Below, in pieces: positions 1-64,000 of a stretch of 64,000 bases of DNA (the stretch's first letter is position 1; the number at the start of each line of letters is the position of its first letter). The notes under the pieces are model-generated. The model ran no database searches and was not told where the DNA came from. It saw nothing but the letters and a program-made list of their open reading frames with translations. The position numbers were made by a program, and so were the translations under genes. The stretch covers positions 62,001 through 126,000 of the forward strand of contig NW_027271515.1 of assembly GCF_040938485.1 (NCBI RefSeq). The letters are read 5' to 3'. The DNA is from Diadema antillarum (lineage: Eukaryota).

Positions 1-1336
1 TTATGCAAATTATACGAAAGAAGAAACCGTTTATTAATGACGTCACAGAGAGAAAGTTGCTTGACAAGATGACCACCCTACATGCCTAATGATAGTAATC
101 AAAAAATTATGGAAAGTTAATCTATGGATTTAGAGACAAAAAAAGATCTCCCACAATCTAAAGCTTACAAAATACCTGTATATGCGTGTTGTAATTTTGC
201 AATCCTTATGGCTATGTTTCACATAGTTTGAGGTCATCAGAGCAAATTCAAACGTATCCAAACTGTGTTCATTGATACGCTATGGCCATGTCTCTTGTAA
301 GATTAAACTTGTCACTATACCCTTAAGACAAATCTCAGTAATGCAGCTTAAGATTATTATGCACCTTATGTATTTCAGGGGTAATATCAAGGAGCTTCAC
401 TCCTTTTTGATATCTATTATCACATGTTTAGTTCAAAATGATGAATGTGTTAACATATACCCAGTTTTGACCATGATATCATAGCAAAATTGTACAATGG
501 GAATACATATACCTTGATATATTTGAACGTTACACTGGTAACTATATCGTATTATTTCCATATACGCTTGTGTGAGAAGGGCACTTGTAAAGTTATACAT
601 AATTATTATTTTTATAACAATAGATGATAATCAACTATTCCATCTTCCCTTAGGTGTGATTCGGCTGAATTACAAATTTGAACATTGCGTTAGAACTGAC
701 ATTGGACAAATCTTTTAGGAAATATTCTATATTTTATTACACCTGCTATTCTATACCAATTACGTCTATTCTGATTGCTTTTACTCATAATCATTGAACG
801 AACTACATAACTCTGTACAGCACATCGATTTTGATACATCTTTTTTTATCTAGGCCTAATCATGATTGTATTTGAACAGCACATTCATTTTCTACATTAT
901 TGTACATACAAACAAGCATAATACATGACCCACACGTTATTCAGTAAACATGGTAAATATGCTGTCGTAATAAAGCTACTTCCATGGTCTTTAGATGTTA
1001 CTTGTTACGTCATAAACGATAGAATTTTCGTCAGCTTTTTTCTTCTTTTTCAGCACTTGGAAAATTTCGAGGTGATGGCATAATTAGCTCACTCATTTGC
1101 ATATAGACATCACCTGCTCCTGCATGTGCTGTTTTGCATAAATCAGCGAAATTACGCATAACTTCCCTAATTTTTGTCTGATTTTGATCAAATTTTCAGT
1201 TCTCTATGAGCACAACATGTGCTCTTGTGTGTGTCATACGATAGCTGTCTCCCAAAATCCAACCTTCATGTACATTCATCAGTATACCTAAGAGAAGCTG
1301 TAAAGGGAACTCATAATGATATGACATTTTTCTTAA

Positions 1337-1821
1337 AGGAATACGGCATAGTATTGGTTGTGGTGAGGATTCAGCTTTTAACTTTTGGTGAGATATTCAA
1401 AAACCACTATATAAAAATGTTAAAAAGCACGCAATTCTAAAAGGAATTCAAAGTTTAATTGATGAAAATCGGTTTTAAAAATGGCTGCGACATTCACAAA
1501 GTAAAACAAAGCGATTCTAATAAAATGTGGGTCCCACCTTCTATTATTGTTTTGGATATCTCAGCTATTGCAAAACCAATATCTATCAAATAACATTTGA
1601 ATTCATTTCAGCATTGTACGCTTTTTCCTATTTCATAAAAAGTTNNNNNNNNNNNNNNNNNNNNNNNNNNNNNNNNNNNNNNNNNNNNNNNNNNNNNNNN
1701 NNNNNNNNNNNNNNNNNNNNNNNNNNNNNNNNNNNNNNNNNNNNNNNNNNNNNNNNNNNNNNNNNNNNNNNNNNNNNNNNNNAACCTGAAGTCTTATCTC
1801 AGTCAAAACATTACCATCCCT
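1337..1821. mobile_element. Kolobok-like non-autonomous DNA transposon (MITE) spanning the gap
   Basis: Starts TTAA|AGGAATA and ends ATCCCT|TTAG. Has an internal inverted structure centred on TGTGGGTCCCACCTT. Similar to the copy at 47205-47600. Confidence 0.6.
1645..1782. other. Assembly gap (N run)
   Basis: Run of N; it falls inside a MITE. Confidence 0.99.
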
Positions 1822-2200
1822 TTAGAGATCCAAAATTAGCGTTCATTATTGGAAAAAGATGTCAAAGAATTATATGATCTATTTCGTATAATTTCGTTAA
1901 GTATTACTGACAGAAAATGGAAATAACCAGTTGACTTCCAGGGTTGCAATAAAAGATCCCAGAATATTTCATGATAAAATTGTTGAAATTCAATTATGCC
2001 GGGAAATTAATTATACTCATGCCATATTCAACACTTGTGTGCATCACCATTGTGTGTTTGTGTGTGTCTTTTGCACGTTCTGATTAATCAAGAGGCTAGC
2101 TACAATAAGTCCGCTTTATCATCTTATCTATATATTTGACACTTTGAAATATCTACAGCAGTAGAGACTAGGTGGACGTGGTGGAACACTCGAGTGGCCA

Positions 2201-2264
2201 ATGACAACGTTGGTAGTCGTCGTCGTCTTCGTGTTGGCAGTCACTGAACTCGCACTTGCCCAGC
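2201..2264 (+). CDS. SRCR receptor gene 1, exon 1 (signal peptide MTTLVVVVVFVLAVTELALAQ)
   Basis: ATG at 2201, hydrophobic leader, strong donor C|GTAAGT. Phase 1 matches the next exon. Confidence 0.8.
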
Positions 2265-2895
2265 GTAAGTACTTCCGGTAGCCGTAACAGCCCCTCGGAC
2301 GGCAGCATGTTATTTATTCCTGTGTTTTCCAAAAGTGTTTTTACAATATGGAAGGCAAAACTGCTGTAATAAAGAAAGTTGTCAATTTAATGTTATTACC
2401 AGGGATTACATAATATGGAGGTGTTAATGGAAATCTTTTCATCACAAATTGACCGACGAGGGAGGGTTTGGGTACTTTATTGCATTAAAATTATCAGTTA
2501 TAAGCTTCTTTTTTTGTTGGGGGATCAATTCTGAATTTAGTTTTTAATTCTTGTCCCTTATTACTGAAAGTCATCATTTTATTATTGAGAGTCTAGAACA
2601 TTATGAATGAACTTGCAATATCTGTTGCATGTAACCATAATGCTTTGTTTGATCCTAAGCTTAATTTGGACGAAGTGAAAGTATTTTGAAGTCATCGCGG
2701 GTAGGTGTATTGCAAGAAACTATTTTAATGAATATCGAAAGGCGCTACTTGTTGACGTCAATTAAGGAAGAGATGGCATCTTTGTTTTTGTTTTTTGTTT
2801 TTGGAAATCCCAACCATAGAATAAGATATGCAAAGATTTGGTAGGTGTCTTATGTATGATCTAACCCTTTTTGCTTTCCCTTTTAATAACTATAG

Positions 2896-3228
2896 GAGAT
2901 GGTGACTTGCGGTTAGTCGGCGGTTCATCCCCTCGGCGCGGTCGCCTTGAGATGTTCGGGGGTTCCTCCTGGGCAACGATATACAACGGAGGCGACTTCG
3001 GACGTCGAGAGGCACTGGTCGCCTGCAGGCAGCTGGGCTTCATCGCCTATGACTCCGACAACGTCGACGTGTATGATGGCGGAGTATACGCTAGTGGTTC
3101 GACCGGCGTGAGGTTGGAGTGGGTGTATTGTGATGGACGCGAGAGACGATTGTCGGATTGCATGTACAGCCTTTGTGAGGAAAAGAAATGCCCTGGTGGA
3201 GGGGACATAGCAGTGGATTGCGGTAGTG
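2896..3228 (+). CDS. SRCR receptor gene 1, exon 2 (scavenger receptor cysteine-rich domain)
   Basis: DGDLRLVGGSSPRRGRLEMF...ACRQLGF...YCDGRERRLSDC...IAVDC fits the SRCR pattern. TATAG| acceptor, G|GTAGGT donor, symmetric phase 1-1, 333 nt. Confidence 0.9.
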
Positions 3229-4172
3229 GTAGGTTTTGAGAATGTTTTATCGCTCTTTATTCAATTCTTTCTGCTTTGGTAGTATCTCCTTTATGTAAGC
3301 TTTAACATCCATGCTCTTCAACCTCCTCCTCATTTATTTATAAAAACTTCCAGTCTTTATTTCATGCAATTCTTCAATCTATTTCTCAGTTATGAAGATA
3401 ACACAACTGACGTTTGGGGTAAATTACTACATGCACCCTTAGAGAAAGATTTTACAGAACCATTGAACACAATACGTGAAAATACTTCTCTCAGTTATCT
3501 CCTTGTTCCTCTACATGATTATCTCTAACATCAGATATTGCCTTGTTTGGCGTGGAGTACTAATAACAACATTGAGTTTTGTATCTAACTTTATCAACAC
3601 AAACATCATAACCTCACCCATACAAACTATGGTGAACGAGTTTTAGATCCCATAGAAACTAGATAAAGAGAAGGTATAAATGAGGTAAAATTTATGGGGC
3701 TAGGGAGCTTTTTACGAGAGAAAATTGCATATAGAAAGAATTACCGAAATATATATCAAAGAAGGGGAAAACCTTTAAGTTGATTGAGGAGATTATATTT
3801 GATAATCACCTGTTCTTAACAAGGGAATTTTTTAGCCCGAATGGATTAATACTTGAGTTTGCGTCAGTCAAACATTTCGATAGATTCTTTATGAACGAAT
3901 TGAACGAAAATGAAATAGTAACTTTGCATTGAACCTCCCCATGCTACATCAGAATTTTAGAGTACCGTGTTAGATTATTCATTTTATGAGAGCAGATATT
4001 ATTGATAAACTTTCGTTGGCAATGCAACGTCTAACTGGTTCCAGCACAAGCGACAAATTGCCAACAGTAACAATCATAATCTTACTTTTAATGCTTAAAA
4101 TAAAATGCTGAGAATTGCATAATATCCTTCAATAACATTTTTTTTTTTGTGTGTGTGTATTAAATCGTAAAG

Positions 4173-4669
4173 GTGGCAGAGTGTTGAGTGGAGCAACTGA
4201 GCCTGGTCGTTTGAGTGGCTTCATGCTTCTGACGGTTGTAGTCTTCTTCTTTGGCCACGCCTACATGCGCCGCAGAGAATGGGGTCCCACTGGCCGATCC
4301 CTCCTACCAATCCCTCGCTACAGGCGCGGGCGTGTTCCTGCTCCAGGTTTGGATGATGCTACCACTACATCCCCGTCGCACGAGGCTCCTACAGGAGCAA
4401 CTGAGAATCAGGTACGGGATGATAGAGGGACCGACGCTGCAGGCGCTGGTTCCTCGCTGTCGACATCCGGGTCCGACGCTTTACTAAGAAGTTCAATGGT
4501 TGCCCCGGTAGTGCTTCAATCTTTTCCTGCGACATCGCCGACTGTTTGTACAGGACCGCCACCTAGCTATTCTGACGTTTCATCACACAGTTACTTGCAG
4601 AGCCCCAACTGTGACCCAACACAAGAAATGATGCCACCTCCCTCGTATGACGACATAATAGCAAAATGA
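4173..4669 (+). CDS. SRCR receptor gene 1, exon 3 (linker, TM helix, cytoplasmic tail with two PPxY motifs)
   Basis: AAG| acceptor in phase 1. TM LSGFMLLTVVVFFFGHAYM followed by RRR, then PPPSYSDV and PPPSYDDI, then TGA. Joined CDS is 894 nt (297 aa). Confidence 0.8.
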
Positions 4670-4703
4670 CGGAGTGCTTGCAAACCAATCCCTATAGCTA
4701 ATT

Positions 4704-5095
4704 CTATGCTAGACGTTATATACCGATCCTGTTTTGGCCATTGACAAACAGTGTTCTTCTTGGACATTCATTTAAGCCCTGGATTGTACATCTTTCTGTG
4801 AATGGGTGTGAGTTCAGCGTTCTGCTCAACTTCCGCTTACTAGAAACGATATTTTCATTGAACTGACGTGGCCATCATATTCAACTCCACTGGAAAAATC
4901 TATGCTAGACCTTTTACCGATCCTGTTTTGGCCATTGACGAACAGTGTTCTTATTGGACATTCATTTAAGTCCTGGATTGTACATCTTTCTGTGAATGAG
5001 TGTGAGTTAAGCGTTTTGCTCAACTTCCGCTTATTGAAACGATATTTTCATTGAACTGACGTGGCCATCATATTTCCATAACTCCGCTGGAAAAG
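4704..5095 (+). repeat. Direct tandem duplication, ~196 bp x2, just downstream of SRCR gene 1
   Basis: CTATGCTAGAC...CCGATCCTGTTTTGGCCATTGAC... starts at 4704 and again at 4900 with few differences. Confidence 0.9.
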
Positions 5096-7698
5096 TCGAG
5101 CCTGAAGTCTTTTCAAATCTTGCGCTTACGCCTATCTGAAATTCAAGATTGTCCGAGTGCGGAAATTAGCACAGAAACACACAGCCCCTGTAGAGGGTCG
5201 ATTAAAGTAGCCAGGACTTGGGTATCAAGCCTGACCTTTGTACCCAAGAACCGGAGGATGGTGGGCTCAAAATGTCCTGTGAACACTTACGTTGACTTAT
5301 GTTTTTCCCATGCTCCCCTACTTATCTCCAGCCTGGACAATGATTAACCACGAGTTTACTTTTTCTGGAATAATTCAAGATAACATACGTTGTACTGGCC
5401 TACATTGCACTTTCATCTTCAACGTGTTATCTAATGCTTTGGTCAGGGTTAATCATTGGCAAAATGAATCTCCACACCATATCAATAGTTCGAGAAGAAC
5501 CACGGTCACGATATACATATACATATAAATTATATATAGTGACAGCAATGGACTAAACTTAAACATGGTGGGGCGGTGTAGGCAATATATACCTATAAAA
5601 AGTGTGTATTATCTATTTATTTAATGAGACAGGAATTAAACCATCTTATCTTCTGAAGAAGTAATGATGGCATTCGTTATCACAAAAATACACACAGGTC
5701 AGACTTACGTGTGCCACGTGTGGCACCCATTTCTGCAAAGGCCTTCTTGAAGAATGCGAAATTCACACCACTGCAGACTACGCCTCGTTTTCAAGCAAGT
5801 GCATCGTTTTACTGGTTGAGTTCAACTTAGAAAGAGCGAGTACAAAGTTGTGGGAATATCGTCCTCCGTCCAACCATGATTACCGGACAGATCAATCCTG
5901 TGTTGTATTCAAACGTTCATTTCAGAAATTTCATATCTTCACACATGAAGTTTTCTGCTCCCACTAGATATTCAAGGATTTTGCTCTCTTTTTTGTGCAG
6001 GATCAGTCAGGTTGAGGATAACAGCAACTTCACCTTAAAAGGTGTCTGTGATGAAATTCACTTATTTATCTATCTATGTTTTCTTTAAAAGAATGGTTGC
6101 TTCATTTAGAGCCACAAAGGCCTGCTGTACAAGGGATCGAGCCTTACGTATAAACGTTACAAAATAAAATACGGACTTACAAATAGTATTACTCACAAGT
6201 AACATATATATACAAATGGAAAATAAATCAAAAAGATATGAAAACATACAACATAATAAAAGTGGTGGTCATTTACAAATTAATAGTGAAATCAAAAGAT
6301 AAACTGGTGATGCCGGAGGAGTTTCTTGAAAATTTGTGAAGGGGATGATTGAACGGAAATTGGTAATGAATTGAACATTTTACTGATGGAGTATGAGAAA
6401 GAACGTTTTTTGTTGTGTTTTTGGCTTAGGTAAGTATAGCTGATTCTTTAGGATATGTTTAGTATGTTATGGTTATGTTATGTCTGGTATATGTATGTTT
6501 TATTTAGTTATTCTCAGCGTTATTATATAGTATTTCCGTTATCATAGAAATTTGTTGTATATTACAGTTTCAAAGCCAAGCATAACAAAGTAAACACCTT
6601 TCAAAAACTTGGCCTATGAATCAACTCGTGTGAATCACAGCCGGTTTCTATTTTGCCTATCATTGCCTAATAAGCAGACGATATAATTCCAAATATAAGC
6701 ATAATAATATAATGTATAGATTGATTAAAATGTTTCTTGTATAACTTAACATATCATGTGAGTTATGTTCCGTATTTATGGGATTGCTATCATTTTTTGA
6801 TCTGTAGATGTTTTTACATACATCTACATGTATTTGATAATCACATAGTGGATGTGAAAATGTATCAGGAAAACTTGCTATACATGTTATACCTGTAGGC
6901 CTACATGTCATATTCAATCTGCCATGCCATGATGTGCTGACGTATATTACTGATCAAAACGTTTTCATGGATGCTAGTTTTCAGGCAAAGGTCTGATGTA
7001 TTTCAGGCCCTCTCTTTCATTCTAAATGGCATCCTATGTTTTAAGCATTTTTTTTTTCTGTGTGTGTGTGTAGGATCAACTATAGAGCAATGTCATAATT
7101 GCAATCTAATTGACCAAAATCATCCATATGCAAATAGAAGATTGATGAATTTGAATGACAAAGTGTCAACGCTATTACGTATTTGGAATCTAATTACAAA
7201 ATTCTTGAAGTAGAAGTTTTATATCACGCTTTAACTTTATTCAGTTCTCATCAAAAGAAAATCTTAATATGAACATGATTTATGATGCAGTTATAGTGCA
7301 GTGCACGCATTCTCATTTAAGCTTCGCAAGAGGCGAGAATGGATGATGTTAATGTCTAGGCACACGTTTTCATGAATAAATGTATGAATTTGAATATCAT
7401 ATGATCAATTTTAATTTTCTTCTCAATTATAGTTAGGATATAACTTTCGAAGAAAGAAAATCGATGAATGATGAGGTGTATTGATCCAGGAAGAGTCATG
7501 GATTTGAATGTCATGTATTTATCAGTAAGTCGTCCTGAGCAATATACAATTTTGTTGACGTATCAGAGGTAATCATAAAAGATCATTGCTGGAAGCTTGC
7601 AAAACACATTCATTTTTAGATTCATGCTTAGATAGATATAAAGCCTCGTCACCATCTCAAGACATAAATCCATACGCCACAAATGCATGCATGCATAC

Positions 7699-10279
7699 TT
7701 ATCTTCTTTCTTTCAATCCATACCTGAAGATCATAACGTTACAAGAATTTTTCCTTGTTGTTAACATATTTGGATTATCCCTAAAGATCATAATATGACA
7801 AGTATTTTTTCTTGTTGATAAGATATGTGCACTATCATCATAATGATTATAGGAAAAAGAAAAAAAGCCTGCGTAACAGCTGTATACATGTATTATCACT
7901 TCAGCCCAATCCCGTACTTTGAAAAGAACGCGTATTTACGCGAGTAAAAGCGTATACAGTGTCTCATTACAGGACCTTTTTGGGATGCTTTCGTAGTAAT
8001 ACCAAAATAATTATTAACTTCACGATTGACAATAAGGGATTTCGTTCAAGTCAATCGTTCTTTTTCTTAAAGACCTCTTAGTAATCAGATGATACTCGGG
8101 TTGCAAATGAATTTCAGAGATGTATTTAAATGCATCTTTCCACCAGCTCTGTGGACTTCATAAACCTCTTTCTCTTACAGATATTTTTCTTTGACTTCGC
8201 CTTCTTTGAAAATATTGCTTCCACAGCCATGAATGTAACATTTGAAATCACCATGGTGATCTGTTGCAACAGTAATATCAAATTTGTCATATAATATGTT
8301 ATGTTTTAATGAGATTGTTATATGGACCATATAATCTTACAAAATATTTAATGGAGTAGTTCATTATGTACTTCAGCAAGCATTAAACAAATGATTCATT
8401 ACATTCTTTTATTCAAGCTAACATTTCACCGTAAATACTGCAGTCTAAAACAAAAAAGAAAACAAAACGAGAATATCTGTATCTATATCATTAAAGCTTT
8501 ATTGGTTTGTGATACAATGTATCCGGTTGTAGTCAGCAGTGTTCTTCACAAGATGCTGTTGCACATACAAATTAATAGTGAAAAAAAGTACTTGCGGTGT
8601 TGCTGTCAACAGCAGCCAACAGCAGCTAAAAACAAAACAAAACAAAAAACAAAAAAAAAACACCCTAACAACAACTTTCAGCCAATGACCCTCAATTACA
8701 GAATTAGATACCAGAATTTGGTTGATGTTTGATAATGTGTTTCAGTTTCTATTGCTGCCAAACGTTCTAGGCTGCTGCAAAGTTTTGCCTTGTTAACCGA
8801 ACAACATTTGAATTTGTTAAGTAAAGTTCGTGGGAAAATACAAGCAGATTGTAATATACCTGCAGTCGCCTAAACTAGATAATCAATTTAGCACTGTATT
8901 CCTATTTCACCATTGTCTAAATGATACCATAGAATGTGCCAAATGAAAGATAATATCTTGTGGACAATATTCCCACTTTCCTTGATGTTTGCATAGAAGC
9001 TGCATTAATCGCTTTAAGAATCATCACATTTTTACTTCCGTGTATGTTCCTCAGAACGTTTACATAATTTCATCACCATTGTAATGATTGAAATTAGACT
9101 AATTATTGCCTGGTCCCTTGAACGTTACACGGCATGACCATGTTGTTGCTATAATTCTGTGTTTTCTTCTCGAAAAAAAAAAAACATGAACGAAATACAA
9201 CGATTTATGAAGTGACATGCAAGTAAGCATCACTCAATAGTTACACGAACTTACTCGCAACTTCCTTGCATGAATTGTCAAATACTGTATTATCACCTTA
9301 TGTCAAATACAGAAATGCTGTAGACATTCATCATGAGGAATGCGTGACTCAGACCGTCGCCTCGAAACAAATGAATGATATACCAGAAAATAAAAATATT
9401 ATGATTACAAAGAGCCAACCTGGGTGTGCATATAACAGTCAGTAAAAGAACGCTGCGTTGAAGCGTGTCCGTGTGCATGTGTGTGTGTGCGTGATCGAGT
9501 GCGTGTTCGTGCGCGTGTGTGTATGTGTGTATGTAGTTGTCCGTGTGAGTAGTGTTAAGGGTTGAACAATAATTTTAGTTAAGGGGGACTATAGAGAGAG
9601 AGAGAGAGGACGTCCGTAGCCCGTCGTGTAATTGGGATTATATACTCAAGGGTTCCTTAACCCGAAAATGAAATGAGGTTCGTCATTCCACAGGTTCGTT
9701 ATTCCGAAGAACTAGACGTTTGTTAATCCGGAGATGAGAAGCATACTGATGAACCTCAGAATTACCAACCTTTTTTTTTCAATTTCTGATTAACGAATCT
9801 TCGGAATAAAAACTTTATATTATTTTTGGACTAACGAATCTTTGGATTAACGAACCACTGCCGATCAGATCAACTCGATCAAGACCGATGAAGCCCGATC
9901 GTCCCACTAACCCCCACCAATTTCGACCAAATGCTTGATTGTGAAAATTCTTAGGAATAACGAACCATGTTTCATTTTTGGAATTACGAATCTTCGGAGT
10001 AACGAACTGTTACCGTGTAGTATTTGTTTTCCAGAAAAGCCTTATTGTGAAGTTACGAGCAGAAAACCGGATGTCGTGCCTGCTTGAAACTGATGTGATT
10101 AGTTGTCAGTGCAGTGTTTACCCCTTGAGTTGCTCCTTAAAAGAGTTAAGTCGCGCCATTTAATTTTGATTGTTAAGGAACTAAAATGTCTGGACCGTGG
10201 TTTCTGACTTTCTGAATGGGATCATTTAGTGTGTAAGTGTTTTGTTGTTTATGATAGCTTGGTAAGGTCGGATACGAGC

Positions 10280-10311
<32 letters not shown>

Positions 10312-11677
10312 CTTAAGAGTGCTTTACAAAATAACAAGGGAAGTTTATTACAAGTAAATTCAAACAAAAAGGACTAGCCCAAAGGATGTGAATGTATCAT
10401 CCGGTCAAATGCTCTAGACAGCCAAAGAAAGGTGCTATGAGGGATAGGCAACATTTATGTTAAAGTACGTACAGCTTGAGTTTTAGTAAGGAACAGAGAA
10501 TTTTATTATGATATTACTTCATTATCATAAACGAAATCCCAAACTCACGTCGGTTTGGAAGTCGTATATTGCGTTCAAAACATCTAAAAATAATTTATAT
10601 TAATAAGTTTGATAAGGTTGAACAAACATGACAGTCTTGTAATACGTCACAGCACATCGTTATACCCTTCACTATATATCAATAATAGTAGACATTTATA
10701 GAGCGCCTTTTCCACTGGATGCAAAGCGCTATACTGATGTGGTAGTCGCGAACATTACCATATCAAATGCAGAAGCAAAGGAAATATCATATTAAAAATT
10801 GACCTTGTTTAGAATGGTATGCGTATATAGAATACTCAAGATTTATTGATGATACACAATGAATACGTATAAGGAAGGAAATACTAATTCTAAAATCACG
10901 TATGATAGGTCCGAAATAAAAGATTTACGTATGATAGCAGAAATATAAATTCACATTTTTCTACTATTGGTCAAAACCTTTCTAAAAACATTCCGTTGTC
11001 ATGTAGCCCATATGATTATCAAGATGAACGTAATCAATGTTCATTATTTTTTTCCACACATCGGTATAGGAGATTCTTTACCTTGTTCATATACTTTACC
11101 ATCTAAAAGAAGTTCTGGCTATGATGATATTGATGACATTATACTAACAAATATAACATATTGTATTGTTTTAGCCGTTATTTCTTAATATTACATTCAA
11201 CGAGTCGCGAACATACCTCTGATCTCTATAGGAAGTAACATGTCTATAGAAATCCAGTGGGACATTCCCTGCAGAACCATCTACTAAGTAGTTCAATCTG
11301 CTAATTCTTTCGTCATTAGAGGGCGTTAATATTCTGGGAAGCAATTAGTAGTAGTCGGTTTGGAAGTCAGACTAACTTCATGCCAGTGAATATCACCTCG
11401 ATCATGGCGCTATTAAACTCCATGATGATTACACAGGTATACATCAGTCGGATCTTCATGTTCATCTACAGCCAGGCTGGAGCCTCTCCCATATCTTCCC
11501 TCACTGCTGCGAGTAGGAGCAACGTTTGCTCATAATAAAATTGGTGAGTATCATGCCTGAAAGACTCCACTCACCGGAGGCTTTTGTGAAGATTAGCTTC
11601 GTATAGACCACAGAAAGCAACAATATGTGATAGGACTTATTGATTACGATGATTCTCACAAGCTTTAATTCTACCAT
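7699..11677 (-). CDS. Candidate small spliced orphan gene, complement(join(7699..7723,8179..8260,9255..9296,11575..11677)), 83 aa
   Basis: Three canonical donors (GTGAGT, GTAAGT, GTAAGA) and AG acceptors with compatible phases (1,1,2). Product: MVELKLVRIIVINKSYHILLLSVVYTKLIFTKASGDNTVFDNSCKEVANHHGDFKCYIHGCGSNIFKEGEVKEKYLYGLKERR*. No family recognised. Confidence 0.35.
9650..10016. repeat. Interspersed repeat built of TTCGTTATTCCGAA / TAACGAATCTTCGGAA subunits in both orientations
   Basis: Repeated ACGAATCTTCGGA-like motifs, inverted between the two halves. Probably a non-autonomous transposon. Confidence 0.5.
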
Positions 11678-12627
11678 TTTTTTTAATGAGAAAAAGACAA
11701 TGTCTGTTTATGTCCAAATCTTTATTGATATCATCCAGTTCCGACGAACGCTAAAATAACGAACATTACCCCCGATTTACTCCACTTTAATTCCCCTATA
11801 TTGTATCACGTAGCCCGTCTATTATTAACAACATGAAACTTATACATGACGGGTTCTGTGATTTAACTCAGAATTTTTGGATGCACTTCACTTTAGATCA
11901 GTATAGGACCTAGATGTATTTACGGTCATTCGGTCTCAAGTCCTATCGCCATATTGTGAACAAGAAATACACACTCCACGCTATAGGCTTAATTCCCCTG
12001 ACCGTCAATGAGTAGAGGATGAGTTCCATGAATGAAAGCTGTTTAGGATTATTTTAGATCATAGAGGTCAGGGTAGTCTACAAGGATATGTGACTACATG
12101 CATTGAGATATAACCATTATTTCCCCCCCCCCCCCCGCACCTGCAATATGACTCTAAATTGATTTCCACCTTTGAAAAAGGTTAGAAAGACATATAGACT
12201 TACTTTTCAATGACGTCGTGTCAAGTCAAGTGTCACTGTTATGATCGTGTTTTCAAAAAGCAAATAGCAAGGAAGCTGGTTTTGTTGCAAAAAACGACTG
12301 TAGCATCATTTTACCTCTACAGAAAAATCCGTCTGTCCAGATGAGTTGTTTTTTTTTTTAATCATTTCTTGACATAACGGCTCTCCTCCGTAGGCAGGAG
12401 AGGAATCCGCGTGATGAAGTCAGACGTCGTCTCAGCGACGACAAAATACAGACCGATCATTCGGTCAATATTTTACCTATCAAGGGGCTCGAAACTTTTT
12501 TCTTTGGGGGGGGGGGGGGGGAGGGAGTGGGGCAAGACTCAGGATGGTGATAGGGTCGAGGTTAATATCACCTTTCCCACCCCTACTTTAATTGAAAACG
12601 TGTCGGGCGGAATCGGAAAGCAATGGA

Positions 12628-12665
<38 letters not shown>

Positions 12666-13879
12666 CGCGCGTATTAATTTTTGTGTGTATTATGTCTCGA
12701 TCTTTTTCTGGGGGGGGGGGGGATGGATAATAGCAAAAAGTGTTGGGATGTGGCTGCAGACCCCCCCCCCCCCCCCGTCCCCCTTTAGCAGCCCCTGCAT
12801 ATCAAGTACTACACCTGCAAGTTCGCAAAGCTACAATCACCATTCATGTCGAAATTGATATTCACAGCAATTTTTTCTTTCTTTCAATTATACATCGAGT
12901 GACCTTGGGCATGGCTTGTACTTTCCTGTGTGCCGTAATGACACTGTTCATTTTCAATCATCAGAATCACACTATTCTGTCAATGTGCGAACTCATGCAT
13001 GCGGACACACAGGCTCTAGTATACATGCATGTAATATTAAGCTGCCTCTTTCTCATTTAAATTGATAATTATGTCAGAACTGAAGTGTATGTTATGAGCC
13101 CTATTAGGCAATGTACAAGGACATCTTCTTCATAGAGAGAAAATGTGTGTATGTGTGTGTGTGTGCGTGTATGTGTGTGTGTGTGTGTGTGTATCCATGG
13201 TGAGTAACTGTTCGTTTGACTCATCGGAGTGATTATGATTAGGAGAGCTGTGTCCTTTTTTGTGCGGAGTTAAAATTTATTACATCATAGTTGATTTCTA
13301 TCATTAGTCTATACGCCAGGTTATATCTTTTCATAAAACGGGGCCCGAATCTCACTGCATGAATTTCATCATAATTTAGTGGCGTGACCAAGGGGGTTCA
13401 GGAGATGGAGCCACAATAGTTTGATTCCCCTTGATCTCATGTTTGATTCCGCCACTAAAGACATTTGAAGTATGTGCCAAACTTGGACTGCCCCACATAA
13501 TAGGAGACAATGTTTTATTGATATATGTGCCACTGCATAATGACCAGTCGCCCTCTGAGGAAATTATGTCTTTATGACGGTAAATATACTTTTCGCCGTC
13601 CTTTCTCATGAAAGATGGGCTGTACATACTGGTTCAGACATGGAAATCGCGCAAAGATTGATGAAACGGGGAAAAAAAAACTACTCGAGTTTACATGTCT
13701 TAACACTAAACTATAAAAGTGAGCGAAGAACCATGCTTAAAAATTATATCATATCAATTTCTTTTGCCGGAAGTGCCCGGAAATGATGAAAACTAATTTC
13801 GCAGTGATGGTATACCGTTTCAAATACTTTCACAAAATACGAGAGCTCATATTTGCAATTCTGCACTTATCATTGAATA

Positions 13880-14376
13880 CACTGTAAAAACATCGATGTT
13901 AGATTTAACACCACGGGTGTTAAATCACAGGTGTTGAAAATGCACTGTGATGGTGTTGAAAAGTGTTCACCTGACACTTCGGCGTGTTAATTTGACACTG
14001 TACCTGGTGTTATTTTGACACTGTAGTGGTGTTAATTCAAAAATGACACCACATGGTGTTGATTTGATATTTGTTGGTGTTAATATCAATGGTTTAACAC
14101 CCGTCCAGCTTCAATAAGAGACCACACCAGCTGGTGTTACTTTGGTGTAAATTTATTTTCACATTTTTTCAAAAATCTAGTATTTTAATGTAAAATTCTT
14201 GATCGTCTTGTTTAAATTAAAAATCAACAAGAAGTGCAGTTACTAAGAAACTCTTCAAAAAACAGTTTAAAATTTGGAAATGACACCCGGAGGTGTTAAT
14301 TTAACACCATAAAATGAGCACCGAAAATTTAACACCAGCTCGGTGTTCACTATTTAACACCGGACTTTTTGCAGTG
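13880..14376. mobile_element. CMC/EnSpm-like MITE (CACTG...CAGTG)
   Basis: TA|CACTGTAAAAA ... TTTTTGCAGTG|TA termini, internal AACACC/GGTGTT subrepeats. Second copy at ~25560-25987. Confidence 0.7.
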
Positions 14377-15252
14377 TAGGATTTACCTCAAGTTTCGTTA
14401 GGCTTCATCATTGGGTGAAATTTCATTTTATTTGATAAATAACAGGCAAAATATAGCCGATTTCAAAAGGAATCTTCAGATTGCTCAGACAGACGGCGCC
14501 ATCACGAAAGGCACAGTAAATGTTGCACCAGTGGAATTCTTTTGTGCATCCAAAGAAAAATGACAGCTGGTTTTTTTTTTTATTATTACAGGCAGTGGAA
14601 CCTCCAGCTCTTCAACCTCTTTGATGTGACTGCTGAAAGACATGCCGCTTACTCGAGTACTTTCATGGTAACATGACAAATTGTGTAGAAATACCATGCA
14701 TTTCTACAACTGGGAGGTTCACTAGGTGAAATAATGATAATCCTCATATACGCAGAATATGGATAGTTGACAATGGCTGGTAATATCAGGGAGTTTTCGT
14801 AAGCTTAACGCGGACGGCAAATCTACGGTCCGTGCGCAAAATCGAGAGACAACTAAAGTAGCATGAAATAGAGCTGCTGTTATTCATCAGGGTTGAAATT
14901 GTCCACCAGTATCTCAAAATGGTATATTACATCCGTCATACTGGAAGTCTCAAGTTGTCGTGTATAGATGTGTTGATATGACGAAGAATGTGACCTGGTT
15001 CCATACGACGCACATAACCCAACCACTTGCTCGGCGTCTCTGGCTTCGGAGAGAAAACATGCTGAGAATGCCGGCACGCATGAGGTCCTCTGTGTTTGTC
15101 ACCCTATATATCCTGCCACTTTATGTGCAGGAGTCGTCTGAGGCAACGGAGGTGGAAGGTGTTGAGCCTCTTCTCCTGGCCAGCATATCATTGCCCAGGA
15201 CTCAGAGCCGTATAGCAGGGTGCTGAGGACGCAGGCTTGGTAAACGCGGAGC

Positions 15253-17634
15253 CACTGGCGTAGCCAGGGGGGGGGGGCGATGGGGGCGGTCGCCCCCCCC
15301 CCCCCTAAGATTTGGACCGGGGATTTGGGAGGCGGAAAAAAAAAATGCATGTATACTGTATGCATGCACATGAAGCGGGTCTCCTTTGCAACCTTTCATC
15401 AAATAAGATATTTTTTTTTTGGAATATTTCACTCAAAGTGTGCACCAGATCGTTGAATTTCAATTCAAAATATGCAAAATCTCTCGTGCTTGGGAGGGGG
15501 TATCCCCCTCCCAAACCCTCCCCCTCTGTGCCTCTTTCCCTAGCTAAGTACACTTTTTAGATTTACAAAAAATTATGAATAATTCTGAGTGCACAAGACT
15601 TATCACTTATATTCCGAAAACTCAAGGTTCCTTCATGTATAAGGGGAATTTCCCCTTTTAATCGACCCTTTCCTCCCTCAGCCCCCCCCCCCCCCCCATT
15701 TTGTTTTTTTTTTTGTGTGTGTGTGATTTCCCAAATGTTGATTCCATCAAATATGCGTATACGAGATATCTCAATTTCAACCTTAAAAAGGCAAAAGCTC
15801 CATCGGAAGGGAAGGGTGGAGATAACACTCGCCAAACGCCTTCTCCCTGCTCGCCCCCCCCCCCCCCCGCCATGCATAGAAGTAGACTGTGGCTATACCC
15901 AGATCGCTTTATTTCAATTATAAAAAACGCAATAAGCTCCGCGAGCGGGAGGGGGAATCCCCCTTCCCCTAAGCTCTACCTCACTAGACTTTATACATAC
16001 ACACAGATGGTGCACATTTGGAATAAGAGCTAAATTCCGTGATTTTAACACTTCGATGAAAAAGTATTGCACCAAAACTTTGCACCAGATCGCTGAATTT
16101 CAGGTCTGAAAACGCAAAATCACCTTCGTGTGGCAGGGGATATGCCCCTATCTACACCCTCGTGTGCATGCTTTTTCTGCTTGATTGCTGAACAGACAGC
16201 GTTCATGATATTCAGTGTAAGAATTAATACAAGAAGACTAGTGTATTTAAATTATACCATTTTATAGGCAAATTGTTCAATAATAATCTACACTAAAATA
16301 TACTGCAACCTTAAACAAGTGGGACTGTTTCAACTCGTTGAAACACGCAAAAACATGCATCAAATTGCACCATTTGCAACGTCAAAATGCAAAAAGTTCT
16401 CACCGTGGGAGGGGGGACACCCCCCTCCCACACCCTCCCCTCCCCCCTCGCTCGCTCCACTCGCTCGGGTTCAGTCGCGTTCATGATATTCAGTGAAAAG
16501 AATTAATACAAGAAGTGCATTTAGATTTCACCATTTTAAAGGCAAATTGTTTCATAATAATCTACACTAAAATATACTGCTACTTTAAACAAGTGGGACT
16601 GTTTCACGTCGATAAAACGAGCAAAAACATGCATCAAATTGCACCATTTGCAATATCAAAATGCAAAAAGTTCTTACCGTCGTGGGAGGGGGGACACCCC
16701 CCTCCCACACCCTCCCCTCCCCCTCGCTCGCTCCGCTCGCCCGGGTTCAGTCGCGTTCATGATATTCAGTGAAAAGAATTAATACAAGAAGTGTGTTTAA
16801 ATTACACCATTTTATAGGCAAATTCTTCAATAATAATCTACATTAAAATATACTGCTATATACCTTAAACAAGTGGGACTGTTTCACGTCGATAAAACGC
16901 GCAAAAACATGCATCAAATTGCACCATTTGCAACAACAAAATGCAAAAAGTTCTTACCGTGGGAGGGGGGACATCCCCCTCCCACACCCTCCCCTACCCC
17001 ACCGCTCGCTCTGCTCGCTCGGGTTCAGTCGCGTTCATGATATTCAGTGAAACGAATTAATACAAGAAGTGTATCTAAATTATACCATTTTATAGGCAAA
17101 TTGTTCAATAATAATCTACACTAAAATAAACTGCTACCATAAACATGTGGGACTGTTTCACGTCGATAAAACGCGCAAAAAACATGCATCAAATTGCACC
17201 ATTTACAACATCAAAATGCAAAAAGTTCTTACCGTGGGAGGGGGGACACCCCCCTCCCACACCCTCCCCTTCCCCGTCGCTCGCTCCGCTCGCCCGGGTT
17301 CAGTCGCGTTCATGATATTCAGTGAAAAGAATTAATACAAGAAGTGTATCTAAATTATACCATTTTATAGGCAAATTGTTCAATAATAATCTACATCAAA
17401 ATAAACTGCTACCATAAACAAGTGGGACTGTTTCACGTCGATTAAACGCGCAAAAACATGCATCAAATTGCACCATTTACAACATCAAAATGCAAAAAGT
17501 TCTTACCGTGGCAGGGGGGACACCCCCCTCCCACACCCTCCCCCCCTCGCTCGCTCCGCTCGCTCGGGCTCGGTCGCTTCGCTCCCTCGCAGACTAACCG
17601 CCCCCCCTAAGATGAAATCCTGGCTACGCCGTTG
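15253..17634. mobile_element. hAT-like non-autonomous element with 8-bp TSD (CGCGGAGC)
   Basis: Termini CACTGGCGTAGCCAGG ... CCTGGCTACGCCGTTG. Identical CGCGGAGC at 15245-15252 and 17635-17642. Confidence 0.85.
16201..17575 (+). repeat. Tandem array of ~277-bp units (~5 copies) inside the hAT-like element
   Basis: GTTCATGATATTCAGTG recurs at 16201, 16479, 16755, 17033 and 17308. Confidence 0.95.
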
Positions 17635-18835
17635 CGCGGAGCTTGGTGTTCTTGGTCAGCTGACTGTTGTTCCATACGCGCCTGTTCAGTTTGGCCATGA
17701 CTGCGTTAACTTTCCCTATCCTATTGCTTATCTCATTGTCAAGGGAGAGGGAACTGGAGATTGTCGAACCAAGGTAGGTGAAGGAGTTCACTTCTTCCAG
17801 ATGTGTGTCATTGATGGATATGTCTGGAGGAGAGTCAGTATATATCTTGGGTCAAAATCTTAGTCTTTTTCAGGCTGATGGTTAGTCCAAATTCTTCACA
17901 GGCATGGGGCGTACGATCAACCAGCCTCTGCAATCCGACCTCTGTGTTTGATATCAGTGCAGCGCGTCGTCTGGAAACAACATCTTTTCGATATTAGAAC
18001 CTCAACCTTTGTTTTAGCATGCATGCAGTCGCGCGTGCAGTCTTCGAAATCGTGCTAAAGGAGCATGGAGAAGAAAATTCCAAAAAGTGTCAGTGCAAGA
18101 ATGCAGCCCTGCTTCGCACACCGCCGCGCTGCTCACAGGGAAGGCATCAGAAGTTCCATCGTTATAGCAGACTCTACTTTGCATGCTTTTGTCAAAGGAT
18201 GTGACAATCTGGAGCAGTCTCGGGGAGGAGGGGTCCTATTTCTGCAGGAGACTGAAGAGTCCACATCGGTTGACTAGGTCAAAGGCTTTCGTCAGGTCCA
18301 TGATGGCAATGTACAGCTTTTTTGCTGCTCTCGGTACTTCTATCCCCTGGAGCTGCCGTAGTGAGAAGTTCATGTCTACTGTAGATCGGCCTGCCCTGAA
18401 GCCGCTCTGCGACTCTGAATACATCCGGAAGGCAAGACTCTGCAGACGTGGTAGAACTAAACATGTGTGACAACTTTCCCGACAACACTGAGGAGAGAGA
18501 TGCCTCGATAGTTGTTGCAGTCGCTGCGGTCTCCCTTGTTATTTTAGACAGTGACGATGTTGGCATCACGCATGTCTTGGGGGACGTGTTTTTTTTTTTT
18601 ACCCAGCAAAGACACAAGAGCTTGAGGAGGTGTTACATTAGTACTGGCATGGAACTAACTCAAAAAGACTATGCCTATCCTATGTGGGTACCTCGATGAT
18701 ATGGCAAGATGATATAATTCTATAAAGAAAATAAAACAAAAAATAGTCAAATCATATGTCATCGTTTGAAGTGAAAATGAATTGATTTCTTTTTCTGTTT
18801 CTCATCTCTTGATATTCTCATCAAGCTCAAGACCG

Positions 18836-18986
18836 ATGATGGCTCAGTTGCAATGCGATATGTCGTTGAGGACGAAATGTGTTCCGTCGAAGAGGAGACG
18901 CGGCATTAACATACATTGTACATGCTCTCAGCTGGGTTTCATGTTGTTAGTCTTTGCCTTCTGCGTCAATCAAGCCGTGTCTCAGA
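18836..18986 (+). CDS. SRCR receptor gene 2, exon 1 (N-terminal extension plus hydrophobic leader)
   Basis: MMAQ...LGFMLLVFAFCVNQAVSQ ends at CAG A|GTAAGT (phase 1), the same layout as gene 1 exon 1. The start codon is uncertain. Confidence 0.65.
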
Positions 18987-19803
18987 GTAAGTGGATAAAT
19001 ACTACACAATTATTTTTTTTTTCAACGTAGAGCAGATAATGTGCTTCTTTATGTCATAGATTTTCAATTTACAAACAATATAGACTAGCAAATATCTGAG
19101 CAACTATAACGGAAATAGTGCAGAATATCATTTGAAAGTCATCTCCGACGAAGGACCTTGATTCGGGTGTACATGGGACCTAACAAGAACTGCTAGATTA
19201 CTATCATAAATGTTGGCACAATGATTTCCTACCAATATACTAATGATTGCTGTGATTTATTTCAGCTGTAACAAGCCATAATGCAAAAAGGGTGCATCAG
19301 AATGCAACAAAAGAATCTGGATATGTCTTAAATGTTGGATTCTGAGAAACATTATTACCGTTTACACAACAGTCGTTTATTTTTACATAGACCTGCATTT
19401 ATCCCTTTTTCTGATTATCAAGACTTCATTCCAGTCTATGGCGTGCCTATTATTTCACCTCTTAATAATTCTTTTCAAATTTGGTCAATATTTACTAAAC
19501 AAAAATAATAATGTCCAGACATATACATACTCGTGCAAAGTTTCACAATTTGCTCATTCGTGTGGAGGCAACTATATTGCGTATATTAACGTCCTTTACT
19601 GATCAAATTCTTATTCATTTACGTATCTGTGTTCATTGTTGCCAGCTGCATCACCCTATACGAATCCCGTCAGGACTGAAAAGATCAAAATAATCGGTTG
19701 ATTTTGACATAAATAAGTTCATGACTGCTTCCACTTATTGATATAGTCATTCCTGAGATTGAGTCGCACTCGTCGTGCATGGCTTTTTGTCCATGGTGTT
19801 TAG

Positions 19804-20142
19804 GTGAAGGCGATCTAAGGCTGATGGGAAGCATCCGCCCCAATGAGGGCAGATTAGAGATCTACCTCGAACAGCATTGGGGAACCGTATGTAGTAGGAA
19901 CTTCAACGACACTGACGCTATGGTTGCGTGCAGGCAGCTAAGTCTGGATTTCACCGGAGCCAAGGTGGTGACGGACCATTACGCCTTTGACCACGGCGTC
20001 GGAATGATGTGGTTTACCACGCCCTCATGTAGCGGCAACGAAGACCGTCTGACAGATTGTTTTATTCGTGATTACCAGGAAATGCTTTTTGGGTGCGACT
20101 TGATCATAGACGTCGGTATCAGGTGCCTGAGATCAGTGAGAG
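19804..20142 (+). CDS. SRCR receptor gene 2, exon 2 (six-cysteine group A SRCR domain)
   Basis: EGDLRLMGSIRPNEGRLEIYLEQHWGTVCSRNFNDTDAMVACRQL...SCSGNEDRLTDC...GC...DVGIRC. TTTAG| acceptor, G|GTAGGT donor, phase 1-1. Confidence 0.92.
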
Positions 20143-20443
20143 GTAGGTTTTAATTCAAAATGTTGTTAATTTCGCCGTTCACATGTGAAACGTGTGATTT
20201 GTCATGCATTAAAAAGGTGAGAAAGGCAATTCACCAACTTGGAAGGACTTCACGGAAATTGCCCGTACAAAACAAAATAAATAGGGTCGGCCTTTTCATT
20301 CATTCATATCACGTCATAAATTTGATTGGTTGGGTTTTGTTTTTTCTTTTTACTTTCTCGAGGAATAGGCCTATGATGCAGATATCTTATCAGTAATCAT
20401 GCCTGATGTCTTCTTTTTTTCTTCATATATGATGTACGTGAAG

Positions 20444-20479
20444 TTGCCGAGGGAGCCAATGAGGGACTTCAAAACAATG
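20444..20479 (+). CDS. SRCR receptor gene 2, probable 36-nt linker exon (VAEGANEGLQNN)
   Basis: Pyrimidine tract, AAG| acceptor, G|GTACGT donor, phase 1-1. EGANEG resembles the gene 1 linker SGATEPG. Confidence 0.45.
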
Positions 20480-20961
20480 GTACGTATTTTTCCCCATAAT
20501 ATTCATTTACTTCCATTCAAATGATACCAAAAACAGCAATTCAATTTAGTATTACTGTACAACGTGTAATATAAATAGTTCTTTTAGTAACATATTTTCG
20601 AACTAGGAAATAGAAATTAAAAAATGTAACTGTTGATACACACAATTTAAGTTAACGAAGATAACAACTGAGACACACATTTACCTCAATAACAAATGGA
20701 TCGAAAATAGTACAGAAAATTACCAACAAAAAAAAGCTATTTTATCTAAATTTCATTTTATGTCATAATCAATACCATCACAAAACAACTCCCCTTTACA
20801 TCTGCTCCTGATAATATACTTTTACAATAGTTATCCAAAACATTAAAAACCCTCCATGTATCTTCACCTCCCCTCCCCTTTAAATTACAAATATCAGACA
20901 GGAGTCTGTCATTGCTCGTGATGTCCTATTCCCATCCTCACCCCGCGCCTCAGTATTACAT

Positions 20962-21351
20962 CAGGGCCGGCGCAGCCGTGGGGGCCGTGAGGGCTCGGGC
21001 CCCCGCACTTTTTGTGCACCATACAAAGGAATATATAAGGTGACATCACTTTGGGCCCCACACTTTTTTCAACCCGGAAGTACGTAAGTGGCACTAAAAA
21101 AGAAATAGATCGAGATCTTGAAGTATGGCGGCGGTAAGGTTATGTGTTTTGTCTGAAGACCTTTTTTTTTTATAACACCCGGAAATGGGAGGGAAGAGAA
21201 TGAGCTGAGGACCTTTTTTTTTTTTTGCTTGTCAGCTGAAGAAACCCGGAAGTGGACGGGGAGAGATGAGGGACTTTTTTTTTTTTTGCTTGTTAGCTCA
21301 TGAAACCCGGAAGTGGGCCCCCACACTTTTGAAAACACTGCGCCGGCCCTG
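20962..21351. mobile_element. hAT-like MITE with 5-bp TSD (TACAT)
   Basis: TIRs CAGGGCCGGCGCAG ... CTGCGCCGGCCCTG, flanked by TACAT on both sides. Confidence 0.85.
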
Positions 21352-21365
21352 TACATAACCACCTG

Positions 21366-21886
21366 CAGGGCGGATCCAGGAATTCCGTAAAGGGGAGACG
21401 CCTTTACAAAATTAAAGGCAGAGTTTACCATTTGCAGATGGAACAAAAACACAGCATTAGTGCTTCTAAATAGTTCTAAAATGTAAGGGATAGAAACAAC
21501 CAATGTAAAAATTTGAACCAGTATAATCGATGTTAAGTATTTTTAAATATATAAAATGTGAACAATACGTATAATAAAAAATGTTTCCAGATTAAACCGT
21601 CTACAGTTATAGTTTAATGAGAAAAACGGTGATATCTCCTTATATTTTAGGCTTTGTTGCAAAAATTTTATATAGTAGGGTGTTTTGTGATACAACTGAC
21701 CCACACAGTATTATGCATCTAAAGTGATATCTTGAAAATATTTTAAATCACTGCTCCAAAAGGTCAACAGGACCATAATGGGGGCGCACGCCCCCCCCCC
21801 CTCATTTTTTTCTTTTTATTTCTTTTGTTTTAAAAAAAACTAAAGAGGGGGCGCGCCCAGTGCGCCCCCCTCTGCATCCGCCACTG
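21366..21886. mobile_element. GGCGGATCCAG-family hAT-like MITE interrupted by ~360 bp of AT-rich DNA
   Basis: CAGGGCGGATCCAGGAATTCCGTAAAGGGG ... TCTGCATCCGCCACTG; flanks ACCTG/ACCTA. Confidence 0.6.
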
Positions 21887-22099
21887 ACCTACCATTCCCT
21901 TCTCTCCACAATCCGCAGCCCACCCATGCCCATTACAACTACTAATATACTACCTAACCACACACGCACATAATGAATGCTCAGCTACACACACAAACAA
22001 AACCATCTCATCTTCAGGAATAAGGCACAGCGCTTTTATAAGTCCAGTCGGAGAACTTCTTGGGAACATCCCTTTCAGGTCATATACACATGTGAGGGA

Positions 22100-23810
22100 A
22101 TGCGGAAATAGAAAACATGAGCAAAAGTTTAATGAAAACTGGACAATCTGTTGGATCGCTGGATATGAGAACTACTAAAGTTTGTGATGTCACATGACAT
22201 TGTGTAGAACGATATAAAGAAAATAATTTTATAAAGAAAATTCAGTTTCTTCGATTCAATTCACTTTTCTTGCATAATTCATGAGCACTTGACTTGCCTC
22301 TATAAAAATGCAGGGGGAATAATATTACCCTTAACTAGGTGTTTCAAAAAAACATTTCCCACTTTTGATTCTTAATAATTCATAAACTATATATCAGATA
22401 ACACTGTCATTGATATGAGTAATAGCTGAATAGTGTACAATTTGGTTGAAGGTGGTTTGAATATGAAAACATAAATCAGTTTCATGAAATCCATGATTAA
22501 TTTCACAGTTAGGTTCCAGGTTTTGCTCTATTTTCAACCCTCTGTACAAAATTTCACTTTGCACAGGGGTCAATGGGTGTGTATGGGAGTGTGTGGTTAA
22601 CACCCTGACAATGGTCCTAAACAATGGTTAGGGTTTGAATGCTTCATTATTTATTCATGAGAAATTCCACTATCACAACTAGTCTTTATTCAGCCTCTGG
22701 CAGTATCTGTGTAAAGTCAAACGCCTGCAGATACTGTCGTTGGGTCTCGATAGGTGCTCTCCCTACTTCTGAAAAACGAAATTACAATGAATACCTTCTG
22801 TTCTATCGTAAACATGGTGACAGGAAGCAAAGAAAATCAATTAGAGTATACACTTGTGTAAATGGAGCCTTAAATAAATCTACTGTGAAACATATCGCCC
22901 CAATGATAAATGCTGCTGAACTCTTTATCAAAAATGATTTCTTTTTATCAAAAAGCGAAAAATTTGTCTGACTATTTAATTAGTAGACAGTTGTATTAAA
23001 ATGAGGAACTTTAGATCATTCATGCTTATTTATATCCCAAATTTAGTGATATGTGAAGCAAAAATTGAAAATGATTGCCAGCTGGAACGGAATGTGGTGT
23101 TTGGAAGCACATGGAAGCATATGTGCTTACTTTTTCCATGTGCATACAGTTTACCCTTTACCGTGCATGAATCCAGACTAGCAGTGCCCTGGGCAATCCA
23201 CATGAATTATTGATTAAGCATTCATGTGCCAGGGAGCACGAGACTGACGCCTAGTCAACAGGTGGTTCAGGCATGTCTATTGTTCAGGGCCATTGTCAGC
23301 ACACACTCACATACACATCATTGGTTCCTGTGCAAAGTTCATTTTTGTACAGAGGGTTAAAATTTGATCAAAATCTGAAACCTTACTTCAAAATCAATCT
23401 TAGATTTAATGAAACTGATTTATGCTTTCACATTTAAATTACCTTCAACCAAATTGAACACTATTCAGCTATTATTTATATCAATGACAGTTTTATCGAA
23501 TGAATAGTTTTTGAGCTATCAATGATCAAAAGTGGGAAATGTTTTTTGAAACACCTAGTACATCAGTGACAAATCGAGGGAATGTGTATTTTTTCTGAAA
23601 ATTATATTTTGTGATATTCCCTTTATATTTTCCATGTCTCGTTCTACGCACATGACGTCGTCAACAGGACGGTAGTAGTTTTCTCATCCAGTAATGACTG
23701 GGCAGAAACTTACAAAATTTATAGCTTTTGAACAGATTGTCTGATTTTCGTCAAACTTTCACTGATGCGTTACTAATATTGGATAAGGCTGATGGAATTC
23801 ACATCTTTAC
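22100..23810. mobile_element. Kolobok-like MITE (44678-45246 family) hosting a nested element
   Basis: Left part (..GACTTGCCTCT..GGGGAATAATATTACCC) and right part (GAGGGAATGTGTATTTTTT...CAAACTTTCACTGATG) match consecutive segments of the 44678 copy. Outer ends are approximate. Confidence 0.7.
22338..23555. mobile_element. 1.2-kb TIR element with TA TSD (Tc1/mariner-like non-autonomous)
   Basis: TA|GGTGTTTCAAAAAAACATTTCCCAC ... GTGGGAAATGTTTTTTGAAACACC|TA, with imperfect inverted repeats of ~280 bp. Confidence 0.8.
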
Positions 23811-24023
23811 AGTGATTACTAGTCATACAATCATTTTATACCATTAAGGCCTTACGCAATAATTACTGACGAGACATCAAACCAACCACTAACCTGCGTG
23901 TCCCTTCAATCGGTATAATTGATATGAAATAGGTATGTATCTGAATTTTTTCTATTTTGTTTTCATCTCCAAAAATTTCTTGCCAAACATAAGTTATCAT
24001 TCCTTTTTTTTCTGACTGGTCAG

Positions 24024-24109
24024 AATTTTGGATACCAGCAACCCCGGTTTTGGTTGGCATCGTGATCGTATTTGGAATCATCTGCATCGTTTACAGAGCC
24101 AGCCGATAG
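24024..24109 (+). CDS. SRCR receptor gene 2, TM exon (EFWIPATPVLVGIVIVFGIICIVYRASR*)
   Basis: Polypyrimidine tract and CAG| acceptor in phase 1, clear TM helix, TAG at 24107-24109. Confidence 0.65.
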
Positions 24110-25559
24110 AGGTCGCCATCTCGTCTACAAACATCATAATACTAGTATTTATACCGTTATTTCCCAAGCTGCCAGGACCAACGCGACTTCAGCAAAGGCC
24201 ACACCTTGGGAGCAGCATCACATGGTGCTGATGTAGCAGTAAAATGTGCCTTAAGAGCTGAGAACCCGTACAGGGCCGGTATTCATAAACGTGTAGGAGT
24301 CGTAGGGGCCCGGGCCCTCACCTGTGATTCGGTGTGTACACGAATAGAGTACCATTATGTAGCGTAAGAGTAAATCTCGTATCAAACATAGTGCTCACTA
24401 TTACCAGGTCCTTTCATTACTAACATAAATATCCCCTAAATACCAGTGTATATACTCTTCATGACCGTGTCTGTTGTTGCAATGTGTCAGTGGGGAATAG
24501 TTGATAATTTATGAGCTCCCATGTATGTTAAACTAGTCAAAACGACAGCAATTTACTTTATCAGTATTTATTATCATTATGATTATCTATTCGGTATTTG
24601 CAAGATAATACACGTGATAACAGATAAACAAAACAAGCAAAATACAAGGGTACAAGATGTCAGGCTTTTCCTGGTGCGCTTCCCTAAGTTGCCGGGTAGG
24701 AAAAAAATCAAAATCACTATTTGACATCAATGTGATATTTTTTGTCTTTCTTAATAAACTGAAATACGTTTATGTACTCTATATAGTTCACGTAAGGCTG
24801 TCGGAAACGTTTACAGGAATATCAACTGTACATGTACATGTATAACATTTTTAGCAAGATATTGAAATGTCTATGTTTGTGATCAATAAATCGAACACAA
24901 GTGTAGACTTGTACTGCTTTATTGTTTAGTGTTGTCGCTGTCTCATGATAAAAGCCATTACTAATGTATACATTATGTCCATTACTAGTAACATTTTTTG
25001 CTTCAGGAACTACATGACGCCACATCTGAATCGTGGTGGAGAAAAAAAAATCATTTTATGAATTCGAGGAGGCGGTGGCAAGACTTATTCGATACACGTG
25101 CTTAATGTCATGTTTTCAGCCAAAAAACCCACAAACAAATGACAAAAAACAAAAAACAAAACAAAAAACTTTACTAATACTTCATGTAAAGTGTTAGCTT
25201 ATTATTAATGTAACAACAAAGTTTATGCCAAGTCCTGTACTGGCACTGATATATTCAACTCATGAATGAGCGAGCCCTTGTTAACAAGAACAGCAACCAA
25301 ATCAGAGTACATTGTACTATGCTCGCCACTAATCTCTCGTGGGATACACAGGGATCAGTGATTGCCCACTGCCCGCTCTGTCAAAGAGATTTTATAACAT
25401 CTCTTTGTCGTGTTTGCAATAGTGACATACTGCCACCTACGATGAGAGTTTGTGATCGCGCACTGCAAAATTATAATACATGTACATGTACATAGGTGTT
25501 GGGACGATCAAATGTCAATAGAGGACCACATCCACGGGTGTAGAAAGTATGTTGTGATG

Positions 25560-25987
25560 AGATGGTGTTGAAAAATGCTCACCTGGCACTTCGTGGTGTT
25601 AATTTGACACTGTAGCTGGTGATATTTCTGACACTGCGTTGGTATCAATTCCACAATGACACCGCATCAAGGTGTTGATATGATATTGCTGGTGTTAATG
25701 TCATTGGTATAACACCCGTCCATCTTTAATAGCAGACCACATCTACTGGTGTTACTCTGGTGTAAATGTGTTTATACCTTTCTTCAAAAATCAAGCCCTT
25801 TATCGGAAAGTTCTTGATCGTCTTGTTGAAGTTCAAAATCATCAATAAGAACAGTAATTAAGAAACTATTCATAATAATTTTATATTTTGATATGACACC
25901 CGGAGGTGTTATAACACCATAAAAATGAGCAATGGAAATTTATCACCAGCTTGGTGTCTCATATCTAACACCGGACTTTTTGCAGTG
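25560..25987. mobile_element. 5'-truncated copy of the CACTG/CAGTG MITE
   Basis: Colinear with 13880-14376; ends CCGGACTTTTTGCAGTG. Confidence 0.75.
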
Positions 25988-26863
25988 CGCGATTGTGTAA
26001 TCCCCGATGTATCATTTTTGTATTGAGAATGAGGCGTATACTAACAATAACACGTACATCTGAAAAAGAGTCATTAATCTCTCACAGGAACGTTTCTTAA
26101 CGTAAATTGTATTTGCGCAGTATAGGTTATCACCGAATTCAGATTTAATCCCAAACGTTATGATTTCATGTCATTTCATTTGTTTCATTTCCAACAAAGC
26201 AAAACATTTGCCACAAAATAACACAATATCAATACAATATAGTAACGAAGAAAACGTATACTCTGATAAACAAATGCAAGAAGGAAAAAACGCCTCTTTT
26301 ACATTTTGACCTTTTGGATTTTTTTTTCGGGGGGAAGCGTTCATTTGTTGATTTGTTTCATTTGCCTTTATTTGATGAAATAAAATTTTCACTTTCATTA
26401 GGCAAAAGTAAAACAAGAAATCACCAAAAATATATGGTACTACAGCATAGGACAGGAAAAAAAGAGCAAAATGCAATGCCAAAATGGTGATGATGGCCAT
26501 GATGATGACGATGATGATTTAGTTTGTGAGGGCGATAACATAATATTTACATGATAATATTAAAGGTCAGTTTAATATCAAAGGAATTTCTACTGAGGCT
26601 TACGGCATTCACCCCCTAGTTTGGATGACAATTACATTGTACTATCAACAGACCAGTTCGCTGTCAGATGTCGTAATCTGTATACAGAAATTATACCTAG
26701 TGTAATCATTATGGAGGAAAATTGATGTTCTATCATTACGCAGCACTGGTGAGAAAATCCATCGAATTTCTCAATCGACTCCCAATGCAACTTCAAAGTA
26801 AACTACTCCGAAATTATCTGTAGCGTAGGTGAAGATATTTTGAAAAATCAGACAATCCGTTAA

Positions 26864-27318
26864 AGGGGACCTCCGGATGATTTCCAGACTTTTACATTTG
26901 AAAAAAAAAAAAATGAGTACAGAGTTTCAGATTTTTTATTGATTGGGATGAGGAATGAGAATGTTTTCAAAATCTATAACAAAGTGCAATGAATAAGGAT
27001 GATGACATAGCAGCCTCACCATAAGAATGCATGAGTTGGGGCTCAAGGAAGCAGAACAAAAGAAGAAGGCATGCATAGATTTTTCACAGGTGAACTTGTT
27101 GAGCAAGCGGTATTGTAATCGAATTACACTGCTACATTTCTGAAATATTATGAGGCTCGACTGATGTCATCAACACTGTTCAATGTAATTTGTCTAAGAT
27201 TTTCAATTTATTGGTTTCTCTGCTCAAGGACCACAATAAATTCCACGAATCTATACATGGAGCTGTTGATTTATGTACTACATGATGGGAAATTATGAAA
27301 ATCGTCCGGAATGCCCCT
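26864..27318. mobile_element. Kolobok-like MITE with TTAA TSD
   Basis: TTAA|AGGGGACCTCCGGATGATTT ... AAATCGTCCGGAATGCCCCT|TTAA. Confidence 0.8.
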
Positions 27319-27844
27319 TTAAAGAGTGATGCACTAAGTGTAAACTACTGCAGTAGTCGATTTCATGGGACGCCCTCTCCAGATGGAACATGTACATTTC
27401 ACGATGTCATAGTACATCTATCACCATGATACCTTGGGTCCATGGTATAGTGGAACGATAAAAAGAAAATAGTAAAGAAAGGAAAGAAAAAACAACAACA
27501 AAACAAACAATTCTTCTTCAATTGACATCGAATTAGCACTAGACTTAGCTGTTCTGGGAAGGCATGGAGAATAATGTTTGCAACTCCATCTCATGAACAA
27601 GCAGGCCTATGTTGATTTTGATAAGAAATTAATGCAGACCATCTGATTTTACTTTGATTATCAACTTGAACATGGCGGAAATAGAGGAGTACTTTCACTT
27701 TCACCATTCTCAATAACAAGTCAAGTTACGTTTCCTCTTTTTTTAAAGAATGTATATTCCTGTAAGAGTTTCTCTCTATTGTATTGTCCTGCTTCGGTAT
27801 AACATCATAATTGTTACATAATGTTGCCGTCTAGAGCGGAAATT

Positions 27845-27975
27845 NNNNNNNNNNNNNNNNNNNNNNNNNNNNNNNNNNNNNNNNNNNNNNNNNNNNNNNN
27901 NNNNNNNNNNNNNNNNNNNNNNNNNNNNNNNNNNNNNNNNNNNNNNNNNNNNNNNNNNNNNNNNNNNNNNNNNNN
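27845..27975. other. Assembly gap (N run)
   Basis: Run of N. Confidence 0.99.
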
Positions 27976-30900
27976 TAATAATAAATGATAATAATAGTCA
28001 TCATCATAATCATCAACACATTGTCGGATTCTCCTCAAACGTTTACTTTAGCGTTTAATATTTCCACTTTCCTTAACACGGGCAAGCGCATGGTGTGTTT
28101 ACAAGTTTGTGTATATGTTTGTGTTGAGGTGTCTGTGCGTGTGTCCGCGTGTATACGTGTGTGTGTGTGTGTGTGTGTTTGGGATAATAAGATCAGGCAT
28201 ATCATTATGGTAAGCATACAACAGATTCGTTTGGCCTGTCATGCCGTCCCTCACAATCAACAACGAGGACTAAAGATAATGAAGAGTTTGATGCCAAATA
28301 AGAGTGTTAGTTTGAAATATCTGCGATTTACAGGAAACAGAGAAAATGATAGGAAATTTGAATATTTGATAATGATTCCAAGAATATTCCTTGATAATTA
28401 TGTAGGCCCTATATAAATAAGTAAGGGCCTACTATACTGGAAAAGTTTAATTTTGCTCTATCTGATGAGGCTATACTTTGAAATATTTAGAATTGGCGCT
28501 TAATCTGTGTCATTCTTCATATACAGGGTAAAAGTCAAGAGCCGAAGGCCTTGTGTTGTGAGCACAAAAGTACATGTAGGGGGCCTATAATGAAATTATT
28601 GTGTTTCGTGCCATCGTGCCCCACTTCAAACGGTCCTATTGACATATCGACATGAGATGGTTATACACACATGCAGACATCAAGTTGTTATGGATAGGGA
28701 AACGCTTTGAATTGAATCAATGAGAGAGAAAAAACTGTCAAAAAAGGTCCATCCAACAAAACAAGAAGTAGAAAGCTAACAAAAAAGCAAAAACAAAAAT
28801 CATGACTCACTCTCTGACCCGAGTTCGCCTCGGTTACGGATACGGGCACTCTGACCAACCGAGGACCCAATGAAGAGGCTTCAAACACATATCTCTCATC
28901 CTAGGATTCTGCACCAGGAATATACTGTACAGCTGTAGTTGCAACTGATCGAAAAATTGCCCTACATCGATCGGAAGATCGTTTGTTCGAATCCATCTGC
29001 CCGAGTATGTATATGCCCTTGATTTTTTTTTTTTTTTAAATCATTGCTACTACTCAAGAACACTGATTAATTCGACCCTTATTTACATCGATGCAGGACA
29101 ACTTATCAATCAGTTGCAACTGAAAAAAAAAACAACTCGACGCAAGAATTTCATTAATTCGAATATTGTTGTTATTTTACTTAGACAATACCCGGGAGGT
29201 TCGTCTCACCTCCCTGACAATACCATTACTAAGCTTAGTCTCGACTAGTATGCCTTTGCGTCCCAGAATATCAACGCCCTCTAACGACGAAAGAAGTAAC
29301 AGGTTGCGCTGGATGGTAGTCTTGCAGGTTTGTCTAGGCGGCGACTTCTTGGGGAAGGCGCATTTTGTGGAAAGGACTCAACAGTTGGCACTTGGGTCTG
29401 GAACGCGTCAGACTATACCAAGTTTGACCAAAGCGGGGTGGGGGTGTTATTGATCCTGATTATAGGTCAAAGTCGACTGTTATGCAATCTTTGAATCGCC
29501 CACGCCTCGGGAGAACAGAGGCAGCGTGGGCATTTAAAAAGACTTTTCCAGGAAAGATGAATGGGAGGAGCGGGAGAGGAAAGGATCGGAAAAATAAACA
29601 CAATGGCAGAGAGATAGGAAGCAGTGATGCATAATATATTCTTCCTCATAACAAGACATCAAGGTAAGGAGTTAAGGAATTAAAAAAAAAAAAAAAAAGA
29701 TTACTAACTTTATTGGTTGCACTAAACAGAGGTCTTTGAACTTGGTTTCTCTGCAAGACAGAAGATTTAGTTCTGCCGGACTGACTGCTAGAGTGCCATC
29801 ACAGGCCCTACTTTATATTTCCAGAACTGATGAATAAAACAAATTACTTTGACACGAGCATTACAACTCGGACATGCGTAGGCCTATAGACCCTATAGTG
29901 TGTAGGCCTATAATGAACCTGAACCCCCAATTCCTGACTGTTTGATAGTAGTAATTTTACAGAATTGAAGATTCTGAACGTGCAAAACAGACAGGTCACT
30001 TCGTCGAAATCTAGTAAAATAAGCGAACAGAAAATGTATTGATGAATGGATATAGGCCCTTTTCAAGTCAGGACCTAGCATGTTGGACTACTAGAGTATT
30101 ATACATTACAATGTCAAAACTATTATGCTACGCCGGTATGTGTACATAATTATGTTGAGAAAAAAAAAAGATCGTGCAGTTTTGAGAGGAAATCACATTT
30201 TTTCTTTGTTTCCACCACTTTAGGGGCAAAAAACTTCAATGCAGTCGCAGATTTTAATTCCTTATTCTAAAGAATTCTGTATACCCCAATAGGACTACTC
30301 ATCACTCTGTATATTTGTTTTGTGTTTGTTTGTTTCTTTATACTCGAGAATTAAGACAATTAAAATTGAGAAAAACGGTTGGGCCCTGTTACATGAAACT
30401 GTATAATCGAACACTAAAACCAAACAATGAAACATATTATAAGTCTGAAAAAAACCAAACATAAAGTTATATGTTTGCTTTTTTCTGGTTTTTTTTTTCA
30501 GGGTTACTTTGTTTTTTATTGTAAAAATTCATTTTTACAAAACCAAGGTTTGTGTAGGGTCCACTTCGCACAGAATGAAATCATTGAAAGCCAACTAATG
30601 ATGACAGACATGGGGGAGGGGGAGGGGGGGGGGGGAGAGAAAGAAGTTGCGTCATAATAGGTGCGCTGGCCACTGTCACAATCATACAGTGCTAGTCAGC
30701 GATCATAAACAAAATTTGTGTTCATGGGGTATTACAGTAAATGTAACACAAAGTACTATTATATCGGGTTATATAGCAATGTTTGAGTGATTGATCGATT
30801 GTTTGTTTGTTTGTTTGTTTGTTTGTTTGCTTGCTTGTTTATTTGTTTGTTTCCATTCACCACTGTGGGCTTTTGATACCGATACCTATGTGGCCAGTAG

Positions 30901-31937
30901 CAGTAAAACAAAAGTGATTATCAAATATACTAGCAGCGGTGATGCCTCCAATTTTCACTTCTTCTTTTCGTTGTTGTTCATGGAAACATAATTTGCAAAG
31001 CTGAATGCATAACATTACCATCAATGACCATGGCATTTGGTCAATGAAATTTATTCAGGTCGGATCAGAGTTGTAGGAACGAGGTCAGATTAATCATCAA
31101 CAAAACGGGTAAAGTCACACACTCCGCGGGCTTTCAGTTTATCGTACTGTAGTATGTGTTTTACGCATGCAGTGTTTGTATTCATATGGCACGGGATGAG
31201 CTGCTGCGTAGCTGTTACACACATACACACAAACACACGCACATCCTCTTGGCCTTACACAGTTGGGGCTGTTAGGGCACACTCGTAAGCTCCTATGTGA
31301 ATCCGACCGACCGACCTCATCCTACTTTACCCACTCATTGATCTCGTGTACGTGTGTGTAGGGGTGTGTGTGTGTTGTGTGTGTGTGTGTGTGTGTACGT
31401 GCGTACTGTACATAGCTGTAGTAGTAGCGTGTTATCACATACACACAGTAGTGAGTATGCTAGACCTTTGATGCTATGCTAGCGCAGCGTACCCACCGTG
31501 TGTATTGAAAGACTAGCAAAGAACCTCGTAAAAAGAAGTACGCTGTACCAGCAGTGGCGAGGAACGTTGTTTTCGAGCTTATTTTGAATGCCTTCCGTCG
31601 AACTATGTCTCTTTCATGAAGGATTAAACATTGACCGAGAAGATGGTCTTGATCCTGGACTTAGTGGCTCTACTGGCCACAAACAAAACAATATCCTTTG
31701 GGGCACTGTAATTGAACGACGTCGTCAAGAGGAAAAGCAAAGCCGAATGTACGAGACAGAGCAAATTGATCGCAAACGATCGGGCAGTGAGACCATTGGC
31801 AGGCAGCCCAAGCCCATCGCTGGTTGTGAGCGAGAGTATGAACTTGACGGTACGTTGTTGATTAGATCTGTTTTACCCGAAACTTTGTGTAACAGATACC
31901 CTACTTATCATCTCATAATAGCTTGTTCAGCAAGCTC

Positions 31938-34271
31938 ATGGCCACTCCAAATGAGGTCGACGAGTTCCATGATTCTCAGCAGTGGTGTCCGTTGTGCTCC
32001 GAGCGCATAACAGACCCCAAAATATTGCAATGTTTGCACAGTTTCTGTCGGCCTTGTTTGGAAAAACGTGTTGCTGAGCCAGATCGTGTCAAATGCCCGG
32101 TTTGCATGCATGAAACATCACTCGGTGATATGGGACTGGATGGTCTCACCTCTAGTATCCTCATCAACAATATCCTTGATGTTGTTAGCAGTCATGATGA
32201 TGAATTGGATGGCAGAATGTTTGGCAGTGCAGAAAACCACAGGCGACAGTGCAGCTCCTGCGAAGAAGGTCAGATTGCTACGAGGGTGTGCAAGGACTGC
32301 AGTGAGGCTCTGTGTGAAAGTTGTGTCCTAGCTCACCAGCGTGTGCGCCTCACGAAAGATCACACCATTGTGTACTTGGAAGGGGTAAATGGCAGCAGAC
32401 CTCATGCCAAGGTCCCAATGCTCTATCCCTACCATCAGTATGGCCTTGGGTACCAACCTCCGAAGATGCAACCTGTCTCAGACAGACCACCAAGCTACTG
32501 TGATATCCACAAGGAGATGCTCCGTCTGTATTGCGACACCTGTTACAAGGCCATCTGTCGAGAGTGCACCATGGTAGAGCATAGTGGCCACAGCGTAGTC
32601 TACCTCCAAGATGCTGTTCAAGATAGCAAAGCCATGACCATGCGCATGCTGAATGATGCCAAAGCCAGCTCCAGAGCACTGCAGGAAAGCTTAGCCCACA
32701 CACAAGCAATGGCAGAAAGAGTTGAGATCAGGTGCCAGGCTGTGGCGTCTGAGGTGCGCTCAAATATCCGTCGGCACAAAATGGCACTGGATGAGAGAGA
32801 GAGGGAATTGCTGCGCAAGGTTGAAGTCATTCGGCAAGTAAAAAGCAAATCTCTTCATTCGCAAGCTGATGATATCCAACAGGCAATGGAGAGCTTGACA
32901 GAGTGTATGGGAACTGTTGAGAAAGCTCTTGACTCGGGCACAGATGTGGATGTCCTGAAAACAAAAGAAAAGATCACATCTGAGATGCGTACACTGAAGA
33001 GTCTGAGGGGCTATCTCCAGCCTCAGGAAGATGATGGGATCTTCTTTACTCCACCTGATAGTGTCCTGCACACTGCCATACTATCAATGGGATACATCAG
33101 CAGTAGTGCTTACCCCCCAAATTGCTTTGCCACTGGTGATGGATTGAAGCGTGCCTTGGTTGGAAAGATTGCTTCTTTTATGGTTCACTCTAAAGATCAC
33201 AACAATGAACCGAGATGTGTAGGCGGAGAGGTCTTGGAGGTGACAGTACGTGGGCCAGACGGGGTCTTGTACCCAGCAGAAGTCATCGATCAACAAAATG
33301 GCACATACCTGGGCAGCTATCGACCTACACTCGAAGGACAGCATTACCTGTCAGTTACCATCAAGGGGAAGAATATCATGGACAGTCCATTTGTTATCAC
33401 AGCACGAAATGCACGCAACTTCACCACCATTGGTCCAGCCCTCATGACTTTCGGAGGTGAAGGAGAAGGAGATGGACAGCTTTGCCGACCTTGGGGGATT
33501 GCTGTTGATGCTGATGGCCGTATCATCGTGGCAGACCGCAGCAACAATCGCATCCAGATATTCAACTCAGATGGCTCCTTCAGTCATAAGTTTGGCTCAC
33601 CAGGAACGCGTAATGGACAATTTGATCGCCCAGCAGGAGTTGCAGTTAGTGGTGAAGGCAACATCATCGTGGCAGACAAGGATAATCACCGCTGTCAAGT
33701 CTTCACTGTGCAGGGCCAGTTCCTTTTCAAGTTTGGTGAGAAGGGGAGTAAGAATGGCCAGTTCAACTATCCCTGGGATGTTGCAGTGAACAGCGAGGGG
33801 AAAATCCTGGTTTCAGACACCCGGAACCACAGGATTCAGCAGTTCAACCCAGATGGTACTTTCATCAATAAGTTTGGCTTTGAGGGAGCACTGTGGAAGC
33901 ACTTTGATTCGCCCAGAGGGGTGGCATACAATAATGATGGCCACATAGTTACTACCGACTTCAACAACCACCGTTTGGTAGTGATTCATTCTGACTTCCA
34001 GTCTGCACAGTACCTTGGCTCTGAGGGAACCAACAATGGCCAGTTTCTGAGACCTCAGGGAGTGGCTGTGGATCAGGAGGGCTATATCATCGTTGCCGAC
34101 TCGCGTAACCATCGCATTCAAGTATTTCAGCCAAATGGCAGCTTTTTGTGTAAGTTTGGCATGCCAGGTACAGGCTCTGGGCAGCTTGATCGCCCATCTG
34201 GTATTTGTGTATCTCCTGATGGTGTCATACTGGTTGTAGATTTCGGAAACAATCGTGTGCAAGCATTCTGA
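31938..34271 (+). CDS. TRIM71: E3 ubiquitin-protein ligase TRIM71 / lin-41 (RING, two B-boxes, coiled coil, filamin, six NHL repeats), intronless CDS, 777 aa
   Basis: RING CPLC...CLHSFC..C...CPVC; B-boxes CSSC...C..C...C..C...H...H and CDIH...C..C....C..C....H..H; filamin ATGDGL...; NHL repeats QLCRPWGI, QFDRPAGV, QFNYPWDV, HFDSPRGV, QFLRPQGV, QLDRPSGI. The segment FGFEGALWKHFDSPRGVA matches TRIM71 as I recall it. First in-frame ATG is at 31938, after an in-frame TAA at 31890. Confidence 0.97.
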   Translation: MATPNEVDEFHDSQQWCPLCSERITDPKILQCLHSFCRPCLEKRVAEPDRVKCPVCMHETSLGDMGLDGLTSSILINNILDVVSSHDDELDGRMFGSAENHRRQCSSCEEGQIATRVCKDCSEALCESCVLAHQRVRLTKDHTIVYLEGVNGSRPHAKVPMLYPYHQYGLGYQPPKMQPVSDRPPSYCDIHKEMLRLYCDTCYKAICRECTMVEHSGHSVVYLQDAVQDSKAMTMRMLNDAKASSRALQESLAHTQAMAERVEIRCQAVASEVRSNIRRHKMALDERERELLRKVEVIRQVKSKSLHSQADDIQQAMESLTECMGTVEKALDSGTDVDVLKTKEKITSEMRTLKSLRGYLQPQEDDGIFFTPPDSVLHTAILSMGYISSSAYPPNCFATGDGLKRALVGKIASFMVHSKDHNNEPRCVGGEVLEVTVRGPDGVLYPAEVIDQQNGTYLGSYRPTLEGQHYLSVTIKGKNIMDSPFVITARNARNFTTIGPALMTFGGEGEGDGQLCRPWGIAVDADGRIIVADRSNNRIQIFNSDGSFSHKFGSPGTRNGQFDRPAGVAVSGEGNIIVADKDNHRCQVFTVQGQFLFKFGEKGSKNGQFNYPWDVAVNSEGKILVSDTRNHRIQQFNPDGTFINKFGFEGALWKHFDSPRGVAYNNDGHIVTTDFNNHRLVVIHSDFQSAQYLGSEGTNNGQFLRPQGVAVDQEGYIIVADSRNHRIQVFQPNGSFLCKFGMPGTGSGQLDRPSGICVSPDGVILVVDFGNNRVQAF

Positions 34272-34277
34272 AGTAAA

Positions 34278-34285
34278 TACGGGTA
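34278..34285 (+). promoter_or_regulatory. miR-100/99 8mer seed match (TACGGGTA)
   Basis: Reverse complement of miR-100 nt 2-8 plus A. Only 6 nt past the TRIM71 stop, so efficacy may be reduced. Confidence 0.4.
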
Positions 34286-35774
34286 CTTGAAGTAGGCCTT
34301 TTGTGTTACGAGGTCTGAAGTATTTTATTGGAGGATAATTCCGGGCTTGTGATATCCCCACTTTCGTTTGCATCATATGCCTGTAACACTCTAAAATGTT
34401 GTGTTTGTGTGTAAATTAAAGTGCTCAAAGCAAAGTGTTTAACATTCTCTGACTCAAACTTCCAGGCAGGTTAGCAATTATGATCTGATCAACAATGATA
34501 TGCGGGTACTCAAACAATGATGAGATGTTATTTTTCTGCTACATATCTGCCCTTCATCAATTGAATTGTAATGGCGTTGCAGTTTTATTCTGGCAATTTT
34601 AGGAAAATGAAATAGAGTTTCATCTTGAACAAACTCCTCATTCTGTGTACAAACTGTATGTTTGTGTATACCATGACCTGCACTAAGGCCATCTTGTTCC
34701 GTTTCAAGTACAAGTCTTGGGTTATGAGGATTGCTTTAATATTATGTGCTTATTGTGATTTATGGTAGACAAAAATACAAAGGCTTGCTGCGCATTCGAA
34801 GTATGGGCAAAGAGTTTCCTTGTTACAATTAAATGACTGGAAACGGCTTCTTTTTATCTTTTCAAATTCAGTGTCAGGCCATAACATAATGAACAAGAGA
34901 GACACATAGCGCTTTATGCTCAGCTGAGTGTAACTTTATATGCTGTTTCACATATTGGCCAACTGGTGCAGTAGGCTTTTGCTTGAATACCAGGCATAAG
35001 AACTCGTCATTTTAGCTGGCATCAGTGTTGTGTTGAGATACCAGAGCATCAGTCCAGAAAATGACAAGTACAGACATAATCTGCTGTGTCTGGCATAGTG
35101 TTCCTGCTCTATAAGCCTACTCTCTTTGTGCTGTGCATTATACGATACAAACCGAGCAGATGTTTATCAATTTGATGTGTAAAACGAAAACGAGTACCCA
35201 ACTACAGTGTAACTTATGGATTTAATAGCATGAAATGAGTTTCATATACACTGTTCATTGAAATTAGTAGGGGTTTTTTGTTGGTTTTTTTTTAATGGTT
35301 GTTCAGTGCGACTTGTGCATTTTTTTTTTGTCAAAATGATTGCATAATACATTGAAAAAATGTTGTGCTTTTGTATACCTTAGTTTGCCCTGAAGGCAAT
35401 ACTCGACCCAGACTAACTATTTTCTTAAGATGACATGCTTTGCCTTGACAAACTGCTTGCACTGAATACATCAGATAGTGCATTCACACCACCATCACTA
35501 ATTAGCCAGTTTCAGGCTTCATTTCATTTTGTTACCAAATCTTAAACAATCCTGCTTTCTGAGCATACAGTACATTGTACGTGTTGAAAATGACTACATA
35601 CATTGTACAGTCATCAAAGGGCATGCCCATGACAAGAGTTGATTTATTTATTGTTTCCCCCTTTTTTTAATTTAGTTTTTATTTTGACTGAAAGGGTAAG
35701 GGTTGAAAGGAAGGAGATGAGATTTCTTGATGTGGTTGACCACTCCCAATAACAAACATGGCTGCGCTTGGTAT

Positions 35775-35807
35775 CTACCTCAATGTGATTTGGTGTGCTC
35801 TACCTCA
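35775..35807 (+). promoter_or_regulatory. Tandem let-7 8mer sites (CTACCTCA at 35775 and 35800)
   Basis: Two perfect 8mers 25 nt apart, 1.5 kb downstream of the TRIM71 stop. lin-41/TRIM71 is the classic let-7 target. Confidence 0.8.
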
Positions 35808-36561
35808 AGAAGAAGATTACATGTGGTTCAAGATTTCTTTGTCCACGTCTCAGGTTCAAGAATGATGAAGTGATTGTAAATTGCTTATAAAACATGCATG
35901 TGTTGTAGATTACGAGGTAAATTGTTTATCCTTGAATTGAAGGAAAAAACTGTACAAACTTGCAGCTGCATTTACTGATATTATATGATGAACAGGCTTC
36001 AAGTGCAAAGCATTTTGTTGCCATCGCTTGATTAAAAATGCAAATTTATATTATTTAGATATAATATTCATTTATATGTATTGTGACTTAGCAAAAAAAA
36101 AGAGTAAATTGTTGTGCAGGGATTTGTGTGGGTTCATTTTAGTTGGGCATATAAATGTGAAAATATTAACTACAATAGTAAAGTTTTGCTGTCATTTTGG
36201 ATGTTACTCCCCAGTTGTTACTTAGTATTACCATATAAACCTCTCATTGTCATAGACAATTTAAATTTTTTGTATTGAGCAATGCAACAGAATCCTGAAT
36301 ATTGTACAGCTAGCTTCATTTTCAGCTAATCCAAGTGGCGTTACTGCTGACAATATAAAGCTGTATTACATGTGAAATGTTTTTCATACCAAGTCTTGCA
36401 GCAGTTACATTGTATATGATTTGATTATTGTGTGCATGCATTATATATAAATGTGGCTACCAGTTGCACATTGTTTGATACAGTGTTGTACATGTACCAA
36501 CCACATTTGTAAAAGTTGGAGGCACTTTTATTTCATTCTTCAGGTTTATCAGTTTGTTATG

Positions 36562-36569
36562 CTCAGGGA
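36562..36569 (+). promoter_or_regulatory. miR-125/lin-4 8mer seed match (CTCAGGGA)
   Basis: Perfect 8mer in the putative TRIM71 3' UTR. Confidence 0.55.
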
Positions 36570-37956
36570 TGCCTTTTTAACTGATAATGCTCCCAATGAA
36601 ATCTAAGCTATTATTGCAGAGGGAGCCTAAAATGTAACACTAAATGTTTCTTTTAGTTGAAATATGCCACATTTTCTAACATTATGCTGACTTTGCCAAA
36701 GATGATGTAGTATTAGCTGCCAAGGGAAATATACTGCAGCCTGAGTTAAAATACCTTAACTGTCCACTGTAAGATGTAAGGTCACATTTGTTTATTTATT
36801 TGTTTGTTTGTTGCAGTTACCTTTCTTAATTTCATCAACATTATTGCCCACTCATTCACAGCTTTGACATTTTGTTTTAGCGATCCCTCCAGTATTTAGT
36901 GAGCTCAGTCGGTGTGCATAATTGTTTACCATATTATTCAAATTGTGTTTTTGCAGTGATACTGTGTGTTTGCATGATGATTATGAAATACCCCACTTTT
37001 GACAGTACATGTACCACGTCGAAGCATGTTGGTCCAGTCAGGCTTTCCATATAGAGTTATTTTGTTAGGCATGTAAGTTGTAAAATGTCATTGTTTGAGC
37101 CCTCAAGATTTTCTGCACATCGTATACGCCTTAGACCCAGTTAGCGAGGGGATTCAAGAGTAGCAGCTCAATTAATTCGCCACCCACCCAAGTACATTAA
37201 AAAAACCACAGATAGTACCGGTCTGCAAAAACAGTATGTGTATCGGAGCTTAAAGGATATTAAAAGACATTTTTTAAAGCCAAAACTATACGATCCCTTT
37301 AAATGCTCATTAGTAATGGTTGACTCTCGACACTCATTATTCTTTGGCCATTTGTGTACAGTGTAGGCCTACTTACACAGAGATCAGTGATTACACAGAG
37401 AAAGTACACTTTTGTAGTACCCAATTTGTTACAGATATTCTCGAATACACCCAAGCTGGGCCAGACTTTTCTCCGTGGTATCCCCATGTTACCAGGTCTT
37501 TAAAGCCACTTCCCTGAAAATCACATAACTCCCATTTTTGTTGTTGTTGTCCTTTTGTTTTTTAAGTGTGTTTACACGTATGTAACTGCCACACTGCTAC
37601 AGTGAAGATTCATTGGTTTTGAAGCACAGCAGAATATGATAACAGGAGGCTTATGATCGTAAGTATGGAATGAGGCATGACTAATCTTGGATCATGGGGA
37701 AATTGGCTGATGTCACTATAATAACAAGCCTAGGGTATAGTTAGTCCTAAACTTTTGAATTTGATTCAAAATAGATTTAACTTTTATCACGTCTATCATT
37801 TACCACAATGCACCGTAGTTCCATTATGTTCCAAAGTGTGCTCTCTGAAGGGCCTCCTATACATTGTACGTGTGAAATGTGAAATACTGCAGATGCTGAA
37901 ATTTCACAGAATTTAAAAGAAAAGATTTTGTACATCCTCCCACAATCAAAATGATA

Positions 37957-37959
37957 ATA

Positions 37960-38007
<48 letters not shown>

Positions 38008-38110
38008 TAAATATAATCGTAATCATAATCATAATCATAATGTATAATATAATAATAATAATAGTAATAATATAATACAATAATGATAATAATAATAATA
38101 ATAATAATAA
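37957..38110. repeat. (AAT)n microsatellite
   Basis: Long imperfect AAT/AATC run. Confidence 0.95.
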
Positions 38111-38860
38111 AGAATAATGATAATGAAGAATTGAATAACCTCCTAAGATATCAGGTAAAATATCGGGTACAGTGTATGAAGTACAACTCTATAAGAGAAC
38201 TGCAATGTATGTGTACATTCAACATGGCCTGGCAGGCAGCAGCTGCACACAGTTGCCCATCCTGCTGTGTGTACATGTATGCAAGCCTACATGCATGTTT
38301 AGTAATGGGAGCTGTATGGTATCCGCATTCCTGATCACAAATATAACCACCTGCAAAACTGATTTAACAACTCACAATTCGCAATTTTTCTTGTAATTTT
38401 TTTTTAAATTTTTTTTTGCATCTACAGTAATCACCAAGGCATACTGGTTTCCTAATTATCAATAGCTAAGAATGTAGAGGCCATTGCCTATCTCTGACTA
38501 CCTTGCCACAATTAATTCATAAAGAGGGGTGGAGATGGGGAGTCTGTCTCAAGTTTTTGCGTTTCATGAGACTGGGATCAGTTGCGGGATGTTATGTGTT
38601 CCAAAGCCACCAACAGTCATATTCAGGGCATGTTATGTAGTTGGAGGTGAAGTTTTGTTTTAAATCATTACTCCTTAAGTCACTCCCTTCAGTGTACCAG
38701 ATCACATCTGAAAACAGCTGAATAACTTATGTTAACTCTTAATTAAGTTCGAAACTACCGATGTGAGAAGTAGAAGTAATGAGGATTCCTTGATTTCCTC
38801 AGCATGAAAAGGTCAGCTGGCCTTGTGCTGCAATGCTGACTATGCTGATAGCAGGCATTT

Positions 38861-38868
38861 CTACCTCA
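38861..38868 (+). promoter_or_regulatory. let-7 8mer seed match (CTACCTCA)
   Basis: Third perfect let-7 8mer downstream of TRIM71. Weaker matches at 40079 (7mer-m8) and 40264 (7mer-A1). Confidence 0.55.
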
Positions 38869-41414
38869 AGACTCAGTATTACCAGTACACCTCAAATCCT
38901 GTTTTTTTTTCCCCATCCTGTTTTCCACCAAGCTAGTTGTATTATCTATGCGATGAATTAACAGATCTATTCGTGATTTGAGTGATATCATCTCTGAAAT
39001 AGAACAAACTCTCATTGGTAGCTTGATTGCATACAATTTTAGGAACAAGTCCTCGATTCATAGGATGTATGACACACGGACTGCAATTTCAGTTGCCATA
39101 TAAGCACAAAAACACATTAAAAGGATGGCATCCTCCTTCTCATTCATCATCAACATCAAATAGTCTTTATCTCATGCTTTCACAATAAGGCACAAACTGC
39201 TTTTTAACTTTCTATAAACCAAGATTATTAGAATTTTTGTGATTGCATAAAGAGAAAATGGGTAGTTTCAATCACAAAATGTTTAATTACAGTGCAGATA
39301 CACTGTATGTCCATCCTAACGTACACATTACAGTAAATTAATAGAAATAAGAATTTCTGTAAAAATTTGCTCAGGTTTGATTGAACACAATACAAATTGT
39401 ACCATCAGCATCAAGGAGACTTTTTTTCCTTACTTTTTTGAAGTCATATGCCAATAAAGATGCCAAATAACTGACACCCAGCATGAATAAGATTCAGGCG
39501 ACATAAGACTATAAACTCAGTAAACATTTACATACACTCATTGACTCATGCTGTGTATACTGCCTGTATACACGTATGTTGTGTCATTTAGTTATTTAAC
39601 TGACTCAATGCATTTGGGGTATCAAAATGTCATCAATATTTTATGAAAGTATAGTACAGTTTGATTAGATGTGTGTTTAATGAATTGCCTTCATAATTCA
39701 AATGTTTGTTTACGGTTCAAGGAGTCTTTTTTGTGTTCTGACCAATTTTGGTTCGTTTCATTTCACACAATGTACACAGCACCTCCTGCACAATTTCCTT
39801 TTCTTTTGTATGCCTTTGTCATTATTATTGTATGCATTATTCAGTATTTGTAGAGTGCACCCAGTTCATGTATAATGTTTAATGTCTGGTCAGGTCAATC
39901 AAATCATATTGGTATATTTGTGAAAGACGTGCTGCAGGAGAAGGGATTTGTGGGTCTGTCCCTATCATTTTAGATCTCTTTAACATCTAGACGTCTAGTT
40001 GCTCACCTCATACACCTAAATGTTTATCTTGTATATGAAATTGTTAATTAGAGATTGTCTGAATTTGCAATTGTTGTGCTACCTCTGAAAAAAATGACAG
40101 CTTTTTAAAAAGAATGTCAATATATTCATGTTCAGTGTGGTAATGTAATGAGAGTATTTGAATTTCTAAGAAATGACTTTTAAAAATGATGTGTATATCC
40201 ATGTTATATGTGTATCGTGATCTGAGGTGCAAAGTTGTGTAGATTGACTGGGAGAAGAGACTTTACCTCAGACACACACTGGTAAAAGAGACAGGAAACT
40301 ATTATCTCAGGCTAAAACTCTAAGGTAGTCATACCACAAAGAAATACAGTTGAAGCAAAGCTTATGTGCTGTTGTGTGCTAGTAATACCGCAAACAGTCT
40401 AAGACTGATGTGCTCAGTTTTCAACGTTTCATGCATGTATCTGCTGTCATTGCTCTAAGCAAGATGGGTGAAAAAAACCCAGCTGCCTACGCCATAGTGT
40501 CGCCTTCTGTGCTTGCAATGTAAAACAGCGCTTGCTTCAAAGTATACCCCTCACTCTTGTTCCTGCCATGTTATATGCTTCAGGTTTGCTCAGTAAGAGG
40601 AAAAAGTGTTGTGATGTTGTTGTGTTTTTTATATGAAATGCTGCAAGAGTGATTAATACAGGGTGCCATTCCTGTTGTGAACATGCTTATGTTTTGTTTG
40701 ATTTATTTCCTAGTTTGCTACATGTATGTTGAATGAATACAGTAACTTTCTTTGGAGCAGTCTTATTGCTTGTTCTGAAATATCTAAACAGCACCTGATT
40801 CTGTGTATGGCACAATGATTTTCTGGCTTTGAAATAGTCCTGATACAGATCCAAAATGGATGACAGATTCCAAACTCAGTATATAGTCCTTTGATAATGA
40901 GTAGATTTATTTCTTTTGATTGAATTTGTGATTTGTAAGACTAATGCTGCAGGGTGCTAGAATTTCTTCAGGCCCAAATAATGAATGTAAGTTTGTAAGT
41001 TGTGACCTCATTCGCAGAGACTTACATTGTATCTACCATGGTGCATGTATGCTTTAAGTTTGTCTGTTTTTTATCAGAGAGAAGCTGTTTCAAAGTGCAT
41101 AGTATGCGGCTGTTCTGTACAAAATCAAAACCAAACTGATTCACCACTTCCTATGGGGCTGCAGCAATGTGTATTGGTATACTTTAACATCAGTGAGGGG
41201 TTGATGGTGTTGTTGATTATATCTCTTTTCTTTGTGTTTTATTGGCATGGGTTCACATGGTTTCTTAGAAGATTCTGGGTTCTCCAGAAATGATGAAACA
41301 TCACCTTCTTTCCATTCTATTTGTAATACTGAAGGATCATTGCACTAATACAGTTAGAGCATATATTCTTATTTGCCCTTTAAAATATATAATTTCTTTC
41401 ACATGAATCTGACA

Positions 41415-41422
41415 TACGGGTA
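41415..41422 (+). promoter_or_regulatory. miR-100/99 8mer seed match (TACGGGTA)
   Basis: Second perfect miR-100 8mer, about 50 nt upstream of an AATAAA. Confidence 0.5.
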
Positions 41423-41465
41423 TAATACAAAGAGAACAGCAAACAGATAAAGAATCAATATTTGT

Positions 41466-41475
41466 ATTAAATAAA
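41466..41475 (+). terminator. Candidate distal poly(A) signal of TRIM71 (overlapping ATTAAA/AATAAA)
   Basis: ATTAAATAAA. Other AATAAA at 39453 and 43004. The site actually used cannot be determined from sequence. Confidence 0.4.
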
Positions 41476-41724
41476 GAATGTAGCATGTGAACATGAACTT
41501 AAGGGGCTACCTCTGCTGTTTACACAGCAACTGGTAAGTGACATCTCATAGCAGCTGGTACAGGTATTACTCATTTTAACTCCATCGTGTTTTCAGAACA
41601 CTTGACGTTGTGCAGTATTCAAGTCATCAAGCCAGTAACGTACTGGTAGCCAAAGTGGTTCAGGAAACTTACAATTCGTAATGGAACAATGTTAAGGCAG
41701 TTGTTTGAGAAGGGCATGGGTAAA

Positions 41725-42001
41725 CAGGAGCCGCGGAACTTTTTTGGGGGTAGGGGGCTGTGGACTGGGTGTGTGTGTCATGGGTAAATGGACCCCATCC
41801 CCCCCCCCCCCCCCAAAAAAAAAACCGACTATCATGGACATATACCTTCGGAAAGTATAGGGTGTTGCGATTTTTCCCCTGTTCTTCTGTCCCTCGTCCC
41901 CCCCCCCCCATATGTGTGGTTTTTTTGTTGTTTTTGTTGTTGTTTTTTGAGACCCCAAAAGTGTGTGACACTGCCCATGCCCTATGGTTCCGCGGCCCCT
42001 G
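41725..42001. mobile_element. hAT-like MITE with 5-bp TSD (GTAAA)
   Basis: CAGGAGCCGCGGAAC ... GTTCCGCGGCCCCTG, flanked by GTAAA on both sides. Confidence 0.85.
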
Positions 42002-42207
42002 GTAAAGACGCATTTCAGATTCTGTGATGATCTGTGAGTTTCACATACAGGTAGAGATGAGTGAGAGATCATCTCGGGAAGGAAGCTGGTACGCTCTAGG
42101 TGTGCCAACTGAAATGTATACCGGTAGGTTGGAACAGGTTCTTCCACCTCCCTGGCTAGAGTGCAATGAGTGACCATTTCAGTGCTGTTGCCATGCAAGA
42201 ATGCATC

Positions 42208-42241
<34 letters not shown>

Positions 42242-44677
42242 AAGTCATAGAGATAATGTCAGCATCTCAGTCCACCAACAGTATTTTGTATTTGCTCTTC
42301 CTGCTCTGAAATCAAGTAAGAAATCGGATCAATCCTGTGGTCAAACCGCCGAGTTACCCTTGCACTTGAAACAGCCTCTTGTGTGTGAATGTAGCAGCAG
42401 CATCATGACCTTTTCTTCTATTGTGATAAATGTATGCACAGCTACAATTATGTTCTTAGGAATTTGCAATAATGCATTCTGAGCATGGTATGGAAGATTA
42501 GCAGTAATGAGTGATTTCTAGAGTATTGACTTAACCATGAAAGTAATTAATATGATTTAGCATTGACCGTGAGGAATTTTTCTTTGTACGTGTAGAAACA
42601 TCATTCATGGCATTTAAAAATCATGTTCTCTGTATTCCGACTGCAACCTGGTGGTTGTAGAATCCAGATAGCATTTGATATTTGATATTCTAGGGGAACA
42701 CTGAAGTTACTCAGTTTTGCCCTTTAATCATAGTATGACAGATGTTCCAGCAATTTCAAGTCATAGTATTGACACTCATTAGATACAGAGACTTGGAAAA
42801 TGCAGTGGCAATGGCGTTCATGTTACTGTGGTCCAGAAAATGTTAGGTCTATGCATTAATTCAGAACTAGGATGTATTTTAAAACTTGTGACTGTAAGTA
42901 GCTATACCAGTAGGAAAAATGATTACCGGTAGTTCATTCACCATCATAAATTGATTATATTTCATTTCATTGCATTTGTTGTTGCACAGTTTCATTGAAT
43001 GAAAATAAATGTTGAGAATGGCACCAACATTTGTTGTAAAGTTTTATTCTTTCTGTCCTTCAGGTAACTATCTTACAATCCTGAGAGTGTCAAATTGTAT
43101 GTGGCAAACAGCAAAAGTCAAAACAGAAAGGCAAAACAGAAACACATTTTTTGTCTTCAGTTGTCGCACATAGCTGGTACGTTGCACAACGTCATTGGCG
43201 ACAAGATTGATTCCCACTCTTGGCACATTCCGTATTTGTTATGACACGTTGACATAGCTGGCAAAGTTTAATTCCTCTAGAGAAACGTAAATTGATGTTG
43301 ATATTGGTGAGATTCCTCTATTGTGTACAATCAGGAAGCGTTTGTTGATGTGAGCTACAAGTAGATCTGTTTTCATGAGTTAGCTCTGAGAAGACTGGTT
43401 ATTTCAAGAATGTGCTGATGTTTTCTGTGTAAATTGGTTAATTTTTGAAGCATCTGACAGTGAGGCTGGGCTGTGTTGTCTGTTGTGTATTAAAATCAAT
43501 TGGATTCTAAAGTACAGTATGCTATATATTTAGCATGTCTAATTTGTGCAAATTTGGACTTCCCGACAATTTCATGAGTGGTTTAATTGTGTATCAGTTC
43601 ACACGGGTAGGCATTCCCAGATACTGTTTACATGTACTGTGTACTGCATACCAGTACATATGCATGTGGGCATGTATGTTGCATTCATGTCAATGTTAAT
43701 ATTTTTGTGTATTGTTAATAGTTGTGAATAGCACCCGATTCACAAAATTTGCAAACGTATAAAACTGCAAACATGGTGTATACAGTCTTGGTGATTGGCC
43801 ACCACATTTGGGGTTATTTTCAGCTACATTTTCATGTCGTCTTCTCCTATCTCTGCAAATTTCCCTTCTTTTCTCTTCTTCCATTTACCTTCACACTTCC
43901 CCACCCTGTCAAAAAGAGATATGTATCGGTACACTGAGTATTTTGCCAGCAAAAAGACTTGAGAGATACAGGTAGATAGAAATTATAGTGGGATAGAAAA
44001 ATGCATACATGTGGGCACCATGCAGTGTTTCTTGGAATCATAAGCATTTGATAAATACATGTACAAAATGTGCATTATGTGTACATCCATCGGCATGCTG
44101 AGATGTGTTGATGTACTATGTACACACGACTATCACTGACGTTACATGTGCTCACATATCGACATAGTATAGGAAGTCCAGGCTGAACTCCAGGCAGTGT
44201 GGTTGCTGATGAGATCAGGGAGGTGAATGCACTGCCATGCTACACAAATGTGTTACATCAGGGAGCACCTCCCTGGTTACATGCAGTGTGTTGGGTTGGC
44301 TGCATGTACCAAAGCGTAGTGTTGCACACTCAATGTACGTTCCATTTATATTATACTGGTACATATTTCATGTGATTCCATTTAACAATCACTTGTTCCT
44401 CTCGGCCATATCCAGCATGTATTGCAAACACTGTATCATCGTGAAGTTCCGCGGTGTTGGTCATGTCACGCAGGGGAACCTCTTTGTTTTACCACAGTGA
44501 ATGACTCTGATCAGGGAATTGCATCATATTACATAACAGCTTGCTTGCCCTTTGATTCCCTGTATCTTCTGAGGACTACAGCCCCAGTTGGTTGGGCTGC
44601 TAATTCTAAAGCATGATGAATATTTGCTGAAGGCAAAATGGGCTCTGAGCCAAAGAATTTCCTTTTCCTCTACTTAA

Positions 44678-45246
44678 AGGACAAGTTCACCTTCATAAAC
44701 ATAAGGATTGAGAGAATGCAACAATAATAGTAGAACACATTAGTGAAAGTTTGACGAAAATTGGACAATCGATGCAAAAGTTATGAATTTTTTAAATTTT
44801 TGTGTTGGAACCGCTGGATGAGGAGACTACTACAGCTTGTGAGTCATATGCGTACAACAGTATAAAGAAAATGTAAAAGAAAATTCAACATATTTTCACT
44901 TTTCTCGCGTAATAAAGGAGCTCTTGACTTGCCTCTTTCTAAAGGCAGGGGGAATAATATTACCCATAACATTTGTCGGTAACGAGTCAGGGGAATGTGT
45001 ATTTTTTTCAAAAGATGGAATTTTGTGAAATTCTCTTTATATTTTCCTTATATTGTTGTACGCATGTGACATCGAAGTTATTCATACACTGCAGTAGTCT
45101 TCTCATCCAGCGGTTACTGCACAAAAACTTCAAAAATTCATAACTTTTGAACGGATTGTCTGATTTTCCTCAAACTTTCACTGATGTGTTCTACTAATAT
45201 TGCTACATTCTCTCAATCCTTATGTTTATGAAGGTGAACTTGTCCT
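44678..45246. mobile_element. Complete Kolobok-like MITE with ~130-bp TIRs and TTAA TSD
   Basis: TTAA|AGGACAAGTTCACCTTCATAAACATAAGGATTGAGAGAATG ... CATTCTCTCAATCCTTATGTTTATGAAGGTGAACTTGTCCT|TTAA. Confidence 0.9.
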
Positions 45247-45455
45247 TTAATGCCCTTTTGCAATTCAAGGCCAGTGTAATGCTTATCTCCCTGACCTCTG
45301 GGGTATATAAAACCCACCCCACCCCCTTTTTGTACTTGTGTTTATGGGAACATAATTATGTTGAGAGAGATGATAGGCCCTATGTGTTGACAAATACAAG
45401 AAGAAATATACATAGGCCTATACACTTATAGCATTTGTATTGATAGATTTGCATG

Positions 45456-45508
45456 TGAGTGTGTGTGTGTGTGTGTGTGTGCGTGCGTGTGTGTGTGTGT
45501 GTGTGTGT
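45456..45508. repeat. (GT)n microsatellite; others near 9477, 12628, 13143, 28160 and 31365
   Basis: Direct reading. Confidence 0.95.
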
Positions 45509-47204
45509 GCTCTGATGAGGCATAGGCCTACATTGTAGGATCTTGTGCTTGCAAGATTTTCATGCTACTGGTATTGGTAAGGCCTGAAGAGCAATGCCTT
45601 TTCCTTATTTTTGATCTAAAATTAAAATACTTTCACTGATGATGTTTCTACATGAGCAAAATAAGTTTGAGATTTAAAGAAAGGAAATCAATGCCAAGTG
45701 TGGTTTTCTAGCCTGAAGAAAACAAACCTATGCATTAATTTCCCCCATACCTACATTGTATATAATCTATGAGTAGTATAGGCCTGCATAAAGGCATTTT
45801 TAGAATTCATATGTGCTCAGGGTGTGACATATATTTTGTGTAACATCATACATGTTGGGCTAGCAAATTAATGTTAATGTCATGTGGTATTGTAAGGATG
45901 TATTCATGCTTCATGTGTGTGCACAGTGAAAAGTCTTTTTCTTTACCTTGAGACTGCTCATATCAAAGGAACCACAAACAGGGTGAATGTTGCAAAATAG
46001 GCATATGTATGCACAACAGAGTATAGGCAAGCAAGTTTCTTTGAGAATTACAGTTGTGGTTTTGAGAAATACAAAACTGAAAGTCGATCAGTACAATTAT
46101 AAGATAGAGGATGATTTTTGTATATAACTGCAAGGTAGTAGTGCATGCACTGGAAAAAAAAAATGGTATGTTATCGAAAGGTGGATTTAGGAGCTGTATA
46201 TATTACAAACTTCAATGTGTGCATCATGCCATTGCTAAAATGGTTGAATCACAAGGGCCATGATTTCATGTATGAGAAAATGTGAAATGTGCACACTGCA
46301 GCGACCACGTGGTTATAGTGAGAAATTTAAAAAAGTGCGCGTCTTGAGCCGAGCCACCAGTGAACACTACGATCCGATGGGGGCGCAGTCCTGTAAATGC
46401 CTTTTCTGCAACATAGTCAAACCTTTGGCCCAGCAGAGACACAATGTGAATTGTACAGCCAAAGTCAAGTGTTTGTACTGTGTGAAAAACCTGGGTGCCT
46501 ATCACATACACTGTAGCTACTGTACTTAGCCAAAGGAGTTGGTGGGATAAACTTGTACTTTATGAGGCTGAGGTTACAATGTCTGCTGGGTTGACCTTTT
46601 AACCCCATGTGTCTGCACATACAAACATTGAATGCAGCTCAACTTGGCTTGAAGTTCACTGTGGCACATTTGAAACATTGCCATTTTTATGTAACACACT
46701 ACACACACATATTGCTGTACAAGGCCCATCCATCAGCACACTTATTAAACTGTCAAGCATTTTTTTATTGATTAAAACTAATAATAATGAAAAATATGCA
46801 TTGAATGAAAAATATTAGGAATGATGCACAATGAAGGAAGACAAACATTTTAAAGGGAAAGCATATATCCACTGAAAATGGGACAGTTTCACACTCAGTA
46901 TGTCAAATTTCTGAAGAAAAAAATAGCTTTTATTCTTAAAACATATCTTTTTATTTCACATGAAGAAGTCTATCAAATATCATGAAAACACACTAGTTGA
47001 TGGCTTCATAACTGCCATCGAGATCATGACATCACAATACAGGCATAGGTAAATGTAGTTCAGGTTGATAAGTGAGAAGCATGTAAGGTCAAAATTGTGT
47101 TGTACTGAAGCCAACCTTATGGTATAGTATGGTGCAGCGTAAACATTATTTGTCACAAAGCTGTATACATTCTTATATAGGCACATTATGTTTTTCTATT
47201 GTAA

Positions 47205-47600
47205 AGGAAGTGGTGTAGACGAGGATTGGGCTTTCAACTTTTTGCGAGATACCAAGGTATCACTTATGAAATACAGTGTAGTATAAAACATACTATTCTC
47301 AGAGGAATTCAAAGTGTATTTGATGAAAATCGGTTTTGGAATGGCTGAGACTTCCAAAAACAAAGTACTATTAAAGACAAAGCAATCCTAATGAAAGGTG
47401 GGTAACACCTTTTATTAGGATCACTCTGTTTTGGATATCTCAGCCATTTCAAAACCAATTTTTATCAAATTAACACTAAATCCCTCTTGGAATTACATGC
47501 TCTTTCATATTTCATTAGAGATTTCTCATTATTTCACACACACACAAAAAAAAATGTTAGAAACCTGAAGTTAGGTCTCATCCAAAACTATACAATCCCT
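47205..47600. mobile_element. Kolobok-like MITE (same family as 1337-1821)
   Basis: Shares GGAATTCAAAG..GATGAAAATCGGTTTT..ATGGCTG and its inverse; ends ATCCCT|TTAA. Confidence 0.75.
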
Positions 47601-48828
47601 TTAAACCTGATTGAAAGTAAACACTTGATGAAAGTGTTAAAGTAAGTTGCATGCTATGTAACAATGGCCACATAAAGTCTTCGGTTGAGAATGATAAGGG
47701 CGTTAAGTGACCACAAAACCCATAGTGTTCGAGAAGACTTAAAGCCCTTCTCATTCTCAACAGACGAAGTGCTCATGACATTGAGTATGTACATATGCTC
47801 CTGACTCAATGACTATGTATTGATATTTTTTGTACACACAATAATAATAAATGGCACAACCAAAAGTACATTGTCTCCACCACCCTACCCCCACCCCCAC
47901 CCTAGTGATCCATTGATTACTCAGTAGACTTGCTCCAGGAGAGTGGGGGCTTGTACTTCTGGGCTCAATATGGCAGACACAAGGTTTAAATGCATATACC
48001 CTCACATGCAAATTTTAGTGTGGGTGCCAATACATCAAAACTACTTAAGTACTGAAATCAAAATATGCCTTTTACTGTCAAAATAATAATCATGTCATAA
48101 ATAGTCCATGAGAAGAGATATGATTGGTATTAATTCTGTGTCAAATATATGTCACATGAAGTAGCATGTGGATAGTTGTTACAACAGGAAGGTACATTCA
48201 TTTTAAATGTAATATAAATATTGAACCATTTGAAGACTTTCTTTCAAACTGAGAAGATGAGGCATTGCAGAAATTCTTTATTTAACCTTTATGTAACCTC
48301 ATCAATAGTTGGATATGAATTTTTACACATTTCATGTGATAAATTCAACACATTTCTAACATAACTTGAAGGCTTCCAAGAATATTTTACAAAAGAACGC
48401 TACATGTAGTTGAACACTCTTCAAGAGTGTAATAGGCTTTATCTATAAGTATGCCATACCTAGGTACAGTGTATGTGTCTATTGAAAATATGTGTTTTCT
48501 AAGTGTCATATCTCCATATGAAGCTCTAACTCTGTGAGTCAAGCTTTCTGCCTCACATAAAAACAATCAGTGAGTGTTAGCCTGTGGTGAAAAATGAATC
48601 ATGACTGAAAAGGGGGATTAAAGAGGCACCTAGGTAGCTGTATCCCTCCTACCTTCCTGTTTGCACGGCAGGGTTTGGCAGCAAAGATCAAAACATGTCA
48701 TGTGGCGATGACAACAGAAGTACTACAGATGTCAGTCCCCAGTATCTCTCAGAAGAGGCATCTTTCTCTTGGAACTGATTGCATAACGATTCCTTGTACT
48801 CTATGAACCAGCGTGGTGAGTATAAGAG

Positions 48829-49008
48829 CAGGGGTGGATCCAGGAATTCTGTAAAGGGGGGGGGGGGGGGGGGGGGGGCGTGACTAATATTTCTGGTGCC
48901 ACTTCCGGGTTTCATTGCAGTATTTTCTTTTTATTTTCTTTGTTTTAACGAAAATTAAAGGGGGGGGGGGGCGTGCGCCGGTTGCGCCCCCCTCTGGATC
49001 CGCCACTG
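48829..49008. mobile_element. GGCGGATCCAG-family hAT-like MITE
   Basis: CAGGGGTGGATCCAG ... CTGGATCCGCCACTG; flanks share TAAGAG (6 bp). Confidence 0.8.
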
Positions 49009-49755
49009 TAAGAGGCCCCTCAGCAGACTCAAATCAACACTCGAATGTAAATTCAAATAGTAAATACATCAAACATCAGTGTCAGCTACTATACTACACC
49101 TCAACATGCACTGTACATACACCATGCTAATAATATAGAGCACTAATCCCAGAATTAGTTCACAAGTTGCACCATGGTGTGGTTTTTTTCTCTAATAGCT
49201 AGGATCAACATGAAAGTCATATATAAGCAGTATGGATGTAACAGTAGGTGTATTCACATTTTAATTACTGTGGTATTAGATACCATAGTAATTTGTTGGT
49301 ACGATTCTTACTGGTAAAATACCAAGGTAATAGATCTGGATGCTGTGGTTATTTACTATTTAACATTCTAATTCTCAAAATACACATGTAGCATGTTATT
49401 TCTGGTAAGCACTGTGCATGCTCACATCTCCTGTGGTGGCAAGACGGGAAGTATGTCAGGTCACTTGAAAAACACACTGCTGCATAAGGATCGCTGGTTA
49501 TCTTGTGACACGATTCTCGATCAAATCTCGCATGCATATTTCTTGCGAAGTTAACATGCTGTATTTGCCTGTATTCACATTATGAAATACCACAGTGTTT
49601 CACAATCAATGTGAATACACTTATAAGGTGGAAGCAGCCAGTTTGAATTTGCATATTGCACCTGACTAGAATGAGACACTTTGAATACAGAAGAATCATT
49701 CGCATTTCTAAATATGATTAAACTTTTCTGTGCCTAATCTAAATATGCTTTTTAA

Positions 49756-49842
49756 CCCATTGCAGACTATAGTCCCAAGTATACTTGGGCAGATGTCTAT
49801 GAGAAATGCATGTTATAGTAAAATCAGCCCATTTTCAAGGGG
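49756..49842. mobile_element. piggyBac-like mini-element
   Basis: TTAA|CCCATTG ... CAAGGGG|TTAA. Confidence 0.6.
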
Positions 49843-50164
49843 TTAACGAACTATAACCAAGGGAGCTAAACAGAGAGAAACATGGCAGTCCAAGAATTTT
49901 AATAATTCTGGCCTTTGTTAACTAACTCTTTAGCCAGAGAAAGCTGTTAGGGAAATTCCAGTGCAGTGGAAGGTTAGTCTGAAAGAAGTATAATTATTTA
50001 GCCTGATGGAAATTTGATCAAAATTGTATGAAAAAAAGAATAAGGAAGTTGTGAAATTCTGAAGTTTTTTGAATTATTCCCCCAAACATTTCTTGGACAG
50101 TCAATAACAATATGCATTATAGTGAAGAGGTGATGTCATCCCCTCACAACTTGTCATATAGTTT

Positions 50165-50327
50165 CAGGGGCCAATCCAGGAATTCCGTAAAGGGGAGGTG
50201 CCTTTACAAAATGAAAGGGGCGCGCACAACCCCCTCACCTCCTTTTTTTCTTTTTATTTCTTTTACTTTAACATAAAAATAATGAGGAGGCACGTGCACG
50301 GAGTGCCCCCCTCTGGATCAGCCACTG
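50165..50327. mobile_element. GGCGGATCCAG-family hAT-like MITE with 5-bp TSD (AGTTT), nested in an older inverted-repeat element (~49990-50730)
   Basis: CAGGGGCCAATCCAG ... CTGGATCAGCCACTG, with AGTTT on both sides. Confidence 0.8.
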
Positions 50328-50852
50328 AGTTTGAAGATTTTGATATTTCAAGTTGATCATTTAAACATAGTTAGGGCCTTAGTCTAAGTTCTTGATATAT
50401 ATCTGACTGATCAATATTTTGAACTTATTCAATCAAAAACAACATTATGTTTTACATCAGTTTGATAACAGAAGACTTGAATTTTTGTCATTTTTTAAAA
50501 ACAAAATTGATGGAAAATTGTGAGGTGATGACACCATCAGGTCATTCATTTGCATATTCACATCAACTGCACATGAGAACTGTTCTGCAGAAACTAGTGA
50601 AACTTCACAATTTCATACCTTCCCAATTTTCATCCAATTTTGATCAAATTTCCACAGTTTGTTGTTGTACTTGTGAGATTTTACTCCTTCTTATCAGAAT
50701 AACTGGCCTGGAATTCTCCTTTAATATTATCTATGAAGTGCTGAGACCCATAATGTATATCAATGTCAACTTTTCCTGATATCAAAAAAACAATATTTCA
50801 GGTATTACATTTCAGTTATCACAATAACTGCAAACTTCAAGCCTTGACCTGG

Positions 50853-51445
50853 TTTTATTGTCAAGCCCACCGGAGGTACGTGGAGACTAAGGGATCACCT
50901 GCGGCGTCTGTCCGTCCGTCCGTAACGCTACAAAAACTTGAATAACTCTCTACTGAGGACTTTAATTTCAATCAAACTTGGAGGGAAGAGTGGTTATACA
51001 AAGTTATACATTTTACCAAACATGAAGGTCACCTCAAGGTCAAAGGTCACTGGCAGGGGTCAGTGAACTTAAATAGGGCCCAATGTTAGGTTTTTACGGC
51101 ACATTTCGATTATGGCTCATAACTTTTGATGTATAAGTCTGTTTGTTTCCAAACTTGGATGGTAGATGTCCCTTGGAGAGTTAAAGGTCACCACAAGGTC
51201 AAAGGTCACAGACAGGGGTCAACGAACTTTTAGGGCTCAATGTTAAGTTTTTACGGCGCGTTTCAATTATGGCTCATAACTTTTGATCCATATGTCCGTT
51301 TGTGACCAAACTTGGCTAGTAAATGTCCCTTGGGAAGTTGAAGGTCACCACAAGGTCAAAGGTCATAGGCGGGGTCAATGAATTTAGAAAAATATTAATT
51401 TCTGCTACGCGAATGGGCGAGACACATTTTGGCACTTGCCTTGTT
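50853..51445 (+). mobile_element. Helentron-associated (DINE-1/HINE-like) element
   Basis: Subterminal inverted repeat TGTCAAGCCCA / TGGGCGAGACA, GTCC repeats near the 5' end, terminal stem-loop GGCACTTGCC followed by TTGTT, and ~150-bp internal repeats. Confidence 0.7.
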
Positions 51446-53983
51446 ACCCTCATCATAGTTGTTTTTTTTTTTTTTCATAAGTACCGTATTCTGTAAAACA
51501 CTTACATAGGTTCATTTATAGTTTGGCCCATATCTCTGTAAACTGATACTGTGCACTGCAGAAATCTAGATTATAGCCCCAAAATCTGTGGATGTTTATC
51601 TTCATTAGATTTATCATGCAAGCATCTGTGTGCCTTCCTATCACATCATTATACTGTGATAAGTATGGTTGACTCTCATTATACTGTGACATTATATTGG
51701 TTGACTTTCATTATCCATGTTCCAGATGTCTATTGCATAATATTGCAACAAGTTTGGATGGTTGTTTTTGTTTTTGTCTTTTTCTTTTCTCTTGCTATCA
51801 TCAGTCACTACTGAGTGTTTCTTCTGTTCCATATTAATTTTTACCATATCACTCATTGATTTGTACAATTTAAAATCATAACAATGTGGTTGTTGTTATC
51901 TCTTCATATTCACTCCAAACTCAAAAACAAAACCATAGACAAAACCCATTAGGCCTATAATAAGGAGCTGACTACTTCATCATGATGAAGTAGTCAGGTT
52001 CTTTTCACTGTCACATTTTAAGCTAAAATGCTAAAATACACTCCCATTATTATAAAAGCCCAAGTTGGCCTTAACAAAGGTTTCATCAAAGTCAAACATA
52101 AAATTGAAAATGAAGAATGGAATTTGCACACACATACTGTCAGGATACAATAAGATTGGTCATAATTGCACATGCAAATTGGACAGGGAGATGATATTAT
52201 CCTTTACTTATGTCAGTCCTGTTGGTTTCTGTATATGAGGATGGTATACTAGTATGTCATGTGATATCATGACATGTGCAACACAGTTGACAGATTGCTC
52301 AGGTGACTTGGTACATTTTCAACCCAGTGCAAGTTAATTCTGCTATGGGAAGGTTGGATACCAAAATATGTTTGTATGTGGGGTAACACAATTTGATCTT
52401 TTGATGCTCCATCCATAAGTTTATATGTGATTGACACTGAGGAGGTAGAAATCTAGTGAGTTCTGGCATAGAATACTGTGTGAGCAGAGCTGTATCTCTC
52501 TTCTACAACGACCTCACACCCAAAGTGATTGCAAGAGATGTTCACAATCCTTAAGGTATGTCCCTCATCATGAAGTGCACTACATTCACTGTATGCATTT
52601 CCAATCTTTAAAAAAAAAATCTGATTATCTGGGGAAATGAAGGTGCATCGATAGAGCATATGTTGAGTGAAGTTTTAAACTTCTAAGCAAGAAGTAACCC
52701 CTGTAGTTCTTATCAGCAATCACTATTCCTCTCCTATTCCTTCAAGAGCTGCTGTAGAACCACTCAACAACTACTCACCTTGTGTATCTGTAAACAGTCG
52801 ACATCATACATTATTGTTGTGCAGTCAAGTGCACCGATAGTGTCTGTATTAGTAGGAAAGCCAACAGTGGGCTATTCATGCTGCCATATAAAGCTGGCCA
52901 AATATATGCATGGTGTGAGTCATGGTGAAAAGCAAGGTCAACAGCTTCTTGGCAGTCACTGACCTACATGTTGGCTTAGAGATGAATCTGGCCTATCAAT
53001 TTGTGGTGGCTATGCATTGCCATTCATGCCAATGTGATCCAGAGAATTAGAAGTGAGAGAGCAAGACCCCCTGTGAAGAAAGATCACCACAAGACTGGCA
53101 CTTGACAGCTAGAGCTGATACTTCCTGGTGCTGCAATGATGTTAAAACAGTAACTTTGGACAGCTTTAAAGAAAACCGGTGTTTGTTCCTGTTGCTCGAC
53201 TGTACATCCTTGTGCTTCAGTGATTGCATAGCTCTGTGAATTAAAGGTCTTTTTGTGTTAAATAGTTTTTCCATGCACATTGTACGCGTACATGTAATAG
53301 AATACACTGATTCATATGAATTGTGGATTGTCCCCCCCTTTTTTTTTAGTGAGTAGCTTAAAACATAATCCTCTATTCTAGATGGATGCTGTCCATGACC
53401 TCCTATGAATGGGTTGTTTCCATGACAACATTTTGTTTAATGATTAAGACTACATTTGGATTATGGCTTGCCAACACTCACAAAAGACTGAAATGCATAT
53501 TCATTTTACCTTTCACTTGCTATAGATTTGCTTTTTCGTTTGAACCACACATACTCATAGAAACATATACCACATATATATGAGGTACAGGAACAATTTT
53601 TGAAAAGATGCATTTCATTGCAGGCAAGGGTAAACATTAACACTGTCATCTTTTCCAACATCAATTATAGCCATAGTTGTTAACCACTTTGATATTTCTC
53701 AAAAAAAAAAATGTGTAAAAAGGCTGAACATGGACACAAACCTTATCACAAAAGCCCAGTTAAATTCAAAGTAATCTGTCCACTTTTCAGACTACCATCA
53801 GGATAAACAAACTATCAGTACCCACAACTGCTGAGAAGTGAAATAAATATATATTTTCAGCTTAAAACACCAGTATAAGTTTGATTAAGAAGAGCTACAA
53901 AGGGATATTAAAAGAAGCATTTCACATTTTTTTTTTTGCATGATTGAACCTTCAGGTTGGAGAATACCCATGCCCCCACTTCC

Positions 53984-54092
53984 TAGTCTAGTTCTGCCTC
54001 CGTTGCGCAGTTCTCGGGATCGCGCCCTCACTCGGCTTAACGCGTATAGTCGGCGAAAAGAGAATCGATAAAAAGGGTCCAGAACTAGACTA
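53984..54092. mobile_element. Short TAG...CTA TIR element (AcademH-like MITE)
   Basis: Perfect 13-bp TIR TAGTCTAGTTCTG / CAGAACTAGACTA; 9-bp flanks CCCACTTCC / CCACCTTCC match at 7/9. Confidence 0.55.
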
Positions 54093-54935
54093 CCACCTTC
54101 CTGATACCACCACCTTCACTCTCACTTATTTGTTTATTTAGGCCTGTTGTTATCTATTTATTTATCTATTGTTGTGACAAACGTTTGCTCAAGACTGATG
54201 AGATTCTGTGAAAGTTGGCAGACATGGGCATTAGTACCACCAGTGCATAATTGGACAACAAATTGAAAATCAAATTGTTTGCACACACCAACACAAAACT
54301 ACCATTGTGTAATTGGGTATTAAGGACATTGTCCTATGCTATGTGAGTTTAGTCTTGAACGATGCACAAACATTTTCACACATCATTATTTGCTTATGTA
54401 CAGTCATTTTTAGACTACTATTAGTACTAATTTAATGACAGGAAAACTTTGCACTTCTCTTAAAAGGTGGTTCCCAAGGTGACACATACTGTTTTGATTT
54501 TAGGGATAAAAGTAAGATATCACACATCTCTTCAAGGCACCCAACTGACAAATTTTGCAGCTTTACAACCCTTGGGCTGCAGCTGGACAGGGATTCAATC
54601 AAGGTCAAGGAGAGCATATTACATTTCTAATCTGGTATACACTTGTCATATCTTTCTTTCTTTTAAGGACAATAGACAATATTATTGTGTATAAGTCTAA
54701 CTGCAACATTTATTCAATGGTGTAGACATGTCGTCATGATCAGAGGTCATGATAGAGGGGAATATGCTTTTAATATTCATTTTTTTAAAATCTCGCTCAG
54801 GCCTACATGACAAATCTTTTAGTCAGGTATGGATGGGTATGGACATTGAAATGGAAAACACACTTTGATTTTCAACGACAATACAGTGTACGAAACCAAA
54901 TTAGTGTGTGTGGCCCTGGGCTTGGGTATATGCTC

Positions 54936-54949
54936 CAGTGGCAGATCAG

Positions 54950-54992
<43 letters not shown>

Positions 54993-55160
54993 GGCGTACT
55001 AGGTGTCCCCTTTATTTCCTTTTTAAATACCGAAGTATGCATGAAATCGCATGATGAACAACATAATATAAGAAATCTCCCTACGGGGGGGGGGGGGGGG
55101 GGGGGGGGTGGGGGGGGACCCTGTCCCCCCCCCTTTCCAAAATTCCTGGATCCGCACCTG
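54936..55160. mobile_element. GGCGGATCCAG-family MITE in reverse orientation, with poly-G runs
   Basis: CAGTGGCAGATCAG ... CCTGGATCCGCACCTG; flanks TGCTC/TGATC. Confidence 0.7.
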
Positions 55161-55542
55161 TGATCTAGGGACTACCTCTCATAGCGGTGTGTGTATACAC
55201 GGCATTATGATAATGACGCCTCGGCAAGAAGAAACTGGTTGCTAAATTATCCGACTTTTAATTATATCAGGCTAAATGAAATTCTAGAAGACACATAAAT
55301 CGGCAAATTTAAGTTTGCCATGATTAGAATAATAGTTAATCACAGATAGAGATGACGTATCTCAGAGACTCCAACTCTCCCGCCGAAAGCCCATTCTTGC
55401 AAAATCTCCCGTTCTCCCGCTTGAGAGTTAATTTCTACCGCCCTGGTTCTGTGTCTCCCGCTTGAAATGATTTCTTACTTATTGTCGTCGTATGTTGAAA
55501 AACAAGCCTTAGATAGCATGAGAGAGCATCTAGAACCCTAGA

Positions 55543-55717
55543 CCAGGGGGGTGTTTCATCAATTTAGTCAGCGCTGACGAGCTGTCAGTCCCTGACAATT
55601 TCGGTAAAATCCTTGGTTCAATTGCCTGAGAAGCTTAGGTCACTGACTGATACTATGGTGATTGTAAGAGACTGACAACTTGTCAGCGCTGACAACTTTG
55701 ATGAAACGCTCTCCTGG
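55543..55717. mobile_element. Palindromic MITE (possibly Harbinger-like)
   Basis: CCAGGGGGGTGTTTCATCAA..GTCAGCGCTGAC ... GTCAGCGCTGAC..TTGATGAAACGCTCTCCTGG. Confidence 0.65.
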
Positions 55718-56079
55718 ACCCCGGCCGTAAGGAACTTCGCGCTTCGCGCACATCAATGTTGGAGTCTCCCGTTTGCTAGAGGTTTCAGGCGGGAGAATCT
55801 CCAGATCAGAAGGTGCCTGGGGTTGGAGTCTCTGGTATCTTGCCCGGCCCCTTTTAATGGCGCTAACCGGAAATTCTTCGTCTTACCATGTACATGTCAC
55901 GGGTACACCGCTGTTTACATAACTAGTGCAGTTGACACGTCACACAATGGATCAAAATCATATGGCGTGAGCATGTGGTACCATAACAGGGACAAAACCG
56001 TCACAAACATTCAGGTAATTGGAAAAATGCCACAACTACCACGTACTAAGTATATTGCGCCCAAACAATAGGTCTTTCG

Positions 56080-56200
56080 ATTCCGCGGCCGTAGGCGGGC
56101 ACTTTGTTTCTTGCTGCGACATCATTGGATCCTGTGTGCGTTGATGCCATGGGTCACGAACTTTTCACCAATCGCGTGCGCGCATCAGCCTAGTGCAAGT
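56080..56200. promoter_or_regulatory. Promoter-like CpG-rich island (GC box, two opposed CCAAT boxes)
   Basis: AGGCGGGC at ~56093, ATTGG at ~56123, CCAAT at ~56168, locally high CpG. The target transcript is unknown. Confidence 0.35.
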
Positions 56201-57479
56201 GTTAGATGATACGAAGGTCAACAAACTTTAAGCCCACCTCGTAACTCCCCAGGAAGAAAAAGAAACCAGTCGAGGAAATTCAGATATGTGTGCAGAGAAC
56301 ATTTACATGATATTTCTTGTATTGTGACTAGAGATTGGGTTTACAATACGGGATAAATTAGGAGAAAATACTTTTCGCCCTGTGTTGAAGTTGATGACTT
56401 AGAAACGAACACGAAAAACAAGAAACAGGACCATGAAATATTAGATTACACAAAAGATCAGAAAATTAATGATAGGAACTACATGAATTTAAGTTTGGGT
56501 TTTCTTCAAACAGTACAATTCTTCAAACAGTAGAATAAGCCATATTATGGAAATTCTGAGACACGTACTACGATGATGTTATCAACTTTCTCATTTCTTT
56601 TATTTGTTGGTCTACGTAAATAATGCTCTCACAGTCATGAACACTCGTGAACATAATAAATCCAGTCTTAAAGATATAGTCACACATGATCCAATGCACT
56701 GCTGCTGAGTTTTACTGGTGTCTCCTTTCAATGGTGCCGCTCCCAAATATCTCGATGAATCTTTAGTGATCCAATACTGTGCTCTCCCGCGATCTCAGAT
56801 CGCTTTGAACAATATTTTGCCTCGTCTTGTCATTCAGACTAAGTTTTATAGAGAGCAATCTATTGCTAAGCACGCTGCCCCTTCACTTTAGCCAATATTA
56901 TCCCATCTTTTTGAAGACCTCATTCACAACATCCAAGTTTATAATCGTCCTGAAAAACATTTATTCAAAAAGCGTTTTGAATGAGTTGCGTTTCCATTTG
57001 ATAGCATCTTTCCCTCCTTTTATGAGAGACGCAATGGCGGTATTATGCCACTTAATAACATATTATCATTAATGCTAGAAATTTGTACTTTTTCAATGAT
57101 TCGTCAGCTATATAACCCCTTTCCTCATAACAATTTTATAATTTCTTAAACGCCAGAACAATTATTTTGTCACATTTCTTCTTGATATCCTTCAAAGATG
57201 AAGATTATTTGCATGCAAGAGAATGGGCGATTTTAGAGGCCGTGGCCTCACCGCCTCATCTTCTAGTAATTTGTGTAGTGACATGTGACCGATATCACCT
57301 TTCAAAGAAAAAAAAAAGTGAAATAAGAATTCCGTGATATTCTAATTAAAGCTGTGACGGAACTTTGCTAAAATTTTGCTAGCCATGTAACTTGATTTGT
57401 TCTTCATAATAATATGACTAGTTCTTTGCTCTTGAATCTTAGTATTTAGTAATCATGAATCTTAAAATTTAGTAAGTAG

Positions 57480-57700
57480 CACGTGCAGTTCAAGAGGGCT
57501 GTTGTCTTTCGCTCGAAGCAGAGTACGAGGTAAGAGGCAAGGCGACATGCGATTGGACAGACAGCGAGGCGGCGCGCGCTTCTCGGAACAACATCCGCGC
57601 GACTTTCGACCATCTTCGTCATCATCGTTGATGTGCTTGTGATGTCATCAGTAGAGATCATTAGTGGCTTGTCGCTTGCCGCCCGCCCTCTTGCGCACCA
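57480..57700 (+). promoter_or_regulatory. CpG-rich promoter/5' UTR region of the FANCA-like gene
   Basis: CpG-dense segment with ATTGG and a YY1-like CCATCTT, immediately upstream of the ATG at 57700. Confidence 0.4.
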
Positions 57701-57847
57701 TGCAGGGAGAGAGACCACACGATCGAAGAAAAATTGAAGAAGAGTATGCCGGTGTGATGAACGTATCAAATAATCACGGGCACGGTATCTTATCACCTTC
57801 AGAGGTTGTAAGGCCAAGGGCCACTACACCTCTTCGGTGTTTGATAA
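57700..57847 (+). CDS. FANCA: FANCA-like gene, probable first coding exon
   Basis: ATG (GCACCATGC) in the CpG island; strong A|GTAAGT donor in phase 1, matching the 60652 exon. Little sequence similarity, so the assignment rests on phase and position. ATG 57757 is an alternative start. Confidence 0.45.
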
Positions 57848-59149
57848 GTAAGTAGGAAATATTCCAGTTAAATGTTAAACATTTTTAACCGTGAGTGCAG
57901 TGCTCATTCAATGGCAATGCAGACGACTAAATTTTAGTCCCATTCGTACATTTTTGTGATGTACCGCAACGCAAAGATAGACTAGTTTTAACCGTTAGAG
58001 ACCATCTCTATTAGATACGCCACGCAAATGTGCACGGGTATTTAATCTTTCTGTGACATTTAGCAAGTGGTAGGGGAAAGCGTGCATCTTTACATAACTT
58101 CAAGTACAGGTTGCCGGTTTCTACTAACACTTTCTAGTGAGATAATGAGAAACCCCTTAGTAGGGCCTTAAATTTTATATGAGATGCGAAATTCAAGAGG
58201 GATAGATAGAGTTTCTAATGTTAAACCTATGCTATGGATTCAATGTTTATGTGATAAAAATTGGCATCAAGATTTATCTATTGATATGAGAATTGTTCTG
58301 CACAAGATCTGACTCTTCTTTAATACTCAGTAATTCACAGTAAAACTCAAAGTGGATATTTTGACGCTGTGCAGAATAAGATGAATTTTGTGCATAATTT
58401 TTCAATTCCGTGGAATCAATCAAGGTAAAATTTATTAATCATTCACTCAGTGAAACATATGACAAGTAAAAATATTTGCATGCTTTTATCTGTGTGCTTT
58501 TTTCTAGTTGCGCGAAATGCATGGAAATTTCCACAGTACAACGCAAGAATGTCCACTTTTACATTAATACAGACTTAATGGTATTTTTAATTTATCATTG
58601 TTTCTGTCATCACTAATCTTGTACTCCTTTCATTGCTGTTCATTTCATCACTGCTGGTACCAGGTAACATCTTCATATCTCCATAGACTTGGCACAAAGT
58701 GAAGACGTACACACTAGTGAGTGGTGATCGACATAAACCAGGATTTGGCCTTTAATACTAATATTTTTATTGACTGGTATCTCAACATGTAGTGCACAAT
58801 GAGTTAAGTATAAATTATCAAACAAGTTGAGTCTTGATGAGTATAGAGCTAAAGAGATGGAATGAAAAACCACTGAGACACAAAGACAGCACCAGAGGAG
58901 AGGTAGGCAGAAAGATCTGTCTGTTTAGAGGAGTTTTACAGATGTAAAGTTTGAAATGGATGTAAAGGGTGAGGTGCTTCATCATCATCATCTTCATCAC
59001 CATCTCTTTAGGTGGTCCTGTTGAGACTTCTGGTCATTCTTTCATATGGTACATGATCCTAAGTGTATACGGTATGTGGTGAGTGAACGGACTAGTAGTA
59101 GTACATCCCTTGGGAAAGAGATTGGTGTTGGGAGGACTTATTCTTGTCC

Positions 59150-60120
59150 CACTTAGACTTGAAAGTATTGTGATGGAGCCAAGATTACTGATGAAGGGAG
59201 ACTATTTAAGGAGTCGGTCACTCTCTGACTAAAAGTGTTTCTTCTCAGAGCTGTGTTGGATCTTTGTCTGAATAACTTCAGGTTATGTCCTGTAGGACTT
59301 TCATGTACGGCTGAGATGAAGTAAATCTTGGGGTCAATGTTCACAGGTTCATTCATTATCTTGTATACTTCAACCATGTCACCTCTACATGGGAGTAGGC
59401 CTACCTGCCAAGGCTTATAAGTCACGCTTGATAAGGTGAGTGCATGAGATCCGGGATCAGTTTTGTCGCGAGCTCTTTTTTGAACCTTTTCAATCTTTTC
59501 AGCATCAGCTTTAACCCTGGGATGCCAAATCACATTACCATACTTGAAAAGAGGGCAGACAAGAGCTTTGAAAAAAATTGGAGAATCTTGTGAATGTTCT
59601 CTTGATATGCCTTAGCATCTAATTGACTCTGTTCGCAGCTTTAGCAACATGTTCTTGAAAGGTTAGTTCATTGTCAATGACACCAAGGTCCTCCGTAGCA
59701 GTTTCCTGCAAAACCTAGTTGTTCATGTTGTAAGCTGTCATAGCATTACCTCTTCCTATGTGCATGACTTTGCATTTAGCTGTGTTGAAGGTGAGTTGCC
59801 AGGATTCATCCCGAGAGGTAGCACTCCGTAGCACTACTCCTTGTGATAGACTTCTGTGACACTGCCTATAAGTTAACCTGTTCCATACGGGAACCTGGTG
59901 GCCCGTGTATAAGTCTATGGGGACTTCAGAATTCAGTATGGAACGGGTTAAACTTACAGGCCTTTAGTTACTAGCATGTTAACTGTTACCGGTACCTTTC
60001 TTATGGATCGGTGTCACATTGCTCATTTTCCATTCCACTGGTAAGACTCCTTCATTCAGAGATCTCTGGAAAATGATTGCAAGGGGGTAACTGATCTCCT
60101 TGGCAATCTCCTTCAACACT
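59150..60120 (-). mobile_element. Degenerate CR1/L2-clade LINE ORF2 3' fragment
   Basis: WHP..KAD.EKIEKVQKRA ... RGDMVEVYKIMN ... GHNLKLFRQRSNTALRRNTFSQRV..SLNSLP, with frameshifts. Confidence 0.85.
59877..59947. mobile_element. 71-bp piggyBac-like mini-element inside the CR1 fragment
   Basis: TTAA|CCTGTTCCATAC ... GTATGGAACGGG|TTAA. Confidence 0.75.
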
Positions 60121-60651
60121 CACTCTCCTCATTTACAGCTAGTTCACAGACTTAGACAACAAATTTAAATGACATTGTAAAATTGATATATAACAAGTAC
60201 AGTAGTGTTCAGTAGAGAAGTAGATGTCCTACCCATGGCATTTGTCCCGTATTATAAACCACAGAGAAGCAGAAGCACCGATGATGAGTAATTCTGTGTC
60301 TTTTGGTGTTCATCAGTACCCTCCAGTCAGTCCTTTTTCCCCCAGAAACAGTCCACCTTTGGAACATTGGCCACACTCGGCTGTTAAAGGCACTGGTACA
60401 TCTTTCAAATCTGCCGTAATAAAAAAGCCTTCAAATTTTGTCTACTTCTGCTTGCGCTGTAACCTCTGGTCATATTCCCTAGTGAACCTTTAGGAGAGGA
60501 TCAACATAAGGTAGAGGCAATATCATGTTGATATCTTGAGTGTCCACAATGAGTAGGCCACAGATCAAGATCAACACTTGTTGAGGAGAGATATGAAAGT
60601 GTCGTGGTTTACAAAGTAAGCTTTTTTTCCATTGATGATTAAATACCACAG

Positions 60652-60782
60652 AGCAGAGGAAGATCCTGAATAAAGGCCTCGGATCAAGGACAAAGAAAGT
60701 CTTGCAGAATGCTGCCCTCAGGCTCTTGGATCATCACCAAGATGTCGACAAATTGCTCCAAGAGATGCAGAGGGAGACCAAG
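60652..60782 (+). CDS. FANCA: FANCA-like exon (QRKILNKGLGSRTKKVLQNAALRLLDHHQDVDKLLQEMQRETK)
   Basis: Aligns by eye with the human FANCA N-terminus as I recall it ([24 protein letters not shown]). CAG| acceptor, AAG|GTACTG donor, phase 1 to 0. Confidence 0.8.
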
Positions 60783-61073
60783 GTACTGGTATTACAGTGA
60801 TAAGGGTGAAGGTAACCATATCCTAGGTATGACACCTCTATTCCTTTAAAGCTAATTACAGCTTTGGTGATGAACATAACTTTTGAAAGAAGCTGTTTAT
60901 CAAATATTCTTTGGAAGTTCCAAATGATCAGGAATATTGGATGTAGTGTATGTAACAAACACTGCAAAAAGCCTCCAAAGCTGTGTCACAAATTCATATC
61001 AAACGATGGTACTGTGGGTGCTGAATATTAGTTGAGGGTTTTATTTTTGCAAATTTAACAAAGTCCCAAAGTA

Positions 61074-61109
<36 letters not shown>

Positions 61110-61448
61110 ATACGTTACCAATTAGTATGAACATGATGCAGCATGGACAGGCAGCAGCTGCACACAGTCTTACAGATGCCTGGCCTATTATACACACCTG
61201 CATGTCATGCCTACAAGTACAATTGTACATAATAAATATCATGATTATGCTGTGCAGAGCAATATTTGCATTCCTAATTGCAAATTCAATCACCGGAGAG
61301 AAGGTCATACAACTCCCAATTTGCACATTGTTATACCCATCAAATATTTAGCAACCACAGTATCTTCTTTACACCAAGCAGGTATGTATATCCAGAGTGA
61401 AGCAGAAACCATTATCACTGCAAGATCATCCTTTGTGACTTGTGACAG

Positions 61449-61563
61449 AAACCTTTGCAAAGCCGCCAGCAGGATGAAGGCAGATCTGATGTGTCTCCCA
61501 CAGGCTCACCTTCCCAATATGGCATGTGTGGGAACATTTCACCAGATGGTGATCAATTTCAAG
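61449..61563 (+). CDS. FANCA: FANCA-like exon (KPLQSRQQDEGRSDVSPTGSPSQYGMCGNISPDGDQFQ)
   Basis: GACAG| acceptor, G|GTAACA donor, phase 0 to 1. Bridges the two recognisable exons; corresponds to a low-conservation linker. Confidence 0.6.
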
Positions 61564-62135
61564 GTAACATACCTAGAAGTTTCTCACTCCATTATGCATC
61601 TGGCTTGACTGAAATGCATTTGTGTCTCTTCATACATATTCCTGATTCCTGTGCATTAATAGTTAAGATTGCCTTTTGAAATTGAGTATCCTATAAGATT
61701 GTGAGTGCATATGGTCTCTTCTTCATTTGACAAATAGTTAGAATTACAATCTGTCCTGAAATAGACCAATTTAGGACAAGCGTTGTTGATATCAATGTTT
61801 TTCAGTGTTTCCACAGCTACAGTAATTTTGAAGGTAAGAAGTAAGGTCTGATGAATGCCATTCATGCAGAAGCAATGTTTATGAATGTTGTGCTGAAGGC
61901 CTGATCATGAACTCATTGCAGGCATTTTTGCTTGTAAAAATGCACAGGTATTACAGACCATTAAGAGTATTTAAAGTAAGGGTATTTTTAAGTTCAATTC
62001 TCGTCATTTATACAACATTTTAGAGCATCCTTCCTTTGTTAGAGATTGCTACTGTTGCTCAAAGAATGAGTACAATGAAGGCAAGGATATAGAATGAAAA
62101 CAGAAACAATGCACAAACTAAGCAGCTTGTATCTG

Positions 62136-63162
62136 TTTTTATGCCTCCGCAACGAAGTGGCCGGAGGCATTATGTTTTCGGGTTGTCCGTCCGTCCGTCC
62201 GTCCGTCCGTCCGTCCGTCCGTCCGTCCGTCCGTACGTCCGTACGTCTGTCCGTCCCGTTTTGTTTTTGTCGATATCTCAAGAACCGTGTGGTGGTTTTA
62301 CATCAAACTTGGTATGAGAGTATATCCTTGGGGGATAATACTTTGTGTGGATTTTAGGGTCACAGGGTCAAAGGTCAAAGGTCAGGTTATTTTGTGAAAA
62401 AAAAATTGAAATTTCATGTTTTTCTCCATATCTTGCAAATGGTTCAAGGTATCTTCATGGAACTTAGTATATATGCTTGTACCGATGGGCAGTGATTATC
62501 TAGGGAAGTTGGGGGTCATGGGTCAAAGGTCAGGGGGGTCAAAGGTCAAGGTCAACTCCTCAAAATATCACTACTTTCCTTATATTTATGCAATGAATGA
62601 AGGTTTTTTTTTTTTTAACTTGATGTATACATGTATTACCCAATATATATTCTGTGGGAAGTTTCTTGCCAAAAGGTCAAAGGTCAAGTGAAAGTGCTGA
62701 ATTGCACTTTTTCCTCCATATCTCAAAAGTAACTCAAGGTATCATCATGAAACTTACATATTTATGCATGTTCAACCTAACTGATTCTCTTTGGAACTGT
62801 GAGGTCAAAGGTCAAAGGCCAGGTTCAGATGATGCTATTTTCCCATTTGATACTGAAATTATACTTTTTCTCAATACCTTGAAAAATTACTCAATGCATA
62901 AACTTATAAAAGGGTCAAAAGTCAAGTAAAAATCATCAGTTCCCCAAATACCTGCACTCTGACATTTTAATCATTCATCCAATTGAACCTAGTTCTAGGA
63001 AAGTGAACATTCAGCACATTTGTGTCAAACCTGTCATTTTAATATTTTGCCAATTGTTTGAAACTGTCATCACACATTGTCAAGACATTGTACTATAGAC
63101 CTATTAGGAGAACCATGCATTATGGCGGAGGCATATCAGTCGCCCTAGCGATATATCTAGTT
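62136..63162 (+). mobile_element. Helentron-associated (DINE-1/HINE-like) element in a FANCA intron
   Basis: SubTIRs TATGCCTCCGC / GCGGAGGCATA, (GTCC)n at 62186-62235, stem-loop TCGCCCTAGCGA, CTAG end, inserted in a T run. Confidence 0.8.
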
Positions 63163-63201
63163 TTTTTCTCTATTTTTCCACTTTTCTATTAAAAATGTCA
63201 G

Positions 63202-63368
63202 CCGGAGCTATAGTGTCATGTTTGCGGCAACAAGCAGAACTGAGTGGCATGCCTGTCTCGCTGTTGTCTGCCAAGAAGTGTGCAGAGTTCCTCAGTACTG
63301 TTGCCAGTAGCAACCAGTCGCTAGGAGACAGTCATATGATTCATGGACTCCTTACACCAGAGGCAAAG
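63202..63368 (+). CDS. FANCA: FANCA-like exon (GAIVSCLRQQAELSGMPVSLLSAKKCAEFL...HMIHGLLTPEAK); gene continues beyond the window
   Basis: Aligns by eye with recalled human FANCA [29 protein letters not shown]...HPVLLTVEQR. TCAG| acceptor, AAG|GTTAGT donor, phase 1 to 0. Confidence 0.8.
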
Positions 63369-64000
63369 GTTAGTCTACCAGCATTGATGCAAAACGTGTT
63401 GGTGATGGAGATGTATTAGAGAAAATTATGTAAAAATCTAATTTTAGCATCAAGAAACTAGAGAAATTCATCACATCAAATGGCACTACACAGTCTTCTG
63501 ATCACTTCTGCAGTTAAGTTAAGTTAAGTGACATTGTTTTCATGAAATCTGGTCAGAAGCCCCGAAATTAAAAATGGTTAAAACTCTTCTTCTCAAGAAC
63601 CAGAAGTGACAGAGTTAACTTAGCACCGTGAGTAAAGACATTGGTGATTGTAGTCTCAAGTTTATTCATGGTGAATCCAGTCCTTGAAGTCCCCCAAATC
63701 TTACCAAGTTTAAAGGAAAATGCAAATTAGGATGTAAGCAATCTATGAGATAGTCGTTTTCATACTAGGTTGAAACATGTTTAGAAATACTGAATCATGT
63801 GCTAAGATTTAAAAAAGCAGTGTCTCACAGCCTCCACAACAATTTAATGCATTTGTTTCACAAGAATGCAATGTATTTGAATTAACACGAATTTCTTTTC
63901 AAGAGACAAAATGGATATATGTTTTGTGCTCTTGGATTTAATGGGGCAGGAGAGTGAAAAATTTAACCGCTTGAATATAAAGATAATGGCCAGTTCAAGA

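What the first reader, a model, noticed from the sequence alone, without database searches (positions are those of the whole stretch)
34272..41500. Putative 7.2-kb TRIM71 3' UTR targeted by the whole miR-100/let-7/miR-125 cluster
Seen: between the stop and the AATAAA at 41470 there are six perfect 8mers: let-7 at 35775, 35800 and 38861; miR-100 at 34278 and 41415; miR-125 at 36562. There are also let-7 7mers at 40079 and 40264. My rough estimate at ~36% GC is about 0.08 chance hits per 8mer over this length. Established: these three miRNAs form a conserved bilaterian polycistron, and let-7 and lin-4/miR-125 regulate lin-41/TRIM71. Inference: one transcript reads out all three cluster members, a full heterochronic timing module in an invertebrate deuterostome, possibly linked to metamorphosis or regeneration.
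Basis: partly seen in the sequence, partly recalled or inferred. Interest (0 to 1): 0.8.

Follow-up and report, generated by a model that had tools for sequence, protein, structure and literature searches.

The report
Sea urchin TRIM71 UTR microRNA sites

Summary
Six 8mers lie in 7.2 kb, against 0.10 expected from dinucleotide shuffles; no shuffle gave more than 2. None lies on the minus strand of the 64-kb window.

The ORF 31938-34271 is a clear TRIM71/LIN-41 orthologue. The genome is Diadema antillarum.

Comparison with 11 other animals supports function. In six echinoderm and hemichordate orthologues, the miR-100 8mer is the top-ranked of all 8-mers downstream of the stop. It is also the only 6-8-mer shared by all six within 110 nt of the stop. 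let-7 words rank first across 11 bilaterians, and the miR-125 8mer is the first non-let-7 word.

Two details fail:
- The distal miR-100 8mer (41415), the AATAAA at 41470 and the let-7 7mer at 41507 are absent from D. setosum.
- The UTR end is unproven. A conserved AATAAA at 43004 is a better candidate, giving about 8.8 kb.

RNA evidence is only suggestive.

Co-targeting of TRIM71 by let-7 and miR-125 is established from worm to mouse. miR-100 targeting is predicted and partly tested in mammals. This is therefore a new member of a known kind. One oddity remains: in all four echinoderm classes sampled, the miR-100 site sits within 21 nt of the stop codon.

The parts
31938..34271 (+). TRIM71/LIN-41 coding sequence: single exon, 777 aa, stop TGA at 34269-34271
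   Evidence: ORF. Pfam finds RING, two B-boxes, filamin and 6 NHL repeats. 99% identical to D. setosum TRIM71-like. Best solved-structure match is TRIM71 filamin-NHL, E 1.5e-177, against about 1e-50 for TRIM2/3. The gene call has the same span in the public assembly.
34278..34285 (+). Stop-proximal miR-100 8mer (TACGGGTA), 7 nt after the stop
   Evidence: Lies in a 93-nt block identical in D. setosum. The same 8mer lies +7 in Amphiura, +14 in Acanthaster, +1 in Anneissia, +78 in Saccoglossus and +101 in Ptychodera. It is the only 6-8-mer shared by all six within 110 nt of the stop.
35775..35807 (+). Pair of let-7 8mers (35775-35782 and 35800-35807), starts 25 nt apart
   Evidence: Inside a 265-nt block identical in D. 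setosum. Paired let-7 8mers 35-36 nt apart occur in Amphiura, Saccoglossus and Ptychodera, and 27 nt apart in the pheasant.
36562..36569 (+). miR-125 8mer (CTCAGGGA)
   Evidence: Lies in a 78-nt perfect block against D. setosum. The miR-125 8mer is present downstream of TRIM71 in 8 of 11 species and ranks first among non-let-7 words. It lies 27-38 nt after the stop in hemichordates and vertebrates.
38861..38868 (+). Third let-7 8mer
   Evidence: Lies in a 60-nt perfect block against D. setosum. Lies inside the piece 38696-38886 of a contig from a more distant relative (run X1).
40079..40085 (+). let-7 7mer-m8
   Evidence: Conserved in D. setosum within the 95-98% identity island 39750-41000. 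The region is covered by the X1 contig and by low-depth X11 contigs.
40264..40270 (+). let-7 7mer-A1
   Evidence: Conserved in D. setosum within a 79-nt perfect block.
41415..41422 (+). Distal miR-100 8mer, of doubtful function
   Evidence: Present in all three D. antillarum haplotigs, but the aligned word in D. setosum is TGCCAGTA. Comparable distal miR-100 8mers followed by let-7 sites exist in Acanthaster and Amphiura.
41470..41475 (+).
   Evidence: Present, but it reads AATGAA in D. setosum and local identity is only 0.75.
   Evidence: Removed by a deletion and substitution in D. setosum.
42250..43080 (+). Conserved distal block ending in a conserved AATAAA (43004-43009) with a U/GU-rich stretch downstream; candidate true 3' end near 43030
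   Evidence: 92-97% identical to D. setosum in all but one 100-nt bin from 42300 (42200 bin 77%), against a background of 82-85%. The AATAAA sits in a perfect block of 78 nt in the printed alignment. A 406-nt contig of run X1, depth 79.6, covers 42583-42925.

Best explanation
This is the 3' untranslated region of the single-exon TRIM71/lin-41 gene of Diadema antillarum. It is at least about 6 kb long and probably 7-9 kb. It carries canonical seed-match sites through which Argonaute loaded with let-7 (three 8mers and two 7mers), miR-125 (one 8mer) and miR-100 (one conserved 8mer directly after the stop, plus one lineage-variable distal 8mer) would repress the mRNA. These three miRNAs come from one ancient cluster and rise late in development. 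The expected outcome is shut-down of TRIM71 as cells leave the proliferative, undifferentiated state.

Shown here: the sites, their enrichment, their strand specificity and their conservation.

Inferred: that the whole stretch is one transcript, that the miRNAs bind, and that binding represses.
For: - Gene identity.
- Enrichment: 6 8mers against 0.10 expected, maximum 2 in 5000 shuffles. None on the minus strand in 64 kb.
- Within-genus conservation: 5 of 6 8mers and both in-UTR 7mers are kept, in perfect blocks of 36-265 nt.
- Unbiased ranking of all 8-mers over 9 kb downstream of TRIM71 in six ambulacrarians: TACGGGTA ranks first, and let-7 words rank 2-4. Over 11 bilaterians, let-7 words are present in 11/11 and CTCAGGGA in 8/11, the first non-let-7 word.
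- TACGGGTA is the only 6-8-mer shared within 110 nt of the stop by all six ambulacrarians. The per-species chance is about 2e-4.
- Ptychodera packs miR-125, let-7, miR-100 and miR-125 sites into the first 115 nt.
- Long UTRs are expected. 8mers lie 4.7-6.2 kb downstream in starfish and brittle star, and the human TRIM71 3'UTR is about 6 kb (PMC11977657).
- Possible transcription: a 3246-nt contig (depth 52.8) and a 406-nt contig (depth 79.6) from run X1 lie on 38696-41255 and 42583-42925. Small same-species contigs from X11 lie at 39348-39552 and 40516-40834.
Against: - No run is on record as RNA. X1 is only guessed to be RNA, and contigs give no strand or ends. Continuity from the stop codon to the distal sites is therefore not shown.
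- Conserved ATTAAA signals at 34415, 34828 and 36031 could give short isoforms that lack most sites.
- The two Diadema species are too close for a strong test. 55% of all UTR 8-mers are perfectly conserved, so P(at least 5 of 6) is 0.17.
- The proximal miR-100 site lies within 15 nt of the stop, where sites are usually avoided or ineffective (PMC3492042).
- I could not check that the miRNA cluster is present in this genome.
Confidence: 0.8

Rival explanations
1. Only the let-7 sites, and perhaps the miR-125 site, work as miRNA sites. The stop-adjacent TACGGGTA is conserved for another reason, such as a binding site for an RNA-binding protein or a translation-termination context element. It would be shielded from miR-100 by the terminating ribosome.
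For: In all four echinoderm classes sampled the word lies at +1 to +14 from the stop. That is inside the ribosome shadow, where miRNA sites are usually avoided (PMC3492042). Nothing here shows miR-100 binding.
Against: - The conserved word is exactly the 8mer for miR-100, with diverged flanks and a shifting position and reading frame.
- In hemichordates it lies at +78 and +101, outside the shadow.
- Second copies lie kilobases downstream in three echinoderms.
- Mammalian TRIM71 responds to miR-100 mimics (PMC11977657).
Confidence: 0.1
2. The mRNA mostly uses proximal poly(A) sites, so the UTR is 0.2-1.8 kb. The distal conserved blocks (38.7-43 kb) would then be something else, such as an enhancer or a separate non-coding transcript. 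Only the proximal miR-100 site, and perhaps the let-7 pair, would matter.
For: Conserved ATTAAA signals at 34415, 34828 and 36031. No strand-resolved RNA evidence. Conservation continues past any single candidate end.
Against: - Sense-strand-only let-7 8mer and 7mers sit in the distal blocks and are conserved.
- Other echinoderms have their let-7 and miR-100 8mers 4.7-6.2 kb downstream.
- The X1 contigs have similar depth across 38.7-41.3 and 42.6-42.9 kb.
- There is no ORF of substance and no Rfam family downstream.
Confidence: 0.15
3. The seed matches are chance occurrences in AT-rich intergenic DNA.
For: Single 7mers are not individually significant. One of the six 8mers is not conserved.
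Against: Zero of 5000 shuffles reach even 3 8mers. The sites are strand-specific. The same words top an unbiased 8-mer ranking across phyla.
Confidence: 0.01

Closest known systems
let-7 regulation of lin-41/TRIM71 through paired 3'UTR sites (C. elegans LCS1/LCS2; zebrafish, mouse, human TRIM71)
   Same: An orthologous gene, several let-7 sites in the 3'UTR, and a closely spaced pair 25 nt apart here. Pairs are 27-36 nt apart in the other species examined.
   Different: The Diadema sites are perfect 8mers with little 3' pairing; from my own memory, the worm sites are bulged with 3' compensatory pairing. The pair lies 1.5 kb from the stop, against about 80-170 nt in vertebrates. It has not been tested experimentally in any echinoderm that I could find.
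let-7 plus lin-4/miR-125 co-targeting of lin-41 (worm to mouse; PMC4979967)
   Same: A miR-125 8mer lies in the same UTR as the let-7 sites.
   Different: In hemichordates, vertebrates, Lingula and Haliotis the miR-125 8mer lies 27-176 nt after the stop. In Diadema it is at +2291 and in Amphiura at +3918. No miR-125 site was found in Acanthaster. In echinoderms the stop-proximal position is taken by miR-100.
Mammalian TRIM71 as a miR-99/100 and miR-125b target (PMC11977657; TargetScan/miRDB/ENCORI prediction cited in PMC12158875)
   Same: A long TRIM71 3'UTR (about 6 kb in human) with seed matches for miR-100 and miR-125 as well as let-7.
   Different: In the bird and the ray examined, the miR-100 match is a single distal 7mer about 5.1 kb from the stop. 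In ambulacrarians it is an 8mer next to the stop and the best-conserved word in the UTR.
Drosophila let-7-Complex co-targeting (let-7 and miR-125 on chinmo; PMC4979967)
   Same: Members of one polycistronic cluster converge on one mRNA.
   Different: The target gene is different, and miR-100 was not shown to share that target.

Membership tests
TRIM71/LIN-41 (TRIM-NHL protein) | N-terminal RING finger | tested here: met
   zf-C3HC4 at residues 17-56, E 7e-8.
TRIM71/LIN-41 (TRIM-NHL protein) | Two B-boxes | tested here: met
   ANCHR-like B-box at 105-143 and zf-B_box at 185-221.
TRIM71/LIN-41 (TRIM-NHL protein) | Coiled coil between B-box 2 and the filamin domain | not tested
   Residues 222-390 have no Pfam hit. 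They align to the coiled-coil parts of TRIM3 and TIF1-beta chains. No coiled-coil prediction was run.
TRIM71/LIN-41 (TRIM-NHL protein) | Filamin repeat followed by six NHL repeats | tested here: met
   Filamin at 393-486. NHL in six stretches, E 1.3e-61.
TRIM71/LIN-41 (TRIM-NHL protein) | Closer to TRIM71 than to the paralogues TRIM2/3, Brat or Thin | tested here: met
   Solved-structure matches: TRIM71 E 1.5e-177, Thin 4.6e-70, TRIM3 2.8e-54, TRIM2 2e-50. All named best hits across animals are TRIM71. It shares a 90% cluster with S. purpuratus TRIM71.
Canonical animal miRNA 8mer site | Perfect match to miRNA nucleotides 2-8 with an A opposite nucleotide 1 | tested here: met
   Six such sites. 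The miRNA sequences are from my own knowledge. The miR-100 6mer ACGGGT and the let-7 6mer TACCTC are confirmed by 10.1101/2024.07.19.604269.
Canonical animal miRNA 8mer site | Lies in the 3'UTR at least about 15 nt past the stop codon | tested here: not met
   Not met for the proximal miR-100 site (positions +7 to +14). Met for all other sites if the UTR extends that far. The rule is cited from PMC3492042.
Canonical animal miRNA 8mer site | Preferential conservation in orthologous UTRs | tested here: met
   Not met for 41415.
Canonical animal miRNA 8mer site | Site lies in the mature mRNA | tested here: inconclusive
   Only contigs from runs of unrecorded type were available. No strand or end information.
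Canonical animal miRNA 8mer site | Repression depends on the miRNA | not testable with these tools
   Needs reporters, miRNA inhibition or CLIP.
[quoted passage not shown] | All three miRNAs exist, clustered and expressed, in this species | not testable with these tools
   The genome outside the window is not searchable here, and the scan's notes hold nothing on it. A related urchin expresses all three (PMC3048847).

The most novel reading that the evidence does not exclude
[quoted passage not shown] In echinoderms the miR-100 8mer has been held for roughly half a billion years (my estimate, not derived here) inside the footprint of the terminating ribosome. It could then be bound only on mRNAs that are not being translated, acting as a translation-gated lock that keeps already silenced or stored TRIM71 mRNA off. 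On this reading it is not an ordinary repressive site.
Probability: 0.12. Interest if true: 0.75.

Novelty: new member of a known kind. Interest (0 to 1): 0.5.

Why it matters
miR-100 is the oldest conserved animal miRNA (PMC12407057), yet, to my knowledge, it has few agreed conserved targets. The ambulacrarian data show that its 8mer is the single best-conserved word after the TRIM71 stop codon. Mammalian predictions also list TRIM71 as a miR-100 target. The let-7/lin-41 timing switch may therefore have been a three-miRNA switch early in deuterostome evolution. That would give a concrete hypothesis for why the three genes stay clustered.

It also gives an experimentally tractable case. TRIM71 exists in S. 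purpuratus and Lytechinus, where, to my knowledge, UTR reporters and miRNA blocking are routine. The unusual stop-adjacent position is a natural test of the ribosome-shadow rule.

Against this, the let-7 and miR-125 parts are textbook and the miR-100 part is already predicted in mammals, so the general principle is not new.

Tried and rejected
- RNA evidence. Two run searches found no run recorded as RNA. X2 and X4 proved to be D. setosum whole-genome data: depth is uniform across and beyond the UTR, contig totals are 830-930 Mb, and their k-mer shares (0.42 and 0.21) equal those computed from the D. setosum locus. They say nothing about transcription.
- Within-genus conservation is too weak to serve as a test (P 0.17).
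- An Rfam scan of 28-48 kb found nothing.
- There is no ORF of substance downstream to 64 kb.
- A synteny check against the starfish MCM gene upstream found no match in the window's first 31.5 kb.
- The idea that model urchins lack TRIM71 was rejected. They were hidden in the 90% cluster of the D. setosum protein.
- The stop-adjacent 8mer is not a coding extension or readthrough motif, because its frame differs in Acanthaster.
- No canonical intron signals were seen in the one contig skip: the ends are CA..GT.
Full report
**Observation**

- let-7 8mers at 35775, 35800 and 38861.
- miR-100 8mers at 34278 and 41415.
- A miR-125 8mer at 36562.
- let-7 7mers at 40079 (m8) and 40264 (A1).
- AATAAA at 41470.

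None of the three 8mers occurs on the minus strand anywhere in the 64 kb. The only other plus-strand copies are at 15976 and at 34054 in the CDS.

5000 dinucleotide-preserving shuffles of 34272-41500 give 0.061, 0.011 and 0.030 expected 8mers. The total is 0.10 against 6 observed. No shuffle exceeded 2, and none had all three miRNAs.

**The gene and the genome**

ORF 31923-34271 has its likely ATG at 31938 and encodes 777 aa in one exon. It has a RING, two B-boxes, a filamin repeat and six NHL repeats. It is 99% identical to D. setosum TRIM71-like, and every named top hit across animals is TRIM71. Its filamin-NHL part matches solved TRIM71 at E 1.5e-177, against about 1e-50 for TRIM2/3.

The identical protein lies on three contigs of GCA_040938485.1. 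The window equals L002. That assembly is Diadema antillarum with both haplotypes retained (PMC13511894), so L001 and L003 are haplotigs. All sites are present in all three.

**Comparison within the genus**

Background identity to D. setosum (L004) is about 82-85%. Islands of higher identity lie at:
- 34250-34500 (99%)
- 35750-36250 (99.6% and 96%)
- 36500-37000 (98% and 95%)
- 39750-41000 (95-98%)
- 42250-43000 (93-96%)

Conserved in D. setosum: the proximal miR-100 site, the let-7 pair (inside a 265-nt perfect block), the miR-125 site, the third let-7 8mer and both let-7 7mers.

Not conserved:
- The distal miR-100 8mer; the aligned word is TGCCAGTA.
- The AATAAA at 41470, which reads AATGAA.
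- The let-7 7mer at 41507.

Taken alone this test is weak. 55% of all UTR 8-mers are perfectly conserved, so P(at least 5 of 6) is 0.17.

**Comparison across phyla**

I fetched 10 kb downstream of TRIM71 in D. setosum, Acanthaster, Amphiura, Anneissia, Saccoglossus, Ptychodera, Branchiostoma, Lingula, Haliotis, Phasianus and Mobula. Positions below are nt after the stop.

*miR-100.* The 8mer lies at +7 (Diadema), +7 (Amphiura), +14 (Acanthaster), +1 (Anneissia), +78 (Saccoglossus) and +101 (Ptychodera). It is absent as an 8mer from amphioxus, Lingula and Haliotis. The pheasant has a 7mer-m8 at +5088 and the ray a 7mer-A1 at +5179.

*miR-125.* The 8mer lies at +27 (Saccoglossus), +38 (Ptychodera), +28 (Phasianus), +38 (Mobula), +176 (Lingula) and +114 (Haliotis). 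In Diadema it is at +2291 and in Amphiura at +3918.

*let-7.* Paired 8mers 25-36 nt apart occur in Diadema, Amphiura, Saccoglossus and Ptychodera. The pheasant has a pair 27 nt apart.

*Unbiased ranking.* I ranked all 8-mers by presence across the six ambulacrarians, weighted by a first-order Markov expectation. TACGGGTA comes first, followed by three let-7 site words. Across the window plus ten other species (D. setosum left out), let-7 words are present in all, and CTCAGGGA, in 8 of 11, is the first non-let-7 word.

*Near the stop.* TACGGGTA is the only 6-, 7- or 8-mer shared by all six ambulacrarians within 110 nt of the stop. The per-species chance is about 2e-4. The flanks are not alignable and the reading frame differs in Acanthaster. 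This is the signature of selection on the word itself.

**Extent of the UTR**

This is the weak point. No sequencing run is recorded as RNA.

- X2 and X4 are D. setosum genomic data, so they carry no information about transcription.
- X1 comes from a more distant relative and is guessed to be RNA. Its contigs total 176 Mb. It has a 3246-nt contig at depth 52.8, colinear with 38696-41255, and a 406-nt contig at depth 79.6 on 42583-42925. Such depth in so small a contig set fits a transcriptome better than a genome survey, but that is my inference.
- X11 is the same species, with 41 Mb of contigs. It has depth 2-3 pieces at 39348-39552 and 40516-40834.

The AATAAA at 41470 is not conserved. An AATAAA at 43004 lies in a perfect block of 78 nt in the printed alignment, followed by a U/GU-rich stretch. 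It would give an 8.76-kb UTR.

Conserved ATTAAA signals at 34415, 34828 and 36031 allow short isoforms.

Distal 8mers 4.7-6.2 kb downstream in starfish and brittle star, and a human UTR of about 6 kb (PMC11977657), make a long UTR plausible.

**Mechanism**

The sites are seed-type with modest predicted 3' pairing; duplex energies are -12.5 to -18.1 kcal/mol. The likely mechanism is ordinary Argonaute-mediated repression of TRIM71 by three co-transcribed, late-rising miRNAs.

The one unusual feature is that the echinoderm miR-100 site lies within 21 nt of the stop. Sites in that zone are usually avoided because of the ribosome shadow (PMC3492042).

**What is already known**

- let-7 on lin-41 is the founding example of miRNA regulation.
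- let-7 plus lin-4/miR-125 co-targeting of lin-41 is described from worm to mouse (PMC4979967).
- Mammalian TRIM71 is a database-predicted miR-100 target. It falls after miR-100 and miR-125b mimics, though without a reporter test (PMC11977657, PMC12158875).

I found no paper on echinoderm or hemichordate TRIM71 UTR sites in the held library. That is not proof that none exists.

**Verdict**

The finding is real and functional-looking, and it is a new member of a known kind. The comparative result on miR-100 adds moderate interest. The 7.2-kb end point and the distal miR-100 site are not supported. The link to metamorphosis or regeneration is untested.

Noticed in passing
L001, L002, L003 (GCA_040938485.1 contigs JBFRCO010000018.1, ...627.1, ...008.1): Three contigs carry the identical TRIM71 protein and flanks that are 97-100% identical over most of the 15-kb alignment (two 250-nt bins dip to 85-93% in L003). 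The published assembly retains both haplotypes, with 84% of BUSCO genes duplicated, so these are haplotigs or redundant contigs and not paralogues.
   Followed up: yes
L006:9981, L012:9983, L011:9805, L007:9676: A let-7 8mer lies about 20 nt upstream of the TRIM71 start codon in Amphiura and Haliotis, and 200-320 nt upstream in Lingula and Saccoglossus. These may be 5'UTR let-7 sites. There is no equivalent just upstream of the Diadema ATG.
   Followed up: no
window 34054-34061 (and 32600-32606): A miR-125 8mer inside the CDS, 218 nt before its end, overlaps the conserved peptide RPQGV. The 7mer is kept at the same place in Acanthaster, Amphiura, Ptychodera and Lingula, but not in Anneissia or Saccoglossus. 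A let-7 7mer in the CDS is shared with Haliotis at the same position. Both are probably by-products of protein conservation.
   Followed up: partly
let-7 8mers downstream of TRIM71 in the window, L005-L014: The two bases 5' of the let-7 8mer are biased to A-T. T occurs at -1 in 15 of 25 sites (P 0.005) and A at -2 in 16 of 25. TCTACCTC and ATCTACCT occur in all 11 species. These bases are not complementary to let-7 nucleotides 9-10. Unexplained.
   Followed up: partly
window 43540-43755: A dispersed repeat, probably a transposon fragment. Contig word depth rises to thousands in the D. setosum genomic runs, and many contigs end here with unrelated flanks.
   Followed up: no
window 41750-42250: A low-complexity insert with C16 and C32 runs and T/G-rich repeats. 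It is unalignable with D. setosum and interrupts the otherwise conserved distal region. It produces spurious proline- and glycine-rich ORFs on both strands.
   Followed up: no
window 37950-38138: An AAT microsatellite (about 59 copies, imperfect) in the least conserved part of the putative UTR.
   Followed up: no
L008 (Ptychodera) 12328+38 to +115: Within 115 nt of the stop, the acorn worm packs a miR-125 8mer, a let-7 8mer two bases later, a miR-100 8mer, and a miR-125 7mer abutting it. This is the most compact three-miRNA module seen.
   Followed up: partly
downstream of TRIM71 in six ambulacrarians: Other words shared beyond expectation are GAAACTAC (6 of 6) and AAGCTGCC (5 of 6). They have no common position or obvious miRNA assignment.
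   Followed up: partly

Follow-up and report, generated by a model that had tools for sequence, protein, structure and literature searches.

miR-100 is the oldest animal microRNA, and most bilaterians have it in physical linkage with let-7 and miR-125; to our knowledge, few of its conserved targets are agreed upon. What might it share with its two neighbours? Both let-7 and lin-4/miR-125 act on lin-41/TRIM71, in C. elegans through the LCS1/LCS2 sites and likewise in vertebrates, and the locus described here resembles this system in its target gene, in the use of seed sites within the 3′UTR, and in a close let-7 pair plus a miR-125 site that are conserved in urchins. The difference is that the urchin gene adds a conserved 8mer for miR-100 (miR-2003 in urchins), which abuts the stop codon rather than lying mid-UTR.

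While the first-pass annotation of this DNA did not know miR-100 as a standard lin-41 regulator, the connection has already been made in mammals. Human miR-99a-5p represses TRIM71, as judged from luciferase reporter fragments, a mimic, and an inhibitor (PMC8962266), human TRIM71 is co-repressed by the miR-99a/100 family and miR-125b (PMC11977657), and databases predict mouse TRIM71 as a miR-99a/100 target (PMC12158875). Seed family and target gene are thus the same as here, but those sites lie in mammalian UTRs, and bowfin, the sole vertebrate we sampled, has just a 7mer-m8 at +5826 with no site close to the stop, which is why we treat conservation among ambulacrarians as a finding of its own. 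A further parallel is the Drosophila let-7-Complex, whose co-transcribed members let-7 and miR-125 converge on one developmental-timing mRNA, chinmo (PMC4979967). In flies, miR-100 is not known to co-regulate chinmo, whereas urchin lin-41 has conserved sites for all three microRNAs.

Judged by domain content and protein comparison, the gene in the window (the whole 64-kb stretch of DNA analysed) is an orthologue of TRIM71/lin-41, as had been proposed earlier; it consists of a single exon and belongs to a Diadema-like sea urchin. Pfam recognises a RING domain, two B-boxes, a filamin domain, and six NHL repeats in the open reading frame, which ends in a TGA codon (34269–34271); together with a coiled coil and TRIM71 as nearest relative, these features mark a LIN-41/TRIM71 orthologue. 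Among solved structures in the PDB, TRIM71 (6fpt, 595 bits) is closest, ahead of Thin/TRIM32 (240) and TRIM2/3 (<190), and the protein shares 99% identity with a TRIM71-like protein of D. setosum and 55–99% with TRIM71 across many phyla. Downstream of it, the motif TACGGGTA is the reverse complement of the miR-100 seed (nt 2–8, ACCCGUA) plus an A opposite nt 1. Comparison with mature sequences confirms both of its copies as true miR-100-family 8mers, and an exact search of the 64 kb on both strands agrees with the previous count by eye of only two occurrences, both on the forward strand (table below). This number is within chance, given that shuffled windows contain 0.57 copies on average and 16 of 100 reach two or more. 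Since the window count is not significant, the case rests on orthologues.

Features of the TRIM71/lin-41 locus, in positions of the window; numbers with a plus sign count from the stop codon.
Feature	Position	Strand	Remarks
TRIM71/LIN-41 orthologue, CDS	31938..34271	+	single exon, 777 aa from first ATG; from ORF list
proximal miR-100-family 8mer TACGGGTA	34278..34285	+	7 nt after stop, spans +7..+14; deeply conserved
let-7 8mer pair CTACCTCA, 25 nt apart	35775..35807 (35775, 35800)	+	in conserved block +1481..1766
miR-125 8mer CTCAGGGA	36562..36569	+	kept in 4/4 urchins; in conserved block +2268..2304
third let-7 8mer	38861..38868	+	kept in D. setosum
let-7 7mer-m8 (40079) and 7mer-A1 (40264)	40079..40270	+	in conserved block +5785..6191
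distal miR-100-family 8mer	41415..41422	+	lineage-specific
AATAAA taken earlier as poly(A) signal	41470..41475	+	not conserved
conserved block with AATAAA (43004–43009)	42993..43027	+	probable true poly(A) signal

Orthologues set the two sites far apart. Our sample comprised nine ambulacrarians (four urchins, a sea star, a brittle star, a crinoid, and two acorn worms), and the proximal 8mer is kept in all nine. In echinoderms it begins between +1 and +14 after the TRIM71 stop (D. setosum +7, S. purpuratus +10, L. variegatus +8, Acanthaster +14, Amphiura +7, Anneissia +1), in the hemichordates at +78 (Saccoglossus) and +101 (Ptychodera), and the sequences flanking it are unalignable between classes. 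In a census of 8-mers in the first 120 nt after the stop, TACGGGTA was the sole one common to all six lineages, against a Markov expectation of 2e-4 to 6e-4 per lineage; the next unrelated 8-mer occurred in just two of the six, and the reverse complement of TACGGGTA was absent from every 10-kb flank in the census. All nine S. purpuratus transcript contigs include the proximal site. Outside the ambulacrarians, a stop-proximal 8mer was not found in amphioxus, bowfin, Lingula, or abalone, and the arrangement is therefore not pan-bilaterian; miR-100 7mers within 10 kb numbered one, one, one, and zero, respectively, and this total of three in four species is not significantly above the ~1.1 expected. 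We found no literature on microRNA sites in echinoderm lin-41, and the conservation of a stop-adjacent miR-100 site in ambulacrarians appears not to have been reported previously.

Is the cognate microRNA present in these animals? A microRNA with the miR-100 seed has been described in S. purpuratus (as miR-2003), Patiria, Henricia, and Saccoglossus (Kadri 2011, Hertel 2012). spu-miR-2003 (AACCCGTAAGG...) was sequenced from embryos and adults, and the mature forms of sko-miR-100, pmi-miR-100, and spu-miR-2003 all start with AACCCGUA (Kadri 2011 supplements). Hertel 2012 identified mir-2003 as the cluster's mir-100 orthologue in urchins; miR-2003 is diverged, with its first eight letters unchanged. 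The microRNA locus itself is not in the window, where an Rfam search returned no known RNA family.

Could both copies of TACGGGTA simply have arisen by chance in a long, AT-rich UTR and serve no microRNA? The shuffles described above would allow for this, as would the lack of conservation at the distal site. However, a proximal 8mer that recurs early in the UTR of 9/9 ambulacrarians despite diverged flanks, in a region where no other 8-mer is so shared and the expectation is ~2e-4 per lineage, effectively refutes a chance origin of this site, and as an account of the pair we consider chance extremely improbable. Alternatively, the proximal motif might be kept for a reason unrelated to miR-100, be it recognition by an RNA-binding protein, a context for termination or readthrough, local structure of the RNA, or an element acting at the DNA level. 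Consistent with this, the motif hugs the stop codon in echinoderms, where a microRNA site is expected to be weak, and in urchins the ~300 nt around it are conserved as well (73%). Yet the distance to the stop ranges from +1 to +101, which argues against a fixed termination context, and the conserved letters are exactly the match to seed nt 2–8 plus the A opposite nt 1, without any flank. Folding of the proximal site is no better than that of shuffled sequence (z = 0.19), no Rfam family matches, and a microRNA with the matching seed is known in urchin, sea star, and acorn worm. Taken together, we regard a function of the motif independent of miR-100 as very unlikely. With z-scores of ~0 against shuffles at both sites, a structured RNA element at either was rejected; 3′ supplementary pairing (nt 13–16) was likewise not convincing at the proximal or the distal site. 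Regulation of TRIM71 mRNA by the miR-100 family, as predicted from the proximal site, is well supported by conservation.

Where the transcript ends bears on the distal site, which had been placed at the end of the UTR, close to a poly(A) signal. Further upstream, the let-7 8mer pair is kept in all four urchins with a spacing of 25–26 nt, and the let-7 7mer pair recurs in D. setosum, S. purpuratus, and L. variegatus (~165–186 nt spacing), so the UTR should extend at least as far as the latter. The AATAAA shortly after the distal site was rejected as 3′ end: D. setosum reads ATGAAG with a 4-nt gap at this position, and contigs of a close relative, albeit not recorded as RNA, cross 41415 and continue to 41788 and 175 nt beyond. 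A hole in contig coverage (38100–39400) coincides with 52–88% identity to D. setosum and is uninformative because identity there falls below the 90% threshold. In contrast to the unconserved hexamer, a block ~1.6 kb downstream of the distal site that contains AATAAA is collinear by blastn in S. purpuratus (+5011..5071) and L. variegatus (+7472..7517) at 82–87% identity and also occurs in D. setosum (L001:20525), making four urchins in all. The poly(A) signal thus probably lies at 43004–43009, which would give a UTR of ~8.7 kb (about 8.75) and leave the distal site internal, ~1.6 kb short of the 3′ end.

Even D. setosum, a congener, lacks the distal site: its orthologous letters, TGCCAGTA, differ at three of eight positions, while all seven other sites (let-7, miR-125, and proximal miR-100) are retained there and background 8-mers are kept in 54% of cases. 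Conservation above background is therefore seen for the proximal but not the distal site, which reverses the order of the first-pass annotation, where the proximal site had been discounted and the distal one favoured. Might the distal 8mer nevertheless be a selected, working, and recently gained site that cooperates with the proximal one, as pictured earlier? It matches as a full 8mer, its flanks are AU-rich (0.77 and 0.70, compared to a UTR mean of 0.63), and the relative's contigs and the downstream poly(A) block place it very probably within the transcript. Moreover, Acanthaster and Amphiura each have a second 8mer downstream of TRIM71, at +4728 and +5934, respectively, with 0.02–0.055 expected per 10 kb; by a rough binomial estimate, three species with an extra site have a probability of ~1e-3. 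Added miR-100 sites may hence be favoured, in which case calling the distal one neutral may be wrong. Against this stand the changed letters in D. setosum, the internal location of the site, ~1.6 kb short of the probable end of a very long UTR, a setting in which sites are generally weaker, and the absence of any further miR-100 7mer or 8mer from the 10 kb examined in D. setosum, S. purpuratus, and L. variegatus and of a second site in Anneissia and the two hemichordates. On balance, a selected and cooperating distal site seems rather unlikely to us; most likely, the 8mer is neutral or was added very recently, and it would confer at most modest repression.

Our preferred reading, which we hold to be likely, is that the proximal 8mer is a genuine, anciently selected miR-100-family site, the distal one being lineage-specific and internal to the ~8.7-kb UTR. 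How would the proximal site work? Argonaute loaded with miR-2003 would pair nt 2–8 with it and read the final A in the nt-1 pocket, then bring in GW182/CCR4-NOT, whereby the TRIM71 mRNA would be repressed and deadenylated; in this, the site would act together with the conserved let-7 and miR-125 sites downstream in the UTR. MicroRNA sites within ~15 nt of a stop codon are reportedly weak. All echinoderm proximal sites fall inside this distance, the hemichordate sites and the distal site beyond it. Within reach of the terminating ribosome, the echinoderm site is probably poor on actively translated mRNA, and most likely it works on mRNA whose translation has already gone quiet.

A bolder extension would have the microRNA cluster converging on lin-41 since at least the echinoderm/hemichordate ancestor and the echinoderm site gated by ribosomes: lying under the terminating ribosome's footprint, it would become occupied only after a drop in translation, such as that caused by let-7/miR-125, and would then latch the shut-off irreversibly. 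We consider this combined proposal quite unlikely as it stands; if true, such a ribosome-gated latch would give miR-100 a conserved developmental-timing target. Either way, the proximal site represents a natural test case for the function of microRNA sites inside the 'ribosome shadow', and embryos of sea urchins and sea stars lend themselves to reporter and target-protector work. Echinoderms and acorn worms have retained a miR-100-family 8mer early in the lin-41 3′UTR for ~500 million years. With conserved sites for miR-100 as well as for let-7 and miR-125, the whole ancestral cluster would converge on lin-41 in these two groups, and joint control of this gene may be one reason why the three microRNAs stay together.

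The motif TACGGGTA complements seed nucleotides 2–8 (ACCCGUA) and then adds an A, as a proper 8mer site of the miR-99/100 family should; the mature family sequences are those given in the supplementary data of Kadri et al. 2011 (PMC3247247). An exact count agrees with the first-pass annotation that the window holds only two copies, 34278–34285 and 41415–41422, both on the forward strand, with no further copy on either strand of the 64 kb. Taken alone, this count is unremarkable: dinucleotide shuffles of the window gave 0.57 matches on average and at least two in 16 of 100 cases. At neither site is there an unusually stable fold (z = 0.19 proximal, 0.00 distal), and no Rfam family matches in the window.

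The proximal copy starts 7 nt past a stop codon (34269–34271) that closes an open frame at 31923–34271. From its first ATG (31938), this frame encodes a 777-residue protein with a RING, two B-boxes, a filamin repeat and six NHL repeats. Among solved structures TRIM71 is closest to it (6fpt, 595 bits), followed by the Thin/TRIM32 family at 240 bits. The protein is 99% identical to Diadema setosum TRIM71-like and clusters at ≥90% with its S. purpuratus and Lytechinus counterparts. The DNA 3′ of the gene is 85–94% identical to the D. setosum TRIM71 locus (L001), which marks the source of the window as a near relation of that species. The coding sequence is one exon in every sampled echinoderm and hemichordate as well as in Lingula and Haliotis; the gene ranges over 13.7 kb in amphioxus (L018, Branchiostoma) and 31.9 kb in bowfin (L019, Amia). 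It also contains a miR-125 8mer, CTCAGGGA, in the last NHL repeat (34054–34061), kept in D. setosum as expected for coding DNA.

How far does the proximal site reach? We compared TRIM71 orthologues at their genomic loci, each including 10 kb downstream, and found the same 8mer after the stop in eight other ambulacrarians (see table), while the letters on either side do not align between classes. In a census of all 8-mers within the UTR's first 120 nt across six lineages, with the four urchins required to agree, TACGGGTA was present in six of six and the best unrelated 8-mer in two; a first-order Markov model predicts 2e-4 to 6e-4 occurrences of the motif per lineage in 120 nt. None of the nine 10-kb flanks contains its reverse complement. 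In S. purpuratus, the site is found in each of the nine transcript contigs that include TRIM71, and in at least one of them the upstream sequence is non-contiguous in the genome, as expected for spliced mRNA. Amphioxus, bowfin, Lingula and abalone lack a stop-proximal 8mer and show only scattered 7mers (3 in total vs ~1.1 expected); on present sampling the feature is ambulacrarian. Upstream of the stop, codons −4/−3 (GTG CAA, 34257–34262) are the sole pair among the last 30 identical across the five echinoderm lineages compared. Together with the letter that follows, they contain UGCAAG, which can base-pair (two G-U wobbles) with the CUUGUG 3′ end common to miR-100 and spu-miR-2003; this is weak evidence, as these codons also occur in amphioxus, which lacks the site.

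Is there a microRNA to read this site? Kadri et al. (PMC3247247) reported miR-100 absent from S. purpuratus. Hertel et al. 2012 (PMC3384580), however, showed that the mir-100/let-7/mir-125 cluster of the urchin contains a diverged mir-100 orthologue, filed as spu-mir-2003. Its mature sequence, obtained from embryo and adult (PMC3247247 supplements), starts AACCCGTAAGG and is therefore identical to miR-100 at nucleotides 1–8. Together with the canonical pmi-miR-100, Henricia miR-100 and sko-miR-100 (same supplements), this means that urchins (S. purpuratus), sea stars (Patiria, Henricia) and acorn worms (Saccoglossus) have a partner with this seed.

The distal site is not kept. Its orthologous letters in D. 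setosum read TGCCAGTA, with three of eight changed, and within 10 kb downstream no other miR-100 7mer or 8mer occurs in D. setosum, S. purpuratus or L. variegatus. Between both Diadema genomes, 54% of UTR 8-mers are perfectly kept overall and 45% in the 500-nt bin of the distal site; the seven other sites are all kept in D. setosum. In favour of the distal site, Acanthaster (+4728) and Amphiura (+5934) also have a second 8mer 3′ of TRIM71, against an expectation of 0.02–0.055 per 10 kb, so added miR-100 sites may be favoured. The first-pass interpretation is thus supported in part. Of its two sites, the proximal one is a genuine miR-100-family site with deep conservation and is what makes the finding interesting; the distal one is lineage-specific and of doubtful importance.

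The AATAAA at 41470, chosen in the first pass as the poly(A) signal near the distal site, is absent from D. setosum. Instead, all four urchins (the window species, D. setosum, S. purpuratus and L. variegatus) share a conserved, collinear block of 35–60 nt (42993–43027) around AATAAA 43004–43009, which probably marks the actual poly(A) signal and 3′ end of TRIM71. This would place the distal site inside the UTR, about 1.6 kb short of its end; that it lies past the real 3′ end, which the first pass named as a refuting outcome, is thus improbable, but the site is not conserved. Contigs of a relative, from three runs, span 35901–37918 and 39435–41788 and continue for 175 letters more. The relative shares a 10-letter insert with L001 and is therefore D. 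setosum or very close; contig depths of 18–74 from runs below 1 Gb suggest that the source is probably RNA. The UTR is interrupted by a poly-C/poly-A run (41790–41825) and a repeat-rich patch (37187–37510), and many short, loose-ended contigs of the relative stack at 37280–37505, as expected for a dispersed repeat. About 1.5 kb past the probable poly(A) site, 20–21 nt at 44518–44538, TTGCATCATATTACATAACA, show 100% identity between the window and both S. purpuratus and L. variegatus; the similar TTGCATCATAT occurs at ~34368, within the first 100 nt of the UTR.

Sites for let-7 and miR-125 share this UTR. D. setosum keeps every one listed, and all four urchins keep the let-7 8mer pair, the miR-125 8mer and the late let-7 7mer pair, each within collinear blocks conserved between Diadema and camarodont urchins. 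The let-7 8mer pair (35775–35807) is tightly spaced in many deuterostomes (25–26 nt in the four urchins, 36 in Amphiura, 35 in Saccoglossus, 36 in Ptychodera), recalling the LCS1/LCS2 pair of C. elegans lin-41. In Ptychodera, the first 115 nt of the UTR hold a miR-125 8mer (+38), a let-7 8mer (+48), the miR-100 8mer and an overlapping miR-125 7mer (+109), a compact array at 12366–12444 of its locus (L017); that of Saccoglossus (L016, 12334–12392) combines a miR-125 8mer (+27) with the miR-100 8mer.

MicroRNA sites (motif matches; window coordinates, or offsets from the stop codon where marked +) and probable UTR lengths
Feature	Species	Position or length
let-7 8mers	D. antillarum	35775 and 35800 (25 nt apart)
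miR-125 8mer	D. antillarum	36562
let-7 8mer, third	D. antillarum	38861
let-7 7mer-m8	D. antillarum	40079
let-7 7mer-A1	D. antillarum	40264
miR-100 8mer	D. setosum (sea urchin)	+7
miR-100 8mer	S. purpuratus (sea urchin)	+10
miR-100 8mer	L. variegatus (sea urchin)	+8
miR-100 8mer	Acanthaster (sea star)	+14
miR-100 8mer	Amphiura (brittle star)	+7
miR-100 8mer	Anneissia (crinoid)	+1
miR-100 8mer	Saccoglossus (acorn worm)	+78
miR-100 8mer	Ptychodera (acorn worm)	+101
UTR length	D. antillarum	about 8.75 kb (rather than 7.2 kb)
UTR length	D. setosum	about 8.2 kb
UTR length	S. purpuratus	about 5.1 kb
UTR length	L. variegatus	about 7.5 kb

Linking this microRNA family to this gene is not in itself new, given reports from human and mouse: human miR-99a-5p reduces TRIM71 when tested with a mimic, an inhibitor and luciferase fragments (PMC8962266), work on germ-cell tumours describes TRIM71, without a reporter, as targeted jointly by miR-100 and miR-125b (PMC11977657), and mouse Trim71 is included where three prediction databases intersect for miR-100-5p (PMC12158875). 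Among open-access papers and preprints, we found none that deals with microRNA sites of lin-41 in echinoderms or hemichordates.

Canonical seed-based repression is the reading with the best support, binding and repression being predicted from sequence: a miR-100-family microRNA would pair with the lin-41 mRNA through its seed and repress it jointly with let-7 and miR-125. The echinoderm site starts +1 to +14 past the stop, within or at the edge of the stretch covered by the terminating ribosome, and the hemichordate site lies outside it. Grimson and colleagues reportedly found in 2007 that microRNA sites are weak under this cover. Stop-adjacent retention in four echinoderm classes suggests that the site may act on untranslated mRNA, or that competition with the ribosome may be part of its function.

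Follow-up and report, generated by a model that had tools for sequence, protein, structure and literature searches.

The question raised by this locus was whether two copies of one 8-nt word, which lie close together about 1.5 kb 3' of the stop codon of a sea-urchin gene and on the same strand, are the let-7 sites of LIN-41/TRIM71 and whether they work as a cooperative pair. Control of lin-41/TRIM71 by let-7 through two 3'UTR sites is known from worms, zebrafish and mammals (PMC13622164, PMC11230530, PMC1874663). We analysed a 64,000-nucleotide stretch of Diadema antillarum DNA, referred to here as the window, and all positions are those of the window. An earlier note on this DNA had likened the two copies to the LCS1 and LCS2 sites of C. 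elegans lin-41 and had proposed a conserved or convergent cooperative architecture.

The let-7 8mer pair and its host gene

The gene upstream of the pair was characterised from its open reading frame, a single-exon CDS on the plus strand (31938-34271) that starts with an ATG at 31938, ends with a TGA at 34269-34271 and encodes a predicted product of 777 amino acids. Pfam identified a RING domain, two B-boxes, a filamin domain and six NHL repeats in this product. The best PDB match was the TRIM71 filamin-NHL chain 6fpt (E 1.5e-177), with TRIM71 structures far ahead of those of Thin, TRIM2/3 and Brat. The top database match was a TRIM71-like protein of Diadema setosum (99% identity), the 90% cluster of the product included TRIM71 of Strongylocentrotus purpuratus, Lytechinus variegatus and L. 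pictus, and named TRIM71 matches ran from echinoderms through mammals. Domain architecture and TRIM71 matches together mark the gene as the host expected for let-7 sites of this family, and on this sequence evidence it is the LIN-41/TRIM71 orthologue of a Diadema-type sea urchin. Because the host gene is a lin-41 orthologue, the resemblance of the pair to LCS1/LCS2 is expected rather than surprising. At the loci sampled the TRIM71 CDS was one exon in echinoderms, hemichordates, Lingula and Haliotis, and TRIM71 had introns in amphioxus, where the gene spans 13.7 kb, and in Megalops, a fish, where it spans 29.5 kb. Non-coding DNA of the window differed from the D. setosum assembly by 6-15%, which places its source in a sister diadematid, and a run of N at about 27.85-28.0 kb of the window, an assembly gap, appears as X in the ORF translations.

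The word CTACCTCA, which the earlier note had reported twice and 25 nt apart, was recovered at 35775-35782 (site 1) and 35800-35807 (site 2), both on the plus strand, 25 nt apart start to start with 17 nt between them. Each copy is complementary in the sense strand to let-7 nucleotides 2-8 with an A opposite nucleotide 1, and each is invariant in four echinoids. Four copies of CTACCTCA were present in the window, all four on the plus strand, against 1.43 expected on both strands, and by a first-order Markov estimate the 7.2 kb that follow the stop should contain 0.06 copies. The chance expectation for an 8mer pair within 40 nt, an analytic estimate from a first-order Markov model, was about 2e-5 for the 7.2 kb after the stop and 5e-4 for the window on both strands. 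The close pair of CTACCTCA is not a chance occurrence. Repression is optimal when seed starts lie 13-35 nt apart (PMC1874663), which corresponds to about 8-40 nt between sites, and the 25-nt spacing of the pair falls inside this cooperative range as it has been described for closely spaced microRNA sites (Saetrom 2007; Grimson 2007; Briskin 2020).

Pairing beyond the seed was evaluated using RNAduplex on each site with 22 nt of upstream context and compared to flank shuffles that kept the seed. The site calls rest only on the seed, which is universally conserved, and let-7 is identical to let-7a in about three quarters of bilaterians (PMC9161110). The duplex energy was -15.6 kcal/mol for site 1 and -13.0 kcal/mol for site 2, and 71% and 92% of the seed-anchored shuffles, respectively, were at least as stable. 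The urchin sites are seed-only 8mers, and both descriptions given in the earlier note, canonical 8mers with no obvious 3' pairing and a contrast to the bulged worm sites, proved correct. In the worm sites a bulge or G:U in the seed is offset by g11-g16 pairing (PMC9161110), whereas both urchin sites have perfect seeds and neither showed compensatory g11-g16 pairing. The sites of the other urchins, fish and amphioxus likewise had no significant 3' pairing when compared to shuffles, and such pairing was detected at one Ptychodera site only. Conserved RNA structure around the pair was considered and rejected, as RNAalifold gave -4.75 kcal/mol with a weak helix and no covariation and the region folded worse than shuffles. 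The 201-nt region around the pair was less stable than 200 of 200 shuffles (z = +2.2), indicating that it is unusually open, as expected of accessible microRNA sites.

Conservation in echinoids and extent of the putative 3'UTR

Comparison of the orthologous UTRs demonstrated that the pair was retained in all four sea urchins with a spacing of 25-26 nt. The 8mers lie at +1450/+1475 after the stop in D. setosum (25 nt apart), at +955/+981 in S. purpuratus (26 nt apart) and at +846/+872 in L. variegatus (26 nt apart), so the sites are conserved in three other echinoids, in an alignable and near-invariant context. This context forms a conserved two-site module (35757-35807, plus strand) that consists of the seeds and two 5' stretches, 18 nt before site 1 (35757-35774) and 9 nt before site 2 (35791-35799), that are near-invariant between Diadema and the camarodonts. 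In the module 47 of 53 columns (89%) were identical to S. purpuratus and 44 of 53 (83%) to L. variegatus, and identity over the whole aligned block was 49% and 44%, respectively. Changes in the module were limited to two bases before site 1 and to a 1-nt indel with 3-4 substitutions in the 5' half of the spacer. Supplementary or compensatory 3' pairing of let-7 was ruled out as the cause of the conserved flanks by the comparison of duplex energies to shuffles. The invariance of flanks that do not pair suggests that a further factor may bind the module.

Alignment by blastn against S. purpuratus and L. variegatus placed the pair in a conserved 3'UTR island (35752-36037, plus strand) of about 69.5% identity, and the UTR next to this island was not alignable to camarodonts by blastn. 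Between the stop codon and a candidate poly(A) signal three parts aligned between Diadema and camarodonts, namely 34272-34588 (the first ~320 nt), 35752-36037 and 40056-40465, and a fourth short match was found further 3' at about 42969-43027. About 60-110 nt after the let-7 pair lies an almost invariant 50-nt block (35866-35915), present in all four urchins, that contains a UGUAAAU (Pumilio-like) and a UGCAUG (Rbfox-like) motif.

Additional let-7 sites were detected on the plus strand further 3'. A 7mer-m8 at 40079-40085 and a 7mer-A1 at 40264-40270 were conserved in four echinoids with invariant columns, and echinoid TRIM71 as aligned here has four conserved putative let-7 sites, the 8mer pair and these two 7mers. 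The third let-7 8mer, at 38861-38868, was common to D. setosum only and had no alignable camarodont counterpart. A GU-rich GUGUGCU-like motif adjoins the 7mer-m8 at 40079 and recurs in the 40056-40465 island, and the same island holds further invariant blocks, a CTCAGG-containing block, GCTGTTGTGTGCTAG and CACAGTCTAAGACTGA.

Sites for two other microRNAs were also observed. An 8mer for miR-100, TACGGGTA, lies at 34278-34285 and starts 7 nt after the TRIM71 stop; such a stop-proximal miR-100 8mer (2-15 nt after the stop) was found in 7 of 7 echinoderms sampled, covering five classes, and the miR-100 8mer was found at +79 and +102 in two hemichordates. A second miR-100 8mer lies at 41415-41422, some 50 nt 5' of the candidate poly(A) signal. 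An 8mer for miR-125, CTCAGGGA, lies at 36562-36569 in Diadema, at +1670 in S. purpuratus and at +1535 in L. variegatus, which places it ~660-790 nt 3' of the let-7 pair in all three. Camarodonts carry an extra miR-125 7mer-A1 10 nt after let-7 site 2, and Ptychodera has a miR-125 8mer directly adjoining a let-7 8mer shortly after the stop (+39/+49). With let-7, miR-100 and miR-125 sites present, all three members of the ancient miR-100/let-7/miR-125 cluster are represented in the UTR.

The putative 3'UTR was drawn at about 7.2 kb (34272-41490, plus strand) from the conserved islands, the let-7 seed matches, which were all in the sense orientation, and contig coverage. A plausible end is offered by ATTAAATAAA, a candidate poly(A) signal at 41466-41475 (plus strand). 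As the conserved let-7 7mers lie at 40079 and 40264, the functional 3'UTR should reach at least 6.2 kb. The 3'UTR of human TRIM71, which has two let-7 sites, is similar in length at 6,015 nt (PMC11230530).

Among public sequencing runs recorded as RNA, none containing this stretch was found. Four public runs with contigs of unrecorded kind, which cannot show strand, ends or RNA origin and whose coverage holes prove nothing, aligned to 33600-39599 and covered the CDS through the pair at CDS depth. One of these runs, which came from a relative of greater divergence, contained one contig of 5,309 nt that began roughly 400 nt 5' of the ATG, crossed the CDS and ended at 36866. The three D. setosum-like runs gave contigs over ~31.44-35.07 kb and then from 35.13 or 35.29 kb to 37.92 kb at CDS depth, and nothing over 38.4-39.4 kb, where D. 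setosum DNA aligns at 89%. This pattern resembles transcript coverage and would suggest a frequent isoform ending near signals at 37.94-38.11 kb. A microsatellite, (AAT)n, occupies 37941-38126 with AATAAA embedded at 38006 and 38106, and the contigs of the three runs stop just before it. The stop at this tract could reflect the end of a short-UTR isoform, internal priming or an assembly break, and a shorter isoform ending near 37.9-38.1 kb is possible. Logan contigs of S. purpuratus were collinear with the genome and ended 530-773 nt after the stop codon, short of the pair. Placement of the pair within the mature TRIM71 mRNA is putative but well supported indirectly, by the strand bias of let-7 sites described below and by the conserved sites further downstream.

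Let-7 sites at TRIM71 loci of other animals

For 12 other animals, the TRIM71 locus and the 10 kb that follow it were retrieved and scanned for let-7 seed matches. In total 63 sense and 2 antisense matches were found in the 13 TRIM71 downstream regions, a bias that indicates selection at the RNA level. Close 8mer pairs were detected in the brittle star Amphiura (+6157/+6193 after the stop, 36 nt apart) and in two hemichordates, the acorn worms Saccoglossus (+737/+772, 35 nt apart) and Ptychodera (+882/+918, 36 nt apart). The crinoid Anneissia had a pair of 7mer-A1 sites 13 nt apart plus one 8mer, and the starfish Acanthaster had one 8mer and no close pair. Exactly two 8mers were found soon after the stop in amphioxus (Branchiostoma, 210 nt apart) and in the fish Megalops (83 nt apart), and the protostomes Lingula and Haliotis had several let-7 sites with no close 8mer pair. 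A search for a decayed partner of single 8mers, with at most one mismatch and within 60 nt, found none in Acanthaster, Anneissia, Lingula, amphioxus or Megalops. Sense-strand let-7 8mers were also observed upstream of the TRIM71 ATG in Amphiura (19 nt), Saccoglossus (324 nt) and Lingula (195 and 148 nt), which may be 5'UTR sites; in urchins the 1.5 kb before the ATG held none.

Across classes and phyla the pair modules align at their seeds only, and the UTRs are unalignable beyond the class level. MAFFT matched urchin site 1 to site 2 of the other classes and phyla through a common TATCTACCTCAA, the spacers of the brittle-star and hemichordate pairs had no common sequence, and the urchin flanks were absent from them. 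Since only seeds align, orthology of the pair beyond Echinoidea is not demonstrable. Measured against the 13-35 nt optimum, the urchin spacing of 25-26 nt lies inside, the 35-36 nt of the brittle star and hemichordates lies at the upper edge, and the worm (47 nt), fish (81-83 nt) and amphioxus (210 nt) lie outside. Close-pair spacing is not obligatory across the TRIM71 genes compared, as seen from the fish and amphioxus distances and from Acanthaster, Lingula and Haliotis, which have no close 8mer pair. The proposal of a conserved or convergent cooperative architecture was supported as far as this comparison goes: the pair was present in related species, and of the two options conservation holds within Ambulacraria, as judged from the presence of close 8mers. 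Homology to the worm sites is not demonstrable, as the UTRs are unalignable and the site type differs.

The urchin pair was also compared to the characterised systems. Vertebrate TRIM71/Lin-41 is an orthologous host with a long 3'UTR and exactly two strong let-7 sites, and the fish and amphioxus loci, like the urchin sites, have perfect 8mers without significant 3' pairing, with a miR-125 site nearby. Spacing sets them apart: it is 83 nt in Megalops, in agreement with the 81 nt reported for zebrafish lin-41 (PMC1874663), and 210 nt in amphioxus, but 25-26 nt in urchins. They also differ in distance from the stop, the vertebrate sites lying within ~470 nt and the urchin pair at 0.85-1.5 kb. Introns interrupt the vertebrate gene but not the urchin CDS, and with unalignable UTRs site-by-site orthology is not demonstrable. 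The LCS1/LCS2 arrangement of C. elegans lin-41 shares an orthologous host and two let-7 sites with a short spacer, and both sites are needed in the worm. The seed-to-seed spacing is 47 nt in the worm and 25 nt in Diadema, and the worm sites carry imperfect seeds while those of the urchin are perfect and seed-only. The sequence of the worm spacer matters according to Vella 2004 as summarised in PMC1874663, and the urchin spacer is partly invariant. The sequences compared suggest that perfect seed-only 8mers are the deuterostome state, unlike the bulged worm sites.

Proposed mechanism, alternative readings and meaning

We consider it very probable that let-7 binds the 3'UTR of sea-urchin LIN-41/TRIM71 mRNA principally through these two 8mers. 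A late-development rise of mature let-7 would load two let-7 Argonaute complexes onto the two sites and, because the seeds start 25 nt apart, a single GW182/TNRC6 scaffold could bridge both complexes. Cooperative binding would then lead to deadenylation and translational repression and to a sharp switch-off of TRIM71. The conserved 7mers ~4.3 kb further 3' would probably add to this repression, and the miR-100 and miR-125 sites may add to it as well. Cooperativity of the pair is what we infer from the 25-nt spacing alone. In zebrafish both lin-41 sites are needed (PMC1874663), and a passage of PMC9262622 citing Briskin 2020 describes one TNRC6 as holding up to three RISCs, with bridged RISCs binding neighbouring sites cooperatively. 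The bridging of two RISCs by TNRC6 proposed there for closely spaced microRNA sites describes a mode of action, not a family. Adults of S. purpuratus have mature let-7 but embryos contain almost none (PMC3247247), which fits a late switch-off of TRIM71.

Other readings of the pair were weighed against this one. A pair with no role at the RNA level, whether a chance repeat, a fragment of a repeat family, a DNA regulatory motif or an antisense let-7-like microRNA gene, is extremely improbable. No RNA-labelled run covers the pair and the minus strand reads TGAGGTAG twice, which is the 5' 8 nt of let-7, yet the chance expectation is about 2e-5 and the sense bias across 13 species is unexpected for a DNA motif. 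A repeat or transposon origin was rejected as the depth over the pair equalled that of the neighbouring single-copy DNA. An antisense let-7-like hairpin was likewise rejected, with no Rfam match, a minus-strand fold of z = 0.51 against shuffles and no similarity to let-7 beyond 8 nt; Rfam detected no microRNA family, let-7 included, in the 64-kb window. Alternatively the two could be real let-7 sites that act independently and additively, with the close spacing a historical accident such as a small ancient duplication. The range of main-8mer spacing across deuterostomes (25-210 nt), the worm and zebrafish spacings of 47 and 81 nt outside the published optimum (PMC1874663) and the absence of a close pair in Acanthaster speak for independent sites. 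Such sites could, however, have drifted apart, as happened to the remainder of the UTR. The spacing is instead fixed at 25-26 nt among the four urchins and measures 35-36 nt in three further ambulacrarian lineages, which have no spacer sequence in common, and every one of these pairs falls inside the 13-35 nt optimum or at its edge. We therefore regard independent action as unlikely.

The near-invariant stretches 35757-35774 and 35791-35799 raise the further possibility, which we hold tentatively and as somewhat doubtful, that the pair belongs to a composite element whose 5' flanks are recognised by an additional factor, either a second small RNA or an RNA-binding protein, which let-7 action requires or by which it is modulated. 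The flanks add nothing to let-7 pairing and have no structural covariation, the GUGUGCU-like GU-rich motif occurs next to the 7mer-m8 conserved at 40079 and a second time in that island, and a mutation of the 27-nt spacer in C. elegans abolished regulation (Vella 2004, as reported in a passage of PMC1874663). Against this, the flanks matched no known motif or factor and are absent from the brittle star and hemichordates, and with two deep urchin lineages only, a low local mutation rate or selection to keep the context unstructured could account for part of the invariance of ~27 nt. A broader form of this reading, in which the close pair is an ancestral ambulacrarian and possibly bilaterian composite switch whose spacing has stayed cooperative for over 500 million years and whose flanks and spacer bind a co-factor, following the logic of the sequence-dependent worm lin-41 spacer of 27 nt, seems to us quite improbable. 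If it were true, LCS1/LCS2 and the urchin pair would be homologous and the urchin would offer a tractable system for finding the co-factor.

Returning to the preferred reading, in which the 8mers are the principal let-7 sites of TRIM71, the urchin pair adds a real, though expected, instance to a well-known type of regulatory pairing, and current understanding is not overturned by it. A literature search found no description of let-7 sites in sea-urchin TRIM71, although the search was incomplete and an earlier description is possible, and it found no functional test of TRIM71 let-7 sites in any echinoderm. What appears to be new from these comparisons is a close 8mer pair, spaced 25-36 nt, that is common to echinoids, a brittle star and enteropneusts, together with the seed-only character of the deuterostome sites and an echinoid module with invariant flanks that let-7 pairing does not account for.

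The let-7/lin-41 relationship is the founding conserved microRNA-target pair, and its two-site arrangement is now extended, by sequence, to echinoderms and hemichordates. Ambulacraria appear to have kept the sites 25-36 nt apart, and in the sampled chordates they drifted to 83-210 nt. The invariant flanks would provide a small, defined RNA bait for a co-factor search. For sea urchins the prediction is that let-7 switches TRIM71 off late in development, around the larva-to-juvenile transition.
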